From an uncultured delta proteobacterium (GTDB lineage Bacteria; Myxococcota_A; Polyangia; Palsa-1104): a stretch of DNA of 64,000 nt. Each line of letters starts with the position of its first letter. Within the stretch, counting starts at the first letter, position 1. Shown one piece after another: positions 1 through 64,000 of this stretch. The position numbers and the translations under genes are program-made. The DNA is taken from the NCBI GenBank assembly GCA_963785725.1, contig CAWAWS010000026.1, positions 160,001 to 224,000 on the forward strand. The letters run 5' to 3'. The notes under the pieces are model-generated. The model did no database searches, was not told where the DNA came from, and saw nothing but the letters and a program-made list of their open reading frames with translations.

Positions 1-143
1 TCGTCTACCGCTGCCGCTTATTGGGCGCTGCGCGCGCCGTCGAGGTCGCGCAGGTCCATTGGGTCGAGCGCGACCGCCTCTTGACCTACGACGTCCTGCC
101 CGCCGACGTCGCGCTCGTCGAGCGGCTCGCCCGCGACGGCTGA
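1..143 (+). CDS. 3' end of a NUDIX hydrolase (MutT/NudG-like), truncated by the window edge
   Basis: My translation from position 3 gives VYRCRLLGAARAVEVAQVHWVERDRLLTYDVLPADVALVERL*, which resembles the MutT/NudG C-terminus (W-V ... Y..LPAD); TGA at 141-143. Confidence 0.6.
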   Translation, partial: VYRCRLLGAARAVEVAQVHWVERDRLLTYDVLPADVALVERLARDG

Positions 144-212
144 AGCCGCGAAAGCCGCGGCAACGGCTCGACAGGGCTGACGAAATGGGGCGCCGTCGGC
201 TACCATATTCGC

Positions 213-2378
213 GTGCACGCCCTCGCCGACCAGGTCCTGCTCGGCCCACGCTCGCTGCCGCCTTTGCTCGGCGGCTGCGTCGGCATGGCGTTGGCGCTCT
301 TTTTGGCCATCAAGCCGGGCGAGTCGCGCAAGCGGACGTGGTTCGCCATCATCGCCTTTTGCTCGACGATCTGGTCCTGGGCGGCGGCGCTGTCGCTCGG
401 CGCCTTGTCGCCCGAGCTCGGCTCGTGGCTGACGCGCGTGTCGTACGCGGCGATCGCGCTGGCCGGGCCGTGCGCGCTCAGCTTCGGCGCCGAGCTGGCG
501 CGCGCGCCGACGAAGTGGCAGCGGCCGGCGCACGCGGTCGCGATCGTGGCCGCGGTCGCGATCTTGTGGCTGCCGGCGCTGACACACGTGCGACCGCGGC
601 TGGGCGGCGGCTATTGGCCGGCGCCGTCGTGGTCACTCCTGCTGGCGGCGCTGGCGTCGGGACCGCCGCTCGTCGGCGGCATGCACCTCGTGCGGCGCGC
701 GTGGCGACGCCTGCCGCCTTGCCGGCACCGGCGGCAGCTGGCGTGGGCGTGGGCGGCGCTGCTGCTCGGCGCGCTCGGCGTCTTCGATCTGCAGACGGTG
801 CTGACCGGCTTCTATCCCACGGCCTGGCTGACCAGCATGCTCTCGTCGGTGACGCTGTTCTACGCCATCGCCCAGCATCGGCTCATGGCGACGCGCACGT
901 TCATTCGTCAGGCGCTCATCGGCACCGTCGGGCTGTGCGCGGGCGCGCTCGTCGTCGTGGCGCTGGTGTCGTGGGCGCCGCGGCTGTTCGCGCAAGGCAG
1001 CGCCGGGCTCTTTTTGACGACGCTGGCGCTGTTCGCCGTCGTGCGGCTGTGGTCGAGCGCGGTCGAGCCGGCGCTGACGTATCTGTTCGGCTGGCGGCGC
1101 CGCCACATCGACCACGCCTTCGTCGAGTTCGAGCGCCGCTCGCTGGAGGCGCGCTCGACGGAGGAGGTCGCGCTGTGCCTGGCCGGCGCGCTGCGCGAAG
1201 CGTTCGACGCGCGCCTCGTGCGCCTCTTGCCGGCCGATCGCGACCGCGCCGACGAGCATCCCAGCATCGGCGTCGCTGAGGACGCGCTGGCCGAGTCGGG
1301 CGCGCCGCTCTTGCGCGATCTCGTCGAGCTCGATGACGCCCGCGCGCCGCGCATGCTCGACGCGCTCGATCGCTTGGGCGCCGACGCGCTCGTGCCGCTC
1401 ATGCGCGACACGCAGCTGCAGGCGATGGTGGCCATCGCCGGCGACGCGCTGTCGCCCGCCGACGACCTCGTCGCCGACGAGCTGCGCCGCATGGGTCAGC
1501 GCGCGGCGCTGGCCTGGGTCAACGCGCGGCTCTACAGCGAGGTCGCGCGCCGCTCGGCCGGCCTCGAGACGCAGGTTCGCCTGCGCACCGCCGAGCTCGA
1601 GCAGGCGCTCGGCGAGCTGCGCACGGCGCACGCGCGGCTCGTCGAGGTCGAGCGCACGTCGTCGCTGGGCCTGCTCGTCGCCGGCATCAGCCACGAGATC
1701 AACAACGCGCTCAACATCATCCACGCCAACTTGCCGACGCTGGCCCGCTACGCGCAGCGCTACGACGAGCTGGCGGGCGACGGCGGCTCCGCCGACCTGC
1801 AGATCGCGCGACAGCTGTGGCCGCGCGCCATCGCCGAGCTCGGCGACTCGGTGCGGCGCACGCGCGCCATCGTCGACAATCTACGCAAGTTCGCGCGGCC
1901 CGACACCGAGCGCCGCCTCGTGCGCGTGCAAGAAGGGCTCGACGCCGCGCTCAACCTCCTGCGCCGCCGCACCGACGGCCGCCTCGACATCGCGCGCGTC
2001 TACGCCGGCACGCCTTCCATCGACGGCTATCCCGGCCAGCTGAACCAGTGCTTCTTCAACCTGCTCTTGAACGCCGTCGAGGCTGCGCGCAGTGAGATCT
2101 GGGTCGTCCTCGGCCCGCGCGACGAATCGGGCGGCGTGTCGCTCATCATCAACGACGACGGCGACGGCGGCGAAGCCGACGACCAAGAGCGGCTCTTCTC
2201 GCCCGTCATGACGGCGCGTGAGCGCGCGAGCAGCCTCGGCCTCACCGTCTCGCGCAGCATCGTGCAGCGCCACGGCGGCACGCTCGAGGTCGCGCGCGCC
2301 GCCGGCGCCGGCGTGACGGTTCGCCTGACCTTACCGCCGAGCGCGCCCGCGCCGGCCGCCCCGAAGGACTCGGCATGA
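213..2378 (+). CDS. Membrane sensor histidine kinase (multi-TM N-terminus, GAF-like region, HisKA, degenerate HATPase)
   Basis: Many hydrophobic helices; H-box GISHEINNAL; N-box NLLLNAVEA; G1 DDGDG; F/G2 degenerate (LFSPVMTAR...ASSLGL). Confidence 0.85.
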   Translation: MHALADQVLLGPRSLPPLLGGCVGMALALFLAIKPGESRKRTWFAIIAFCSTIWSWAAALSLGALSPELGSWLTRVSYAAIALAGPCALSFGAELARAPTKWQRPAHAVAIVAAVAILWLPALTHVRPRLGGGYWPAPSWSLLLAALASGPPLVGGMHLVRRAWRRLPPCRHRRQLAWAWAALLLGALGVFDLQTVLTGFYPTAWLTSMLSSVTLFYAIAQHRLMATRTFIRQALIGTVGLCAGALVVVALVSWAPRLFAQGSAGLFLTTLALFAVVRLWSSAVEPALTYLFGWRRRHIDHAFVEFERRSLEARSTEEVALCLAGALREAFDARLVRLLPADRDRADEHPSIGVAEDALAESGAPLLRDLVELDDARAPRMLDALDRLGADALVPLMRDTQLQAMVAIAGDALSPADDLVADELRRMGQRAALAWVNARLYSEVARRSAGLETQVRLRTAELEQALGELRTAHARLVEVERTSSLGLLVAGISHEINNALNIIHANLPTLARYAQRYDELAGDGGSADLQIARQLWPRAIAELGDSVRRTRAIVDNLRKFARPDTERRLVRVQEGLDAALNLLRRRTDGRLDIARVYAGTPSIDGYPGQLNQCFFNLLLNAVEAARSEIWVVLGPRDESGGVSLIINDDGDGGEADDQERLFSPVMTARERASSLGLTVSRSIVQRHGGTLEVARAAGAGVTVRLTLPPSAPAPAAPKDSA

Positions 2379-2454
2379 GCGAGCGTGCGCGTTTGACCGA
2401 AGCCCGTCGGGCTCGCCGATCGACGGTAGGCCCTTTGCCGAACGAAGGGCAGCC

Positions 2455-3282
2455 ATGAGCGGCAAAGTGCTCATTCTCGACGGCGACGCCGCTCGCATCG
2501 GCCGCTTGGCGCAGGCCGTCACGCAAGCCGGCGGCGAGCCGCTCGAAGTGACCTCGACGGCGGCCGCCTTGCGCGTCGCCGCCGCCGCCGATTTGGCGTT
2601 GCTCGCCGGCAGCGAAGGCTTGGCCGCGCTGGCCGCGCTGTCGGCGTCGCATCCGTCGCTGCCGCGCATCAGCGTCATCGGCAACGCCACCGGGCCCGAG
2701 CTCGAGCGCCTGACCAGCACGATCCGCGTCGCGCTCTTGGCCAAGCGGCCGTCGGTGCGCGACTTCGAGACGCTGATTCGCGATCGCCGCACCGGCGCCT
2801 TCGGCTACCACTATTTCCGCGTGCGCCTCGCCGACGAGCTCGATCGCGCCGGCCGCTACGCGCGCGCCTTGTCGCTCATGTTCGTCGACGTCGATGATCT
2901 GCGCGGCCTCAACGATCGTCTCGGTCGTCCGGCCGGCGACTTCGCGCTCATGCAGGTCGCGCAGGCGCTGACCGCCGGCGCGCGCTCGGTCGACTGCGTC
3001 GGTCGCTGGGCGGGCGGCGGCTTCGCGGTGCTGTTGCCGGAGACGGCCGTCGGCGCCGCCTACGGCTTGGCCGAGCGGCTGCGCGCCGACCTGGCCGCGC
3101 GGCGACTGCCGGCGCCGCCCGCGCTCGTGCCGCAAGGTCGCCAGCTGCGCGTCACCGTCAGCTGCGGCGTGGCCTCGCTGTACAAAGACGGCACGGCGCG
3201 CCCGCAAACGCTCGTCGCCCGCGCCGACCACGCGTTGTGGCGCGCCAAGCTGAGCGGCCGCAACCGCTCGGTCGTCGACTAA
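2455..3282 (+). CDS. Degenerate GGDEF-domain protein with pseudo-receiver N-terminus
   Basis: GGDEF scaffold (DRRTG, MFVDVDDL, NDRLGRPAGD, VTVSCGVA, ADHALWRAKLSGRN); A-site reads AGGGF; I-site RSVD intact. Confidence 0.85.
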   Translation: MSGKVLILDGDAARIGRLAQAVTQAGGEPLEVTSTAAALRVAAAADLALLAGSEGLAALAALSASHPSLPRISVIGNATGPELERLTSTIRVALLAKRPSVRDFETLIRDRRTGAFGYHYFRVRLADELDRAGRYARALSLMFVDVDDLRGLNDRLGRPAGDFALMQVAQALTAGARSVDCVGRWAGGGFAVLLPETAVGAAYGLAERLRADLAARRLPAPPALVPQGRQLRVTVSCGVASLYKDGTARPQTLVARADHALWRAKLSGRNRSVVD

Positions 3283-3288
3283 CGGCGC

Positions 3289-5490
3289 ATGATCAGGCTG
3301 TATCCGACCGGCTGGCTCGCGCTCTATTGGCTGTCCGCCGCCGTCGGTGCGCTGTTGACCGTGCTGCTACGCCAGCGCGGCCACGGGCTGTTACGCCGGC
3401 GCGTCACGCTCATCCTCGCCAACGTCAGCGTCGTCCTCTTCAGCAACGGCCTCATCCTCGGCGCCACCAACGCCCTGACGGCGACGTGGGCCGTCCGCTT
3501 CTCGCAGTTCTTCGTCTGCTGGCTGCCCTTTACCGGCGTGCGCTTCGTGACGGCGTTGGCCAATCGCCGCATGGTCGTGCTCGAGCGCGCCACGCTCATC
3601 GCCGCGCCCTTGACCGCGCTCTTGTCGCTGGCCACGCCGTGGGTCATCGCCGACGCGCGGCCCTATCCGTACGGCTTTGCGGGCGTGGCCGGGCCGCTCT
3701 ATCCCTTGGCGCTCGGCGAGATGATGCTGATGGTGGCGATGCCGCTCGTCGTCTTCGGCGCCTACTTGGACGAGCGGCGACCGCTGGAAAAGCGGCAGCT
3801 CGCCAACATCGCCGTCGCCTGCGCGTCGGGCATGATCGCGTTCGTCGACATTCTGCCGGTGCTCGGCTTCGACGTGCCGCCGATCGGCTGGATACCGCTC
3901 GACTTCGCCGCCTTCGGCCTCATCACCGCCATCATTCGCTACCGCTTCCTCGACATTCGCATGGCCTCGCGGCGGCTGTTGTGGTGGACGGCGACGACGC
4001 TCGCCGGCGCGCTCGTCTTCGCCGTGCCGCTCGGCCCGCTGGCGCCACATCTGACGCGCCATCGGCTCGCGCTCGGCATCTTCGCGGCGCTCCTCCTCTT
4101 GCTCATGCGCGTCTGGGTGGGCACGGCGCAGGCGCGCATCGATCGGCTCGTCGGTCGCCGGCGCCGCGACCTCGACGCCGAGATGGCGCACCTGTCCGAC
4201 GCCGTCGCCGCGCTGCAGACGACCGAAGCGCTCGGCCGCGCCATCGACCGCTTCTTGGTGGCGATCGATCGTCGCTTGGCCGCGCTCGTCGTGCTCGAGC
4301 CGTCGGGCAAGGCGCGCGTCGCCTTGTCGGCGTGGGGCTCGGTGCCGGCGCCGTCGCGGCAGAGCCCGCTGTACGCCGAGCTGCGCGCGCTCGGTCCGCT
4401 CGTGTGGCGCGATCAGGTGCGCGGCAGCAAAGTCGAGGTCGAGCGCGCCTGCGTCCGCTGGGGTGCGGAGTACCTGGCGCCACTCGTCGATGGCGAGGAG
4501 CTGTTGGCCATCGTCGCGGTGGCGCCCAAAGCCGGCGGCGGTCTCGCCGACGTGCTCGAGCTGGAGGCGCTCGAGCGCATGTGCGTGACGGTGACGGCGG
4601 CGCTGGCGTCGGCGCGGCTCTACGAACGCTTGCGCGCGCTGCACCACGAGCTCGAGGCGAAGGCCGAGGCGCGCCAGGTCTCGCTGGCGACCGCGCTGCG
4701 CGACCTGCGCGGCGCCGAGCAGCGGCTCGTGCAGTCGGAGAAGATGGCGTCGCTCGGCCAGATCGTCGGCGGCGTCGCGGCCGATCTCGTCGACGAAGTG
4801 CGCGGCGTGCACGACCGCGTCGCGCAGCTGCGCAGCCACGCCGAGGAGGTCGCGACGGCCGTGCACGCGCGCCTCGACGCCGCGCCCGAGCTCGCCGACG
4901 AAGCGGTGCGCGACATGGCGCGCGATCTCGGCCCGCTGCTCGACGCCGTCGGCGAAGGCGGCCGCCGCGCGCTCGCCATCGCCCAAGATTTGTCGCGCTT
5001 CGCGCCCAGCGCCGATGAAGAGGCCGAAGGTCCGCGTCGCGCGCCCGCGCGTCTCCAAGATCTATGCGACGGCACGCTCAAGCTGTGCGCCGGCCACTTG
5101 GCGGGCGTCGACGTAGTTCGCCGCTACGACGCCGACCTGCCGCCGGTGCTGGTGGAATCGGGCCCACTGGGACAAGTCGTGCTCAACCTCGTCCTCAACG
5201 CGACGCAGGCCATGAAAGGCGTCGGCACCTTGACCATCGCCACCGCGCGCTGCGAGTGGGACGGCCGCGCCGGCGCCGAGCTCATCGTGCACGACACCGG
5301 CCCCGGCATCGCGCCCGAGATCTTGCCGCGCATCTTCGAGCCCTTCTTCTCGACCAAGGGTCAAACCCTGGGCACGGGCCTCGGCTTGAGCGTCAGCTAC
5401 GGCATCGTCGAACGCCACGGCGGCCGCATTCATGTCGAGTCCAAACCGGGTGCCGGATCGACCTTCCGCGTACAACTACCGATAGGCTAA
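3289..5490 (+). CDS. Membrane histidine-kinase-like protein lacking the phosphoacceptor His, with intact HATPase
   Basis: QSEKMASLGQIVGGVAADL (His absent); N-box NLVLNATQA, G1 DTGPG, F IFEPFFSTK and G2 GTGLGL all intact; multi-TM N-terminus. Confidence 0.85.
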   Translation: MIRLYPTGWLALYWLSAAVGALLTVLLRQRGHGLLRRRVTLILANVSVVLFSNGLILGATNALTATWAVRFSQFFVCWLPFTGVRFVTALANRRMVVLERATLIAAPLTALLSLATPWVIADARPYPYGFAGVAGPLYPLALGEMMLMVAMPLVVFGAYLDERRPLEKRQLANIAVACASGMIAFVDILPVLGFDVPPIGWIPLDFAAFGLITAIIRYRFLDIRMASRRLLWWTATTLAGALVFAVPLGPLAPHLTRHRLALGIFAALLLLLMRVWVGTAQARIDRLVGRRRRDLDAEMAHLSDAVAALQTTEALGRAIDRFLVAIDRRLAALVVLEPSGKARVALSAWGSVPAPSRQSPLYAELRALGPLVWRDQVRGSKVEVERACVRWGAEYLAPLVDGEELLAIVAVAPKAGGGLADVLELEALERMCVTVTAALASARLYERLRALHHELEAKAEARQVSLATALRDLRGAEQRLVQSEKMASLGQIVGGVAADLVDEVRGVHDRVAQLRSHAEEVATAVHARLDAAPELADEAVRDMARDLGPLLDAVGEGGRRALAIAQDLSRFAPSADEEAEGPRRAPARLQDLCDGTLKLCAGHLAGVDVVRRYDADLPPVLVESGPLGQVVLNLVLNATQAMKGVGTLTIATARCEWDGRAGAELIVHDTGPGIAPEILPRIFEPFFSTKGQTLGTGLGLSVSYGIVERHGGRIHVESKPGAGSTFRVQLPIG

Positions 5491-5632
5491 GTACAAATAC
5501 AGAACCGCAAACTGGCACTGCAACTGACGTTTCCCGCTGGGGTGAGGAGTCTCCCCCCCAAGTGGAGTCCACTTCGGGTTTACTGGGGTCTACTGTTTCC
5601 CGCAATTCACGGACTTCGGAACGAAACGGTCG

Positions 5633-5648
5633 TGGCGCGCAACTTGAA
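5633..5648 (+). promoter_or_regulatory. Possible sigma54 -24/-12 promoter
   Basis: TGGCGCG-CAAC-TTGAA with correct spacing but TTGA instead of TTGC; about 50 nt upstream of the cupredoxin gene. Confidence 0.35.
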
Positions 5649-5696
5649 AATGCGCTGTCACGTCTTCGTTCAAAAGTGACCTCCAAAGGAGCCGTG

Positions 5697-6593
5697 ATGC
5701 GTCGCAGCCCATATATGCTTTCTGTCGCGTTTGCCGCCACGTTGGTGAGCGGTTGCCTCGGCTCGGTGGGAACGCCTGAGCCGCAAACTCAGACCCCGAC
5801 GACCGGCAACGGCGCCAGCGCCGGTGGCGGCGGCAGCGCCGCGGCTGGTAGCGGCGGCAGCGCCGGCGGTGGCGGCACCGTCGCCGCGGCTGGCGGCGGC
5901 GGCTCGTCGTCCGCGGGCGGTGGCGGCACCGTCGAAGCGCCGCCGCCGGATGCCGGTCCGCCGGCGCTCACCGGCGCCATCGCCATCGCGCTCGACAAGA
6001 CGACGGATACCATCCGTCTCAACGAGAGCCACTCGTACACGGCCACGATCACGCCGTCGAACGGCTTCTCCGGCAGCGTCACGCTCGCGCTCGACAACCC
6101 GCCCGCGGGTGTGTCGGCGACCTTCGATCCGGCCGCCATCATGGTCTCGGCTACGCCGGCCACTGTCGCCGTGACCATCAGCGTCGCCTCCGACATGGCG
6201 ACCCCGGCCGCCTCGGTGCCGCTCTCGATCAAGGGCGTCTCGGGCGAGATTACGGCGGCCGCCGCGCTCGGCGTCATGATTCCCGCCGAGCTCTACGTGC
6301 AGATTCCGAAGGGCGTCAACATCGGCACCGCGGCCGCGCCCAACATGACCGCCTTCGGCAAGTACGGCATGCCCGTCATCCAAGTCGCCGCCGGCACCAA
6401 GGTCACTTGGGTCAACGGCGACACCATCAACCACGAGATCCACTCGGGCGGCGGCCAGGGCATCGCGCACGAGCCCGGTCCGCTGCTCGCCAACGGCGGC
6501 AACGCGTACTCGCAGACCTTCTCGGCCAAGGGCACCTTCACCTATCGCTGCCACATCCATCCGAACATGGAGGGACAGATCATCGTCCAGTAG
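5697..6593 (+). CDS. Lipoprotein with Gly-rich linker, Ig-like domain and C-terminal cupredoxin (plastocyanin-like) domain
   Basis: AAGGAG RBS; lipobox VSGC; GTKVTWVNGDTINHEI and YRCHIHPNM supply type-1 copper ligands H, C, H, M. Confidence 0.8.
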   Translation: MRRSPYMLSVAFAATLVSGCLGSVGTPEPQTQTPTTGNGASAGGGGSAAAGSGGSAGGGGTVAAAGGGGSSSAGGGGTVEAPPPDAGPPALTGAIAIALDKTTDTIRLNESHSYTATITPSNGFSGSVTLALDNPPAGVSATFDPAAIMVSATPATVAVTISVASDMATPAASVPLSIKGVSGEITAAAALGVMIPAELYVQIPKGVNIGTAAAPNMTAFGKYGMPVIQVAAGTKVTWVNGDTINHEIHSGGGQGIAHEPGPLLANGGNAYSQTFSAKGTFTYRCHIHPNMEGQIIVQ

Positions 6594-6622
6594 TCGCACC
6601 ACCCAGCATCGACGTCCGGGTA

Positions 6623-6677
6623 CGGGCTCGCGAGCAACCATCTGGACCATGGGCGCTCGCGAGCCCGGTCTTTTTTT
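6623..6677 (+). terminator. Intrinsic terminator after the cupredoxin gene
   Basis: 13-bp inverted repeat CGGGCTCGCGAGC / GCTCGCGAGCCCG followed by a T7 run. Confidence 0.65.
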
Positions 6678-6809
6678 CGGCCTTCCCGTCGGCTCCTCCT
6701 TCAACCTCACCGCTGTCGAGCTTTCGCCAACCTGATTGGCGGTGGCTGCCAAATCTCCACAAATTCCCTCAGCCTGGCGTTTCTCCCCATCCGCGCGTAG
6801 CCTTATCGG

Positions 6810-9800
6810 GTGCAAACCAAGTTGGCAGCGGCGGTGTGGAGCGGCCGCTGGCGGCTCGACCGCTGCGTCGGCACCGGCGCCGACGGCACGACGTGGGCCG
6901 CCACCGATCTGCGCGACGATCGCCCGGTCGCGCTCAAGGTCCTGCACGCGGCGCTCGACGAGGAGGCGCGTGAGCGGCTGCGCTGGGAGTTCGTGCTGCT
7001 CGGCGCCATCGAGCATCCGCATCTGGTGCGCGTCTTCGATCTCGACTGCATCGAGGGCCGGCCGTTCTACACGAGCGAGCTGCTCGACGGAGCCGCGCCA
7101 ACTCGGTTGGCGACGCTGCCGCCGGCCGAGCGGGCGCGCAAGCTCTGTCAGACGTTGGCCGAGGTCGGCAGCGCGCTCGACGCCTTGCATCGCCGCGGGC
7201 TCGTCCATCACGACGTCAAGCCGGCCAACCTGCTCGTCGATGCCGAGGGGCGCACGCGGCTCGGCGACTTGGGGCTGGCCGCGCTGCTCGGCGCCGTCGG
7301 TGGCAGCGGCGGGGCGCGCGGGACGCCGGCCTATCTGGCGCCCGAAGCGTGGCTTCGGCGGCGGCGATGCGCGCGTCGACCTCTATGCGCTGGGCGCGAC
7401 GGCGTACGAGCTGTGGAGCGGGCGCGCCCCGTTCGTCGCCGCTTCCTTGCCGAGCTGTTGGCGCAGACGCAGACGACGCGTCCGCCGCCGCTCGCCGACG
7501 CGCCCGAAGGGTTGGCGCAGCTCGATCGAGCGGCTCTTGGCGCTCGACCCGGCGGCACGCCCGTCGACGGCGCGCGCGGTCGTCGACGAAGCGCGGCGCT
7601 TGGGGGCGCGACTCGACGGTGCGCTCGACGGCGGTCGCGACGCGCCGGTCTTGTGTCGTCCGCTCTTGGCCGGTCGTGAGCGCGAGCTGTCGGCGCTGCG
7701 TTCGGCCTTGGCGACCGCGCGGCTCATCCTCGTCGAAGGCGCGCCCGGCTCCGGTCGCTCACGGCTGATCGACGAGGCGCGGCGCGCGCAGCAGCTCGAC
7801 GACGTGGCCGCGCGGCCGCGCGGCGACGCCGTGGCGGCAGCTCGCCGACGAGGCGCCGGCGCGGCTGTGCGCGCAGCTGGCCGCGACGCCGGCGCGGCTG
7901 CACGTGGCGCGCGTCGACGAGCCGCGCGTCGAGGAGCTGTTGACGATGGTCGCGCACGGCGCCGCCGCGCCGTCGGTCGTGCTGGCCGAAGTCGAGAGCG
8001 GGGCGTTGCCGCAGCTCGACGGTGAAGGTGTCGTTCGCTTGTCGCTCGATCGCCTCGACGAGCCGGCGGTGACGCGGCTCGTGACGTCGATGTTCGGCCG
8101 CGCTGACGACGAGCTGGCGCGTGCCGTCCATCGCGCCAGCGGCGGGCTGCCGCGCATCGCCGTCGCCATCGTGCGCGCGGCCGCCGCCGCCGCCGATGGG
8201 CAGCCGCTGGCCAACCAAGTGGCCAGGTTGGCAGGGCAGGGGCTCGGCGATTTGTTGGCGGCGTCGCTCGCTCGACTGCCGCCCGCGGCGCGCGCGCTCG
8301 TCGACGCTGCCGCCGTCTTGGGCCGCGCCGCATCGCTGCCGGAGGTCGCCGCGCTGGCGCAGGTCTCGGTGGAGGAGGCGTACGCGGCGGCGTTGCAGGC
8401 GCGGGCGGCGGGAGCGCTCGACCTCGACCGCAGCGGCCGCCTGCAGTTTCCGTCGACGGCGCACGCCGAGGCCGCCTATTCCGCGCTCGATCGGCGACGC
8501 CGCCCGGCGCTTCATCGGCGCGCGCTGGCGGACGCCGTCGACGTCGTCGATCGGGCGCGCCACCAGGTCGCGCTCGCCGACGATGACGCCGGCGCCGCGG
8601 CCGTCGTCGCCGGCGACCAGCTGCTCGAGCGCGGTCAGGCGCGCACGGCGCTGCGCCTCCTGGCCGACGCCGAGCGGCTCGGCGCCGACGTCTTGCCGCC
8701 CGCCGCGCAGCTCGTTCGCGCCCGCGCGTTCACGCAAACCGGCGACTACGACGCGGCGCTGTCCGCGCTCACCATCCTGGAACGCGCCCTCGATCGTTCC
8801 GCGGATCGCGTTGGCGATCGTGCCGGCGACGCGCGCTTGCGCCTCGACGCCGCCGTCATCGCGGCTCGCGCGCTGCAGCGGGCCGGCGATCTCGTCGCCG
8901 CCGAGGCGCGCCTGGCGCCCATCCTCGCCGCCGGCGCCATCGCCGGCACGACGCCGCGCAGCCGCGACGAAGTGCGCGGGCTCCTCGGTCGCATCTTGGT
9001 CGCGCGCGGCGCCTACGCCGAAGCCGTCGCCGCCTGCGCCAGCTCCGAGCTGCCGTCGGCTAGCGTCGCCGAAGCGCGCGGCCTCGGCAGCCTCTACCTC
9101 GGTCGCCTCGACGACGCCGACGGCGCCTTCGCCGCCGCCGAGCGCGCCGCCGCCGATGAGCCAACTTCGTTGGCAAGGGCGCGATCGCTGCGCGGCATGG
9201 CCGCTCACGGCCGCGATCGGCTGGCCGAAGCCGCCGCGCTCTATCAGTCGGCGCTCGAGCTCGCCCGTAAAGCCGACGATCTGCATGGCGCCGCCATTTA
9301 CGCCGCCAACCTGGGCGCGGTGTTGCGCGAGCAGGCCGAGTACGAGCGCGCGTTGCCGCCGACCGCCGACGCTGCGCGCGACCTCGGTCGTCTCGGCAAG
9401 CGCGCCGAGCGCGCCTTCGCGCTCTACAATTACGGCAACCTGCTCCTGTCGATCGGCGATCTGGACGGCGCCGAGCAGGCCGCGACCGATGCTGCGGCCT
9501 TGGCGCGCGCCGCCGCCGCCACGCGTGAGCTCGGCTACGCGCAGCTGCTTAGCGGCGATCTGGCGCGCCGCCGCGGCGACCATCGAGCGGCCGTCCTCGC
9601 TTATCGCGCCGGCGCGGCCAGCCTGGCCGGCTCGCCCGCCGCCGACCGCTTGCAAGCCGCGCTCAACGTGGCCGAAGCGCTCGCCGAGAGCGGTGATCCG
9701 GCAGCCGGACGCGCCGCCTTGGCCGACGCTCGGACACTGGCCGCCGCTGCCAACCAAGTTGACAGCTTTCATCCGACCGCCGCGCGGGTGGCGTTGCTCG

Positions 9801-11921
9801 TCGGTGACACCGTCGCCGTCGAGCTGCTGGCCGAGCTGACCCGCCTGCGCGAGCAGGCCGCCGTCAGCTTGCGCCGCGATCTCGCCTTTCGCGCCGATGT
9901 CTTGGCCGCGCGCGCCCACATCCGCGCCGGCAACGGCGCCGCCGCCTACGACTGCCTCATCCGTGCCCGCTCGACCTGGGAGGAGATTCGCATGCGCACG
10001 CCCGAGCTCCGTCGCGAAGCCGCCGACGAAGATCCCGACGCCCGCCGGCTGCGCGAGCTGCTTGCCGCCGCCGCCGATTCGTCGCGCAGCCGGCCCGCGC
10101 CGCCCGCGTCACCGCCACCCGCGCTCGCGGCGACGGCGAGCTCGCCGGCGTTGCCGCTCGTGTCAGCGGCGTCGCTCGTGTCGTCCACGTCCGCGCCATT
10201 CGGTGTGTTAACGCCGACATTACCCATATCGGCGCCGTTCGCGCTCCAGTCATCGCCCTTCGGCGCGCTCGCGCCGTCGCTGTCATCGTCGGCGTCGCTG
10301 CCGCTTTCGCCGTCCGCCGCAGCGTCGTCGCCGTCGCCGCCGGATGCCGCCGCGCTGCGCCGTCTCCTCGGCATCAACAAGCGGCTCAACTCCGAGCAGC
10401 GCTTGCCGGTCCTGCTCGATCTCATCCTCGACACCGTCCTCGACCTCGCCTCGGCGGAGCGCGGCTTCATCCTGCTCACCGACGGCGCCGGCCAGTGGCA
10501 AGTCGAAGCCGCGCGCAACATCGCCGAGGAGCAGCTCGCCGCCGACGGCCCCGGCGGCGCCTTCTCGCGCAGCATCGCCGAGCGGGCCGCGCGCGAAGCC
10601 GTCCCCATCGTCACGCTCGACGCCAGCGGCGATCACCGCTTCGAAGCCGCGCTCTCCGTCTCCGACCTCAAGCTGCGCTCGGTCCTCGCCGTCCCGCTCA
10701 TCGTCAAAGGCACCGTCGTCGGCTGCGTCTACGCCGACCATCGTCTGCGCGCCGGCGCCTTCGGCTACAGCGAGGTCGCGCTCGTCTGCGATCTCGCCGA
10801 GCAGGCCGCCATCGCCGTCGAGAACGCGCGCCTGCACGCCGAAAACGAGCGCCGCCGTAAAGCCATCGACGAGCTCAACCGCGAGCTCGAGCACAAGGTC
10901 GCGTCGCAAGCGCTCGAGCTCGGCGAGCTGCACAAAGAGGTGCGCACGAGCCGCGCCGCGCTCTCGTCACGCTACAACTACGACAACTTGGTTGGCAGGA
11001 CGCCGCGCATGCTCGAGCTCTTTCGGCTGCTCGACCGCGTCACCGAGACGTCGCTGCCGGTCGTCATCTACGGCGAATCCGGCACCGGCAAGGAGCTCGT
11101 CGCCCGCGCCATCCATCACAACGGCCCGCGCCGCGCCCGCGCCTTCGTCACCGAATCGTGCGCCGCCATCCCCGAGACGCTGCTCGAGGCCGCGCTCTTC
11201 GGCCACGTGCGCGGCGCCTTCACCGGCGCCGACGCCGATCGCCGCGGCCTCTTCGAGATCGCCGACCAGGGCACGCTCTTCCTCGACGAAGTGGGCGAGA
11301 TGTCGCCGGCGATGCAGTCGAAGCTCTTGCGCGTGCTGCAACAGGGCGAGTTCCGTCGCGTCGGCGGCGAGAAGACGCACAAAGTCGACGTCCGCCTGCT
11401 CGTCGCCTCCAACCGCGACCTCGGCCGCCTCGTCGAGCAGGGCAAGTTTCGCGAGGATTCGTTCTACCGCCTCAATGTCGTGCGCGTCGGCCTGCCGCCG
11501 CTGCGCGAGCGGCGCGACGACATCCCGCTCCTCGTCGAGCACTTCCTGAAGAAATTCGCCGACGAGAACAAGCGCCCGCCGCGCCGCATCGCCCGCGCCG
11601 CCTTGCACAAGCTCATCGGCTACCGCTGGCCCGGCAACGTGCGCGAGCTCGAGAACGAGGTCGTCCGCGCCGCGTCGCTCGGTGGCGAGACCATCGCCGT
11701 CGACGATTTGTCGCCGCCGGTGGCCGCCGGCGAGCCGGAAGCGGCCGTCGACTCGCCCGACGATCCTCGGCATCAAGCCGCGCGTCGAACGCTTGGAGCG
11801 CACGCTGCTTCGCGAAGCCTTGCAGCGCGCCGACGGCAACCAGACCCAAGCCGCCAAGCTGCTCGGCCTGTCGCGCTTCGGTCTGCAGAAGAAGCTGCGC
11901 CGCTATGGTCTCGAGGCCTGA
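6810..11921 (+). CDS. Ser/Thr kinase - P-loop - TPR-like - GAF - sigma54 AAA+ - Fis HTH fusion (bEBP), split by several frameshifts
   Basis: Kinase motifs VALKVL, HHDVKPAN, DLG, GTPAYLAPE continue in another frame (DLYALG, GRERE, GAPGSGRS). ORF 7904-11941 holds TPR-like repeats, GAF, GESGTGKE, GAFTGA, LFLDEVGEM and WPGNVRELEN. The HTH (GNQTQAAKLLGLSRFGLQKKLRRYG) is in the frame ending at 11921. Breaks near 7350, 7445, 7520, 7810-7840 and 11766. Confidence 0.8.
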
Positions 11922-12010
11922 CCGCGCACTCGGTTGCGTGACTTGCCAACTAAGTTGCCAATGCCGCCGATGCGACGCACGTCGTTCGCGGAGTTGCGCG
12001 CGCCGTCGTC

Positions 12011-12026
12011 TGGCGTAACACTTGCT
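12011..12026 (+). promoter_or_regulatory. Sigma54 -24/-12 promoter
   Basis: TGGCGTA-ACAC-TTGCT with exact consensus spacing, just upstream of the lipoprotein gene and downstream of a bEBP gene. Confidence 0.65.
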
Positions 12027-12054
12027 CTCGTCTAACTTGCACATGCGCGCGCGA

Positions 12055-12447
12055 ATGACGTCTCGGCTGCGAATCGGCTTCATGGCAACGCTGTTGGCGC
12101 TTGCCGGCGGCCTGGCGTGCAACACGCCGTCGGTGCCGCTGCCGCCGCCCTCGCTCGACGTCATCACCTTCCAGCCGGCGACCGCCAGCGACACCGTCGT
12201 CCTGCAAGGTCTGCCCAAAGCGGCGCACGCCAACGCGCGCTTCTACGTCTTCAACCTGACCCGCAACGAAGGCGTCATCAGCGACGCCGCTGCCGACGGC
12301 AGCTTCACCACCGATCCGTTCCCGGGCGCCAACGGCGACACGGTCGAGATCTACTACGACGCACCCGGTAGCGGCGAGCGCTCGCCCAACGTCTGCGTCA
12401 CCCTGCAGATCGGCGCCGTGCTCATAGGCAGCGACTGCCTGCTCTGA
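12055..12447 (+). CDS. Small hypothetical lipoprotein
   Basis: Signal peptide with lipobox GLAC, then NTPSVPLPPP and a beta-rich domain. The start could be 12043. Confidence 0.7.
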   Translation: MTSRLRIGFMATLLALAGGLACNTPSVPLPPPSLDVITFQPATASDTVVLQGLPKAAHANARFYVFNLTRNEGVISDAAADGSFTTDPFPGANGDTVEIYYDAPGSGERSPNVCVTLQIGAVLIGSDCLL

Positions 12448-12548
12448 TTCCGCTGAGTCACTTCGATAACAATTTCGCTATACGCATCAAGTGTCCGCAG
12501 TAATTGCAATTTCTTCTCGACCGTGTGCGTAACACACACTAGCGCACG

Positions 12549-12577
12549 TTGCTTTGCCCACCTTCCGCTCCTACGGT
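12549..12577 (+). promoter_or_regulatory. Sigma70-type promoter, probably leaderless transcript
   Basis: TTGCTT-17 nt-TACGGT, with ATG 12585 seven nt after the -10. Confidence 0.45.
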
Positions 12578-12584
12578 AGAACCG

Positions 12585-13025
12585 ATGGACACCAGCGGCG
12601 CGTTGGGGTCGAAGACGCGTTCGGGCGCGCATCTGGCGGTTCCTCTCCTGCTCGTCGTCGAAGATACCGAAGAGCTGTATGAGCTCTACTCCGACTTCTT
12701 GGCCGGCGTCGGCTACGCAGTCGAGGGCACGAACAACGGCGTCGAAGCGGTCGAGGAAGCGCGCCAGCTCTTGCCCGATCTGATCCTCATGGATCTGGCG
12801 TTGCCGCGCATGAACGGCTGGGATGCGATCGCGCTCCTCAAATCGCAAGAAGCGACGCGCCACATCCCGATCATCGCGCTCACCGGCCACGTGCAGCCGC
12901 GGTTCGCGCAGCTGGCGCGCAGCGCCGGCGCCGACGTCGTGCTCCTGAAACCGTGCGAGCTGACGCAGCTGCTGGGTGAGATCGAGCGGTTGTTGGGACA
13001 CGCCGCGCCGACGCATCATGCCTAG
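12585..13025 (+). CDS. Single-domain response regulator (DivK/CheY-like)
   Basis: LLVVED, PDLILMDLALPRMNG, IPIIALTG, KP motifs. Confidence 0.88.
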   Translation: MDTSGALGSKTRSGAHLAVPLLLVVEDTEELYELYSDFLAGVGYAVEGTNNGVEAVEEARQLLPDLILMDLALPRMNGWDAIALLKSQEATRHIPIIALTGHVQPRFAQLARSAGADVVLLKPCELTQLLGEIERLLGHAAPTHHA

Positions 13026-13077
13026 ATGCGCGGCGGACGTGTAGATCTGCGAAGGAAGGAAGCGAGAAGGGGACGAG

Positions 13078-13935
13078 CTAGCGCGTTTGGCGAGCGTGCG
13101 GCGGCAGCATGAACGTGAGGCCGACGCCGAAGAACAAGTTGTTCTGCGGACCTTCGTCGGCCTTCGTCAGCAAACGATCGCCGTTGACGTCGAGACCACC
13201 CGGGTTCGCGCCGACGACGTAATCGCGCAGCTCGAACTGCAGGCCCAGCCACTCGTTGAAGTAGACGTGCGCGCCGACGCCGAACTGACCGCCGATCTTG
13301 AGACCGGCGAACAACGCGCCGCTCTGCTCGTTCGGATCCGTCGGCAGGCCGGGCGTCTTGCCGTTGGCGCCCGGCGCCGTCTGGCAGCAGCCCTTCTGCA
13401 CGTAGTTGACGAAGCCGACGCCGCCGTTGACGTACAGATCGTAGTTCACGAACAGCGCCGAGAAGAACGCGATCTTGCCGTAGAACGGCGTGATCTGCGC
13501 GTATCCCGAGAAGATGGCGTTGATGCCCATCACGTGCTCGTCGTGAATGCTACGCGTCGGCTGCGGACCGTGATCCGAAGCCATCGGCATGTTGTAGTTG
13601 TAGTTACCCGGGTCGAGCTGCGCCCGCACCTTGTCTTCCAGCGCGGTGTCGGCGTTGAGCAAGTAAGCGCCCTGCACGCCGACCGCGAGCCAGTCGGTCA
13701 GGTGGAACTGAATGTTGATGCCGGGGCCGAAGGCGTGCTTGTAGTCCTGGTTGATCGACGTCACGAACTGCGGCGTCACTTCCAGACGAAGCTTACGCAT
13801 CAGGACGCGGCGCCGAACGGCCGGCTGGCCTTCCAGCGGATTGCGTCGATCGGCGCGCGCCACGGACGGCGCCACCATCGGCAGCGCCAACAGGGCCATG
13901 AGGGGAAGAAGTCGCGTCCGCATCATTCTCCTCAT
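13078..13935 (-). CDS. Outer-membrane beta-barrel protein of the myxobacterial GltA/GltB-like family
   Basis: Signal peptide ending ARA; amphipathic beta strands; C-terminal NNLFFGVGLTFMLP; ATG overlaps the upstream paralog's stop (TAATG). Confidence 0.7.
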   Translation of the reverse strand: MRRMMRTRLLPLMALLALPMVAPSVARADRRNPLEGQPAVRRRVLMRKLRLEVTPQFVTSINQDYKHAFGPGINIQFHLTDWLAVGVQGAYLLNADTALEDKVRAQLDPGNYNYNMPMASDHGPQPTRSIHDEHVMGINAIFSGYAQITPFYGKIAFFSALFVNYDLYVNGGVGFVNYVQKGCCQTAPGANGKTPGLPTDPNEQSGALFAGLKIGGQFGVGAHVYFNEWLGLQFELRDYVVGANPGGLDVNGDRLLTKADEGPQNNLFFGVGLTFMLPPHARQTR

Positions 13936-14843
13936 TAGCGCGTGTACTTGTACTCGAAGCCGGTGGGCAGGAACATGCCCACGCCGACTCCGAAGACGAG
14001 GTTTTGGACGAAGGAGCCGACTCCGCCCGGCGGCGGTCCGGTGACCGACGTACGATCGGCCGGCTCGAACTTGTCGACGAACATGTAGTCCTTCAAGTAG
14101 GCGTGGATCGCCAGCCACTTGGTGAGGAACAGGCGCATGCCGATGTCGACGTGCCACTGGATGTCGTAGTTCGTCGCCGTCGTAGCGGCCGGATCGCGCG
14201 CGATCCACTGGGTCTGGATGAGGCCGAGACCGGCCTGCACGTAGCCTTCCCAGTTGACGATCCACTTATCGAACAGCGCGAACTTACCGTAGAAGGGCAC
14301 GTACCCGAAGTTCAGGTCGGCGCTCCACCAGTAGCGGTTCACCGACGGCAGAATGCGATCATCGAGACCACGCAGGAAGTAATCCTGCTGCTGCTGGTCC
14401 TGATAATAGGTGCCTTCGATGCCGATGTTCAGCGTCTCGGACAAGAAGAAGTTCAAGATGCCGCCGAACCCGTGATGGCGATACAGCGGGTTATTGATCG
14501 TCACGTCATACGTGGGGATGAACTCGACGCGGTGGTACTTCAAAATCGTGCGTCGAGGCACCGTGACGATGTCTCGCCAGGAGATCGATCCCAGCTTGCC
14601 CGCCTCGCCCTGTTCGGCGGCTGGCGCGCCTCCAGGCGGATTGGGTTCCGATCCCGGTAGCGAAGGTTCGCTACCTGGCGGACTGGGCTCGCTTCCCGGC
14701 GGCGCTGGCTCGCTGCCGGGCGGAGAGGGTTCGTTGCCTCCGGGGGGCGTTGGCTCTTGCGCATTTCCGGTGCGGTCCATTCCGCACAGGGCTACTGCCG
14801 CGCAGAGGGCGAAAACGCTCACCCGGCAATCGAATCTTCGCAT
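13935..14843 (-). CDS. Outer-membrane beta-barrel protein (GltA/GltB-like) with Pro-rich N-terminal repeats
   Basis: GAGGTG RBS; signal peptide; IVTVPRRTILKYHRVEFIP ... VPFYGKFALF ... NLVFGVGVGMFLP; clearly paralogous to the downstream gene. Confidence 0.7.
   Translation of the reverse strand: MRRFDCRVSVFALCAAVALCGMDRTGNAQEPTPPGGNEPSPPGSEPAPPGSEPSPPGSEPSLPGSEPNPPGGAPAAEQGEAGKLGSISWRDIVTVPRRTILKYHRVEFIPTYDVTINNPLYRHHGFGGILNFFLSETLNIGIEGTYYQDQQQQDYFLRGLDDRILPSVNRYWWSADLNFGYVPFYGKFALFDKWIVNWEGYVQAGLGLIQTQWIARDPAATTATNYDIQWHVDIGMRLFLTKWLAIHAYLKDYMFVDKFEPADRTSVTGPPPGGVGSFVQNLVFGVGVGMFLPTGFEYKYTR
14630..14752 (-). repeat. Coding tandem repeat (PPGSEPx, about 5 units)
   Basis: PPGGNEPSPPGSEPAPPGSEPSPPGSEPSLPGSEPNPPGG; synonymous sites differ between units. 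Confidence 0.7.
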
Positions 14844-14977
14844 GCTCACCTCGCGTGACACCGGCATTCGATAGCCAAATTTCACTGCAATATCAAGCGC
14901 TTACACCAATTTTGCAAGCGTTTTCGCGACTATATCATGTGGTTTTTTGCACAATCAAGTAATTCCGCTTCGGCATG

Positions 14978-16084
14978 TCATTCGTAGAGCGCAGCGACGA
15001 ATTCCGCGGGGTCGAACGGACGTAGGTCTTCCACCTTTTCGCCGATGCCGACGAAGCGGACCGGAACGCCCAATTCATCGCTAATGCCGAGAATCACACC
15101 ACCTTTGGCGGTTCCGTCGAGCTTGGTGAGGACGATGCCGGTGATGTCCATCGCCTGCTTGAAGGTCGTCGCCTGGGCGATGGCGTTTTGTCCGTTGGTC
15201 GAGTCGAGCACCAAAAACGTCTCGTGCGGCGCGTCCGGCTGCGCTTTTTTCATCACGCGACGGACCTTCTCGAGCTCGGCCATCAGATTGTCTTTTGTGT
15301 GTAGCCGCCCCGCGGTGTCACAAATAACGACATCGAAACCTTCGTTTTGTGCGCGTTTTACCGCGTCGAACAGCACCGCCGAGGGATCTCCGCCTTCTTT
15401 ACCTTTGACCACCGGGACGCCGGTGCGCTGACCCCAGATCTCCAATTGCTCGGTCGCCGCGGCGCGAAACGTGTCGCCGGCGGCGAGGATCACCTTCTTG
15501 CCTTCGGCGGTCCATTTGGCGGCCAACTTGCCGATAGTCGTCGTCTTTCCGACGCCGTTGACGCCGATGACGAGGAGCACGAAGGGCTTGGCGCGGGCGA
15601 GATCCAACGGTCCGCCCTTGGCTTGCGCGCGATCGAGGATCGCCTCCGATTCCCGACGGATGACGGCCCAAACCGCGTCGGCGTCTTTCAGCTCGTTACG
15701 CGAAAGCGACGATTTCACCGCTTCGAACAGCTTGTGCGACGTGCGCGCGCCGATGTCGGCGGTAAACAAGATCTCTTCCAGCTGATCGACGAGCGCGCTG
15801 TCGATCTGCTTGCGACCGATGAGGCTGCCGATGCGCGCGACGAACCCTCCGCGCGTCTTTTCGAGCCCTTCCTTGAGCGCTTTGCCGCTCGGTTGCGGCT
15901 TCGTTTCGGCTTTGGCCGCCTCTGCTTGCGCGGGAACGAGCTTGAGATCGGGACGCTCGGCCAGCGGCTGCTGGTCGGCGGGCGATTGGACGGCGCCGCG
16001 CCGCTTCGACAGTCGCCAAATGATGAGGAGCGCGACGGTAAAGACGACGGCGAGTGCGACGTAGAGGATCCACGTCTGTTGCAT
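14978..16084 (-). CDS. ftsY: SRP receptor FtsY with N-terminal membrane anchor
   Basis: [49 protein letters not shown]. Confidence 0.97.
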
Positions 16085-16111
16085 GGGCGGCGGATAATAG
16101 AGCGAACGTCG

Positions 16112-17800
16112 TCAGCTGTCAGCAAGGAGCTTTGCCAGTCGCTCCGCTTCGGCCAGATCTTCGTGCGACGGCGCGTGCGCGGCCCACACCGCCGACTCGA
16201 CGAGCGCAGTGAGCGCGTGCAGCGGCTCGTTGGGCAGGAGCGCGCGCGCATCGACGTAACGGAGCAGCTCGCGTGGCGTCATGTACGTGTCGTTGGGGCG
16301 CTTCTTCTCCGGCTGCAGCGGTCCGGCGGCGCGGCGCCAGGCGTCGAAGATGCGGACGCGGACGGGCACGAGGCGAATGCGCGCGCCGCGCAGCTCGCCG
16401 CGATGGGGTAGGACGCGGCGGAAGCGCTCGGAGACGTAGCCGGCGGCGGCGATGTCGACGACGAACGGTCCAGGCGGCAGCCCCTCGAGCGCGAAGAAGC
16501 CGTTTTCGTCGACGGTGGCGGCGCGCGCTTCGCCGCTGGCGCTGCGGGCGACGACGCCGGCGATGGCGAGCGGGCGATCGTCGACGGCGTCGACGACGAC
16601 GCCGGTCAGGCCGTGATCGGCGCGGCCGCGCAAGGTCGACAGGATGCTCGGACGGCTCTCGGTCAAGCCGACCGCCGGCGGCGGCGCGGCGGCGCGCTTG
16701 ACGGCGTGACGACGGATGCGCCAGCGCTGCCAGCGCCAATCGCGGCCGGCCAAGAACAGCGCCGCCGCCAACAGCGTCAACAGCGGCGAGACGAGATAGG
16801 GCCACACCGTAATCGGCGGCGCTTCGATGAGCTTCACGGCCAGCGTCGGCGACAGCGCCGGCTCGCGCCAATCGTCGCGGGCATGCAGGCGCGCCTCCAA
16901 GAAGACGTCGCCGGGACGACCGAGCTCGCGGCCGTGCAGCGTCAGCGCGAAGTGGCCGTGCTCGTCGGTGATGACGTTGGCGAGGTCGGGGCCGCCCTCT
17001 TTGCCGATGGCGATGGCGGCGTGGGCGATGTGGCCGCCGTCGTCGGTGGCGAGGCCGTGCAGCCGCAGCGGCTCGTCGGGCGCGACCTGCGCGCGATCGG
17101 ATTCCAAGGTCACGCGGCTCGTCGTCGTCAACAGGATCGTGTGCGTCGCTTCGGCGGCGTTGCGCAGCTCGTCGGCGGCGACCGTGGCGACCAGCGAGAC
17201 GCGCTGGCCCGGCCGACCGAACGGACCGGGCAGGTCGATCTCGGCGCGGCCGTTGTTGAAGTGCGCGTCGCCGTAGGGTTTGCCATCGACGGAGAAGCGC
17301 GCGCTGACGTCTTGCAGCGCGTGCGGCGGGCCGTCGCCCTCGTCCTCGAGCCCTTCGACGACGACGTGCAGCGACTCGGCCGCCGTCTCCAGCCGCTCGG
17401 GCGCGTGCAAGACCAGCGTCGGCGTACGGCGCGCGACGTCGATGAGCCGGTCGATCGGCGGCGAGGCCAAGTCGTCGTCGTCGCCGCTGGCGGCGATGTG
17501 CAGCCGATAGCTGCCGAGCGGCAACGGCACGTGCCAGCGGAACGCGCCATCGGGACCGGTCGGCTCGGCGTAGTGATAGAAGCCGTGGTCGCCCTCGATC
17601 GAGATGGCGACGGTGCGGCCAGGCACCGGCTCTTCGGAGGCGTCGTCGCGCAGCTGGCCGCGCACGATGAGCCCGCCGGCCACGCGCTCGATGGCGTCGA
17701 TGTCGACTCGCAGCCGGGCGCGCACGTGCAGCACCGGCTCTTCCGCCGCGACCGAACCGGACACGAGCAAGCCCAATAATAGAGGAGCCAGGCGCCTCAC
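16112..17800 (-). CDS. Exported membrane protein with beta-sandwich / carboxypeptidase-regulatory-like domains and a DUF4129-like tail
   Basis: Signal peptide, beta-rich domains, one TM helix, GVVVDAVDDRPLA...VDENGFFALEGLPPG, C-terminal TPRELL...LTALVE. Confidence 0.6.
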   Translation of the reverse strand: MRRLAPLLLGLLVSGSVAAEEPVLHVRARLRVDIDAIERVAGGLIVRGQLRDDASEEPVPGRTVAISIEGDHGFYHYAEPTGPDGAFRWHVPLPLGSYRLHIAASGDDDDLASPPIDRLIDVARRTPTLVLHAPERLETAAESLHVVVEGLEDEGDGPPHALQDVSARFSVDGKPYGDAHFNNGRAEIDLPGPFGRPGQRVSLVATVAADELRNAAEATHTILLTTTSRVTLESDRAQVAPDEPLRLHGLATDDGGHIAHAAIAIGKEGGPDLANVITDEHGHFALTLHGRELGRPGDVFLEARLHARDDWREPALSPTLAVKLIEAPPITVWPYLVSPLLTLLAAALFLAGRDWRWQRWRIRRHAVKRAAAPPPAVGLTESRPSILSTLRGRADHGLTGVVVDAVDDRPLAIAGVVARSASGEARAATVDENGFFALEGLPPGPFVVDIAAAGYVSERFRRVLPHRGELRGARIRLVPVRVRIFDAWRRAAGPLQPEKKRPNDTYMTPRELLRYVDARALLPNEPLHALTALVESAVWAAHAPSHEDLAEAERLAKLLADS

Positions 17801-18014
17801 GCCGCCAGCATAGCCCCATTTTGCAGCTTGCAGATCTCGGGCGACAAAAACTTCAGCGCGGGCGGGATCTACATCTGGCGAGATCTACACGGAAAAGTTG
17901 GTCGAAAAGTTGCGCGGCCGAAGGGCGCCGGATAGCGTCGTTGATCTCAATGTAAAGCTCGTGGTAGCTTGCCTTTTGAAGTGACACTACGTTGCATTAC
18001 ATGAGCGAGGCTGC

Positions 18015-21602
<3,588 letters not shown>

Positions 21603-21628
21603 TCAGCGTCGCCGTAGGCAGATCCACG

Positions 21629-21665
21629 AAGCGCGCGCCGGAACATCGGCGCGCGCTTTGTTTTT
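21629..21665 (+). terminator. Intrinsic terminator of smc
   Basis: Stem GCGCGCGCCG / CGGCGCGCGC followed by TTTGTTTTT. Confidence 0.75.
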
Positions 21666-21697
21666 GCGGCGCACGCGCGCGGACGGCGGCTGGCGCA

Positions 21698-21733
21698 CAA
21701 ACGAAAACGCGCGCTCGGCGAACCGGCGCGCGT
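21698..21733 (-). terminator. Intrinsic terminator of the ferredoxin gene
   Basis: Stem ACGCGCGC / GCGCGCGT followed on the minus strand by TTTCGTTT. Confidence 0.6.
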
Positions 21734-21756
21734 GGGTGAATCAGGTGTGAATGTAG

Positions 21757-22059
21757 CTACTTGCGGAAGCGCGACAGGTTCGCGGGGAGCGCCGCCAGCT
21801 CGGGGAACGTCTGGTCGGGATGCAGCTTCTTGGCGCGACCCAGCAGCGCTTCTTCGGTCTCGACGTTGTTCGGATCGGGAATGCAGCACTCGACGGGGCA
21901 CACGGCTTGGCAAGCTTCGTAATCGTGGAAGCCGACGCACTCGGTGCACAAGTTCGGATCGATGACGTAGATGTCGTCACCCTCGGAAATGGCCTCGTTC
22001 GGGCATTCCGGCTCGCACGCGCCGCAGTTGATGCATTCCTCGGTGATCATCGTGGCCAT
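21757..22059 (-). CDS. 2x[4Fe-4S] ferredoxin (YfhL-like)
   Basis: CINCGACEPECPNEAI and CTECVG...CQAVCPVECC. Confidence 0.93.
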   Translation of the reverse strand: MATMITEECINCGACEPECPNEAISEGDDIYVIDPNLCTECVGFHDYEACQAVCPVECCIPDPNNVETEEALLGRAKKLHPDQTFPELAALPANLSRFRK

Positions 22060-22086
22060 TTTGCGGTTACGTCCTCCCGGCTGCTG

Positions 22087-22115
22087 TCTATAGGATAGGG
22101 CTGCAACGCCGTCAA
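22087..22115 (-). promoter_or_regulatory. Sigma70-type promoter of the ferredoxin gene
   Basis: TTGACG-17 nt-TATAGA on the minus strand, followed by a GGAGG RBS. Confidence 0.45.
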
Positions 22116-22711
22116 GACAAAGCGGAGACGAGATTTTTCGCTATCGCGTACAGGCCTTGCGCCGCTCGTCGATCGCGCGCCCACGGTAGTCGCGCCGGCA
22201 CGTGCACGAACGCAACCGGCGGCCGCCGCGGCAGATTCGCCGCTTGGCCGAGCGCGTGATAGAGCGCGGCGTTGCAGCAGAACGTGCCGGCGTGTGAGGA
22301 GACGTCGCAGGCCACGCCGGCGGCGATCGCGGCGTTGGCGGCGGTACGCGGGTCGAACGGGACGCGGCGGGCCAATTCGCCGCCGTGCGTGAGCTCCTCG
22401 TCGATGGGGCGGTTGCCGGCGTTGTCTTTGATGCGCGCGTGGGCCACGTTGACGGCCAAGCGCTCGACGAGCAGCTTGCGCGCGCTCGACGACTCTCCGA
22501 CCATCAGGAGCAGCAGCGGATCTTTGGCCAGCAGCTTGGCGACCGCGGCCGGCAGCGGCGCGAACGACGTCGGCAGCTGCGCGATCTCGACGACGGCGCC
22601 GCCGATCTCTTCGCCGGTCAATAAGTGGGCGGCGTCGAGCGAGCGGTTGCGCTTCTTGCCGCCGAAGGGCTCGAAGGCGGCGACGATGACGTGGCGTTTG
22701 CGATGGCTCAT
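22112..22711 (-). CDS. pcp: Pyroglutamyl-peptidase I (peptidase C15)
   Basis: FEPFGG...NRS, VERLAVN, DNAG, SSHAGTFCCN, FVHVP (E/C/H triad). Confidence 0.9.
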   Translation of the reverse strand: MSHRKRHVIVAAFEPFGGKKRNRSLDAAHLLTGEEIGGAVVEIAQLPTSFAPLPAAVAKLLAKDPLLLLMVGESSSARKLLVERLAVNVAHARIKDNAGNRPIDEELTHGGELARRVPFDPRTAANAAIAAGVACDVSSHAGTFCCNAALYHALGQAANLPRRPPVAFVHVPARLPWARDRRAAQGLYAIAKNLVSALS

Positions 22712-22716
22712 GTTCG

Positions 22717-24428
22717 TCAGGCGACTCGGGCGCGCGGCGACGGGGCCGCGCGTGCAAAGAGGGCGGCGACGTTGTCGGCGGCGAAGGGCACGACGCGCAC
22801 GCCGAGCGCGAGCAGGCGGCGCTCGGCGGCGTGCTCGCGGCGACGCTCGTGCCAGCCGAAGATCTCGGCCGCGCGCGCCGCGGCGCCGGCGTCGGCGCCG
22901 GTCGGCGTCACGATGCGCGCTTGCGGCACGGCGACCAGCAGACGATGGCCGCGCTTGCGAATCAGGCGCAGCGCGCGCGGCACCGGCCCGAGGTCTTCCA
23001 AGCCTTGCAGGTCGGAGATGACGACGATGCGCTGCGAGCCGCGCGCGGCGGCGGCCCGTTCGAGCGCGGCGCCGAGGCCGCGCGCGCGGCGGCCGGCGTC
23101 GGGCGCGCGTCGATAGGGCAGCTCGATGCCGCGCAGCCGACAAAAGGCGCGCAGCGGCGCCAGCTCGCCGCCGGTCGCGGCCGTCGTTTGCGGCGTGACC
23201 TTGGCTCGCGTCAGCGCTGCGGAGACCGCCGGCAGCACGATCTTGAGGTCATACAGGTCGCCCGTCGGTGAGGCGGCCACGTGGCTCCAGGCCGGGTCGT
23301 CGATGGGCGGCGTCTTGCGCAGGCGCGCGTCGAGCCCCTCTTGCAGCAGCAGATAGCGCGCCACGACGGCGACCAGCTCGGAGTCGCTCAGCTCGGTCAG
23401 ATCCTCGTCGACGACGCTCATCGACTCCATCAGCCGCTCGACGATGCGCAGGCGATGCACCGGGCCGTCGTTGGGGCGCGCTTCACCGACGATGCGGCCG
23501 TCGAACGTCAAGAGCGCCACGCGATCGCCGGCTTCGAGCACGCCGCGGGCGTAGGCGGCTGCCACGTCGACGGCCAGGTCGAGCCGCGCCTGGCCGGGAT
23601 GACCTTCGCGCATCGTGCTGGCGACGTCGACGAGCAGCCAATGCGTCACCATCGTCTCGCGATCGAGGTCGCGCACCATCAGCTTGCCGGTGCGCGCGGT
23701 CGCTTTCCAGGCGATGTTCTTGAAGGGATCGCCGGGCGCATGCTCGCGCAGCTCGCGAATATCGCCGCCGAGACCGCGCATGCGCAGCGACTGCGGACCC
23801 ATGCGCTCGTGCGGCGCGCCTGCTTGCGGACGATCGTGCGCCGGCAAGAGGCGCAGCGCGCGCGGCAAGATCTTGACCGCCAGCGGCGACGGGAAATAGG
23901 CCTCGACCGTGCACAGCCCGAGCGCGTCGCGCAGCTCGACGGCGGCGCCGTGCAGGAACCAAAAGCCGGCGCGCTGGGCTTGCACCTCGGCGGTCACCGT
24001 CGCCTCCCAGGCCGCCGGCAGCTCCAGCGCCAGCGACGGCGGCGGGGTGAGCGCGCTCGAGGTGAACGGCCGCAAGAGCGCGCGGCCGAGCGGGCGCGGC
24101 GCGCGATTGCGCAGCGTCACCGTCAGGCGAAACGGGCGGCCGGCGACGAAGCCGGCGGCGCCGTCTTCGCCGCGCTCGACGCGCCAGAGCAGCTCCAAGT
24201 GACGCCGCCAAATCAGCACCGACGTCGGAAAGAAGGCGACGTAGGCGCTGCCGAGCGCGGCCAGCGTCACGACGCCGAGGGCGGCCACGCGCCAAGCGCC
24301 GGCGAGCGCACCGAGCAGCAGCAAGAGCGCGCCGGCCGCGGCCCAGGCGCGACCGCGCGACGTGAGCGACGGCGCTCGACCGCTGTGGCTGCGGCCGGGT
24401 GCACGCTCGCTCGGGCGCGGCGGCGCGC

Positions 24429-24432
<4 letters not shown>
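22717..24432 (-). CDS. DUF58-domain protein (MoxR partner)
   Basis: ELREHAPGDPFKNIAWKATARTGKLMVRDLDRE, LLVDVASTM, VVISDL. Confidence 0.85.
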
Positions 24433-25409
<977 letters not shown>

Positions 25410-25410
25410 G

Positions 25411-26679
25411 TCACCCGCTACCTTGCCCCTCTCGCGCCAGCGCGTCAAAGAGCGCCGTCGCCAGTTGATGCAGCCGCTCGAGCTGCCGCCGCGAAACCCA
25501 CTGCTGTGTCCGCGGCGCCGGACCGCGCCAGCCGAGGCGGCCGAACGCTCTCCACAGCTCGGTGGCGCGGCTGCCGGCGAGCTTTCCCGCTTTGCGCGCC
25601 ACGCGGCGGCCGAGCTCGGCCGGCGTCCAGCCCGCCACTTCGAGCACCGGGCTGCCGATGGCCGTCGACACCCGCGTCACGGCTTCGTCGCGCAGCGCCG
25701 CTGCCGGCAACGCCCAACCCCACGGCACCGTCGGCTGCGCGTAGCGGTCGACGAGCGACTGCCAACCGCCGTCGGGCGGCGCCGGCGCTCGCGTCCAGCC
25801 GCCGTCGATGATTTGCCGCTCGGGCCAAGCGCGCGACCACAAGAACAGCGCGATGACGGCCAAGAGCGTGCCCAGAAGGCCGAGGATGCGCCCGTCGGTG
25901 GCGGCGCCGTGAATGGCGTCGTCGATGAGCTGCAGCATGTGGTTGAAGCGCAGCCAGCCGTTGTCGCCTTCGTCGCCGAGATCGCCGGCCGGCTCGCCGC
26001 GCTCGACGAAGCTCTGCGTCACCAAGACGATGCGCTCGCCCGGCTTGCACGTGCGTTTGATGAGCGCGCGCGCAAAGCCCAAGTCTTCGTCGATCTCCAG
26101 CATGTTGTTGATGAAGATGCTGGGATCGGCGATGGCGACGAAGTAGCCGTGGCCGAGCCGCCCTTCGACGACGAGCGCCGCGCCCGGCAAGAACGAATAC
26201 GTCGCCGGCGTCGCCGCCGAAAAGAACGCGGCGTGATTGGCGACCAGCGACGCCGTGCCGTTCGACAGCTCGGTGCTCAGTGTCTGCTTGGCGATCGGCA
26301 GCGCGGCGTTGTCTTGATAGCGCTCGGCGCCGTCGAGGTCGGAGCGCAGCCGGCGAATCTCCAGCGCCGCCAGCGCCGCGTCCGACGCGCCGTAATCGTC
26401 GGCGAGGACGGCGCGCCCGCCGGCTTCGAGGTAGCGGCGCAGCTTGCCGCCGTCGACGGCCGTGCGCGGATAGACGAGCCACACGCTGTCGCGCGCGCCC
26501 AACGCCGACCAATCGAGCGACTCGGTGGGCTCGATGGTGCAGCCGGCGAGGCGGGCTTCGTCGGCCAAGCGCGACAGGCCGTTCCATTCATGCGAGTCGA
26601 GGCGATAGTCGGCATTGCTCGCCGCGGCGGTCGCCGACGCACAGGCGAGGAGAAGCAGCGAGAGCGAAGCGGCCCTCAC
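25411..26679 (-). CDS. DUF4350-like exported membrane protein
   Basis: Signal peptide; WNGLSRL, YLEAGGRAVLADDYG, ADPSIFINNML; position directly upstream of moxR. Confidence 0.7.
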   Translation of the reverse strand: MRAASLSLLLLACASATAAASNADYRLDSHEWNGLSRLADEARLAGCTIEPTESLDWSALGARDSVWLVYPRTAVDGGKLRRYLEAGGRAVLADDYGASDAALAALEIRRLRSDLDGAERYQDNAALPIAKQTLSTELSNGTASLVANHAAFFSAATPATYSFLPGAALVVEGRLGHGYFVAIADPSIFINNMLEIDEDLGFARALIKRTCKPGERIVLVTQSFVERGEPAGDLGDEGDNGWLRFNHMLQLIDDAIHGAATDGRILGLLGTLLAVIALFLWSRAWPERQIIDGGWTRAPAPPDGGWQSLVDRYAQPTVPWGWALPAAALRDEAVTRVSTAIGSPVLEVAGWTPAELGRRVARKAGKLAGSRATELWRAFGRLGWRGPAPRTQQWVSRRQLERLHQLATALFDALAREGQGSG

Positions 26680-27056
26680 ATCTCACCCAAGAGCGTGCGC
26701 GCGCCGCGTTCGAGCTCGCGCCGCGCCGTCGCCAGGTGCGCGTCGCGCTTGGTGGCGAGCACGACGAAGTAGCCTTCGGTCACCGAGCGCACGAGGACGA
26801 TGGCGCGCTCGCCTTCGATCATCAGCTCCTCGACCGCGCCCAAGCCGCGCGCCAACAGGCGGCGATTGGCCTGGCTCCACACGACGCCCCAATGCGCGCC
26901 GACGAGCTGGATGTCGAGCGGCGGAATGTGCGCGAATTGGTCGACGGGCTCGCCTTCCCAGTCGGAGAAGACGGCGCCGACCGCGCCCGGCACGCTGTCG
27001 ACGAGCGACTTCAGGATGTCGCCGAACGTGCTCAAGCGCGCGGGCTCACTCGGCAT
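26676..27056 (-). CDS. Roadblock/LC7 (MglB/MglC-like) protein
   Basis: FGDILKSLVDSVPGAVGAVFSDWEGEPV ... YFVVLA; size fits a single roadblock domain. Confidence 0.75.
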   Translation of the reverse strand: MPSEPARLSTFGDILKSLVDSVPGAVGAVFSDWEGEPVDQFAHIPPLDIQLVGAHWGVVWSQANRRLLARGLGAVEELMIEGERAIVLVRSVTEGYFVVLATKRDAHLATARRELERGARTLLGEM

Positions 27057-27976
27057 CGTCTTTGTCTTTTGGCAGCCGCTCGGGATGGAGCTCGACGTGA
27101 TGGCGCGCCATCGCCTCGTCCATGAAGTGACCGAAGGCCAGCTTCTGCACTTCACTCTCGAAGAGGCCGCGGCGCAGCTGATCCTCCACCGCCGCCAGCG
27201 GCGTGTGCACCGCCGGCTTGAACCCGAGCATGTACAGCGCGTGCCAGCCGAACGTCGTCTCGACGACGCAGGTGTCGCCGCGCTTGTGCAGCTTCTCGAA
27301 CGCGCCGTACGAGAACGACTTCTGCGTCCAGCCGTCCTTCTCCGTCAGCAACTCCTCGGCTTTCGGCAGCGGCTGCCCGTTCCAAAAGGTCGTGTCGCCG
27401 AGCTGCATGAACTCGGGCTGCGTCAGCTTCTTCCCTTCGCTCGCCAGCTGCTCGGCCAGCGCCTTGGCTTCCGCTTTGTGCGCTTCGGTCGGCTTCTCAC
27501 CGACGGGAACGAGGATGTGAACGACGTCGATGTAGACGTCGTGATTGAGCTGCGCTTGGTTGCGAATATAGGCGCGGCGCACGCGATCGGCCGGCACGTC
27601 GGCGGGCGTGACGTCGTGCTCGAACGTCGTCTGCAAGTAGCGGCGGGCCAGCGCGCCTTTGGTCGCCAGCCGCACGTCGAGCGCGCGATCGAGCCCGCGC
27701 CGATGGGCTTCGCCGGCCATGGCCTCGGCGTCGATCAGGTCCGACAGCGCCGTCTTGGCGTCGACGCCGCGGGCGCGCGCCTGCTCGGCCACGGCGGCGG
27801 CGTAGATCGGCCGCCCGTCGACCGTCGCGACGACCGCGTCTGTCGGACACGGCCGTGAGCGGCGCGACCGGCGCATCAGCGCCGCCGTTTTCATGCTTGG
27901 TGCAGGCGCACAACGAGAGGACGCAGCTGCATAATAATGTCGTGCGCCGGCTCAGCCGTCGTCTGGGGCGCGGCAT
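27046..27976 (-). CDS. PpiC/SurA-like peptidyl-prolyl isomerase lipoprotein (one frameshift near 27845)
   Basis: Lipobox LCAC in one frame; VVATVDGRPI, HILV and VETTFGWHAL in the next; ATG overlaps the upstream stop. Confidence 0.7.
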
Positions 27977-28164
27977 CAGTCGCGCTCGACCAGCGCCAGC
28001 CGCGCCAGCTCGGCGCCGACATGAATGACCGACACGCCGACGAACAGCAGCAGAATCGCGGCCACGTAATCGCGCTTGCCGAGAAAGTGCACGCACTCGG
28101 CGAAGAAGCCGAGGCTGCCCAAGATCAGCAGCAGCGCCAGGCCCTCGAAGAAGTATTTGCGCAA
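27976..28164 (-). CDS. Small two-TM hypothetical protein
   Basis: 62-aa hydrophobic ORF tightly packed between operon neighbours. Confidence 0.6.
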   Translation of the reverse strand: MRKYFFEGLALLLILGSLGFFAECVHFLGKRDYVAAILLLFVGVSVIHVGAELARLALVERD

Positions 28165-28165
28165 G

Positions 28166-28951
28166 TCAGTGCGCCCTTTGCCAGACGACGGCGGTCATCG
28201 CCGCCAGCGCCAGCGCGACCGAGAAGTAGAAGCTGGGGCGCGGACGACCGCGACGCGCGTGCCGACGATCGGCCTCCACCGTCGCCAACAGATCGCGATC
28301 GTGCTGCAGGTGAAGCTGTAGTGGCCCGAGGATATAGCCGCGCAACAGGCCGATCCACAAGAGGCCGACACCGACGGTGCAGAAGGCTTGCGCGCGTGCG
28401 GTGTGACGGCCGAACGACGCTGCCAGCGACGACGTGAAGTCGGGCCACAAGTCCACCATCGCCAGCAACGCCGTCGGCATGATGATGCTGAGGGCGACGA
28501 AGCCGCGGTAGACGCGCAGCCGGCGGCGCCAGCGCGACGGCGTCGGATCTTGGACCAGCCGGCGCGTCACCGTCGTCGCCAACGGTTGTGTCGCCGGCAA
28601 TTGCGCCCGCGCGGCGCGATCGAGCCCCAGCGCGACCGCGACGAGGTAGCCGACGAGCGACAGCGCCGTCAGGAACGTCGCCGCCGCCGGCAGCACGCGC
28701 GCCGACAGCTCGGCCGACGCCACCGCCTCCGGCAGCGCGATCACGATCGGGAAGGCGATGAACAGCGCCGTCGTCGAGCGGTGACGCAAGCCGAGCCAGA
28801 GGAGAGCCAGCGGCAAGGGCGCGCCCAAGACGACGATGAGCGGGCTCAGGCCGCCGAGGTTGCCGATTCCGTCGCTCGCCAACGCCAAGCCGAGCGGGAG
28901 CGCCACCGCCACCACCCAGAGGTTGACGCCGAGCGCCAGCGCGAGGCCCAT
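28166..28951 (-). CDS. Hypothetical multi-pass membrane protein
   Basis: About seven hydrophobic helices; first gene of the minus-strand operon. Confidence 0.7.
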   Translation of the reverse strand: MGLALALGVNLWVVAVALPLGLALASDGIGNLGGLSPLIVVLGAPLPLALLWLGLRHRSTTALFIAFPIVIALPEAVASAELSARVLPAAATFLTALSLVGYLVAVALGLDRAARAQLPATQPLATTVTRRLVQDPTPSRWRRRLRVYRGFVALSIIMPTALLAMVDLWPDFTSSLAASFGRHTARAQAFCTVGVGLLWIGLLRGYILGPLQLHLQHDRDLLATVEADRRHARRGRPRPSFYFSVALALAAMTAVVWQRAH

Positions 28952-29056
28952 GCGGCGCCCACTTTATCACCGGAGCGCCCGACTTTGCATACTTGAGACG
29001 ACGAGGTCGTCCAGTCGTTGACACGACCCGTCGTCACGACCAAGATACGCCGCCGC

Positions 29057-29761
29057 ATGAGCACCCCACCCGCGACGGCGCCGACCGTCATCGCAACGGT
29101 CATCGCGATCGATGGTCCCGCCGGCGCCGGCAAGTCGACGGTGGCGCGAGCGCTCGCTCGTCGCCTCGGCTTCTTCCTGCTCGACACCGGCGCCATCTAT
29201 CGCGCGCTCGCGTTCGACGCCGATCGCGTCGGCATCGACTTCGCCGACGGCGCCGCGCTCGGTCCGCACGCCGCCCAGCTGCCCATCCGCTTTGACGAGG
29301 ACGGTCGCGTCTTTCTCGGCGACGAGGACGTCTCGACCGCCATTCGCACGCCCGCGATGTCGCAGGGCGCCTCGACGGTCTCCGCGCATCCGCTCGTCCG
29401 GCAGGCGCTCTTGGGCCTGCAGCGCCGGCTGGCGGCTCGTGGACGCTGTGTAGTGGAAGGACGCGATATCGGCACGGTCGTCCTGCCGACGGCGCCGCTG
29501 AAGATTTTTCTCACTGCCTCCCCCGAAGTCCGGGCGCGGCGCCGTTACGACGAGCTGACTGCGCGTGGACAAACCGTGGATCTGGCCGCCACGCTTGCGG
29601 AAATCGTCGAACGCGACGATCGCGACACGTCGCGCGCGACGGCGCCGCTCAAGCAGGCCGATGACGCCATCCTGCTCGACACCTCGGAGCTCTCCGAACC
29701 CGAAGTCGTAGACCGGATGGAGGCGCTGGCAAGGGCCCGGTTTGGCCATGAATTGCCTTGA
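29057..29761 (+). CDS. cmk: Cytidylate kinase
   Basis: IAIDGPAGAGKST, DTGAIYRA, EGRDIGTVV, FLTASPEVRARRR, RDDRD; upstream of rpsA. Start uncertain. Confidence 0.95.
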   Translation: MSTPPATAPTVIATVIAIDGPAGAGKSTVARALARRLGFFLLDTGAIYRALAFDADRVGIDFADGAALGPHAAQLPIRFDEDGRVFLGDEDVSTAIRTPAMSQGASTVSAHPLVRQALLGLQRRLAARGRCVVEGRDIGTVVLPTAPLKIFLTASPEVRARRRYDELTARGQTVDLAATLAEIVERDDRDTSRATAPLKQADDAILLDTSELSEPEVVDRMEALARARFGHELP

Positions 29762-29786
29762 CGACTAGCACTTTGGAGACTAAATT
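29758..29786 (+). promoter_or_regulatory. Sigma70 promoter of rpsA
   Basis: TTGACG-17 nt-TAAATT. Confidence 0.6.
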
Positions 29787-29858
29787 CCGCGGACCTTTTG
29801 CACCCTCGGGGTCAAGAGGAATCCGCCCGCGAGAAGCGAAGGAGCACCGTTAAACCGA

Positions 29859-31589
<1,731 letters not shown>

Positions 31590-31604
31590 CTCACGACCCA
31601 TCCG

Positions 31605-31635
31605 CGGGCTGCGGCGTTCGCGTCGCAGCCCGTTT
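31605..31635 (+). terminator. Hairpin/terminator after rpsA
   Basis: CGGGCTGCGGCG-TTCG-CGTCGCAGCCCG followed by TTT. Confidence 0.55.
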
Positions 31636-31650
31636 GCGGAGCCCAAATAA

Positions 31651-32535
31651 GTGGAGAAGCGATCCGCGCTCTACGCACTATTGGTGTTCGGATCGCTTCT
31701 CGGTTTGTGCTTCGTCTTCCTGTTGTTTCTCTTCGCCGCTCTCGCAGACAAAGATGACACCGGCTGGGGCGATGGCTCCGGTCCGCACATCGCCGTCGTC
31801 GAGCTGACCGGCGAAATCAAAGACTCGCGCGAGATCCTGGGCCAGCTGCACGAGCTGCGGAAGGACGACAGCGTCAAGGCGATCGTCGTGCGCATCGACT
31901 CGCCCGGCGGCTCGGTGGCGCCGTCGCAGGAGATCTTCGCCGCGATTCAGCGCGCCAAGAAGGACAAGAAGATCGTCTGCTCGATGGGCAACTTGGCGGC
32001 GTCGGGCGGCTACTACGTCGCGGCGGCGTGCGACAAGATCTACGCCTCGCCGGGCACGATCACCGGCTCGATCGGCGTCATCAGCGAGTTCCCGCACGTG
32101 CAAGGCTTGATGGCGCTGGCGCGCGTCGAGGTCGACACCATCAAGTCGGGCGCGCTCAAGGATTCGGGCTCGCCGCTGCGCGCGATGACGACGACCGAGC
32201 GCCTCTATTTCCAGCAGTTCGTCGACGGCGTGTACGAGCAGTTCCTCGACGACGTGGCGACGGCGCGCAAGATTCCCAAAGAGACGCTGCGGCCGCTCGC
32301 CGACGGGCGCATCTTGAGCGGCAAAGAGGCGCAGAAGGTCCATCTCGTCGACGAGCTGGGCAACTTGGAGGACGCGCTCGATGGCGCCGCCAAGCTCGCC
32401 GGCGCGAGCGGCGATCCGGTGCCGGTGTTCCGCAAGAAGGAGTCGGCGTCGTGGGTCGGCAACCTGGTGCGCGGCGCGCTCGAAGGCGCCGTCGTGCCGC
32501 GCGCGTCGATCGAGGTTCGCGACCCGCGCCTATAG
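31651..32535 (+). CDS. sppA: Signal peptide peptidase SppA (short form, S49)
   Basis: RIDSPGG, AASGGYY, TGSIGV, KSGALKD, DGRILSG. Confidence 0.93.
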
Positions 32536-32577
32536 GTTGTACGCTGTACGTATCTCGATGGGAGCCAGGCGCGTTCG

Positions 32578-33864
32578 ATGACGGATCCGAATCCTCCACG
32601 ATCGGCGCTGATCTTGTGGCTGCGGCGGTTTGCGCGGCTGTGGGGCTTCTCGCTCTTCATCCTCGTCGTCTTGATCGCGTTTCGCGCGGTCGTGCTGCCG
32701 TTCGTGCTCGGCGTGCTCGTGGCCTACGTGCTGGCGCCGGTCGTCGACCTCTTGACCGCGCCGGCGGGACGGCGACGGCTGCCGCGCTGGGTGGCGATCC
32801 TCATCGTCTACTTCGGCCTGTTGACGGCGATCGGCATCTTCTTCACGGCGTTCTTGCCGCGGCTGTCGAGCGACTTTGCGCGGCTGTTTCGCGAGGCGCC
32901 GGCGTTCTTCACGCGCGTCAAGCATCAGTACGTGCCGCGCGCCGACTCCTGGCTCGAGGAGCACTTCCCGCGCGACGAGGATCCGATCAGCGAAGAGCTC
33001 GTCGAGCCACGTCCCGAGCGCAAGCTGAAGGTGATCGAGAAGAAGCCGGGCGAATACGAGATCTCGCTCGAAGGCATGCAGCTCGAGATCGATCCGACGG
33101 GGCGCGGTCGTTACGTCATCGGGCCGCGCTCGGACGCCGACGAGCGCAAGACGCGCCTGACCGAGATGCTGACGCAGGCGGCGCGCGCGGGCGAGAACGA
33201 GCTGCGCGGCGTCATCGCCATGGGCCAGCACGTCGTCGGCGTCGTCGTCAAAGGCTTGGCCTGGTTCATTTTGACGTTCATGGTGGCGGCCTATCTGCTC
33301 ATCGACGTCGAGCGCGTCATGGCGTTCCTGCGCTCGCTCGTGCCGTCCTATCACCGGCATGCGCTCGACGAAATCCTGCGCGAGATCGATCGCGGTCTGT
33401 CGGGCGTGATCCGCGGTCAGCTCATCATCTGCGTCGTCAACGCCATGCTGACGACGGTGGGCCTGCTGCTCTTTCGCGTGAAATATGCGCTCTTGCTCGG
33501 CTTACTGGCGGGGACGATGAGCTTCATCCCCGTCTTCGGCTCGATTTTGTCGTCGGTGCCGATCGTCGCGGTGTCGCTGACGTCGGGGCCGACCGGCTTT
33601 TCGCTGTCGACGGGCCTCGGCATGCTGGGCTGGATCGTCGGCATTCACCTGTTGGAAGCGAACCTGTTGAACCCGAAGATCATCGGCACCGCGGCCAAGA
33701 TGCATCCGGTCGTCGTCGTATTCGCGCTGATGGTGGGCGAGGAGACGGGCGGGCTCATCGGCGCCGTGCTGGCGGTGCCGATTGCGTCGATCGTTCAGGC
33801 TATTTTCGTGTATTTGCGGCTGCGCCAGTCGTCGGAGGCGGCGCAGTCCGAGTCGCAGGCGTAG
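32578..33864 (+). CDS. AI-2E (PerM) family transporter
   Basis: AYVLAPVV, IRGQL, SFIPVFG, LEANLLNPKIIG, MHPVVVVFALMVG, GAVLAVP. Confidence 0.9.
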   Translation: MTDPNPPRSALILWLRRFARLWGFSLFILVVLIAFRAVVLPFVLGVLVAYVLAPVVDLLTAPAGRRRLPRWVAILIVYFGLLTAIGIFFTAFLPRLSSDFARLFREAPAFFTRVKHQYVPRADSWLEEHFPRDEDPISEELVEPRPERKLKVIEKKPGEYEISLEGMQLEIDPTGRGRYVIGPRSDADERKTRLTEMLTQAARAGENELRGVIAMGQHVVGVVVKGLAWFILTFMVAAYLLIDVERVMAFLRSLVPSYHRHALDEILREIDRGLSGVIRGQLIICVVNAMLTTVGLLLFRVKYALLLGLLAGTMSFIPVFGSILSSVPIVAVSLTSGPTGFSLSTGLGMLGWIVGIHLLEANLLNPKIIGTAAKMHPVVVVFALMVGEETGGLIGAVLAVPIASIVQAIFVYLRLRQSSEAAQSESQA

Positions 33865-34285
33865 CGGCCGCCGAATTCGCGGCCGCCAATGCGCGCGTGA
33901 CCGACTTTTTCGTCGTCGTGTCGTAGATCGTGACGGTCGTGGCGCCGACTGGCAACGGTACGGTCACGACCGTGGTCGCCGTGACGTTTTCGCGCAGCTT
34001 GCGCCCGAGCTCCTGCGCTTCGAGCGTGCTGTCTTCGGGCGCCTCCGCCAGCGCCATCAGCGGAAAATCGAAGCGCACCAGCTCGAGCTGCTGCTTGCCG
34101 TCGCCGGCGCGCGCTTCGTAGCGGCCGCGAAAGCGCTGCAGTCGCTGCGGCTTCGCCAGCGGCTCGCGGTCGACGCGCAAGATCGCCACGTCGCCGCGCT
34201 CGTACTTCAGCGTCAGCTTGGCCACTTGTGTGACCTCGACCGTCCAATCGGGGGCCAGCAAAATCGCGAGCAGCAACGAAATCAT
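33800..34285 (-). CDS. Hypothetical exported protein
   Basis: Short signal-like N-terminus and gene-like codon use; 3' end overlaps the convergent gene, so the end is uncertain. Confidence 0.55.
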   Translation of the reverse strand: MISLLLAILLAPDWTVEVTQVAKLTLKYERGDVAILRVDREPLAKPQRLQRFRGRYEARAGDGKQQLELVRFDFPLMALAEAPEDSTLEAQELGRKLRENVTATTVVTVPLPVGATTVTIYDTTTKKSVTRALAAANSAAATPATRTAPPPTTGAAANTRK

Positions 34286-34344
34286 CGACGGCATAGTACC
34301 TCGTGCCGTTGGCATTGGCAGGGTCGGGTGCTAAAACAGTAAAC

Positions 34345-36042
<1,698 letters not shown>

Positions 36043-36115
36043 CGAAGGCAAAACGCGCGAACGCCTACGGCGACGCGGGCCTGCGCGCCGCGGTCGCATC
36101 TGCCGGCTGCGTTCG

Positions 36116-36904
36116 TTAGTGGCCGCTGAAGACGGGCTTGCGGCGGGCGAGAAAGGCGCTGACGCCTTCGTGCGCGTCGGCGGTGTGCGAGCAGGTCGCC
36201 TGCGCGTCCGCCTCCCAGTCGATCATCGCGCCGAGCTCCATGTCGAGCGCTTGATGCAGGCCGCGCTTGGTGAAGCCTTGCGCGATCGGCGGTCCGGCCG
36301 CCAGGCGCCGCGCCAATTCGTAGGTCTCGTCGGCGAGCTGGTCGTCGGGGACGACGCGGCCGACGAGGCCGATCGCCTCCGCGCGCGCGGCGTCGATGAC
36401 GTCGCCGCGCATGAGCAGCTCCATCGCCTGCGTCGGCCCGACGATGCGCGGCAAGAGCCACAAGAGACCGAAGTCGCCGGTGAGCCCGACGCGATGGAAC
36501 GACGCGCCGAGCTTGGCGCGGGCGGCGGCGATCCGTAGATCGCAGGCCAACGCCAGCGCCAGGCCGGCGCCGACGCAGGCGCCGTCGATCATAGCGATGA
36601 CCGGCTTCGGCAGCGCCCGCAAGGTCGGCACCAGCTGCGCCGACACCGACAGGTTGGCGCGGCGCACGTCGAGCGGCTGCGCCAGCCGCTCGGGCATCGT
36701 CTTCAGGTCGCCGCCGGCCGAGAAGCTGCCACCGGCGCCGGTGATGACGAGCACGCGCACGCCGTCGTCGGCCGCGGCGGCCTCGGCGTGCGCTTTGAGC
36801 GCGTGCCACTCGTCGGGCCCGAGCGCGTTCTTGACGTCGGGACGATCAATCGTGAGCGTGGCGATGCGCTCGGCCACGTCATAGCGAATGCTGGCGGTCG
36901 TCAT
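36116..36904 (-). CDS. Enoyl-CoA hydratase/isomerase (PaaG-like)
   Basis: RPDVKNAL, FSAGGDL, PKPVIAMIDGACVGAG, LACDLRIAA, EGVSAFLARRKPVF; ATGA overlap with the upstream kinase. Confidence 0.92.
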   Translation of the reverse strand: MTTASIRYDVAERIATLTIDRPDVKNALGPDEWHALKAHAEAAAADDGVRVLVITGAGGSFSAGGDLKTMPERLAQPLDVRRANLSVSAQLVPTLRALPKPVIAMIDGACVGAGLALALACDLRIAAARAKLGASFHRVGLTGDFGLLWLLPRIVGPTQAMELLMRGDVIDAARAEAIGLVGRVVPDDQLADETYELARRLAAGPPIAQGFTKRGLHQALDMELGAMIDWEADAQATCSHTADAHEGVSAFLARRKPVFSGH

Positions 36905-38997
36905 CGTAGATCCTCGGAGTAGGCTTGCAGCTCGACGCGCGGATCGAGCACCAGCACGGTCGCTTCGGCCACCGAATCGGTCACGCCGAGGACCGTCAGC
37001 CGCAGATCGCGCGTCTGGCCGGCGCCGAGCTTGGACGCGGGCGGATCGACGGTCGGCGGCGTGTCGAGGCCGCTCAGCCGCGCGCTCTCCAGCGTCAGCG
37101 GCTTGTCGTCGCTGCCGGTGTTGGTGACGCGCAGGCGGACGACGAGCGTCGCGGCCCCGTCGTCGCGCTCGGCGCCGACGAGCTGCACGCGCAGGCCGGC
37201 ATCGTCGACGGGCTGCTCGAGCGGCGTCGCCTTCAAGTAGCGGCGCAGCTGCTCGGCGCGCGGACCGGGTGCTTTTTGCGCATAGCCTTCCACCGCCGCC
37301 GCGCGCTCGCACAGCGCCGCAAAGGGCAGGGCGGCGCCGCTCTTGGCCGGCTCGCGCCACGCTGCCGTCGCGCCGTTTTCGCGGATGACCTCGAGCCGCC
37401 AGCGCGGATCGTCGGGCTGCGCCAAGGCCGCCAAGCGCGCCGCGTTCCAGCTCTGCGCGCCGGTCGAAAACGGCGGATGGCTCTTCAGGAACAGCTGCAG
37501 GGCGCCGCTCACCTTCGGCGGCAGCTCACCGACGGTAAAGAGGTAGCGCCCGACGGCTGTCGTCTCGGCCGTGAGCTGCTCGGCCTCGACGCGCGCGCGC
37601 GCCTGTGGCGGCAAGATGGGCACGCGCGCGCCGGCCGGCGTCAGGCAGATCGAGGCGTCGACGGCCGAGAGCAGCGCCAGATAATCCTCGGTCGGCACGC
37701 CGCGCGTGGCCGAGCCGGCGCGCGGCAACGCTTCCAGCTCGGCGGCCAGCCGCAGCTTGGCGGCATCGTCGACGGCAACGCCGCCATCGAGGCCGGCGAT
37801 TCCGGCGGCGGCAGGCGTGTCGAGCGCGGGCGGCGGCGGCGCGGTCGGCGTCGGGCTCGCCGGCCAATGATGACGAGCGACCGTAAAGACGACGCTCAAC
37901 GCGACGACGCCCAAGCCGCCCACGACGAACGGCACCGACGAGCGGCGGCGGCGAACGGCGCTCGTCGGCGGCGTCTTGTGCAAGACGGTCTCGGCGACCT
38001 CGGGCTCGGTCGGCGTGCGCGGCTGCGGCGCCGGCGGCAAAAAGTGACCAGTTCCCGACTGATAGGGATCGATCTTCTCGCGCGGCACGACCTCTTGCAC
38101 GAACGCGCCCACATCCTCGCGGGTCAGCGACGGCGCCGCCGACGCCAGCCAGCCCGACAGCGCGCGCGCGAAGTCGCTCGCCTTGGCCGGCCGCGCGTCG
38201 CGCCCGCGCTCGAGCGCGCTCATCACGATGGCGTCGAGCTCCGCCGGCACGTCGCGCCCGCGCCGCGACGGCGGATCGATCTTCGAGTGGCGGATCTGAT
38301 CGGACACCGCGCCCGGATTGTCGCCCGGCCACAGCGGCATGCCCGCGAGCAGCTCCCACAAGATCACCGCCAGCGAGAACAGATCGCTGCGGCCGTCGAG
38401 CGGCTCGGCCGAGATCTGCTCCGGCGACATGTAGCGAATTTTGCCCATGACCGCGCCCGATTGCGTCTTGTGCAGCTTGCCGATGGCCTTGGCGATGCCG
38501 AAGTCGACGATCTTGACCTCGCCGGCGTAGCTGACGAGCACGTTCTGCGGCGACACGTCGCGGTGCACGATCCCGAGTGGATTGCCGTCGCTGCCGCGCT
38601 TTTCGTGCGCGTAGGCGAGGCCGCGCGCCGCTTCGGCCGCGATGTAGGCGGCGACGGCGACGGGGAAGCGCAGCGCGCGCCGCGCCGCCGACTCGCGCAG
38701 CCGGCCCAGATCGACGCCGTCGACGAGCTCCATGGCCAGGTAGTACGAGCCCTCGTCGAGCCCGAAGTCGAAGACTTGAGCGATGTTGACGTGGGTGAGC
38801 GAGCTGGCGATGCGCGCCTCGTCGACGAACAGCGTGACGAACTCGTGCTCGCCTTCGAAGACGGGTAGGACTCGCTTTACGGCCACCTGCTTTTCGAAGC
38901 CGGCCGCACCAGAAAACACGGCGCGAAACACCTCCGCCATGCCGCCTCGTGCCAGCCGCTCCACGAGCAAGTACTTCCCAAACCGAATCGGCTGCAT
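36901..38997 (-). CDS. Membrane Ser/Thr protein kinase (myxobacterial HRDVSPQN type)
   Basis: GGMAEVF, VAVKR, HRDVSPQN, DFGIAKA, GKIRYMSPEQ; TM helix and extracellular domain. Confidence 0.93.
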   Translation of the reverse strand: MQPIRFGKYLLVERLARGGMAEVFRAVFSGAAGFEKQVAVKRVLPVFEGEHEFVTLFVDEARIASSLTHVNIAQVFDFGLDEGSYYLAMELVDGVDLGRLRESAARRALRFPVAVAAYIAAEAARGLAYAHEKRGSDGNPLGIVHRDVSPQNVLVSYAGEVKIVDFGIAKAIGKLHKTQSGAVMGKIRYMSPEQISAEPLDGRSDLFSLAVILWELLAGMPLWPGDNPGAVSDQIRHSKIDPPSRRGRDVPAELDAIVMSALERGRDARPAKASDFARALSGWLASAAPSLTREDVGAFVQEVVPREKIDPYQSGTGHFLPPAPQPRTPTEPEVAETVLHKTPPTSAVRRRRSSVPFVVGGLGVVALSVVFTVARHHWPASPTPTAPPPPALDTPAAAGIAGLDGGVAVDDAAKLRLAAELEALPRAGSATRGVPTEDYLALLSAVDASICLTPAGARVPILPPQARARVEAEQLTAETTAVGRYLFTVGELPPKVSGALQLFLKSHPPFSTGAQSWNAARLAALAQPDDPRWRLEVIRENGATAAWREPAKSGAALPFAALCERAAAVEGYAQKAPGPRAEQLRRYLKATPLEQPVDDAGLRVQLVGAERDDGAATLVVRLRVTNTGSDDKPLTLESARLSGLDTPPTVDPPASKLGAGQTRDLRLTVLGVTDSVAEATVLVLDPRVELQAYSEDLR

Positions 38998-39012
38998 CCG
39001 CGTAACCAACTA

Positions 39013-39065
39013 TAACATTGTTAAATTTGTTCTTAAGCTGACTGATGGTCAGCGAACCTTTGGTT
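39013..39065. promoter_or_regulatory. AT-rich divergent promoter region with short palindromes
   Basis: TAACA-T-TGTTA (39013-39023) and GCTGAC-N5-GTCAGC (39037-39053) between divergent operons. Confidence 0.35.
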
Positions 39066-39102
39066 ACTATGCGGCAACGATGAGCATGAGGGGTTGGATG
39101 TG

Positions 39103-42100
39103 ATGCAGAGATTAACGATTGGGTTGCTCTTAGCCGCGTTCTTGCCGGGCTGTTCCAAGTTCGACACGAGCCGCACCGTCGACTCGTATTCGAGCTTCGG
39201 AGAAATCGTATATCGCGAGAGCTGTCAACGCGTTGCCTACACGGGGCAGCTGGCGCAAAAGGCCGCCGGGCAGATCCAGACCGTCGACGTCGAGGGCACG
39301 CTCGGCACCAGCGTCTGCGTCGCCGGCGCCACGCCGCCGCCGAACGCGCCGCTCAAGCTGACGGCGATCGTCGGCGAGCGCAGCCCGCTCATCGCCGTCG
39401 TAGATCTCGTCTTGCCGCAGGACTTCCTGACGACGCTGGAGACGTTCCTCGAGCAGCTGTTGCCGCTCAGCGACGACGGCACGTTCGAGACGGCGATCGC
39501 GTCGCTCGGGCAGCTGATGGGGACGATGGCGGCCGATCCCGACTTCGCGCCGGCGCTGTCGCGGCTGGCCATTCGCAACGGCTACCGGCCGACGAAGACC
39601 GTCGACGGCCTCTTGCACACGATCGTGAACTATCCGCAGATCGACGACTTCATCGGCGAGACGCTGGCGCTGGTCGCCAAAGGCGGCACGGCCTACGCCG
39701 AGTGGACGCAGCTGTTGAACGCCGGCTACAAGGCGCTGTCGACGGTCCAGCCGGTGTCGAACCCGGCCGATCCCGAGCGCACGCTCAAGCTGGCGCTCGA
39801 TCTCTTGCAGTCGACGCATCCCGACTTGGCGACGGGGACGCCGCGGCCGCTCGTGGCGCGCGACTTCCGCGGCCTGGCGACGGCGGCGCTCGACGCGAGC
39901 GGCAAAGTGGTGGCGCCGTTCGTCGACTTGAACGGCGACGGCTTGGCCGACGTCGACGCGACCGGCCACTTCGTCGACGCCAACGGCGCGCAGCTGAACG
40001 TGCCGTCGCCGTTCGTGCAGCTGGGCACGACCGACACGGCGCCGCGCGACGCGCAAGGCCGCGCGCTCACCGCCGCCGGCGCCACGACGACGCTCTACAA
40101 CTACCTCGACCTCGACGGCACCGTCTTCAGCGGCCTGGCGCAAGAGGGTGTCACGCTGATGGATCCGACGAAGGACACGACGCTCGGCCTGGTGTGGGGC
40201 GCGGGCGCGCTGCTCGGGCCGCGGCTGCCGGCCAAGGTCATGACCTACGACGACGGCAGCACGATGACCTACAACGGCTTCGACACGTCGCAAGCGGCGG
40301 TGCTCGATCTGGCGCACGGGTTCATCCAGATCTTCGGCGATCCCAACGCCGATCAGACGCTGCAGTCGGTGCAGACGCTGCTCAACAAGTACGAGTCGGG
40401 CGCGTCGCGGCTCGTGGGCGCCATGCTGGCGACGAGCGATCTCGGCAAGACGCATCCCGAGGCGCAGATCCCGGCGACGAGCGACTTGTATGACGACTTG
40501 ATGCCGCTCATCAACCGCATCTTGGCCGTCGACGGCTTGCCGGGCGATCTGTTGACCGCGCTGCAGGATCCGCGGGTCAAAGACTTCGCGCCCATGATCG
40601 CGCGGCTCATGCAGGCGCGTAACCAGGTCGACTTCGTGCGCACCTCGCCGGCGTTCCCGCTCATCGACAACGGCGCCGACTTGAACGCGGTCGATGCGGT
40701 CGATCGCACCATGCCCGACGTCGACTACAACCAGTCGCTGATGCAGCGCATCGCGCACCTGATTCACGACGCCAACGGGGTGCAGTTCTGCAACAAGGAC
40801 GGCGCGACGCCGACGGTCCTCGGCATCACGCTCGAGACCGACGCCAAGTGCAAGCTGTTCGAGATCGACGACCTGGCGCTCTTCTACGCGCTCAGCATGC
40901 AGACGAATCCGTCGGCGGCGACGAACGCGAGCGCCAAGAGCGGCGCCGACTTCTGCGCGCACCTGACGACCAGCAACGTTCTGTTGACCGGCGGCTGCTC
41001 GACGCTCATCGGCTCGCTCACGGGCATCACCGGCTTCGGTCAGTATCCGACGCCGGCGGCGCTCAACCGCTCGCTCTTCCTGACGACGGCCGACAAGCAG
41101 GCCATCAGCGGGCAGTTCCTCTACGACACCACCGGCGACGTCGTCGACTCCGACGGCGACCTATTCATCGACGTGCACAACAAGTCGCTGTTCGCGTGGG
41201 AGACGACGATGCCCAATCCGCCGTCGGGCAACGCCAACGCGACGTTCTACACGGCCGTGGCGCCGCTCATCGACGCCTTCGCCAAGCATGACGAGTGTAT
41301 CGCGCGCGACTCGACCGGCACCTGCACGAAGACGCAGAACGCGGCCAAGATCTTCGTCGACATCCTGGCCATGCTGCACGAGCACTGGACGTCGCCCAAC
41401 GGCAGCTACTTCGGCCACACCTATCAGTCGACGAACCCGTCGGCGCCGCGCTTCTCGTATCCCGACAACTTGGTCAGCTACGAGCCGCTCTTGACCGAGG
41501 TGCTGGGGCAAGGCGACCTCATGCCGGCGCTGCTCGACCTGACGCCGACCTTGAACACCATGACCGTCGACGGCACGACGGCGACGCCGCTGGCGCGTCC
41601 GTACATCATTGGTACCGCCAAGTACCTGTTCGCGTTCGGCGGCGCGCCCGGCATCGCCTATCGCAACGGCGCGACGTCGACCGTGATGTCCGACGGCACG
41701 ACGCCGGTGCCGGTGATCACGCCGTATTACCTCATCGCCGACGCCTACACGCACAAGCGCAACGCGCTGGCGGCCTTGAACGCGACGGCGCCGATGCAGG
41801 CGGCGTCGTGGGCGTCGGCGACCTCGGCGCTGGTCGATCAATTCTTGACCGTCGATCAGCTGACGAGCGGGGCGACGCCGACCTATCAGTTCCACAATCG
41901 CCACTTCCGCGCGATCACGCTGCTCGCGCTCAACTTCATCCGCAGTCGCTTGGCGGCACACGCGACGGCCGGCGATCTGACGACGTGGGTGCACCAGACG
42001 CTGACGCAGGACATGACCGACGATCTCGGCGGTCCGACGTTCGCGGCGCTGGCCGACTTCACGACCAAGGTCGAGGGCGACACCAACGCGCGCACGCAGC

Positions 42101-42549
42101 TGTATGGCCTGCTCAAGTATCTCGTCGACGACTCGAACGATCTCATCTTCCAGACGTCGCTGACGACGCTGGCCGATCAGGCGCAGATGTTCCTCGACGA
42201 TCCCGATCTCGTGCCGGTGGCGCGCGTGATGGGCGCGGCCATGAATCCGCAGGCCGGCACCGTCGACGCCCAGGTCACGCTCATCAAAGACGCGCACGAT
42301 CGCGACACGGCCAAGGCGCTGCTCACGATCGCCAAGAACATGTATGCGCCGGGCAGCGACGGCGAGTATCCGGCGTCGAACCTGGCCGACATTCTCTCGC
42401 AGCTCAACCGCGCGACGCCGGGTCAAGTCGGCGATCTGACGGGCGACGACTATCGCGCCATCTTGACCGCCGTGCAGGGCTTCCTCGTCGATGACGAACG
42501 TGGTTTCACCCGCTTCCTGGAGATCGTCAAAGACCGTGGCCCACACTAA
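39103..42549 (+). CDS. Large hypothetical lipoprotein (about 1150 aa)
   Basis: Lipobox LPGC; strong coding bias; Ca-binding-like DLNGDGLAD; several Cys pairs; no catalytic motif recognised. Confidence 0.8.
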   Translation: MQRLTIGLLLAAFLPGCSKFDTSRTVDSYSSFGEIVYRESCQRVAYTGQLAQKAAGQIQTVDVEGTLGTSVCVAGATPPPNAPLKLTAIVGERSPLIAVVDLVLPQDFLTTLETFLEQLLPLSDDGTFETAIASLGQLMGTMAADPDFAPALSRLAIRNGYRPTKTVDGLLHTIVNYPQIDDFIGETLALVAKGGTAYAEWTQLLNAGYKALSTVQPVSNPADPERTLKLALDLLQSTHPDLATGTPRPLVARDFRGLATAALDASGKVVAPFVDLNGDGLADVDATGHFVDANGAQLNVPSPFVQLGTTDTAPRDAQGRALTAAGATTTLYNYLDLDGTVFSGLAQEGVTLMDPTKDTTLGLVWGAGALLGPRLPAKVMTYDDGSTMTYNGFDTSQAAVLDLAHGFIQIFGDPNADQTLQSVQTLLNKYESGASRLVGAMLATSDLGKTHPEAQIPATSDLYDDLMPLINRILAVDGLPGDLLTALQDPRVKDFAPMIARLMQARNQVDFVRTSPAFPLIDNGADLNAVDAVDRTMPDVDYNQSLMQRIAHLIHDANGVQFCNKDGATPTVLGITLETDAKCKLFEIDDLALFYALSMQTNPSAATNASAKSGADFCAHLTTSNVLLTGGCSTLIGSLTGITGFGQYPTPAALNRSLFLTTADKQAISGQFLYDTTGDVVDSDGDLFIDVHNKSLFAWETTMPNPPSGNANATFYTAVAPLIDAFAKHDECIARDSTGTCTKTQNAAKIFVDILAMLHEHWTSPNGSYFGHTYQSTNPSAPRFSYPDNLVSYEPLLTEVLGQGDLMPALLDLTPTLNTMTVDGTTATPLARPYIIGTAKYLFAFGGAPGIAYRNGATSTVMSDGTTPVPVITPYYLIADAYTHKRNALAALNATAPMQAASWASATSALVDQFLTVDQLTSGATPTYQFHNRHFRAITLLALNFIRSRLAAHATAGDLTTWVHQTLTQDMTDDLGGPTFAALADFTTKVEGDTNARTQLYGLLKYLVDDSNDLIFQTSLTTLADQAQMFLDDPDLVPVARVMGAAMNPQAGTVDAQVTLIKDAHDRDTAKALLTIAKNMYAPGSDGEYPASNLADILSQLNRATPGQVGDLTGDDYRAILTAVQGFLVDDERGFTRFLEIVKDRGPH

Positions 42550-43888
42550 GCGGGTCGTCGCGTTCGCGATCGCAGCGCTCTTCGTTTCGTCGACGGCCGA
42601 GGCCGGCAACATGTTCCTGCCGGCGCGCGGCGCGCGCGCGCTCGGCCGCGGCGGCGCGTTCACCGCCGGCGTCGACGACGGCAGCGCCATCTACTACAAC
42701 CCCGGCGGTTTGAGCGACATCCCCGACATCTCGGTGCTCGTCGACGGCGCGCTCATCTACCAGCGCGCCGGCTATGACCGCGTCGACTCGGGCGGCAACG
42801 TGCAGCCGCACGTGGAGGCGCACCCGAACCTCGTGCCCATCCCGACGCTGGCGGTGACCTGGCAGCCGCACGCGATCCGCGGCCGCTGGGTCACGTTCGC
42901 CGCCGGCGTGTGGACGCCCTATCTCGGCCTCGACACCTGGCCGACGACCGGACCGCAGCGCTACAGCAACATCACGCTCAACGGCTCGCTCTTGGCCGTC
43001 GCCGAGCTGGCCGTGTCATTCAAGATCGCCGACTGGTTCCGCATCGGCGTCGGCCTCGAGAACATGTTCATCCACTTCAAGAGCGAGGTCGCGCTCTCGG
43101 CCTGCACGCAGCTCAACTGCGCGCCCGAGAGCCCCGGCTTCGACGCGCCGACGCAAGTCGAGAGCGACTCGTGGTTCACGCCTTCGGCCGTCGTCGGCGC
43201 CATCTTCAAGTTCGACAAGATCCGCATCGGCGCCAATTTGCAGCTGCCGTTCTGGGTGCATTCGTCGGGCACGGTGGCGTCGCGCTTGCCGACCGATCCC
43301 TTCTTCGCCAACGCCGCCGTCAACGGCAACCAGGTCGGCGTCGACTTCAACTTGCCGCTGGAGCTGCGGCTCGGCGTCGAGCTGCGCCCGATCGATCGCC
43401 TGCGCATCGAGGTCGACGGCGATTACCAAGCCTGGTCGATGCAGAAGGACTTCGTCATCAAGCCGAAGAACGTCTACATCTCCGGCGTTCCCGGCATCGG
43501 CAACTACTACTTGAACACGCTCTATCTCGTGCGCGATCTGCAGGACACGTTCGCGGTGATGGTCGGCGGCGAGTTCGAGACTGTCGCGAAGCGGCTCTGG
43601 GTGCGCGCCGGCTGGATCTACGAGTCGAACGCGACGCCCAACAAGGCCGCCAGCGTGCTGACGCCGGACGCCGCCCGCAACCTCCTGACCATCGGCGGCA
43701 GCCTCAAGCTGTGGAACATCCGCTTCGACCTCGCGTACGCGCACGCGTTCTTCAGCAATCGCGACGTCACCAACAGCCAGTCGTTCCAGCTGAACCCGAT
43801 TCAGCCTGCCGACGCGGTACCGGTTGGTAACGGCAAGTACACGATCGCCGCCGACATCATCGCCGCCGGCCTAGACGCCCGCTTCTAA
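42536..43888 (+). CDS. FadL/OmpP1-family outer-membrane transporter
   Basis: Signal peptide; GARALGRGGAFTAGVDDGSAIYYNPGGL; RAGWIYE; terminal Phe. Confidence 0.85.
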   Translation: MAHTKRVVAFAIAALFVSSTAEAGNMFLPARGARALGRGGAFTAGVDDGSAIYYNPGGLSDIPDISVLVDGALIYQRAGYDRVDSGGNVQPHVEAHPNLVPIPTLAVTWQPHAIRGRWVTFAAGVWTPYLGLDTWPTTGPQRYSNITLNGSLLAVAELAVSFKIADWFRIGVGLENMFIHFKSEVALSACTQLNCAPESPGFDAPTQVESDSWFTPSAVVGAIFKFDKIRIGANLQLPFWVHSSGTVASRLPTDPFFANAAVNGNQVGVDFNLPLELRLGVELRPIDRLRIEVDGDYQAWSMQKDFVIKPKNVYISGVPGIGNYYLNTLYLVRDLQDTFAVMVGGEFETVAKRLWVRAGWIYESNATPNKAASVLTPDAARNLLTIGGSLKLWNIRFDLAYAHAFFSNRDVTNSQSFQLNPIQPADAVPVGNGKYTIAADIIAAGLDARF

Positions 43889-43905
43889 GCGCTTAACACC
43901 TCGGT

Positions 43906-44931
43906 ATGGTTGATTCACCCGCCGACGCTTCGGCGGAGATCCTGATCGTCGATGACGACCCGGACGTGCGCGCCTTCGTGCGCGCCGTGCTCGAGTCCGA
44001 CGGGTACAAGGTCGTCGAAGCACAATCGGGCTCGGAAGCGATTCAGCGCCTGCGCATTCGCCGACCAGCGATGGTTCTCCTCGACGTCATGATGCCGGCG
44101 ATGGACGGCTTCGCGGCCGTGCACGCCATCAAGCGCGAGCCGGGCCCGTTCGTGCCGGTCATCTTGCTGACCGCGCTCGACGATCCGGCGTCGCGCGCCC
44201 GCGGCATCGCCGCCGGCGCCGACGAGATCCTGGCCAAGCCGGTCCACCCGTTCGAGCTGCGGCTGCGCTGTCGGGCGATGTTGCGCATCGGCCACCTGAC
44301 CGACCAGCTGCACGCCGCCAATCGCCGGCTGCGACAGCTGGCACGCACCGACGAGCTGACCCACGTGCGCAATCGCCGCGGCCTGCGCGCGGCGCTGGTG
44401 CGCGAGTTCCGGCGTGCCGAGCGCTACGGCGGCGCGTTGACGGTGCTGACCTTCGACGTCGATCGCTTCAAGGCCGTGAACGACAACCACGGTCACGCCG
44501 TCGGCGACCAAGTGCTGTTCGCGGTCGCGCAAGCGCTGAAGAGCGGGGTGCGCGAAGTCGACGTCGTCGGTCGCGTCGGCGGCGAAGAGTTCGTCGTGGT
44601 CGCGCCCGAGACGCCGGCGCGCGACGCCATCGCGCTCGCCGATCGCTTGCGCCGCTCGGTGTCCGAGAGCCCGATCATGACGGCCCACGGCGACCTCGTG
44701 CGCGTCACCGTCTCGGGCGGCGTGGCGACGCAGTCGCTGGTCGGTGCGCGCAGCGCCGAGGAGCTGCTCGGCGCCGCCGACGCGGCCCTCTATCGCGCCA
44801 AGGATCTCGGCCGCGACCGCTGCGAGCTGGCCGAGCCGATCCTGAAGGCGCCGAAGAAGCTTCCCTTGGCGGCGCAAGCGATCCTGCCGAAGCAGCTCAG
44901 CGACACGCAGCCGAATCCGATACTGGAGTAA
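43906..44931 (+). CDS. Response-regulator diguanylate cyclase (REC-GGDEF)
   Basis: ILIVDDD, LLDVMMP, KP; DVDRFKAVND, I-site REVD, GGEEF. Confidence 0.93.
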   Translation: MVDSPADASAEILIVDDDPDVRAFVRAVLESDGYKVVEAQSGSEAIQRLRIRRPAMVLLDVMMPAMDGFAAVHAIKREPGPFVPVILLTALDDPASRARGIAAGADEILAKPVHPFELRLRCRAMLRIGHLTDQLHAANRRLRQLARTDELTHVRNRRGLRAALVREFRRAERYGGALTVLTFDVDRFKAVNDNHGHAVGDQVLFAVAQALKSGVREVDVVGRVGGEEFVVVAPETPARDAIALADRLRRSVSESPIMTAHGDLVRVTVSGGVATQSLVGARSAEELLGAADAALYRAKDLGRDRCELAEPILKAPKKLPLAAQAILPKQLSDTQPNPILE

Positions 44932-44991
44932 GCGCCGGGAGTAGACGCAGACGTGGCGCTCGCTCGTCGAGGGAGCGGCGCCGAACGCGGG

Positions 44992-45831
44992 TTACGTGAG
45001 CGCGGTCTCGGCGACCTTCAAGTCGTGCGACACGGCCAGCAGCGATCGGTCGGGCACTTCGGTGAACTTCAGATCCGCCGCCGGCGCTTCCGGCAGCGCC
45101 GCCACGATGAGCACGCTGCGCAAGTGGTCGTGATCGACGCGCTTGTCGCGCGGCGGCGGCTCGTGGCACACCGCGCAATCATGCAGCGACTGCCGCTGCT
45201 GTAAGTAGACCGGCGCGCCATGTCGCGTCGCCACGAGCACGCGGCCGTTGGTGAGCGCGAGCGCACACTCCATCGCATCCGCCGCCGCTTTGCCGACGAC
45301 TTGTCGCACCTTGGCCACCGACGTCTGCACCGCGTCGCGCACCAGCGTCGTCGACACGTTCTGATCGTCGAGCTTCGTCTCGGCGTGCAAGAACGCCAGC
45401 ATCATGTGGAACAGATGCTCGGAGTCGGTCTGCCCGCGAATGTTGCGCCGCAAAAAGTCGGGCACTTCGCTGACCAGCTCGTCTTTGACGTTCTCGAAGT
45501 TGGGGATCGTCCCGTGATGCGCGAACAGCCACGAGCGAAAGCGAAACGGATGCGTGTTTTCGTTCTTGGGCTGCCCGATGGTTCCCGCGCGCACGTGGCC
45601 GACGATGACGTCGGTGCGCAGGTCGCGCGTCAGCGCGTAGAAGTCGACCGGCTCGGCCGGCGGCTTCGGCCGTCGCTGCAGGAGCACTTCGCCGCCTTGG
45701 TAGAAGCCGAGGCCCCAGGCGTCGAACGTCGCGGCCGCGGCCGCGTCAGCGACGAGCAGTTGGCGCGCCGGATAGAGCGCACACTTGACGCGATCTTGAT
45801 CATTCCCGACGTAGGCGAACAGGCGGCTCAT
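44992..45831 (-). CDS. Class II glutamine amidotransferase-like (EgtC/YafJ-type) Ntn protein with Ser in place of the N-terminal Cys
   Basis: GAGG RBS; MSRLFAY; WGLGFY, GHVRAGT, NTHPFRF, FAHHGTI, GQTDSEHLF. Confidence 0.82.
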   Translation of the reverse strand: MSRLFAYVGNDQDRVKCALYPARQLLVADAAAAATFDAWGLGFYQGGEVLLQRRPKPPAEPVDFYALTRDLRTDVIVGHVRAGTIGQPKNENTHPFRFRSWLFAHHGTIPNFENVKDELVSEVPDFLRRNIRGQTDSEHLFHMMLAFLHAETKLDDQNVSTTLVRDAVQTSVAKVRQVVGKAAADAMECALALTNGRVLVATRHGAPVYLQQRQSLHDCAVCHEPPPRDKRVDHDHLRSVLIVAALPEAPAADLKFTEVPDRSLLAVSHDLKVAETALT

Positions 45832-45977
45832 CCGAACCTCCATGCACCTCGACCGTCTCGTCGTTGCCGACGACGCAATTCCCGAGATGGTCGGATTCAA
45901 ATCAAGGAGCGAAAAGACACTGCGCAGTCACACCCGTGAACGCAGGCGGTCTTCGTCCATTGAAATATAGCCGCCGC

Positions 45978-46829
45978 TCAGCCGACGCGCAACTTTCCGT
46001 CGTCGGCGCCCGCATGCGCTCGCAACCATTCGGCGATCTCTTGCACCGTCTTTTTGCGGTCGGCCGGCAGCTCGTTCAGGACCTCGTGGCGCTGGCCGTC
46101 GAGCAGATGGAAGGTCTTGTCGCGCGGGCCGAAGCGATCGAAGACGACTTTGGCCTGTTTGGGCGACGCGATGCCGTCGGCGCCGCCGGCGATCATCAGC
46201 ACCGGCACCGTCAGCTGCGGCGCACGCGCCTCCAAGTCGACCTGCGCCGCCGAGGCCTCGGTGAACCAGCGCGCCGTCGCGTTCTTGTTGTTCAAGGGAT
46301 CGCTGTCGTAGAGCGCCTGAATCTCCGGATCGCGCGAGACGTCGACGCCTTTGAGCCCGCTCGGCAGCGCCAGCGACGGATAGATCTTCGACGCGATCTT
46401 GCCCGCGAGCACTTTGGCCGCCGGCACCCCCAGCGCCAACCCGAAGAACGGCGACGTCAGCGCCAGACCGGTGAGCCCGTCCGGATGCGCCAGCGCCCAC
46501 TGCGACGCGATGAGCCCGCCGAACGAATGGCCGAGCAAAAAGAGCGGCAGGTTTTCGCCGCGCGCGCGCACGACTTCGGCGTCCAAGTCCTCGAGATATT
46601 CGCCGAAGCGCTTGCAGTGGCCGCGCACGCCGCCGGACTGGCCGTGGCCGCGTAAGTCGAAGCCACGCACGGTGAATCCGGCGTCGCCGAGCGCCCGCGC
46701 CGTGGCGTCGTAGCGGCCGATGTGCTCGCCGTAGCCGTGCACGATGACGACCACCGCGTGCGGCTGCCCTTGCGCCGGCCAAGCCCGTTCGTGGAGCTGA
46801 GTTCCGTCGCGCGACTGGAAGAAGCTCAT
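45978..46829 (-). CDS. Alpha/beta hydrolase (monoacylglycerol lipase / lysophospholipase-like)
   Basis: HGYGEHIGRY, DLRGHGQS, GHSFGG, GGADGI, HEVLNE. Confidence 0.92.
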   Translation of the reverse strand: MSFFQSRDGTQLHERAWPAQGQPHAVVVIVHGYGEHIGRYDATARALGDAGFTVRGFDLRGHGQSGGVRGHCKRFGEYLEDLDAEVVRARGENLPLFLLGHSFGGLIASQWALAHPDGLTGLALTSPFFGLALGVPAAKVLAGKIASKIYPSLALPSGLKGVDVSRDPEIQALYDSDPLNNKNATARWFTEASAAQVDLEARAPQLTVPVLMIAGGADGIASPKQAKVVFDRFGPRDKTFHLLDGQRHEVLNELPADRKKTVQEIAEWLRAHAGADDGKLRVG

Positions 46830-46851
46830 GATTACTTGTATACCACGCGCG

Positions 46852-47487
46852 ATGAAGCTGTATGAGATCTACACCAGCATCCAAGGCGAGACGCATTACG
46901 CCGGCTTGCCTTGCACGCTCGTGCGTTTCGCGGCCTGCGATCTGCGCTGCACTTACTGCGACACCGAGTACGCGTTCACCGGCGGGCAAGAGGTCAGCCT
47001 CGCCAACATCGTCGCCGACGTCGAGTCGCGCGGCGTGCCGCTGGTGCTGTTGACCGGCGGCGAGCCGCTCTTGCAGCCGGAATTGCCGGCGCTGTGCTCG
47101 GAGCTCCTGTCGCGCGGCTTCGAGGTCATGATCGAGACCGGCGGCCATCGCGACGTGTCGAAGCTGCCGGCGGGCGTCGTGCTCATCGTCGACGTCAAGA
47201 CGCCGGGCTCGGGCGAGAGCGAGAAGATGCACTGGGCCAACTTGGAGCGCCTCGGCCCGCGCGACGCCGTCAAGTTCGTCGTCTGCAGCGAGTCGGACTA
47301 CGAGTGGGCGCGCGAGCTCATCACGTCGCGCGCGCTCGGCGGTCGCTGCAACGTGCTCCTGTCGCCGTCGTTCGGTCAGGTGGCGCCTCAGCTGCTCGTC
47401 GAGTGGATGCTGCGCGACAAGGTGCCGGCGCGCTTGAACCTGCAGATCCACAAGTACGTCTGGCCGCCCGAGCAGCGCGGCGTTTAA
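46852..47487 (+). CDS. queE: 7-carboxy-7-deazaguanine synthase (radical SAM)
   Basis: EIYTSIQGE, CDLRCTYCDT, TGGEPLLQ, IETGG, QIHKYVW. Confidence 0.88.
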   Translation: MKLYEIYTSIQGETHYAGLPCTLVRFAACDLRCTYCDTEYAFTGGQEVSLANIVADVESRGVPLVLLTGGEPLLQPELPALCSELLSRGFEVMIETGGHRDVSKLPAGVVLIVDVKTPGSGESEKMHWANLERLGPRDAVKFVVCSESDYEWARELITSRALGGRCNVLLSPSFGQVAPQLLVEWMLRDKVPARLNLQIHKYVWPPEQRGV

Positions 47488-47696
47488 ACGCGCACGAAAT
47501 AGCGCACCGGACGGCGTGCGAGACGCAACCCGTGACCGCGATCACGAGAACGAGCCAAGGCGCATACGCCCGGGAACGTAGCACGCGACCAAATGCTCAA
47601 ACGTGAGCGGCCTCACCGCGCGCAAGAAGTGAACAGCGCGCAGCCATTGGGCTTTGCAGGCAACGCGCGAGTGTGAGCGCCCTATCATTTCAGGGG

Positions 47697-47730
47697 TTGA
47701 CACGTCGCCGATGTGGGTGTTACGGTTTCG
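47697..47730 (+). promoter_or_regulatory. Sigma70-type promoter for the tgl-like operon
   Basis: TTGACA followed by an extended -10-like TGTTACGGT. Confidence 0.45.
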
Positions 47731-47738
47731 TTGCTAAG

Positions 47739-48572
47739 TTGCCGAAAGTATTGGGACAGACGCTTCGGGTTGGATGTGTGGCGCTCTGCGTCGTGCTTGG
47801 CTGTGCTACGCCGCATACCCGAGTCGACCCCGATGCGTCCTACAAGCGGTACCTGCTCGGCGCCGACTATTTCAACAAAGGTCTGGTCGGTCCGGCGCTG
47901 GAGGAGCTGTTGAAGGCGGTCGAGCTCAATCCCGACAATCCCGATGCCCATAACCTCTTGGGGCTCGTGTTTCTGCGCAAAGGCGCGGAATCGGAGGAGC
48001 TTTCGATCCGCAACCAGTGCTTGAAGGGTGAAGAGCTAAAGCTCGAGAAACAAGAGGGAGACGGGCAGTTCAAGAAGGCCGAGGAGCAGTTCGCCAAGGC
48101 CATCGCGCTCAAGGCCGATTTCTCGGAAGCGCGAAACAATCTGGCCGTCGTCATGATCCATTTCGGGCGCTACGAAGAGGCGGCGCAGCTCGAGGAAAAG
48201 GCGGTCTCCAACATCGTCTATCACGAGCCGTTCGTGGCCCAAGGCAACCTCGGCTGGGCCTATCTCGAGAAGCACGACTATGCGCGGGCGGCCAAGGCGC
48301 TGCGGCAGGCGCTGTTCGAGCAGCCCAAGTTTTGCGTCGGTCGTTACCGGCTGGCGAAGGTCTACTACGAGACGCAGGAGTGGGAGCGCGCGAGCGACGA
48401 GCTGGAGCAGGTCGTCGGCGACAAGGCGTGCCCGATTCAAGAGGCTTATCAGCTCGCCGGACTGGTGGCATTGCGGCGCGAGCAGCGCGACAAGGCGAAG
48501 GCGCTGTTTGCCCGCTGCGTCGAGCTGGCGCCGCGCAGCTGCCTGGCCGCCGAGTGCAAATTGGCGCAGTGA
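47739..48572 (+). CDS. tgl: TPR lipoprotein, Tgl/PilF-like type IV pilus pilotin
   Basis: Lipobox VLGC; TPRs (AHNLLGLV, FSEARNNLA, AQGNLGWAY, PKFCVGRYRLAKVY); Cys-rich C-terminus; followed by a RodZ-like HTH gene. Start uncertain. Confidence 0.72.
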   Translation: MPKVLGQTLRVGCVALCVVLGCATPHTRVDPDASYKRYLLGADYFNKGLVGPALEELLKAVELNPDNPDAHNLLGLVFLRKGAESEELSIRNQCLKGEELKLEKQEGDGQFKKAEEQFAKAIALKADFSEARNNLAVVMIHFGRYEEAAQLEEKAVSNIVYHEPFVAQGNLGWAYLEKHDYARAAKALRQALFEQPKFCVGRYRLAKVYYETQEWERASDELEQVVGDKACPIQEAYQLAGLVALRREQRDKAKALFARCVELAPRSCLAAECKLAQ

Positions 48573-48591
48573 GTGAGCGCGGAATAGACTA

Positions 48592-49056
48592 ATGAGGCAG
48601 GAAGCGACGGAATCTACGATGGACCTCGAGCACTTCGGCACGTTCTTGCGCAAGCAGCGCGAGGCGCGTGGGCTTTCGCTCACGGAGCTCAGCCGTGCGA
48701 CGAAGATAAAAGAGTCCAATCTCGTCGCGCTGGAAGACGCGCGGCTCGACGCGCTGCCGGCGCGCGTGTTCGTCGTCGGCTACGTCGGCGCGTATGCGCG
48801 CGCGGTCGGCGCCGACGTCGGCGAGGCGATGGCGCGCCTCGAGTTGGTGTCGCCGGCGTGCATGATCGAGATCGGCGAGTGCATGCCCAAAGTCGTCGCC
48901 CGCGCGCCGCAGGCCTACGACGAGACGAGCGGCGGCCTGCACGAGCGGCGCCGCGTCGGCGTGGCGCTCGTCGTGTTCTTGCTGCTGATCGTCGCGACGC
49001 TGACGCTGTCGCTGCTCCTGCGCCACGGCGGCCACGTCGGCGGCCCGCTGTCGTAA
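48592..49056 (+). CDS. RodZ-like HTH protein with a C-terminal TM helix (short form)
   Basis: FGTFLRKQREARGLSL..LSRATKIK...LE...LPARVFVVGYVGAYARAVG, then one TM helix. Confidence 0.82.
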   Translation: MRQEATESTMDLEHFGTFLRKQREARGLSLTELSRATKIKESNLVALEDARLDALPARVFVVGYVGAYARAVGADVGEAMARLELVSPACMIEIGECMPKVVARAPQAYDETSGGLHERRRVGVALVVFLLLIVATLTLSLLLRHGGHVGGPLS

Positions 49057-49060
49057 CTGA

Positions 49061-49193
49061 AGCTAATTCGAGCTAATCGAGCGCGCAAAGCGCGCGTCGG
49101 CCGGAGTCCGGCCGCGGGAGGATCAACTGGCTTTGCCAGTTGAGGTGCGCTTGCGCCCTGTCGATCGAAGCGTAAATCAGCGGTGCTGATTTA
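49061..49193. repeat. Cluster of five short perfect palindromes between convergent genes (REP-like or structured element)
   Basis: GCGCGC-aaa-GCGCGC; CGGCCGGA-g-TCCGGCCG; TCAACTGGC-ttt-GCCAGTTGA; GCGC-tt-GCGC; TAAATCAGC-ggt-GCTGATTTA. Confidence 0.7.
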
Positions 49194-49739
49194 CGCCGCG
49201 CGATAGAGCTGGTTGAAGTCGCTCTTCAGGACGGCGAGCACCAGCCGCTCCGAGAGCTCTTCGAGCGTGAACTCGATGCGCTTGAAGTCGATGGTCATGC
49301 GCAGCTGGACCTTGCCGTCTTTGGCGTAGCCTTCGACGCGCAAGAGGAAGCGCCGCAGGTTCTCGCCGACGCCGACTTGTCCCGCGCCTTCGATGATGAA
49401 GACGTCGGGCTTGCCGCTGCGGCCCATCGCGTTCAAGGCCAGCGTCAGCTCGCCACCGACGCGGCTGAAGGTGCAGCTGAAGTCGCCGTTCAAGTTGGTG
49501 TCGCGCGCCGCCAGCGCCACCGACTCGCGCCACACGAGGCGCTTCTGCGGATCGGCCGCCGAGTTGAAGCGCCGCACGTTCTCGCGCAAGAGGCCGCACA
49601 GCTCGAAGAAGCGCTCGGGCATCTCCTTGGCGACTTTGCCCGAGAGCTCGACGCGCTCGTTCATGGCTCGGGCGCGCTCGCGCTCGGCGTCCGCTTCGCG
49701 ACGAGCGACGTCCTCGATCGTCTCGCGTTTCTCCCCCAT
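49191..49739 (-). CDS. Hypothetical cytoplasmic protein
   Basis: 182-aa ORF with protein-like composition and gene-like codon bias. Confidence 0.7.
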   Translation of the reverse strand: MGEKRETIEDVARREADAERERARAMNERVELSGKVAKEMPERFFELCGLLRENVRRFNSAADPQKRLVWRESVALAARDTNLNGDFSCTFSRVGGELTLALNAMGRSGKPDVFIIEGAGQVGVGENLRRFLLRVEGYAKDGKVQLRMTIDFKRIEFTLEELSERLVLAVLKSDFNQLYRAA

Positions 49740-49785
49740 GGCTTAGTGGTATCACGAACGGAAAACTGAGGTAAGCTCAGCGGCC

Positions 49786-50538
49786 ATGCGTCTGGTCACG
49801 CCGGCGATCGTGCTGCGCACCGTCGACTACGGCGACTCCGATCGGATCGTGACCCTGTTCACGCGCGACGCCGGCAAGCTCTCGGCCTTGGCACGCGGCG
49901 CCCGCAAGAGCGTCAAGCGCTTCGGCGCCGGCCTCGGCCTCTTTGGCGTCGGCGAGGCCATTTTGATCGACAAGCCGAACGCCGAGCTGTCGGGGCTCGA
50001 GCGCTTCGACGGCGCGCGCGGCTTTCCGTCGCTGATGCTCGACGTCGCCAAGGTCGCGCACGGCAGCTACGCCTGCGAAGTGGTGCGCGAGCTGATTCCG
50101 CAACGCCATCCCGAGCCCGACGTGTTCGAGCTGCTCATCGACTTCTTCACGCTCTTGGAAGGCGCGCCGGCACGCGCGGAGACGCTGCGCATCTTCGAGC
50201 TGACGTTGCTCGACATGTTGGGGCTGCGGCCGCAGATCGAGCGCTGCGTCGGCTGCGAGACCGAAGCTCTGGGCGCGCCCGGCGACGTGCTCGACGTGCG
50301 CCGCGGCGGCGTCGTCTGCGCCGGCTGCCACGGCCACGGCCGCGCCATCGGCGACGACGTGCGTCGCGCGCTCGTCGAGGCGCAGGCGCGCATGCTGTCG
50401 GAAGCGCCCGCGTTCGTGCTGTCGCCGGCGGTCAACGCCGGCTGTCGCGAGCTGTTGGCGGCGATCATCTTGGATCACGTGGGGCGGCCGCTGAAGTCGC
50501 TCGAGTTCATCAACAAGCTCAACCACGCCGGCGCCTGA
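49786..50538 (+). CDS. recO: DNA repair protein RecO
   Basis: AIVLRTVDYGDSDRIVTLFTRDAGK...ARGARKS; Zn finger CVGC...GGVVCAGC; LKSL. Confidence 0.95.
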   Translation: MRLVTPAIVLRTVDYGDSDRIVTLFTRDAGKLSALARGARKSVKRFGAGLGLFGVGEAILIDKPNAELSGLERFDGARGFPSLMLDVAKVAHGSYACEVVRELIPQRHPEPDVFELLIDFFTLLEGAPARAETLRIFELTLLDMLGLRPQIERCVGCETEALGAPGDVLDVRRGGVVCAGCHGHGRAIGDDVRRALVEAQARMLSEAPAFVLSPAVNAGCRELLAAIILDHVGRPLKSLEFINKLNHAGA

Positions 50539-50541
50539 CCG

Positions 50542-51498
50542 ATGACGACGCGCGATCTCGACGTCTTGTGCTTCGGTGAGGCGCTCGTCGACTTCTTTCC
50601 CGAGCGGCCGGGCTTGGTGCTAGAGGAATGCGAGGTCTTTCATCGGCACCTCGGCGGCGCGCCGGCCAACGTCGCGGTCGGCCTGGCGCGGCTCGGTGCG
50701 CGCGCCGGCCTGATGACGCTCGTCGGCAACGACGCGTTCGGCCGCTTCGTGCGCGATCGGCTGGCGCAAGAAGGCGTCGACGTGCAAGGCGTCGGCGTGC
50801 ATCGCACGGCGCGCACCGGCGTCACCTTCGTCAGCGTCGGCGCGCACGGCGAGCGCAGCTTCCTCTTCTTTCGCCATCCGTCGGCCGATCAGACGATCGC
50901 GATCCACGACGTGAACGAGGCGATCATCGCGCGCACGCGGGTCTTGCACGTCGGATCGTCGACGCTGGCGCGCGAGCCGTCACGCGCCGCGACGCTGCAG
51001 GCGATCGCGCTGGCGAAGCGTCACGGCTGCCTCGTCTCGACCGATCCCAACTGGCGGCCGCATTTGTGGGAGAACCCGGCGGAAGCGGCGCCGATGCTGC
51101 GCACGCTCGTCGCGCAGTGTGACGTCGTCAAGATCAGCGACGACGAGCTGGCGCCGCTGACGGGCGTCGACGATCCGGAAGCGGGCGCGGCGCAGCTGCG
51201 GGCGCTCGGCTGTCCGCTCGTCGTCGTGACGCTGGGCGCGCGCGGCTGTTACGTCGCGTCGGCCGCCGGCGGCGAGTGGCTGCCGGGCGAGCGCGTCGCG
51301 GTCGTCGACACGACCGGCGCCGGTGACGGCTTCGTGGCTGGCCTGTTGGTGACGCTGGCGCCCCTCTTCGCCGGCGGTCGCACGCCGGCCGATTTGACGC
51401 GCGACGAGATCCGCAACGCCTGTCGCCGCGGGAATGAAGTCGGCGCCGCCGTCGTTACCAAGCTGGGCGCCACGACCGGTTTGCCCGCGCGCTCGTGA
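50542..51498 (+). CDS. PfkB-family carbohydrate kinase (fructokinase-like)
   Basis: GEALVD, GGAPANVA, DPNWRPHLW, DTTGAGDGF. Confidence 0.93.
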   Translation: MTTRDLDVLCFGEALVDFFPERPGLVLEECEVFHRHLGGAPANVAVGLARLGARAGLMTLVGNDAFGRFVRDRLAQEGVDVQGVGVHRTARTGVTFVSVGAHGERSFLFFRHPSADQTIAIHDVNEAIIARTRVLHVGSSTLAREPSRAATLQAIALAKRHGCLVSTDPNWRPHLWENPAEAAPMLRTLVAQCDVVKISDDELAPLTGVDDPEAGAAQLRALGCPLVVVTLGARGCYVASAAGGEWLPGERVAVVDTTGAGDGFVAGLLVTLAPLFAGGRTPADLTRDEIRNACRRGNEVGAAVVTKLGATTGLPARS

Positions 51499-51519
51499 TT
51501 TCGTGCTACAGCGTCGTGC

Positions 51520-51771
51520 GTGAATCATCGTGAGCAGCTCCAAGAGCTGAACCTGGCGCTGGAAGGCGCGGTCGAGCAGCTGTCGCGCGCGCACGCCAAC
51601 GCCGTCGACGCGCCCGCGGCGCCCGAACCGGCGACGCCCGAGTCGTTGGCGACGTTGGCCACAATCGAACGCTTGCTCGGCGAGCTCAGCGTGCTACGAA
51701 ACAGCGTTCGCGAGCGTCTCATGAAGGAGCTGAGCAAGCCGACAGCTCCAACGATGACCATATTGAAGTGA
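51520..51771 (+). CDS. Small hypothetical helical protein
   Basis: 83-aa ORF packed in the operon, ending 1 nt before the next ATG. Confidence 0.55.
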   Translation: MNHREQLQELNLALEGAVEQLSRAHANAVDAPAAPEPATPESLATLATIERLLGELSVLRNSVRERLMKELSKPTAPTMTILK

Positions 51772-51772
51772 C

Positions 51773-53209
51773 ATGGCCGCCCAATCGAAATTCAAGACCC
51801 AGGTCAAAGTAGAGGATCCGCGCGCGCGCGATCGGCTGTTCGACGCGCTCAAAGAGCGGGCGCGCGGCCGCACCGAGATGGTCAAGGTGACCCAGGCCGA
51901 TGCCGTGGCGTTGACCGGCATGCCGAGCGAGCAGGCCGAGCCGGCGCTGAAGTCGCTCGTCGGCACCTATCGCAGCCACCTGGCGGTAACCGAAGAGGGC
52001 GAGCTCGTCTACGAGTTCGATCCGTCGCTCGAGCGGCGCGACAAGGTGCCGCTGTCCGAGCGGCTGCGCAAAGTCGGCGAGGTCGCCTGGCAGGGCTTTC
52101 AGCTGTTCTTCAAGCTGGCCATCGTCGTGACGTTGATCGCGTACGTCGTCGCGTTCGTGGCCATGGCCGTGTCGCTGATGGTGGCCAAGCAGGGCAACGA
52201 CCGCGACGATCGCCGTGGCGGCGGCGGCGGGGGAATTCCCTGGATTTGGTTCTGGCTGATGCCCGATTTGGCGCCGCCCGGCTACTACCGCGACGGTTAC
52301 GGGCGGCCGATTCGGCAGGCGCCCAAGTCGCAAAAGCGCTTCTACAACTCGGTGTTCGACTTCGTCTTCGGTCCGAAGGTGGCGCCGGTCGACGCGCGCG
52401 CCGAGGACAAGCAGCTGCTGGCGTTCTTGCGCGCGAACAAGGGGCGCATGACGGCGGCGGAGCTGAGCGCGCTCGGGGGCACGTCGCTGGCCGGCGCCGA
52501 AGAAGAGCTGACGCGCTTGATGATCGAGTATGACGGCGAAGTCGAAGTCGCCGATGACGGCACGCTCTTGTACGTGTTCGAGACGCTGCGGCCGAGCGCG
52601 CAGCTCGAGAGCGGTCGCATGCCGACGTGGGCGTGGTCGTGGGATCAGCCGGATCCGCTGCCGTCGCTGACCGGCAATACGCCGGGCGCGAACGCGGCCA
52701 CGGCCGGCTTCTCGGCCTTCAACCTGCTGGCGTCGCTGACGATCGGGCCGGCCTTCTTGGCGCGCTTTCGGCTCACCGACGATCCGGTGGCGACGTTCTT
52801 CGTGACGCTGTTTCCGCTGCTGTTCTCGGCGGTCTTCTTCGCGGTGCCGGCGGCGCGTTGGCTGGTGCGGCAGCGCAAGCTCAAGACGCGCGAGAAGCGG
52901 CAGCTGCGAAGGGCGCTCATGCGCGAAATTTGGTCGGCGCCGGCGACTCCGCGCGATCCCGACGAGCTGGCGACGCTGGCTGCGGCCGCGACGGGCCTGC
53001 CGCAGGCGAACGCGCGCGCCATGGTCGAGGGGCTCCTGAAGGAGCTCGAAGGCGACGTCACGACTGACGCCAACGGCAAGCCGCAGTATGTGTTCCCGCG
53101 GCTCGACGAGGAGCAGCGCGCGGTGACGAAGGCGCGCGCCGAGGCGCCCGATCGGCGCTTGGGCGAGGTGATCTTCTCGTCGGACGACAAGGAGCCGGTG
53201 CGTGGCTGA
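51773..53209 (+). CDS. Membrane protein with three internal helix/beta-hairpin repeats
   Basis: Repeated motif: HLAVTEEGELVYEF / GEVEVADDGTLLYVF / GDVTTDANGKPQYVF, separated by TM segments. Confidence 0.75.
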   Translation: MAAQSKFKTQVKVEDPRARDRLFDALKERARGRTEMVKVTQADAVALTGMPSEQAEPALKSLVGTYRSHLAVTEEGELVYEFDPSLERRDKVPLSERLRKVGEVAWQGFQLFFKLAIVVTLIAYVVAFVAMAVSLMVAKQGNDRDDRRGGGGGGIPWIWFWLMPDLAPPGYYRDGYGRPIRQAPKSQKRFYNSVFDFVFGPKVAPVDARAEDKQLLAFLRANKGRMTAAELSALGGTSLAGAEEELTRLMIEYDGEVEVADDGTLLYVFETLRPSAQLESGRMPTWAWSWDQPDPLPSLTGNTPGANAATAGFSAFNLLASLTIGPAFLARFRLTDDPVATFFVTLFPLLFSAVFFAVPAARWLVRQRKLKTREKRQLRRALMREIWSAPATPRDPDELATLAAAATGLPQANARAMVEGLLKELEGDVTTDANGKPQYVFPRLDEEQRAVTKARAEAPDRRLGEVIFSSDDKEPVRG

Positions 53210-53750
53210 CCCGTGGCAGCGGCGGGGCAAGTCGCGCGTCACCGACACGGTCATCTTCAACGTCGATCGCCATCGGCTGGTGCATCCGCGTCACGGCACC
53301 GAGCACGACTTCTTCATCCTCGACGCGCCCGACTGGTGCAACATCGTGCCGCTGACGCGCGATGGTCACGTGGTCATGGTGCGGCAGCGACGGCACGGCA
53401 TCGACGAGGAGACGCTGGAGTTGCCGGGCGGCATGATCGATCCCGAGGATCCGTCGCCGCTGGAAGGCGCGCGGCGCGAGCTGTTGGAAGAGACCGGCTA
53501 TCGCGCGGCGAGCGTCGAGGCGCTGGGCTCGATCGCGCCCAATCCGGCGATGCAGAACAATCGCTGCTGGTCGTTCTTGGCGCGTGACGTCGAGCGTGTG
53601 GCCGACCTTGAGCTCGACGGCTGCGAGGACATCGACGTCGTGCTCGTGCCGTACGCGGAGATTCCGGCGCGGATCGCCCGCGGCGAGATCGCGCACGCGC
53701 TCGTCGTCGTCGCCTTTGCTTACGCGCTCGGGCTGCGGCCGCCGGCCTGA
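53202..53750 (+). CDS. NUDIX hydrolase (ADP-ribose pyrophosphatase-like)
   Basis: LELPGGMID...GARRELLEETGY Nudix box. Confidence 0.92.
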   Translation: MADPWQRRGKSRVTDTVIFNVDRHRLVHPRHGTEHDFFILDAPDWCNIVPLTRDGHVVMVRQRRHGIDEETLELPGGMIDPEDPSPLEGARRELLEETGYRAASVEALGSIAPNPAMQNNRCWSFLARDVERVADLELDGCEDIDVVLVPYAEIPARIARGEIAHALVVVAFAYALGLRPPA

Positions 53751-55345
53751 ACCAGCGCCTCGATCTGCTTGACGAAGCTGCGCGGGTCGAGCGGCTTTTT
53801 GACGAGCAGATCGACGCCGCGACGACGGATTTCGCCCGAGTCGAGGTTGAGCCCCCAGCCGGTGATGAGCGCGATGGGCACCGTCGGCGCCGCTTTTTTG
53901 ATCGCGCCCGCGACCTCCCAGCCGTCGAGATCGGGGAGGCCGAGATCGGTCAGCACGACGTCGAAGCGGCCGGGGGCGAAGGCGCCGATGCCGGCGGCGC
54001 CGCAGTCGGCGGCTGTGACCTCGAAGCCGGACAGCGACAAGAGGGTGGCGATCGCTTCGCGATTGTCGGCGTCGTCTTCGACGAGCAGCACGCGGCGGCC
54101 GGAGGTCGCGACGGGCGCGGCACCGGGAGCGGTCGCGGCGTGGACCGGGTGCGCGACGACGGCGATGGGCAGGCGGATGCGAACGGTCGTGCCGTGGCCG
54201 ACGCGGCTGTCGAGATCGATGATGCCGCCGTGACGACGGACGATGCCCCAGGCGACCGAGAGGCCGAGTCCTTGGGCGCGCGGGCGCGTCGTGAAGAACG
54301 GATCGAAGGCGCGGCGACGGACGATGGGCGACATGCCGGCGCCGGCGTCGCGGACGACGAGCGTCACGTGGTCGCCGCCGGCGCCGAGCCCGAGCGTGAT
54401 GACGCCGGAGTCGCCGCTGGCCTGCAGCGCGTTGTCGCCGAGCTCGCGCAAGAGCTCGCCCAGCTCGCCGGCGGTGCCGAGGACGAGCGCCGCGTCCGAG
54501 CTCAGGGCGCCGAGGTCGACGTCGACGCGCACGCCGAGCGGCACGCGCGTGCGCAGGTCGGCGGCGGCCGCGGCGACGAGCGCGGGCAGGGCGACGGGCT
54601 CGAAATCGCGGTCGCGACGCTGGCCGCTGAACTCTTGGACACGCTGGGTCGTGGCCGCGCCGGCCAAGGCCACGGCGCGCAAGCGATCGAGCGCGGCCGT
54701 CGCCGGTGGCGAGTCGCCGACGAGGGCCACGAGCGCGCCCGTCTGCGCCAAGATCGCGTTGAGCACGTTGTTGAAGTCGTGGGCGATGCCGAGGGCCATG
54801 TCGCCGAGGGCGCGCATGCGTTCGGAGCGGACGAGCTGGTCGTGCTCGCGCTCGGCCGGGCCGGCGCCGGCGAGCGGCTCACGCGGCGCGCGCAGGCGAC
54901 GCAGGGCGTGACCGAGGCCGACGCCGAGGATCGCGAGATCGACGGCATCGATGGGCGCGTCGTCGGTGCGCGCGAACAGCGCCAGCACGCCGACGGCGGG
55001 ATCGGCGACATCGAGCGGTGCCAAGTCGACGCGCGCGAAGCCGGCGCCGTTGGCCCACGCGTGCAGCCGATCGATGCCGGCGGCTTCGAGCGTTCCCGGC
55101 AGATCGTCGGGCAGATCGAGCGTCAGGCCGTCGGCGGCCAAGCGCTCGGCGGCGGCGCGATCGGGGCCGTCATCGCCGCGGCCGACGAAGAGCGCGGCGG
55201 CGGCGACCTCGAGCTCGGCGCGTGCGGCTTGGCAGGCGCGCTGCGCCAAGTGCTCGGCCGACGTCGCGTCGGCGAGCGCGCCCAAGATGCGCGCGACGCC
55301 GCGGGCGCGCATGAGCGGCGTCGACGACGGCTGCGACGAGGACAT
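53720..55345 (-). CDS. Cytoplasmic hybrid histidine kinase (GAF-like, HisKA, HATPase, REC)
   Basis: GIAHDFNNVL, DAGAGM, FDPFFTT, GLGL; receiver LLVEDD, LTDLGLPDLDG, KP. Confidence 0.9.
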   Translation of the reverse strand: MSSSQPSSTPLMRARGVARILGALADATSAEHLAQRACQAARAELEVAAAALFVGRGDDGPDRAAAERLAADGLTLDLPDDLPGTLEAAGIDRLHAWANGAGFARVDLAPLDVADPAVGVLALFARTDDAPIDAVDLAILGVGLGHALRRLRAPREPLAGAGPAEREHDQLVRSERMRALGDMALGIAHDFNNVLNAILAQTGALVALVGDSPPATAALDRLRAVALAGAATTQRVQEFSGQRRDRDFEPVALPALVAAAAADLRTRVPLGVRVDVDLGALSSDAALVLGTAGELGELLRELGDNALQASGDSGVITLGLGAGGDHVTLVVRDAGAGMSPIVRRRAFDPFFTTRPRAQGLGLSVAWGIVRRHGGIIDLDSRVGHGTTVRIRLPIAVVAHPVHAATAPGAAPVATSGRRVLLVEDDADNREAIATLLSLSGFEVTAADCGAAGIGAFAPGRFDVVLTDLGLPDLDGWEVAGAIKKAAPTVPIALITGWGLNLDSGEIRRRGVDLLVKKPLDPRSFVKQIEALVQAGGRSPSA

Positions 55346-55398
55346 GAACGGGCACGGTAACGCGGCCGGCGCGCGCGTTCAACTTCGGCGCGTGTGAT

Positions 55399-56049
55399 TT
55401 AGACGCGCAGGTACGTCGTCAAGAGGCGCGCGATCTCGTCGATGAAGGCGTCGCTGGTGGCCTCGGCCGGCCGGTCGGCGAAGGCGGCGTGAATGACGGC
55501 GTGCACCGCGGTTCCCGCGACCCACAGCGCGAGCTCGGCGTGCTTGCGGCGCCCGCGCATGCTCGCGACCCAGCCGGCGCCCAGCTCGGCGAGCGCCTGG
55601 TCGGCCTCGGTCGCGATGGGCCGAAGGCCGAGGCGGGCGCCTTCCTGCGTGAAAACCCGGTGCAGGTCGGGCGCGACCGAGTGCTGTGCGACGAGCGCGA
55701 CGACCATGCGGCGCACGGTGCGCGCGGCGCTGGCGCGTTCGCCGGCGGGCTTCGCGTCGGCCACGCGCAGCGCGGCCAGCATGGCGCCGCGGCTCTCGGC
55801 CACGTGCTGCCGATAGAGCTCGGCGAAGATGGCCTCTTTGTTGGGGAAATATTGGTAGAGCGAGGCGATGTTGACGCCGGCGCGCTCGGCCACGCTGTTG
55901 GTCGTGAAGGCGTCGTAGCCCTGGCGCACCAAAATGTAAGCCGCGGCTTGCAGGATGGCTTCGACGGTGGCGCGCGATCGCTCCTGACGCGGCGATTTTC
56001 GCTTCTCAATCGGCTGGCGCTTCCTCTGGGCGGGCATGCAAGTAGACAT
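55399..56049 (-). CDS. TetR/AcrR-family regulator
   Basis: RKSPRQERSRATVEAILQAA, TTNSVAERAGVNIASLYQYFPNKEAI. Confidence 0.93.
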   Translation of the reverse strand: MSTCMPAQRKRQPIEKRKSPRQERSRATVEAILQAAAYILVRQGYDAFTTNSVAERAGVNIASLYQYFPNKEAIFAELYRQHVAESRGAMLAALRVADAKPAGERASAARTVRRMVVALVAQHSVAPDLHRVFTQEGARLGLRPIATEADQALAELGAGWVASMRGRRKHAELALWVAGTAVHAVIHAAFADRPAEATSDAFIDEIARLLTTYLRV

Positions 56050-56071
56050 AACGTAAGCGTTAACTTACGTT
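56050..56071. promoter_or_regulatory. Probable TetR operator
   Basis: Perfect inverted repeat AACGTAAG-N6-CTTACGTT abutting the tetR start in a divergent intergenic gap. Confidence 0.6.
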
Positions 56072-56092
56072 TTGCAAAGGAGGAAGCGGCAC

Positions 56093-56356
56093 ATGGACAT
56101 CTTAGGGACGTTTTTCATTGGCTTACTGGTGGGCTTCGTGGCGCGCGGGCTGCATCGCGGCGAAGACAAGATGGGCATCTGGGCGACGAGCTTGCTCGGC
56201 ATCGGCGGGTCGGCCATCGCGACGTTCGGCGGCCAGGCGCTGCACGTGTATCGCGCCGGCGAAACGGCGGGATTCGTGGGTGCGACGCTGGGCGCCGTCG
56301 TGCTGTTGGTCATCGGCAACGTGCTCCGGCGCGTGCGGCAATCTCCGCAAGGTTGA
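56093..56356 (+). CDS. GlsB/YeaQ/YmgE (transglycosylase-associated) membrane protein
   Basis: AGGAGG RBS; IGLLVGFVAR...LLGIGGSAIATFGG...GFVGATLGAVVLL. Confidence 0.88.
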   Translation: MDILGTFFIGLLVGFVARGLHRGEDKMGIWATSLLGIGGSAIATFGGQALHVYRAGETAGFVGATLGAVVLLVIGNVLRRVRQSPQG

Positions 56357-56952
56357 TGATGCGCGGCCGCGGCGTTCGGTTCGCCTGGCTGGTCGTCGCT
56401 GCGTGGCTCGGGTTGGCGTCCGGGGCTGCGTGGGCGCACGAGGATGTGCCGGCGGTGCCTGGCGAGCCGACGGCGGGCATGGTGACGATCGAGTCGACGC
56501 GCGCAGGAGCGGTCGTCGAGCGGCGCGTAAACCAGGTGAAGGGCTGGTCGATCACGTTGCCGTTTCCGGCGTTTACGCTGACCGAACAATGGGAGCCGGT
56601 GTGCGTCGTGCCGTGCGCCATGCGGCTCGAGCGCAACGCGGTTTACAAGGTCGACGGCGTGGGCGTGGCGCCGTCGGCGGCGTTCGTGCTGCCGCGCGGG
56701 CCGGAGGCGCTCGGGCTGCGCGTGAGCGCGGCGTCGAAGCTCGGGCGCGACGCGGGCGTGGCCGCGACCGTGGTCGGCGTCGTCACGGTCGTCGTGGCGG
56801 CGATCGTGGCAGGCGGCGCGGCGACGACGACGCAGGCCGGGAACCGGCTATTGTATGTCGGCGCGCCGGGGCTGGCGGTGACGGCGCTCGGCGCGATCCT
56901 GTGGGGGGCGAACGGAACGCGCGTGCGCATGAGCGACGGCCGATCGTTGTAG
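56356..56952 (+). CDS. Hypothetical exported/membrane protein
   Basis: TGATG coupling; signal peptide AWA; VCVVPC motif; C-terminal hydrophobic helices. Confidence 0.7.
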   Translation: MMRGRGVRFAWLVVAAWLGLASGAAWAHEDVPAVPGEPTAGMVTIESTRAGAVVERRVNQVKGWSITLPFPAFTLTEQWEPVCVVPCAMRLERNAVYKVDGVGVAPSAAFVLPRGPEALGLRVSAASKLGRDAGVAATVVGVVTVVVAAIVAGGAATTTQAGNRLLYVGAPGLAVTALGAILWGANGTRVRMSDGRSL

Positions 56953-57112
56953 CCGCGTCATCCGTCATGTTTGCGGCATCGTCGGAGCTGAATGAGGCCG
57001 CAGGCGCGTGCGCCAAGACCTTGGCGCGTCTGCGGCCTTGGACTGGAGGCCTCAGAGCGCGCGCCAAGACCCAAAAAGTGTTCATCCCGCCCCGCCTTAT
57101 CCCAGGGTTCGA

Positions 57113-57140
57113 ATGTCTGATAAGGCGTATTATGTCAACT
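57113..57140. other. dif site (XerC/XerD chromosome dimer resolution site)
   Basis: ATGTCTGATAA-GGCGTA-TTATGTCAACT: canonical 11-6-11 layout with inner ATAA/TTAT and an XerD arm close to TTATGTTAAAT; intergenic. Confidence 0.88.
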
Positions 57141-57170
57141 GACCGCTAATCGACAACGCTGGCCGTTTCA

Positions 57171-57317
57171 TCACACGGCGGCGTCGTCCTCGTCGGGGCC
57201 TCGATACTCGGCGTTGTTCGGGTTGAGTTGGTCGGCGTGGTTGTCGAGGCTGTCCCAGTAGGCATCATTGTTCGGGTTCATGCTGTCGCTCCGATCGTCG
57301 TTCGGATCTCGGCTCAT
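57171..57317 (-). CDS. 48-aa acidic Asn/Asp-rich microprotein with two NPNN motifs
   Basis: AAGGAG RBS 6 nt upstream; MSRDPNDDRSDSMNPNNDAYWDSLDNHADQLNPNNAEYRG. Confidence 0.65.
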   Translation of the reverse strand: MSRDPNDDRSDSMNPNNDAYWDSLDNHADQLNPNNAEYRGPDEDDAAV

Positions 57318-57896
57318 GGTGGTCTCCTTCAAATGGTTCGGGCCGCGTACGATGCGAGGCTTGCGTGAGAGCGCGAAGGCGCGTCTAAAGATGCTCAGTT
57401 TGTTCTGCAGCGACGGCGCTCCGCCTTCGCCGAGGGCGAGCGCAGCTTCTCGCCGCGATTTGTGTTTCCCGTCCTTCATGGCGGATTCGAAGCGAGCAAG
57501 CTGATACGGAAGCTCATCATCGAGAGGACGACCGGCGCGCTTCCTGGGGACATTCTTGGCGGCTTCCGCCTCAGCGCAGGACACAAGAAACGGCGGGCAC
57601 TCGATCTTGGCGGCGATGCTCGTCTTCCCGTTGACCACGAGCCAGTCGACGATTGCAGGAGCGTGCTCGGGAAACAACCGCGCTAGCCGCGTGAGGCGGC
57701 GCGTTTCCTTCGGCTGCTTCGTCACCAGGTTCTTAGCCTTGGCGATTTCAGACTCGATAGCAGCGGTATTTGCGCCCGCTTCGGGAAACGCGAACTCGTC
57801 CGAACTGGCAATGATGAAGGCGCCGATGACAGGCTGATCAAGTGCCGTTGGTGCCGTCCTCGAGGGGCATTTGATGACGATGTCGAAGGTCCGCAT
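57171..57896 (-). CDS. Hypothetical ORF with atypical codon use and possible DNA-binding motifs, in frame with the NPNN microprotein
   Basis: 241-codon open frame in lower-GC DNA; RKRAGRP and SRREAALALG motifs. Confidence 0.4.
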   Translation of the reverse strand: MRTFDIVIKCPSRTAPTALDQPVIGAFIIASSDEFAFPEAGANTAAIESEIAKAKNLVTKQPKETRRLTRLARLFPEHAPAIVDWLVVNGKTSIAAKIECPPFLVSCAEAEAAKNVPRKRAGRPLDDELPYQLARFESAMKDGKHKSRREAALALGEGGAPSLQNKLSIFRRAFALSRKPRIVRGPNHLKETTMSRDPNDDRSDSMNPNNDAYWDSLDNHADQLNPNNAEYRGPDEDDAAV

Positions 57897-58217
57897 GCCT
57901 CAAAGCTAGCCAGGCACGGGCGGTGCGGCTATCACAGAAATCACCTCGGGGACGCGCCGCCGAGGCGCCGCGCCTGTCCCCGCGATCAGCTCAAACACGA
58001 GCACCACCGTGAAGCCCTTGGCAGCCATGCAAAGGTTGCATGCCACGGTATCGAGCGTAGAACCGCTCGTGGGATCGCGGATGGATGGGCCCGTCACCGA
58101 GGCGAGAACCTCCGAATCGCTCGCGGCTTCTTTTGAAGCGCAGGTCGGGACAGCGCTCGCGCTTACCGCGCGCGCAACGACGGGCTGCGGCGTGCAGACG
58201 GTGCCCGAGGAGATGAG

Positions 58218-59444
58218 ATGTCCGCCCCTTCCAAGCGAACGCGGATTGGCCTCGACTGGCTCAACTTCCTGTTGGCCGACGTGCAGACCGGCGTGGGGCC
58301 GTTCCTGGCCATCTACCTCGCCGGCTACGGCTGGAACGAGGAGCGCGTCGGCCTCGCGTTGACCATCGGCGGCATGGCCGGCATCTTGGCGCAGACGCCG
58401 GCCGGTGCGCTCGTCGACGCCCTGCGCCAGAAGCGCGCCATTATCGCCACCGCGGTGGCGGCTCTCGCCGCCGGTGCGCTCGCGATCGCGCTGTTTCCTT
58501 CGTTGGGACCGGTCGTGGCAGCGCAGATCGTGATCGGCGGCACGTCGAGCGTCCTCATCCCGGCGATCTGCGGAATCTCCCTCGGCGTCGTCGGGCACGC
58601 CGCCTTCGATGCCCGCCAGGGCCGCAATCAGACCTTCAACTCGGCGGGCAACGTCACCGCTGCCGTGTCGATGGGCCTGCTCGGCTACTTCGTGTCCAAT
58701 CGCAGCATCTTCTTTTTCGTCGTCGGCCTGGCCATCCCGACGCTGCTCGTGCTGCGACTCATCCGACCGGACGAAATCGATCACCGGCTGGCACGCGGCT
58801 CCACCGACGGGACGACCGCCGGCAGCGCCGAACGCGTGCGCGCACTCTTCGCCGACCGCCCGCTCGTCATCTTCCTCGTCTGCGCCGTGCTGTTCCACTT
58901 CGCCAACGCGGCCATGCTACCGCTGCTCGGCGAGCGGCTGGCCAAGGGACGCGGGCGCAGCTCGATGCTGTTCATGTCCGCTTGTGTCGTCACGACGCAG
59001 CTCGTGATCACCCTGCTCGCCTCGTGGTCGGGCCGCCGCGCCGGCGCCTGGGGACGCAAGCCGCTCCTCGTGATCGCGTTCGGCGTCTTGCCGATTCGCG
59101 GCGTGCTCTATACGTTGACCGCGAGCAGCGCCTGGCTCGTCGCCATCCAGGTGCTGGACGGTATCGGCGCCGGAATCTTCGGTGTCGTCTCGGTCCTCGT
59201 CATCGCCGACCTCACGCGTGGCACCGGTCGCTTCAACCTCACGTTGGGCGCCATCACCACGGCCGTCGGCATCGGCGCCGCGCTGAGCCAGGTCATCGCC
59301 GGCAGCCTCGTGCACCACGCGGGGTTTCGCGTCGGCTTCCTGTTCTTATCCGGCGTCGCCGTCGCCGCCCTCGCCATCCTCTACTTCTTCATGCCGGAAA
59401 CCCTCGAGACGGTGCGGCGACCAGATGACGCCAGCGCGCTGTGA
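58218..59444 (+). CDS. MFS transporter
   Basis: LNFLLADVQTGVGPF, QTPAGALVD, LFHFANAAMLPL, ADLTRGTGRFN; about 12 TM helices. Confidence 0.92.
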   Translation: MSAPSKRTRIGLDWLNFLLADVQTGVGPFLAIYLAGYGWNEERVGLALTIGGMAGILAQTPAGALVDALRQKRAIIATAVAALAAGALAIALFPSLGPVVAAQIVIGGTSSVLIPAICGISLGVVGHAAFDARQGRNQTFNSAGNVTAAVSMGLLGYFVSNRSIFFFVVGLAIPTLLVLRLIRPDEIDHRLARGSTDGTTAGSAERVRALFADRPLVIFLVCAVLFHFANAAMLPLLGERLAKGRGRSSMLFMSACVVTTQLVITLLASWSGRRAGAWGRKPLLVIAFGVLPIRGVLYTLTASSAWLVAIQVLDGIGAGIFGVVSVLVIADLTRGTGRFNLTLGAITTAVGIGAALSQVIAGSLVHHAGFRVGFLFLSGVAVAALAILYFFMPETLETVRRPDDASAL

Positions 59445-59523
59445 CGCGACGCTGATTGCAGGTCGTTGGCGCTCACGGATGTGCCTCCTTGCGCTCGATC
59501 GCGCGCGGCTGGACAGTAGCGCA

Positions 59524-60111
59524 ATGACCGAGCCCTCGAGAATCCGGCCCACGCTTGCCGTCATCACCGTCAGCACTCGTCCCGGGCGCGCCGGCTTTCC
59601 CCTCAGCACGTGGATCGTCGAGCGCGCCCAGGCGCACGGCGCATTCGAGGTCGCGCTGGTCGATCTGCGCGACGTGAATCTTCCGCTGTTCGACGAGGCC
59701 CGTCACCCGCGTCTCCGGCAATACGAGCACGAGCACACGAAGCGCTGGAGCGCGACGGTGGACGCCGCCGACGCCTTCATCTTCGTCACGCCCGAGTATG
59801 ACCACGGGACGCCGCCCTCGTTCATCAACGCGCTGGTTTATCTGGTGCAAGAGTGGGCGCACAAGCCGGTCAGCTTCGTCAGCTATGGTGGCCCGGCGGG
59901 CGGGACGCGCGCGGTGCAGATGGTCAAGCCGATGTTGGCGGCGCTGAAGATGGTGGTGCTGCAGGAGTCGGTGATGGTGCCGCTGTTCATGCACAACATC
60001 GACGACAGCGGCGTGTTCCGCCCGAGCGAGCTGCAGCAAAGCCACGCCACCATGATGCTCGATGCGCTCGTGAAGTGGGACCAGGCGCTCACGCCGATGC
60101 GAGCCCAATGA
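59524..60111 (+). CDS. NADPH-dependent FMN reductase
   Basis: STRPGRAG, ADAFIFVTPEYDHG, EWAHKP, VSYGGPAGGTRAV. Confidence 0.92.
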   Translation: MTEPSRIRPTLAVITVSTRPGRAGFPLSTWIVERAQAHGAFEVALVDLRDVNLPLFDEARHPRLRQYEHEHTKRWSATVDAADAFIFVTPEYDHGTPPSFINALVYLVQEWAHKPVSFVSYGGPAGGTRAVQMVKPMLAALKMVVLQESVMVPLFMHNIDDSGVFRPSELQQSHATMMLDALVKWDQALTPMRAQ

Positions 60112-60320
60112 GTCGACGATCAACGCGGTGGCCCATCGATTGGGGCTGGCGGCCCGTCGTGATGGGCGGCGCGTCAGCTGCAGTGCGCTTGCTGGCGCCC
60201 GCGGTCCCGCCGTAGATGAGGGCGGCACGACTGCACGATGGGTACGCGGCGTTGGTGCGGCAACCGCGTCGCCTTCATCGTGCGACGACGCGGTTGCGCA
60301 GCGTGATGACGAGGCGGGTC

Positions 60321-61832
60321 TTACAGGCCGTTCAGGTGCCAGGTCTGCGCGACGGTGCCATTGCAGTCGTAAATCTGCACTTGCGTACCGTCGGCGGCCG
60401 ACGCGGCGTTGATGTCGAGGCACTTGTTGCTGTTGGTGTTGATGAACTCGACGTTGCCGCCACCGACGTCGACGATGTTGAACGACTGCGCGCCCGTGCC
60501 GTTGCAGTCCCACAGCTGCGCCTTGGTCAGGTCGGCCGTGCCCGACGCAGAGATGTCGACGCACTTGTTGCTGTTGTCATTGACGATCTGGTAGTTGCCA
60601 TTGGCGACGGCGACCTTGTGGAACGTCTGCGCGGCCGTGCCGTTGCAGGTCCACTCTTGGATCTTGGTGCCGTCGGCCGTGCCCGCGCCGTTGACGTCGA
60701 GGCACTTGCCGCTGAAGGGCGCGGTGATCGTGCCCGAGCCGCCGCCGCCGCGCGAGCCGCCGAACGTCACGGTGAAGTTGTTGCCCGAATTCGAGGTCGT
60801 CCAATTGCCGCCGCAATTGGCCAGCGAGTTGATGACCCAGTTGGTCCACGACAGGCCCGGAACATTGATGCCGTTGCCGTTGATGTCGCTGATGGCGAAG
60901 TTGTCGTACGTGAGCTGGCCGGTCGTCGGCACCTGATCGCATGACGTCAGCGAGTAGACCTCGAGCACGCCGCCGAAGATCCAGTCGTGCGGGTGGCCGA
61001 ACGACGACGTATCGAACTCCGACGCCTGGCCGGTGCGCTCGTCTTTGGTCTCGATATGCCAATTGTCGCAGATGCCGGTGTCGGAGTGGCAGCTGGTTCC
61101 CGTGTTGGTGCCGAGGATGGTGTCGCCGGGGTTGACCGGGACCGAGTCGCCGTATTCGGCGTTGCCGCCGCCTTCACAGCAGTTCCAGCTCTGCACGAAC
61201 CACTGCGCGTTCTCGTAGGCGAGCACCGGCTGCAAGATGGTGCCGCCGTCTTTGCCGTCGAGCGTCTCGGTGCCCGGGAAGAAGAAGAGCACCTGGCCCG
61301 CCTGCGCCGGCGTCGGCGGCACGACCCAGCTCGTCTGCAGTCGCGAGACGCCGGGATTGAAGGTCGAATATTGCGCCAGCGACCAGCCTTCGACATCGGC
61401 CTCGGCGTCGAGCGGCTTGACGACGGGCAGCGTGTCCGGCTTGACCGCCGGCTGCGCCCCGCCGATGCCGGGCGCGTAGTTCATCCTCCCCGCAGCGGCC
61501 GCGATGGTCGGCTTGCCGGCGGCGTCGAAGTGCGGATAGGAGCAGACCGACGTCGCGCGCGCCTTGCCGGTCTGCGCGACGATGGTGCCGTTGGTTCCCA
61601 GCGTCTCGTTGCCGTTGACGTGCACGAGGCACGACGGGTGGAAGTAGCCGACCGGCGTCGCCACGTAACCCGCGGGAACGCCCGCCGGCAGGACCGGAGG
61701 CCGCGCGACGATGGCCTGGCTGCTCGAGCCTTCGGAGCCGGCGCCGGAGATCTCGCCGTTACATCCCAGTCCTGCGATGCTCATCGACAACGCCAACGCG
61801 GCCAGTGCCTTCGGTACGGTCCAATGATTCAT
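60321..61832 (-). CDS. Lipoprotein with putative propeptide, beta-sandwich (glutamic-peptidase-like) domain and C-terminal ricin-B lectin domain
   Basis: GGAGG RBS; lipobox GLGC; three KC(L/V)D...C...Q repeats of a ricin beta-trefoil; central WVVPPTP, ILQPVL, GVLEVY. Confidence 0.8.
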   Translation of the reverse strand: MNHWTVPKALAALALSMSIAGLGCNGEISGAGSEGSSSQAIVARPPVLPAGVPAGYVATPVGYFHPSCLVHVNGNETLGTNGTIVAQTGKARATSVCSYPHFDAAGKPTIAAAAGRMNYAPGIGGAQPAVKPDTLPVVKPLDAEADVEGWSLAQYSTFNPGVSRLQTSWVVPPTPAQAGQVLFFFPGTETLDGKDGGTILQPVLAYENAQWFVQSWNCCEGGGNAEYGDSVPVNPGDTILGTNTGTSCHSDTGICDNWHIETKDERTGQASEFDTSSFGHPHDWIFGGVLEVYSLTSCDQVPTTGQLTYDNFAISDINGNGINVPGLSWTNWVINSLANCGGNWTTSNSGNNFTVTFGGSRGGGGSGTITAPFSGKCLDVNGAGTADGTKIQEWTCNGTAAQTFHKVAVANGNYQIVNDNSNKCVDISASGTADLTKAQLWDCNGTGAQSFNIVDVGGGNVEFINTNSNKCLDINAASAADGTQVQIYDCNGTVAQTWHLNGL

Positions 61833-62298
61833 TGAGCGCCTCCGTTTGTGCAGCGACTTCGATTGACTGCTCGTCTCGGCGACCGCGATGGGCGGAGCCA
61901 CGTCCTGCGAATCGAGCAGCGCGACAAGTCAGGGCGCGTGCGTGGACGAGCTGCGAGCACGGTCGGCTCGTCAACCGGCGATGTCCACTTCCACGGTTCC
62001 GCAGTCTGCAGTCACAACGAGCTGCACCGCGCCGAGACACTTTCGATCGCGTGCAGGAGCAACTGTCGCGCCACGCTGGGCTGCCGCGAGGCCCACGTGG
62101 GACAACGGCTTAGCGGCGCTCCTCGCGACAATCCGCGAGCGAGAGAATCCCCCACCTGTATCGCATCGGAAGCGAATTCACGTGGATCTGCCTTGGATGT
62201 CGGGAAAGATGATTGGCCGATATCGAATCGTCGTCGTCCTCAGATACAGACACCGACTCGAGCGGCCGAATCGGAAATGGGGCAATGCGGCGCGGCGA

Positions 62299-63959
62299 TT
62301 AGGGCTCGAGCGATCGGACGTGCGCACGCAGTCGCGAGACCCGCGCCAGCGCTGCATCGACGGCGGCGGCGCCTTCGGCGTGGCTGGCGCGTGCGAGATC
62401 GAGCGCACGCTCGGCCGAGTCAGACACCGCGCGCAGTCGGGACCGGATCTCCGCTTCCAGCGTGCGCCGACTCTCGAGCACCCGCTCGATGAGGTCGTTC
62501 TGCAGGCGCGCGCTGTTCGTTTCCAGCATGTGTTGGAGGTAGGCTGCGGCGTCCTTCTCGATCGCCGCGAGCGATCGGCGCCGCGGCCGCACGGCATCGG
62601 CGATGCGCGTCCACACCGACTCGGGGACGACGGTCAACAGCTCGTGAAGGAAGAAGCGGCTCTTCACTCGAAATCCTTCGCCCATGATCGTCGGCGACAG
62701 TCCGCGGATGGGGCTCGCCGACAGAAAGCGGTTCGCCAGATCGACGAAGCGTTGCATCGACTCGCGGTAGAGCGCTTCGGCCGCCGCCTCCTCGTCGTGG
62801 AGCCGTGGCTCGAGCGAGTCTTTGGAGAGCTGTTGCGCGAGCGCGATCGCTCGTTGACGCAAGGCCGCGCCGCGCTCCTCGGTCGCGGCCAGCGCGACCG
62901 CCAGCGCCCGGAGGGTCGCGGCTCGCGCTTCGGCCAAGAAGGTCGCGCGCCGCCGGTCGAAGGTCGCATTCAGCCGCTCCTGCTCGGCGGTCATGCGGTG
63001 GCCGAGCTCGGCAAGGGCCGTCTCGGCCTCGGCCACACAGCGCTTGAGCGCGACGATGCGCTGCTCCGAGTCGGCGACCGGACGCGACAGCGCGCCCTGT
63101 CGTTCGTCGAGCTCGTGCAAGAGCTGCTGCGCGAGCAGCGAAAGGCCGCGCTCCTGCGCGAGGCGGACAGATCGGCTCCCGCGTGCGCGGCGAGCGTGCA
63201 CAGCGCCGCGTGCAGCTGTCGCCAGTCGTAGGTCTCGAGCCCGCGCAAGCGCTCCGTCGCGCTCACCTCGAACACCGGCGCCGCGCGACCGAGACGTTGG
63301 CCGACGATGCGCTGCGTGAACGCGATCGCCTGCCGGCGCGCGACCTCGCTCATGCGATCGGCCTTGTTGAGCACGAAGAGCAGCTGGCGAACGTGCTCGG
63401 CGACGGCGACGACCAAGTCCAGCTCGTCGCCGGAGATCGGCGGGTCGGCGCCCACGACAATCAGCGCCACGTCGATGTGGTGCAAAAAGCCGCGAGTCAC
63501 CGCCGTATTCCCTGCGAAGACCGACCCGATCCCCGGCGTGTCGACGAGGCACAGGCCCGACGCCAAGAGCGGGCTCGGCGTCGACAGCTCGACGAGGGCG
63601 ACGCCTTTGACGTTCTCGGGATTGGCGCTCTCGCAGACGAACTGTTCGATGTCGTCGGGATCGATGTCCTGCCATTGCCCGCTGACGAATCGGACGCGGG
63701 CGTGCGCGGCGCCTTCGCGAACGAGGGTGACCGCCGACGTCACGGGAATGACGCCGACGGGCAGGCGCTCGCGTCCGATGAGCGCGTTGATGAGCGTCGA
63801 TTTGCCGCGTTTGAATTGGCCGATGCAGGCGACGTAGAACAGTCCCTCGGCCGTGCGCTGCGCCAGCGCCTCGGCGTCGCGCGCGAGATCGGCCCGTCCG
63901 AGCTCCTGCGCGAGCGCCGCGGCGGACCGAATCGAGCTTTCGGCGCTGCGCGCGTTCAC
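62299..63959 (-). CDS. Bacterial dynamin-like GTPase (one frameshift near 63170)
   Basis: AAGGAG RBS; GQFKRGKSTLINAL, PVT, VDTPG, LNKAD, EVSA; the helical stalk continues in the frame ending at 62299. Confidence 0.85.
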
Positions 63960-64000
63960 CTCGTCTCCTTCGTCAGTTGGGGCGGGCGCGAAGCCCGCGG

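Follow-up and report, generated by a model that had tools for sequence, protein, structure and literature searches.

Two linked, paralogous sensor kinases with complementary motif losses: a candidate heterodimeric histidine kinase in an uncultured member of the Polyangia

Two membrane sensor kinases (A and B), encoded on either side of a regulator gene (M) near the start of the window (the whole 64,000-nucleotide stretch of DNA analysed), each lack a different key part, namely a glycine of the ATP pocket in A and the phospho-accepting histidine in B, and are therefore likely to act as a pair. Judging from the motifs of the two proteins and their relatives, A and B probably (at about 60%) form a heterodimer, with B as the subunit that phosphorylates A in trans, resembling the model proposed for FasBC. 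The original prediction of a heterodimeric split kinase is supported in part: the gene linkage, the motifs and the trans-acting kinase ZraS speak for it, while the lineage-specific nature of the decay in A speaks against it. Sensor kinases are usually treated as homodimers. Complementation between mutants without the His and mutants of the ATP site is used in the laboratory, and to our knowledge few natural counterparts exist, namely CheA3/CheA4 and the FasBC model. In the largely open-access literature searched, no paper on the A-M-B operon was found.

Table 1. Features of the A-M-B locus and of a neighbouring gene (positions in the window)
Feature	Position	Strand	Remarks
Kinase A	213-2378	+	ORF of 721 aa, intact frame; HisKA_7TM membrane domain, GAF-like domain, coiled coil, DHp with His494, CA with eroded ATP lid
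His494 codon of A, predicted phospho-acceptor	1692-1694	+	Base-level check; H+1 Glu and H+4 Asn kept
G1-to-G2 stretch of A	2154-2243	+	DDGDGG, LFSPVMT, ASSLGL (base-level check)
Gene M	2455-3282	+	Between kinases A and B; pseudo-receiver (no phospho-Asp) fused to degenerate GGDEF domain
I-site motif RxxD of M	2983-2994	+	In the GGDEF domain
Degenerate GGDEF signature of M (AGGGF)	3010-3024	+	In the GGDEF domain
Kinase B	3289-5490	+	ORF of 733 aa, intact frame; layout as A; DHp without His (GGVAADL); canonical N/G1/F/G2
Ala498 codon (GCC) of B at the phospho-His position	4780-4782	+	Base-level check
ATP-binding motifs of B	5197-5388	+	N637, DTGPGI, IFEPFFSTK, GTGLGL (base-level check)
Ser/Thr kinase-sigma54 gene	6810-11915		True frameshifts (base-level check)

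The two kinases are paralogues of about 30% identity, and the common layout that had been read from their sequences was borne out by Pfam and by AlphaFold models. HisKA_7TM, HisKA and HATPase_c are matched in A; in B, HATPase_c is matched, HisKA_7TM falls below the cutoff and HisKA is absent. The models are alike, with a helical membrane region, a small alpha/beta domain and a long helix leading into the DHp hairpin and the CA domain. Pfam GAF has no match in A or B; the same region is matched in the A-class relatives P0218 and P0226.

The base-level check agreed with the earlier statement that A retains its H box while its F and G2 boxes have decayed. The H box (HEINNA) carries the phospho-accepting His and acidic H+1 residue of canonical kinases (His494-Glu495); the His is present in 65/65 homologues, the His, Glu and H+4 Asn are invariant among close homologues, and all A homologues have Ala rather than Pro at H+5. 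The N box (N620) and the DxGxG of G1 (DDGDG) are likewise canonical, the N-box Asn and G1 Asp each being kept in 63/63, while the F box and the GxGxG of G2 are not: the first G2 Gly occurs in 0/63 close homologues, against 117/122 background kinases (about 96%; their His is present in 118/123). The substitutions in the window's own A are G1 Ile to Gly (the residue after G1 is Gly in the window's clade as against Ile/Val/Leu), the second F-box Phe to Val, and loss of the first and second G2 Gly. The usual state of the A family is DDGxG[IV], F[QRE]PF and xAGLGL (the last as in G004). In most orthologues N, G1 and F are intact (first F-box Phe in 62/63 close homologues), and the departure from a normal kinase is limited to the first two positions of G2. 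Heavy multi-residue F/G2 decay is confined to the window's clade (three proteins of 63, clade support 100), and four deep A members (P0218, P0219, G453 and G460) have an intact G2 (GSGLGL).

The changes in A had been set apart from the indel errors elsewhere in the window, and they do differ from them: the Ser/Thr kinase-sigma54 gene downstream contains true frameshifts, and the F/G2/G1 state of A is shared by the independent proteins P0071 and P0072 (85-88% identity to the window's A), so that sequencing or assembly error was rejected as its source. Severe CA loss with the His kept is seen in three separate A lineages, namely the window's clade, P0103 (N-box Asn to Tyr, lid deleted) and P0226 (N and F boxes lost). 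The branch of P0103 is long across the whole protein, which may be a decaying copy. A further candidate, P0097, looks like a frameshift and was rejected as genuine decay; recent pseudogenisation of the operon was rejected as well, B and the His helix being invariant.

For B, the claim of textbook N, G1, F and G2 boxes without an H-box His was confirmed at the level of bases, and it extends to the relatives. No His stands at the phospho-His position in 59/59 close homologues covering the column (Ala in 91% of homologues), and no invariant His was found elsewhere in the DHp domain of B, the best columns reaching 39/59 and 30/59. The N, D, Gly and Phe positions of the ATP-binding motifs are invariant in 57/57, and heavy CA losses number 0 among 57 close B domains. 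This combination of a missing His and a retained ATP site is found in both taxonomic orders in which the pair occurs; two deep B-class proteins are exceptions, P0254 having the His, and P0338 lacking both the His and the first Gly. Helix 1 of B is variable and acidic, and is the least conserved part of its core.

The gene order A-M-B is kept in 10/10 genomes carrying the pair, from two orders of one class: the window's genome, six of the 14 other family genomes (the same six for A and for B) and 3/3 genomes of the second order. The class sample yielded 12 matches in 401 genomes, of which G550 and G447 were ordinary kinases and were dropped, and the phylum sample yielded a match in 0/400 other genomes, with two candidates scored per genome. 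A metagenome scan with alignment A1 returned mostly ordinary kinases, with one true orthologue among the 80 kept loci (L038). In total, 21 A/B protein pairs were available, most of them matched by the equal length of their contigs. Candidate A+B fusion proteins were rejected, the inspected matches of 1,100-1,400 aa being HK-REC-HK hybrids with near-canonical CA boxes. With 26 canonical relatives for comparison, FastTree placed A in a clade with support 96 and B in a clade of 16/17 rows with support 99, the two being sister clades (support 100). On this tree, A and B are sister paralogues derived from a single old duplication of a membrane/GAF sensor kinase. The orthologue and synteny check that had been proposed thus bears out the linkage, the family-wide pattern of B and the His-positive, G2-negative state of A in the close family, whereas it shows the heavy F/G2 decay to be lineage-specific, in three of the 63 proteins.

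Conservation by region separates the two proteins further. The His helix is better conserved in A than in B both within the family (0.88 vs 0.68) and when the core is set against the deep members (0.80 vs 0.38), each interval excluding zero, and the stretch preceding the N box stands at 0.81 in A vs 0.59 in B. Whole-CA identity is 0.72 in A and 0.72 in B; with the window's clade removed, the difference in the lid narrows to 0.80 vs 0.88 and its interval spans zero, as does that of the helix-2 difference. By these values, the CA domain of A is not decayed as a whole; its ATP-pocket motifs are eroded to a degree that varies by lineage, and its His helix is kept.

The equal conservation of the two CA domains, together with the retention of N, G1 and F in nearly all A proteins and the intact G2 of the four deep members, is also what would be expected if A were still an autonomous kinase with an odd G2 in most lineages, the window's clade representing a later, separate loss, and B a pseudokinase of the DivL kind, donating no phosphate and instead tuning, inhibiting or localising A. 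In its favour, two E. coli kinases, DcuS (ERGVGL) and DpiB (EHGIGL), have no Gly at the first G2 position, and DcuS is reported to autophosphorylate efficiently (PMC9429925); in favour of the heterodimer, replacement of that glycine by Ala is reported to abolish autophosphorylation in Hik2 (PMC4751278). DivL is described as a His-less kinase that regulates another kinase and, like B with its Ala498, has a non-acceptor residue in place of the His within a full HisKA fold and a partner kinase (PMC4211667). Nevertheless, according to the same source, the CA domain of DivL is dispensable and binds ATP weakly, whereas the ATP motifs of B show no variation in 57/57 and persist in the deep order; DivL senses DivK~P through its DHp domain and binds this regulator by the very surface (helix 1) that in B is variable and acidic. 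Such a reading also leaves unexplained why the His is retained where the ATP site of A is wrecked, and it is considered unlikely.

Another use for A is suggested by its kept H-E-x-x-N motif, in which the H, E and H+4 Asn are invariant: A could be a phospho-acceptor or phosphatase that recovers phosphate from a receiver and dephosphorylates a target, with B as a nucleotide-binding partner from whose ATP no phosphate reaches A. RedE of Myxococcus xanthus, which has the His, is reported not to autophosphorylate and to act as a phosphatase (PMC2755868). The source describes RedE as a bare transmitter and places no His-less paralogue alongside it, and this reading gives no role to the invariant catalytic motifs of B or to a linkage fixed over two orders, which makes it quite improbable.

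In the proposed heterodimer of A and B, the intact ATP-binding domain of B would transfer phosphate in trans onto His494 of A. The His of B may have been lost first, which would have left the catalytic site of A partly redundant. Since A has kept its E-x-x-N motif, receiver docking and any phosphatase activity would fall to it. A is predicted to depend wholly on B in the window's clade, where its own ATP site is most damaged, and partly elsewhere. The word "obligate" in the original prediction is accordingly best supported for the window's clade and has less support family-wide, given that most A proteins differ only at xAGLGL and that the four deep members keep GSGLGL. A complex prediction with two copies of A (440-710) and one of B (445-732) scored 0.18 against a mark of 0.32 and has no bearing either way.

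Among known systems, FasB/FasC of group A Streptococcus is alike in that a single regulator is encoded together with two membrane proteins resembling sensor kinases; in the present family the two linked genes are kept together in every genome carrying the pair. Its authors propose, from genetics and two-hybrid data, a heterodimer in which the ATPase domain of FasB phosphorylates His246 of FasC, the kinase domain of FasC and the membrane domain of one partner being dispensable (PMC12675982). As described there, FasB retains histidines and cis phosphorylation on H284 is not excluded, whereas B has no H-box His; the regulator of the Fas system binds DNA and is ComE-like, whereas M is a receiver-GGDEF protein. 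Unlike FasBC, A and B belong to the NtrB/ZraS-like HisKA kinases and carry HisKA_7TM and GAF-like domains, and an origin independent of FasBC is therefore likely, as inferred from domain type with the Fas proteins compared by description. For ZraS, which among solved structures matches A best by sequence and B best by fold, a trans-acting mechanism is described (PMC12314577). The biochemical precedent is EnvZ, whose G401A/G403A mutant is reported dead alone and phosphorylated once mixed with H243A (PMC4734776), a mixture that likewise pairs a His-bearing subunit without the first two G2 glycines, as in the window's A, with a His-less subunit having an intact ATP site; the EnvZ pair, however, consists of engineered point mutants of one gene, while A and B are paralogues with their states fixed over two orders. 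Acceptor and catalysis also lie on separate polypeptides in CheA3/CheA4, each reported inactive alone (PMC3591291), and in Hik36/Hik43 (PMC7656254), but these are described as CheA-class proteins with an HPt acceptor and whole domains missing, whereas neither A nor B lacks a domain: each has DHp and CA as well as a membrane sensor of its own.

The original prediction left out the middle gene, M, and its descent. M is, by comparison with its homologues, descended from an intact receiver-GGDEF regulator. In the deeper order its receiver is intact with the Asp present, and RxxD is absent in G453 and G460. Among close homologues with a residue at the acceptor column, 0/65 have the Asp; the GGDEF signature is lost in 79/79 homologues, RxxD is kept in 78/79, and several forms of 178-181 aa have no receiver at all. 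In degenerate GGDEF proteins acting as c-di-GMP receptors, RxxD sits five residues upstream of GG[DE]EF, and M conforms to this spacing. With the Asp and the signature lost and the I-site kept, M in the window's order is predicted to be a c-di-GMP-binding adaptor. SgmT of Myxococcus xanthus offers a parallel in the use of a GGDEF domain as a c-di-GMP receptor in a GAF/histidine-kinase system; there the domain is described as fused to an ordinary kinase (PMC3509222), whereas M stands as a protein by itself and goes back to the cognate regulator.

These losses bear on where phosphate would go. In the deeper order it would pass to the co-encoded M, and in the window's order to an unlinked receiver; the missing Asp of the co-encoded receiver in the latter counts against phosphotransfer by the pair. 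The earlier remark that the operon encodes no intact receiver holds for the window's genome, M having a receiver-like N-terminus without the Asp. That absence, along with the loss of the Asp, the GGDEF signature and in several forms the entire receiver, would also suit a module of the window's order that transfers no phosphate and serves as a conformational or scaffolding complex read by M. It is hard to explain without chemistry, though, why the His/Glu/Asn of A and the ATP motifs of B are invariant in the same lineages, and the genome encodes intact receivers resembling the ancestral receiver of M, the most similar lying in the ORFs C14:80367-81464, C16:116510-119920, C7:889846-890589 and C6:384607-386409; such a module is very improbable.

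Extending the trans-phosphorylating pair to its fullest form, A and B may be a natural obligate heterodimeric HisKA kinase that arose by duplication and complementary loss, with B as pure donor and A as pure acceptor and, in the window's order, M as a c-di-GMP-binding pseudo-receiver gating the pair and phosphate rewired to an unlinked receiver. Under this reading, which is possible but has the odds against it, output would need both A and B, since each carries its own membrane sensor. The AND gate of the original prediction is a conjecture of this kind, and in the FasBC model, where the membrane domain of one partner is dispensable, the precedent does not favour it.

The A family forms a graded natural series, from an intact G2 through the loss of one glycine to a wrecked pocket. 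The A/B family therefore allows the passage of a homodimeric kinase to an obligate heterodimer after duplication to be followed directly, and the combination of signals by two sensor domains on one dimer to be examined. Furthermore, annotation by domain would list a diguanylate cyclase and two kinases here, where the operon may in fact encode a single kinase and lack a cyclase.

The three consecutive genes A, M and B of the window comprise two kinase genes flanking a regulator gene, and both kinases share a layout of HisKA_7TM membrane domain, GAF-like region, coiled coil and kinase core, with ~30% identity over the aligned stretch. The motifs quoted in the original prediction are all present in the window sequence: the H box of A reads GISHEINN and is followed by an undamaged N box, DDGDGG, LFSPVMT and ASSLGL; in B, GGVAADL puts Ala where the His would be, and the N, G1, F and G2 boxes are all canonical.

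Coordinates of A, M, B and the surrounding features (window positions unless a locus is named)
Feature	Coordinates	Strand	Remark
A	213-2378	+	kinase
Arg-rich stretch of A	~1900-2035		residues 563-607, start of CA domain
M	2455-3282	+	regulator
B	3289-5490	+	kinase
Plastocyanin/azurin-domain gene	5697-6593	+	secreted-looking; domain C-terminal; directly 3' of B
Ser/Thr kinase-sigma54 gene	6810-11915	+	kinase-like N-terminus joined to sigma54-activator-like C-terminus (labels by sequence reading)
Stand-alone receiver	12549-13025	+	Pfam Response_reg; acceptor Asp present; 7 kb downstream
HEINTP kinase	G000:C26:152411-153952 (locus L127, window's genome)		ordinary kinase; ~7 kb upstream of window
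DUF507 gene	L127:17152-17709	-	just upstream of window; divergent from A

Linkage of the pair, proposed as a check, is kept in all carriers, A, M and B being adjacent in 10/10 across two orders. Within the family, B occurs at high identity in six of 14 other genomes and A in the same six, all with the order A-M-B (A is truncated by the contig end in one relative, G001, and M is frameshifted in another, G002). A deeper profile search of the order's other two families (27 genomes) found no further carriers, many genomes being incomplete, such that non-detection does not equal absence. A class sample of 401 genomes yielded 12 matches, namely the seven known, three from a second order and two that were dropped as they proved ordinary kinases. 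The second order retains A-M-B in 3/3 genomes, with B divided between two contigs in G445.

Protein searches provided 64 A and 59 B homologues besides the window's own, leaving out P0070 (the window's own record), one match of 15% coverage and nine distant kinases used as outgroups. Among B sequences covering the position (one fragment does not reach it), the H-box His is absent from 59/59, no invariant alternative His lies within the His-helix (DHp) domain, and its N, G1, F and G2 residues do not vary in any of 57 domains. In A, the His is present in 65/65, with Glu at H+1, Asn at H+4 and Ala replacing the usual Pro; 63/63 aligned domains retain the N box and the G1 Asp, but 0/63 have the first G2 Gly, a count that excludes P0097 (frameshift) and P0103 (lid deleted). 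This Gly is present in 118/123 background kinases of the own genome and 117/122 at unrelated loci (the latter not de-duplicated). The predicted reciprocal pattern (His+/G2- with His-/G2+) thus holds across the close family, but the heavy F/G2 decay is confined to the window clade, as the second G2 Gly, the second F-box Phe and the Ile after G1 are lost only in one clade made up of the window protein and a pair of close relatives. P0103, on a long branch, lost its N-box Asn and ATP lid independently of that clade.

According to the accessible portions of the respective papers, changing the first G2 Gly to Ala abolishes autophosphorylation of Hik2 (PMC4751278), while EnvZ with the first two changed serves as the usual inactive partner for complementation, becoming phosphorylated once mixed with a His mutant (PMC4734776). 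Both glycines matching the EnvZ pair are lost in the window's A. The first Gly is also absent in E. coli DcuS and DpiB, and DcuS is described as active in the available part of its report (PMC9429925); hence, one lost Gly is no proof of a dead A in other lineages. An active A regulated by a DivL-like B, with the conserved N box and G1 Asp of A on its side and the invariant ATP motifs of B against it, appears unlikely.

The best overall reading, with a probability of about 0.6, is an A-B heterodimer in which B is predicted to phosphorylate His494 of A in trans; the closest solved kinase, ZraS, is described as trans-acting in the part available of PMC12314577. Conservation was compared on 21 A/B pairs, most of them paired solely by equal size of source contigs, and their identities covary (r = 0.96), as shared ancestry alone predicts. 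Conservation of helix 1 is higher in A (0.88 vs 0.68 in B); B tends to be the better conserved in helix 2 (0.68 vs 0.81), across F-lid-G2 (0.73 vs 0.88) and at the end of the CA (ATP-binding) domain (0.63 vs 0.78), each with an interval at or near zero, and the lid gap is smaller without the window clade (0.80 vs 0.88). Such a pattern is compatible with a single working active site to which A contributes the His helix and B the CA domain. Nevertheless, A has the better conserved CA start (0.81 vs 0.59), and over the whole CA domain the two do not differ (0.72 in both), which speaks against the single-site picture and indicates that A's CA domain retains some role, be it nucleotide binding, partner docking or catalysis.

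Representatives at 50% identity were searched by profile for distant members of both classes. HEINNA or a near variant persists in the deep A proteins; xAGLGL or ASGLGL is found in ten newly listed members, GSGLGL in P0218 and P0219, and P0226 no longer has its N and F boxes. The His is missing from eight deep B proteins, seven of which have an intact and often Gly-rich G2; the His-less P0338 lacks the first G2 Gly, P0254 is an exception with His present, and P0245, also with His, was placed in neither class. All three B proteins of the second order lack the His, and A there reads GSGLGL in two genomes (in one of them, G453, the G1 Asp is Asn) and AAGLGL in one. With 26 canonical relatives for comparison, A and B form sister clades in a FastTree analysis of the cytoplasmic part (66 hand-chosen rows). 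From this quick, midpoint-drawn tree, the simplest history would be duplication, loss of B's His and only then repeated erosion of A's ATP pocket. An HK-REC-HK group carries two kinase cores per chain (P0223, P0232, P0233, P0235, P0239, P0240, P0242, P0244, P0246, P0247, P0250 and P0259), with HisKA_7TM or GAF domains in most.

Of 79 M homologues in the window's order, all lack the GGDEF signature that M has lost and 78 keep RxxD; several forms of 178-181 aa are devoid of any receiver. The claim that the operon encodes no intact receiver is borne out for the window's genome, since M's acceptor column has no Asp and, among the flanking genes examined, none belonging to the operon is an intact regulator. 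A non-phosphorylating A-M-B scaffold, which this state of M would suit and the invariant ATP-site residues of B would not, seems very improbable. In the second order, the receiver of M is intact (SDQRMPG; Pfam Response_reg) and its GGDEF domain reads GGDEF or GGEEF, with the substrate-binding helix altered or missing; therefore, the ancestral output was a receiver-GGDEF regulator. A's His helix has changed very little between the two orders. M is predicted to be a phospho-acceptor in the deeper order and a c-di-GMP-binding adaptor in the window's. The Arg-rich stretch of A (LLRRRTDGR) is near-invariant in the close family, though not versus the deep order, and may be a docking surface acquired as M turned pseudo-receiver. 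The stand-alone receiver, which has a match in the examined flanks of just a single relative, is a possible, as yet unsupported, candidate phosphate target.

Among neighbouring genes, the plastocyanin/azurin-domain gene is also downstream in three relatives (G004, G010 and G012). The Ser/Thr kinase-sigma54 gene is a single frame of 1,645-1,671 aa in G004 and G010 and occupies at least four frames in the window, which would be compatible with indel errors in the assembly, as had been assumed. The HEINTP kinase, at the same location in G002, G004 and G010, carries a frameshift close to the G1 box in the window's assembly. The DUF507 gene is followed by SDR-like and ETF-alpha-like genes, a block kept in five relatives. 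In two deeper-order loci (L168 of G453 and L169 of G460), a short gene directly 3' of B presumably resembles 6-pyruvoyl-tetrahydropterin synthase/QueD.

No description of the A-M-B operon was found in the literature searched (subscription papers and supplements lay outside it). In the accessible portions of their reports, the FasBC model (PMC12675982) and the split kinase CheA3/CheA4 (PMC3591291) are alike in proposed working, but A-B lies outside their families. In the heterodimer, A is predicted to serve in receiver docking and perhaps also as a phosphatase; a RedE-like phosphatase as A's whole function, which A's kept His, Glu and Asn would suit but which would leave B's invariant ATP motifs unexplained, is improbable, if slightly less so than the scaffold. 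A and B are a real, old and conserved complementary pair, in which A would probably depend wholly on B in the window's clade and only in part in other lineages.
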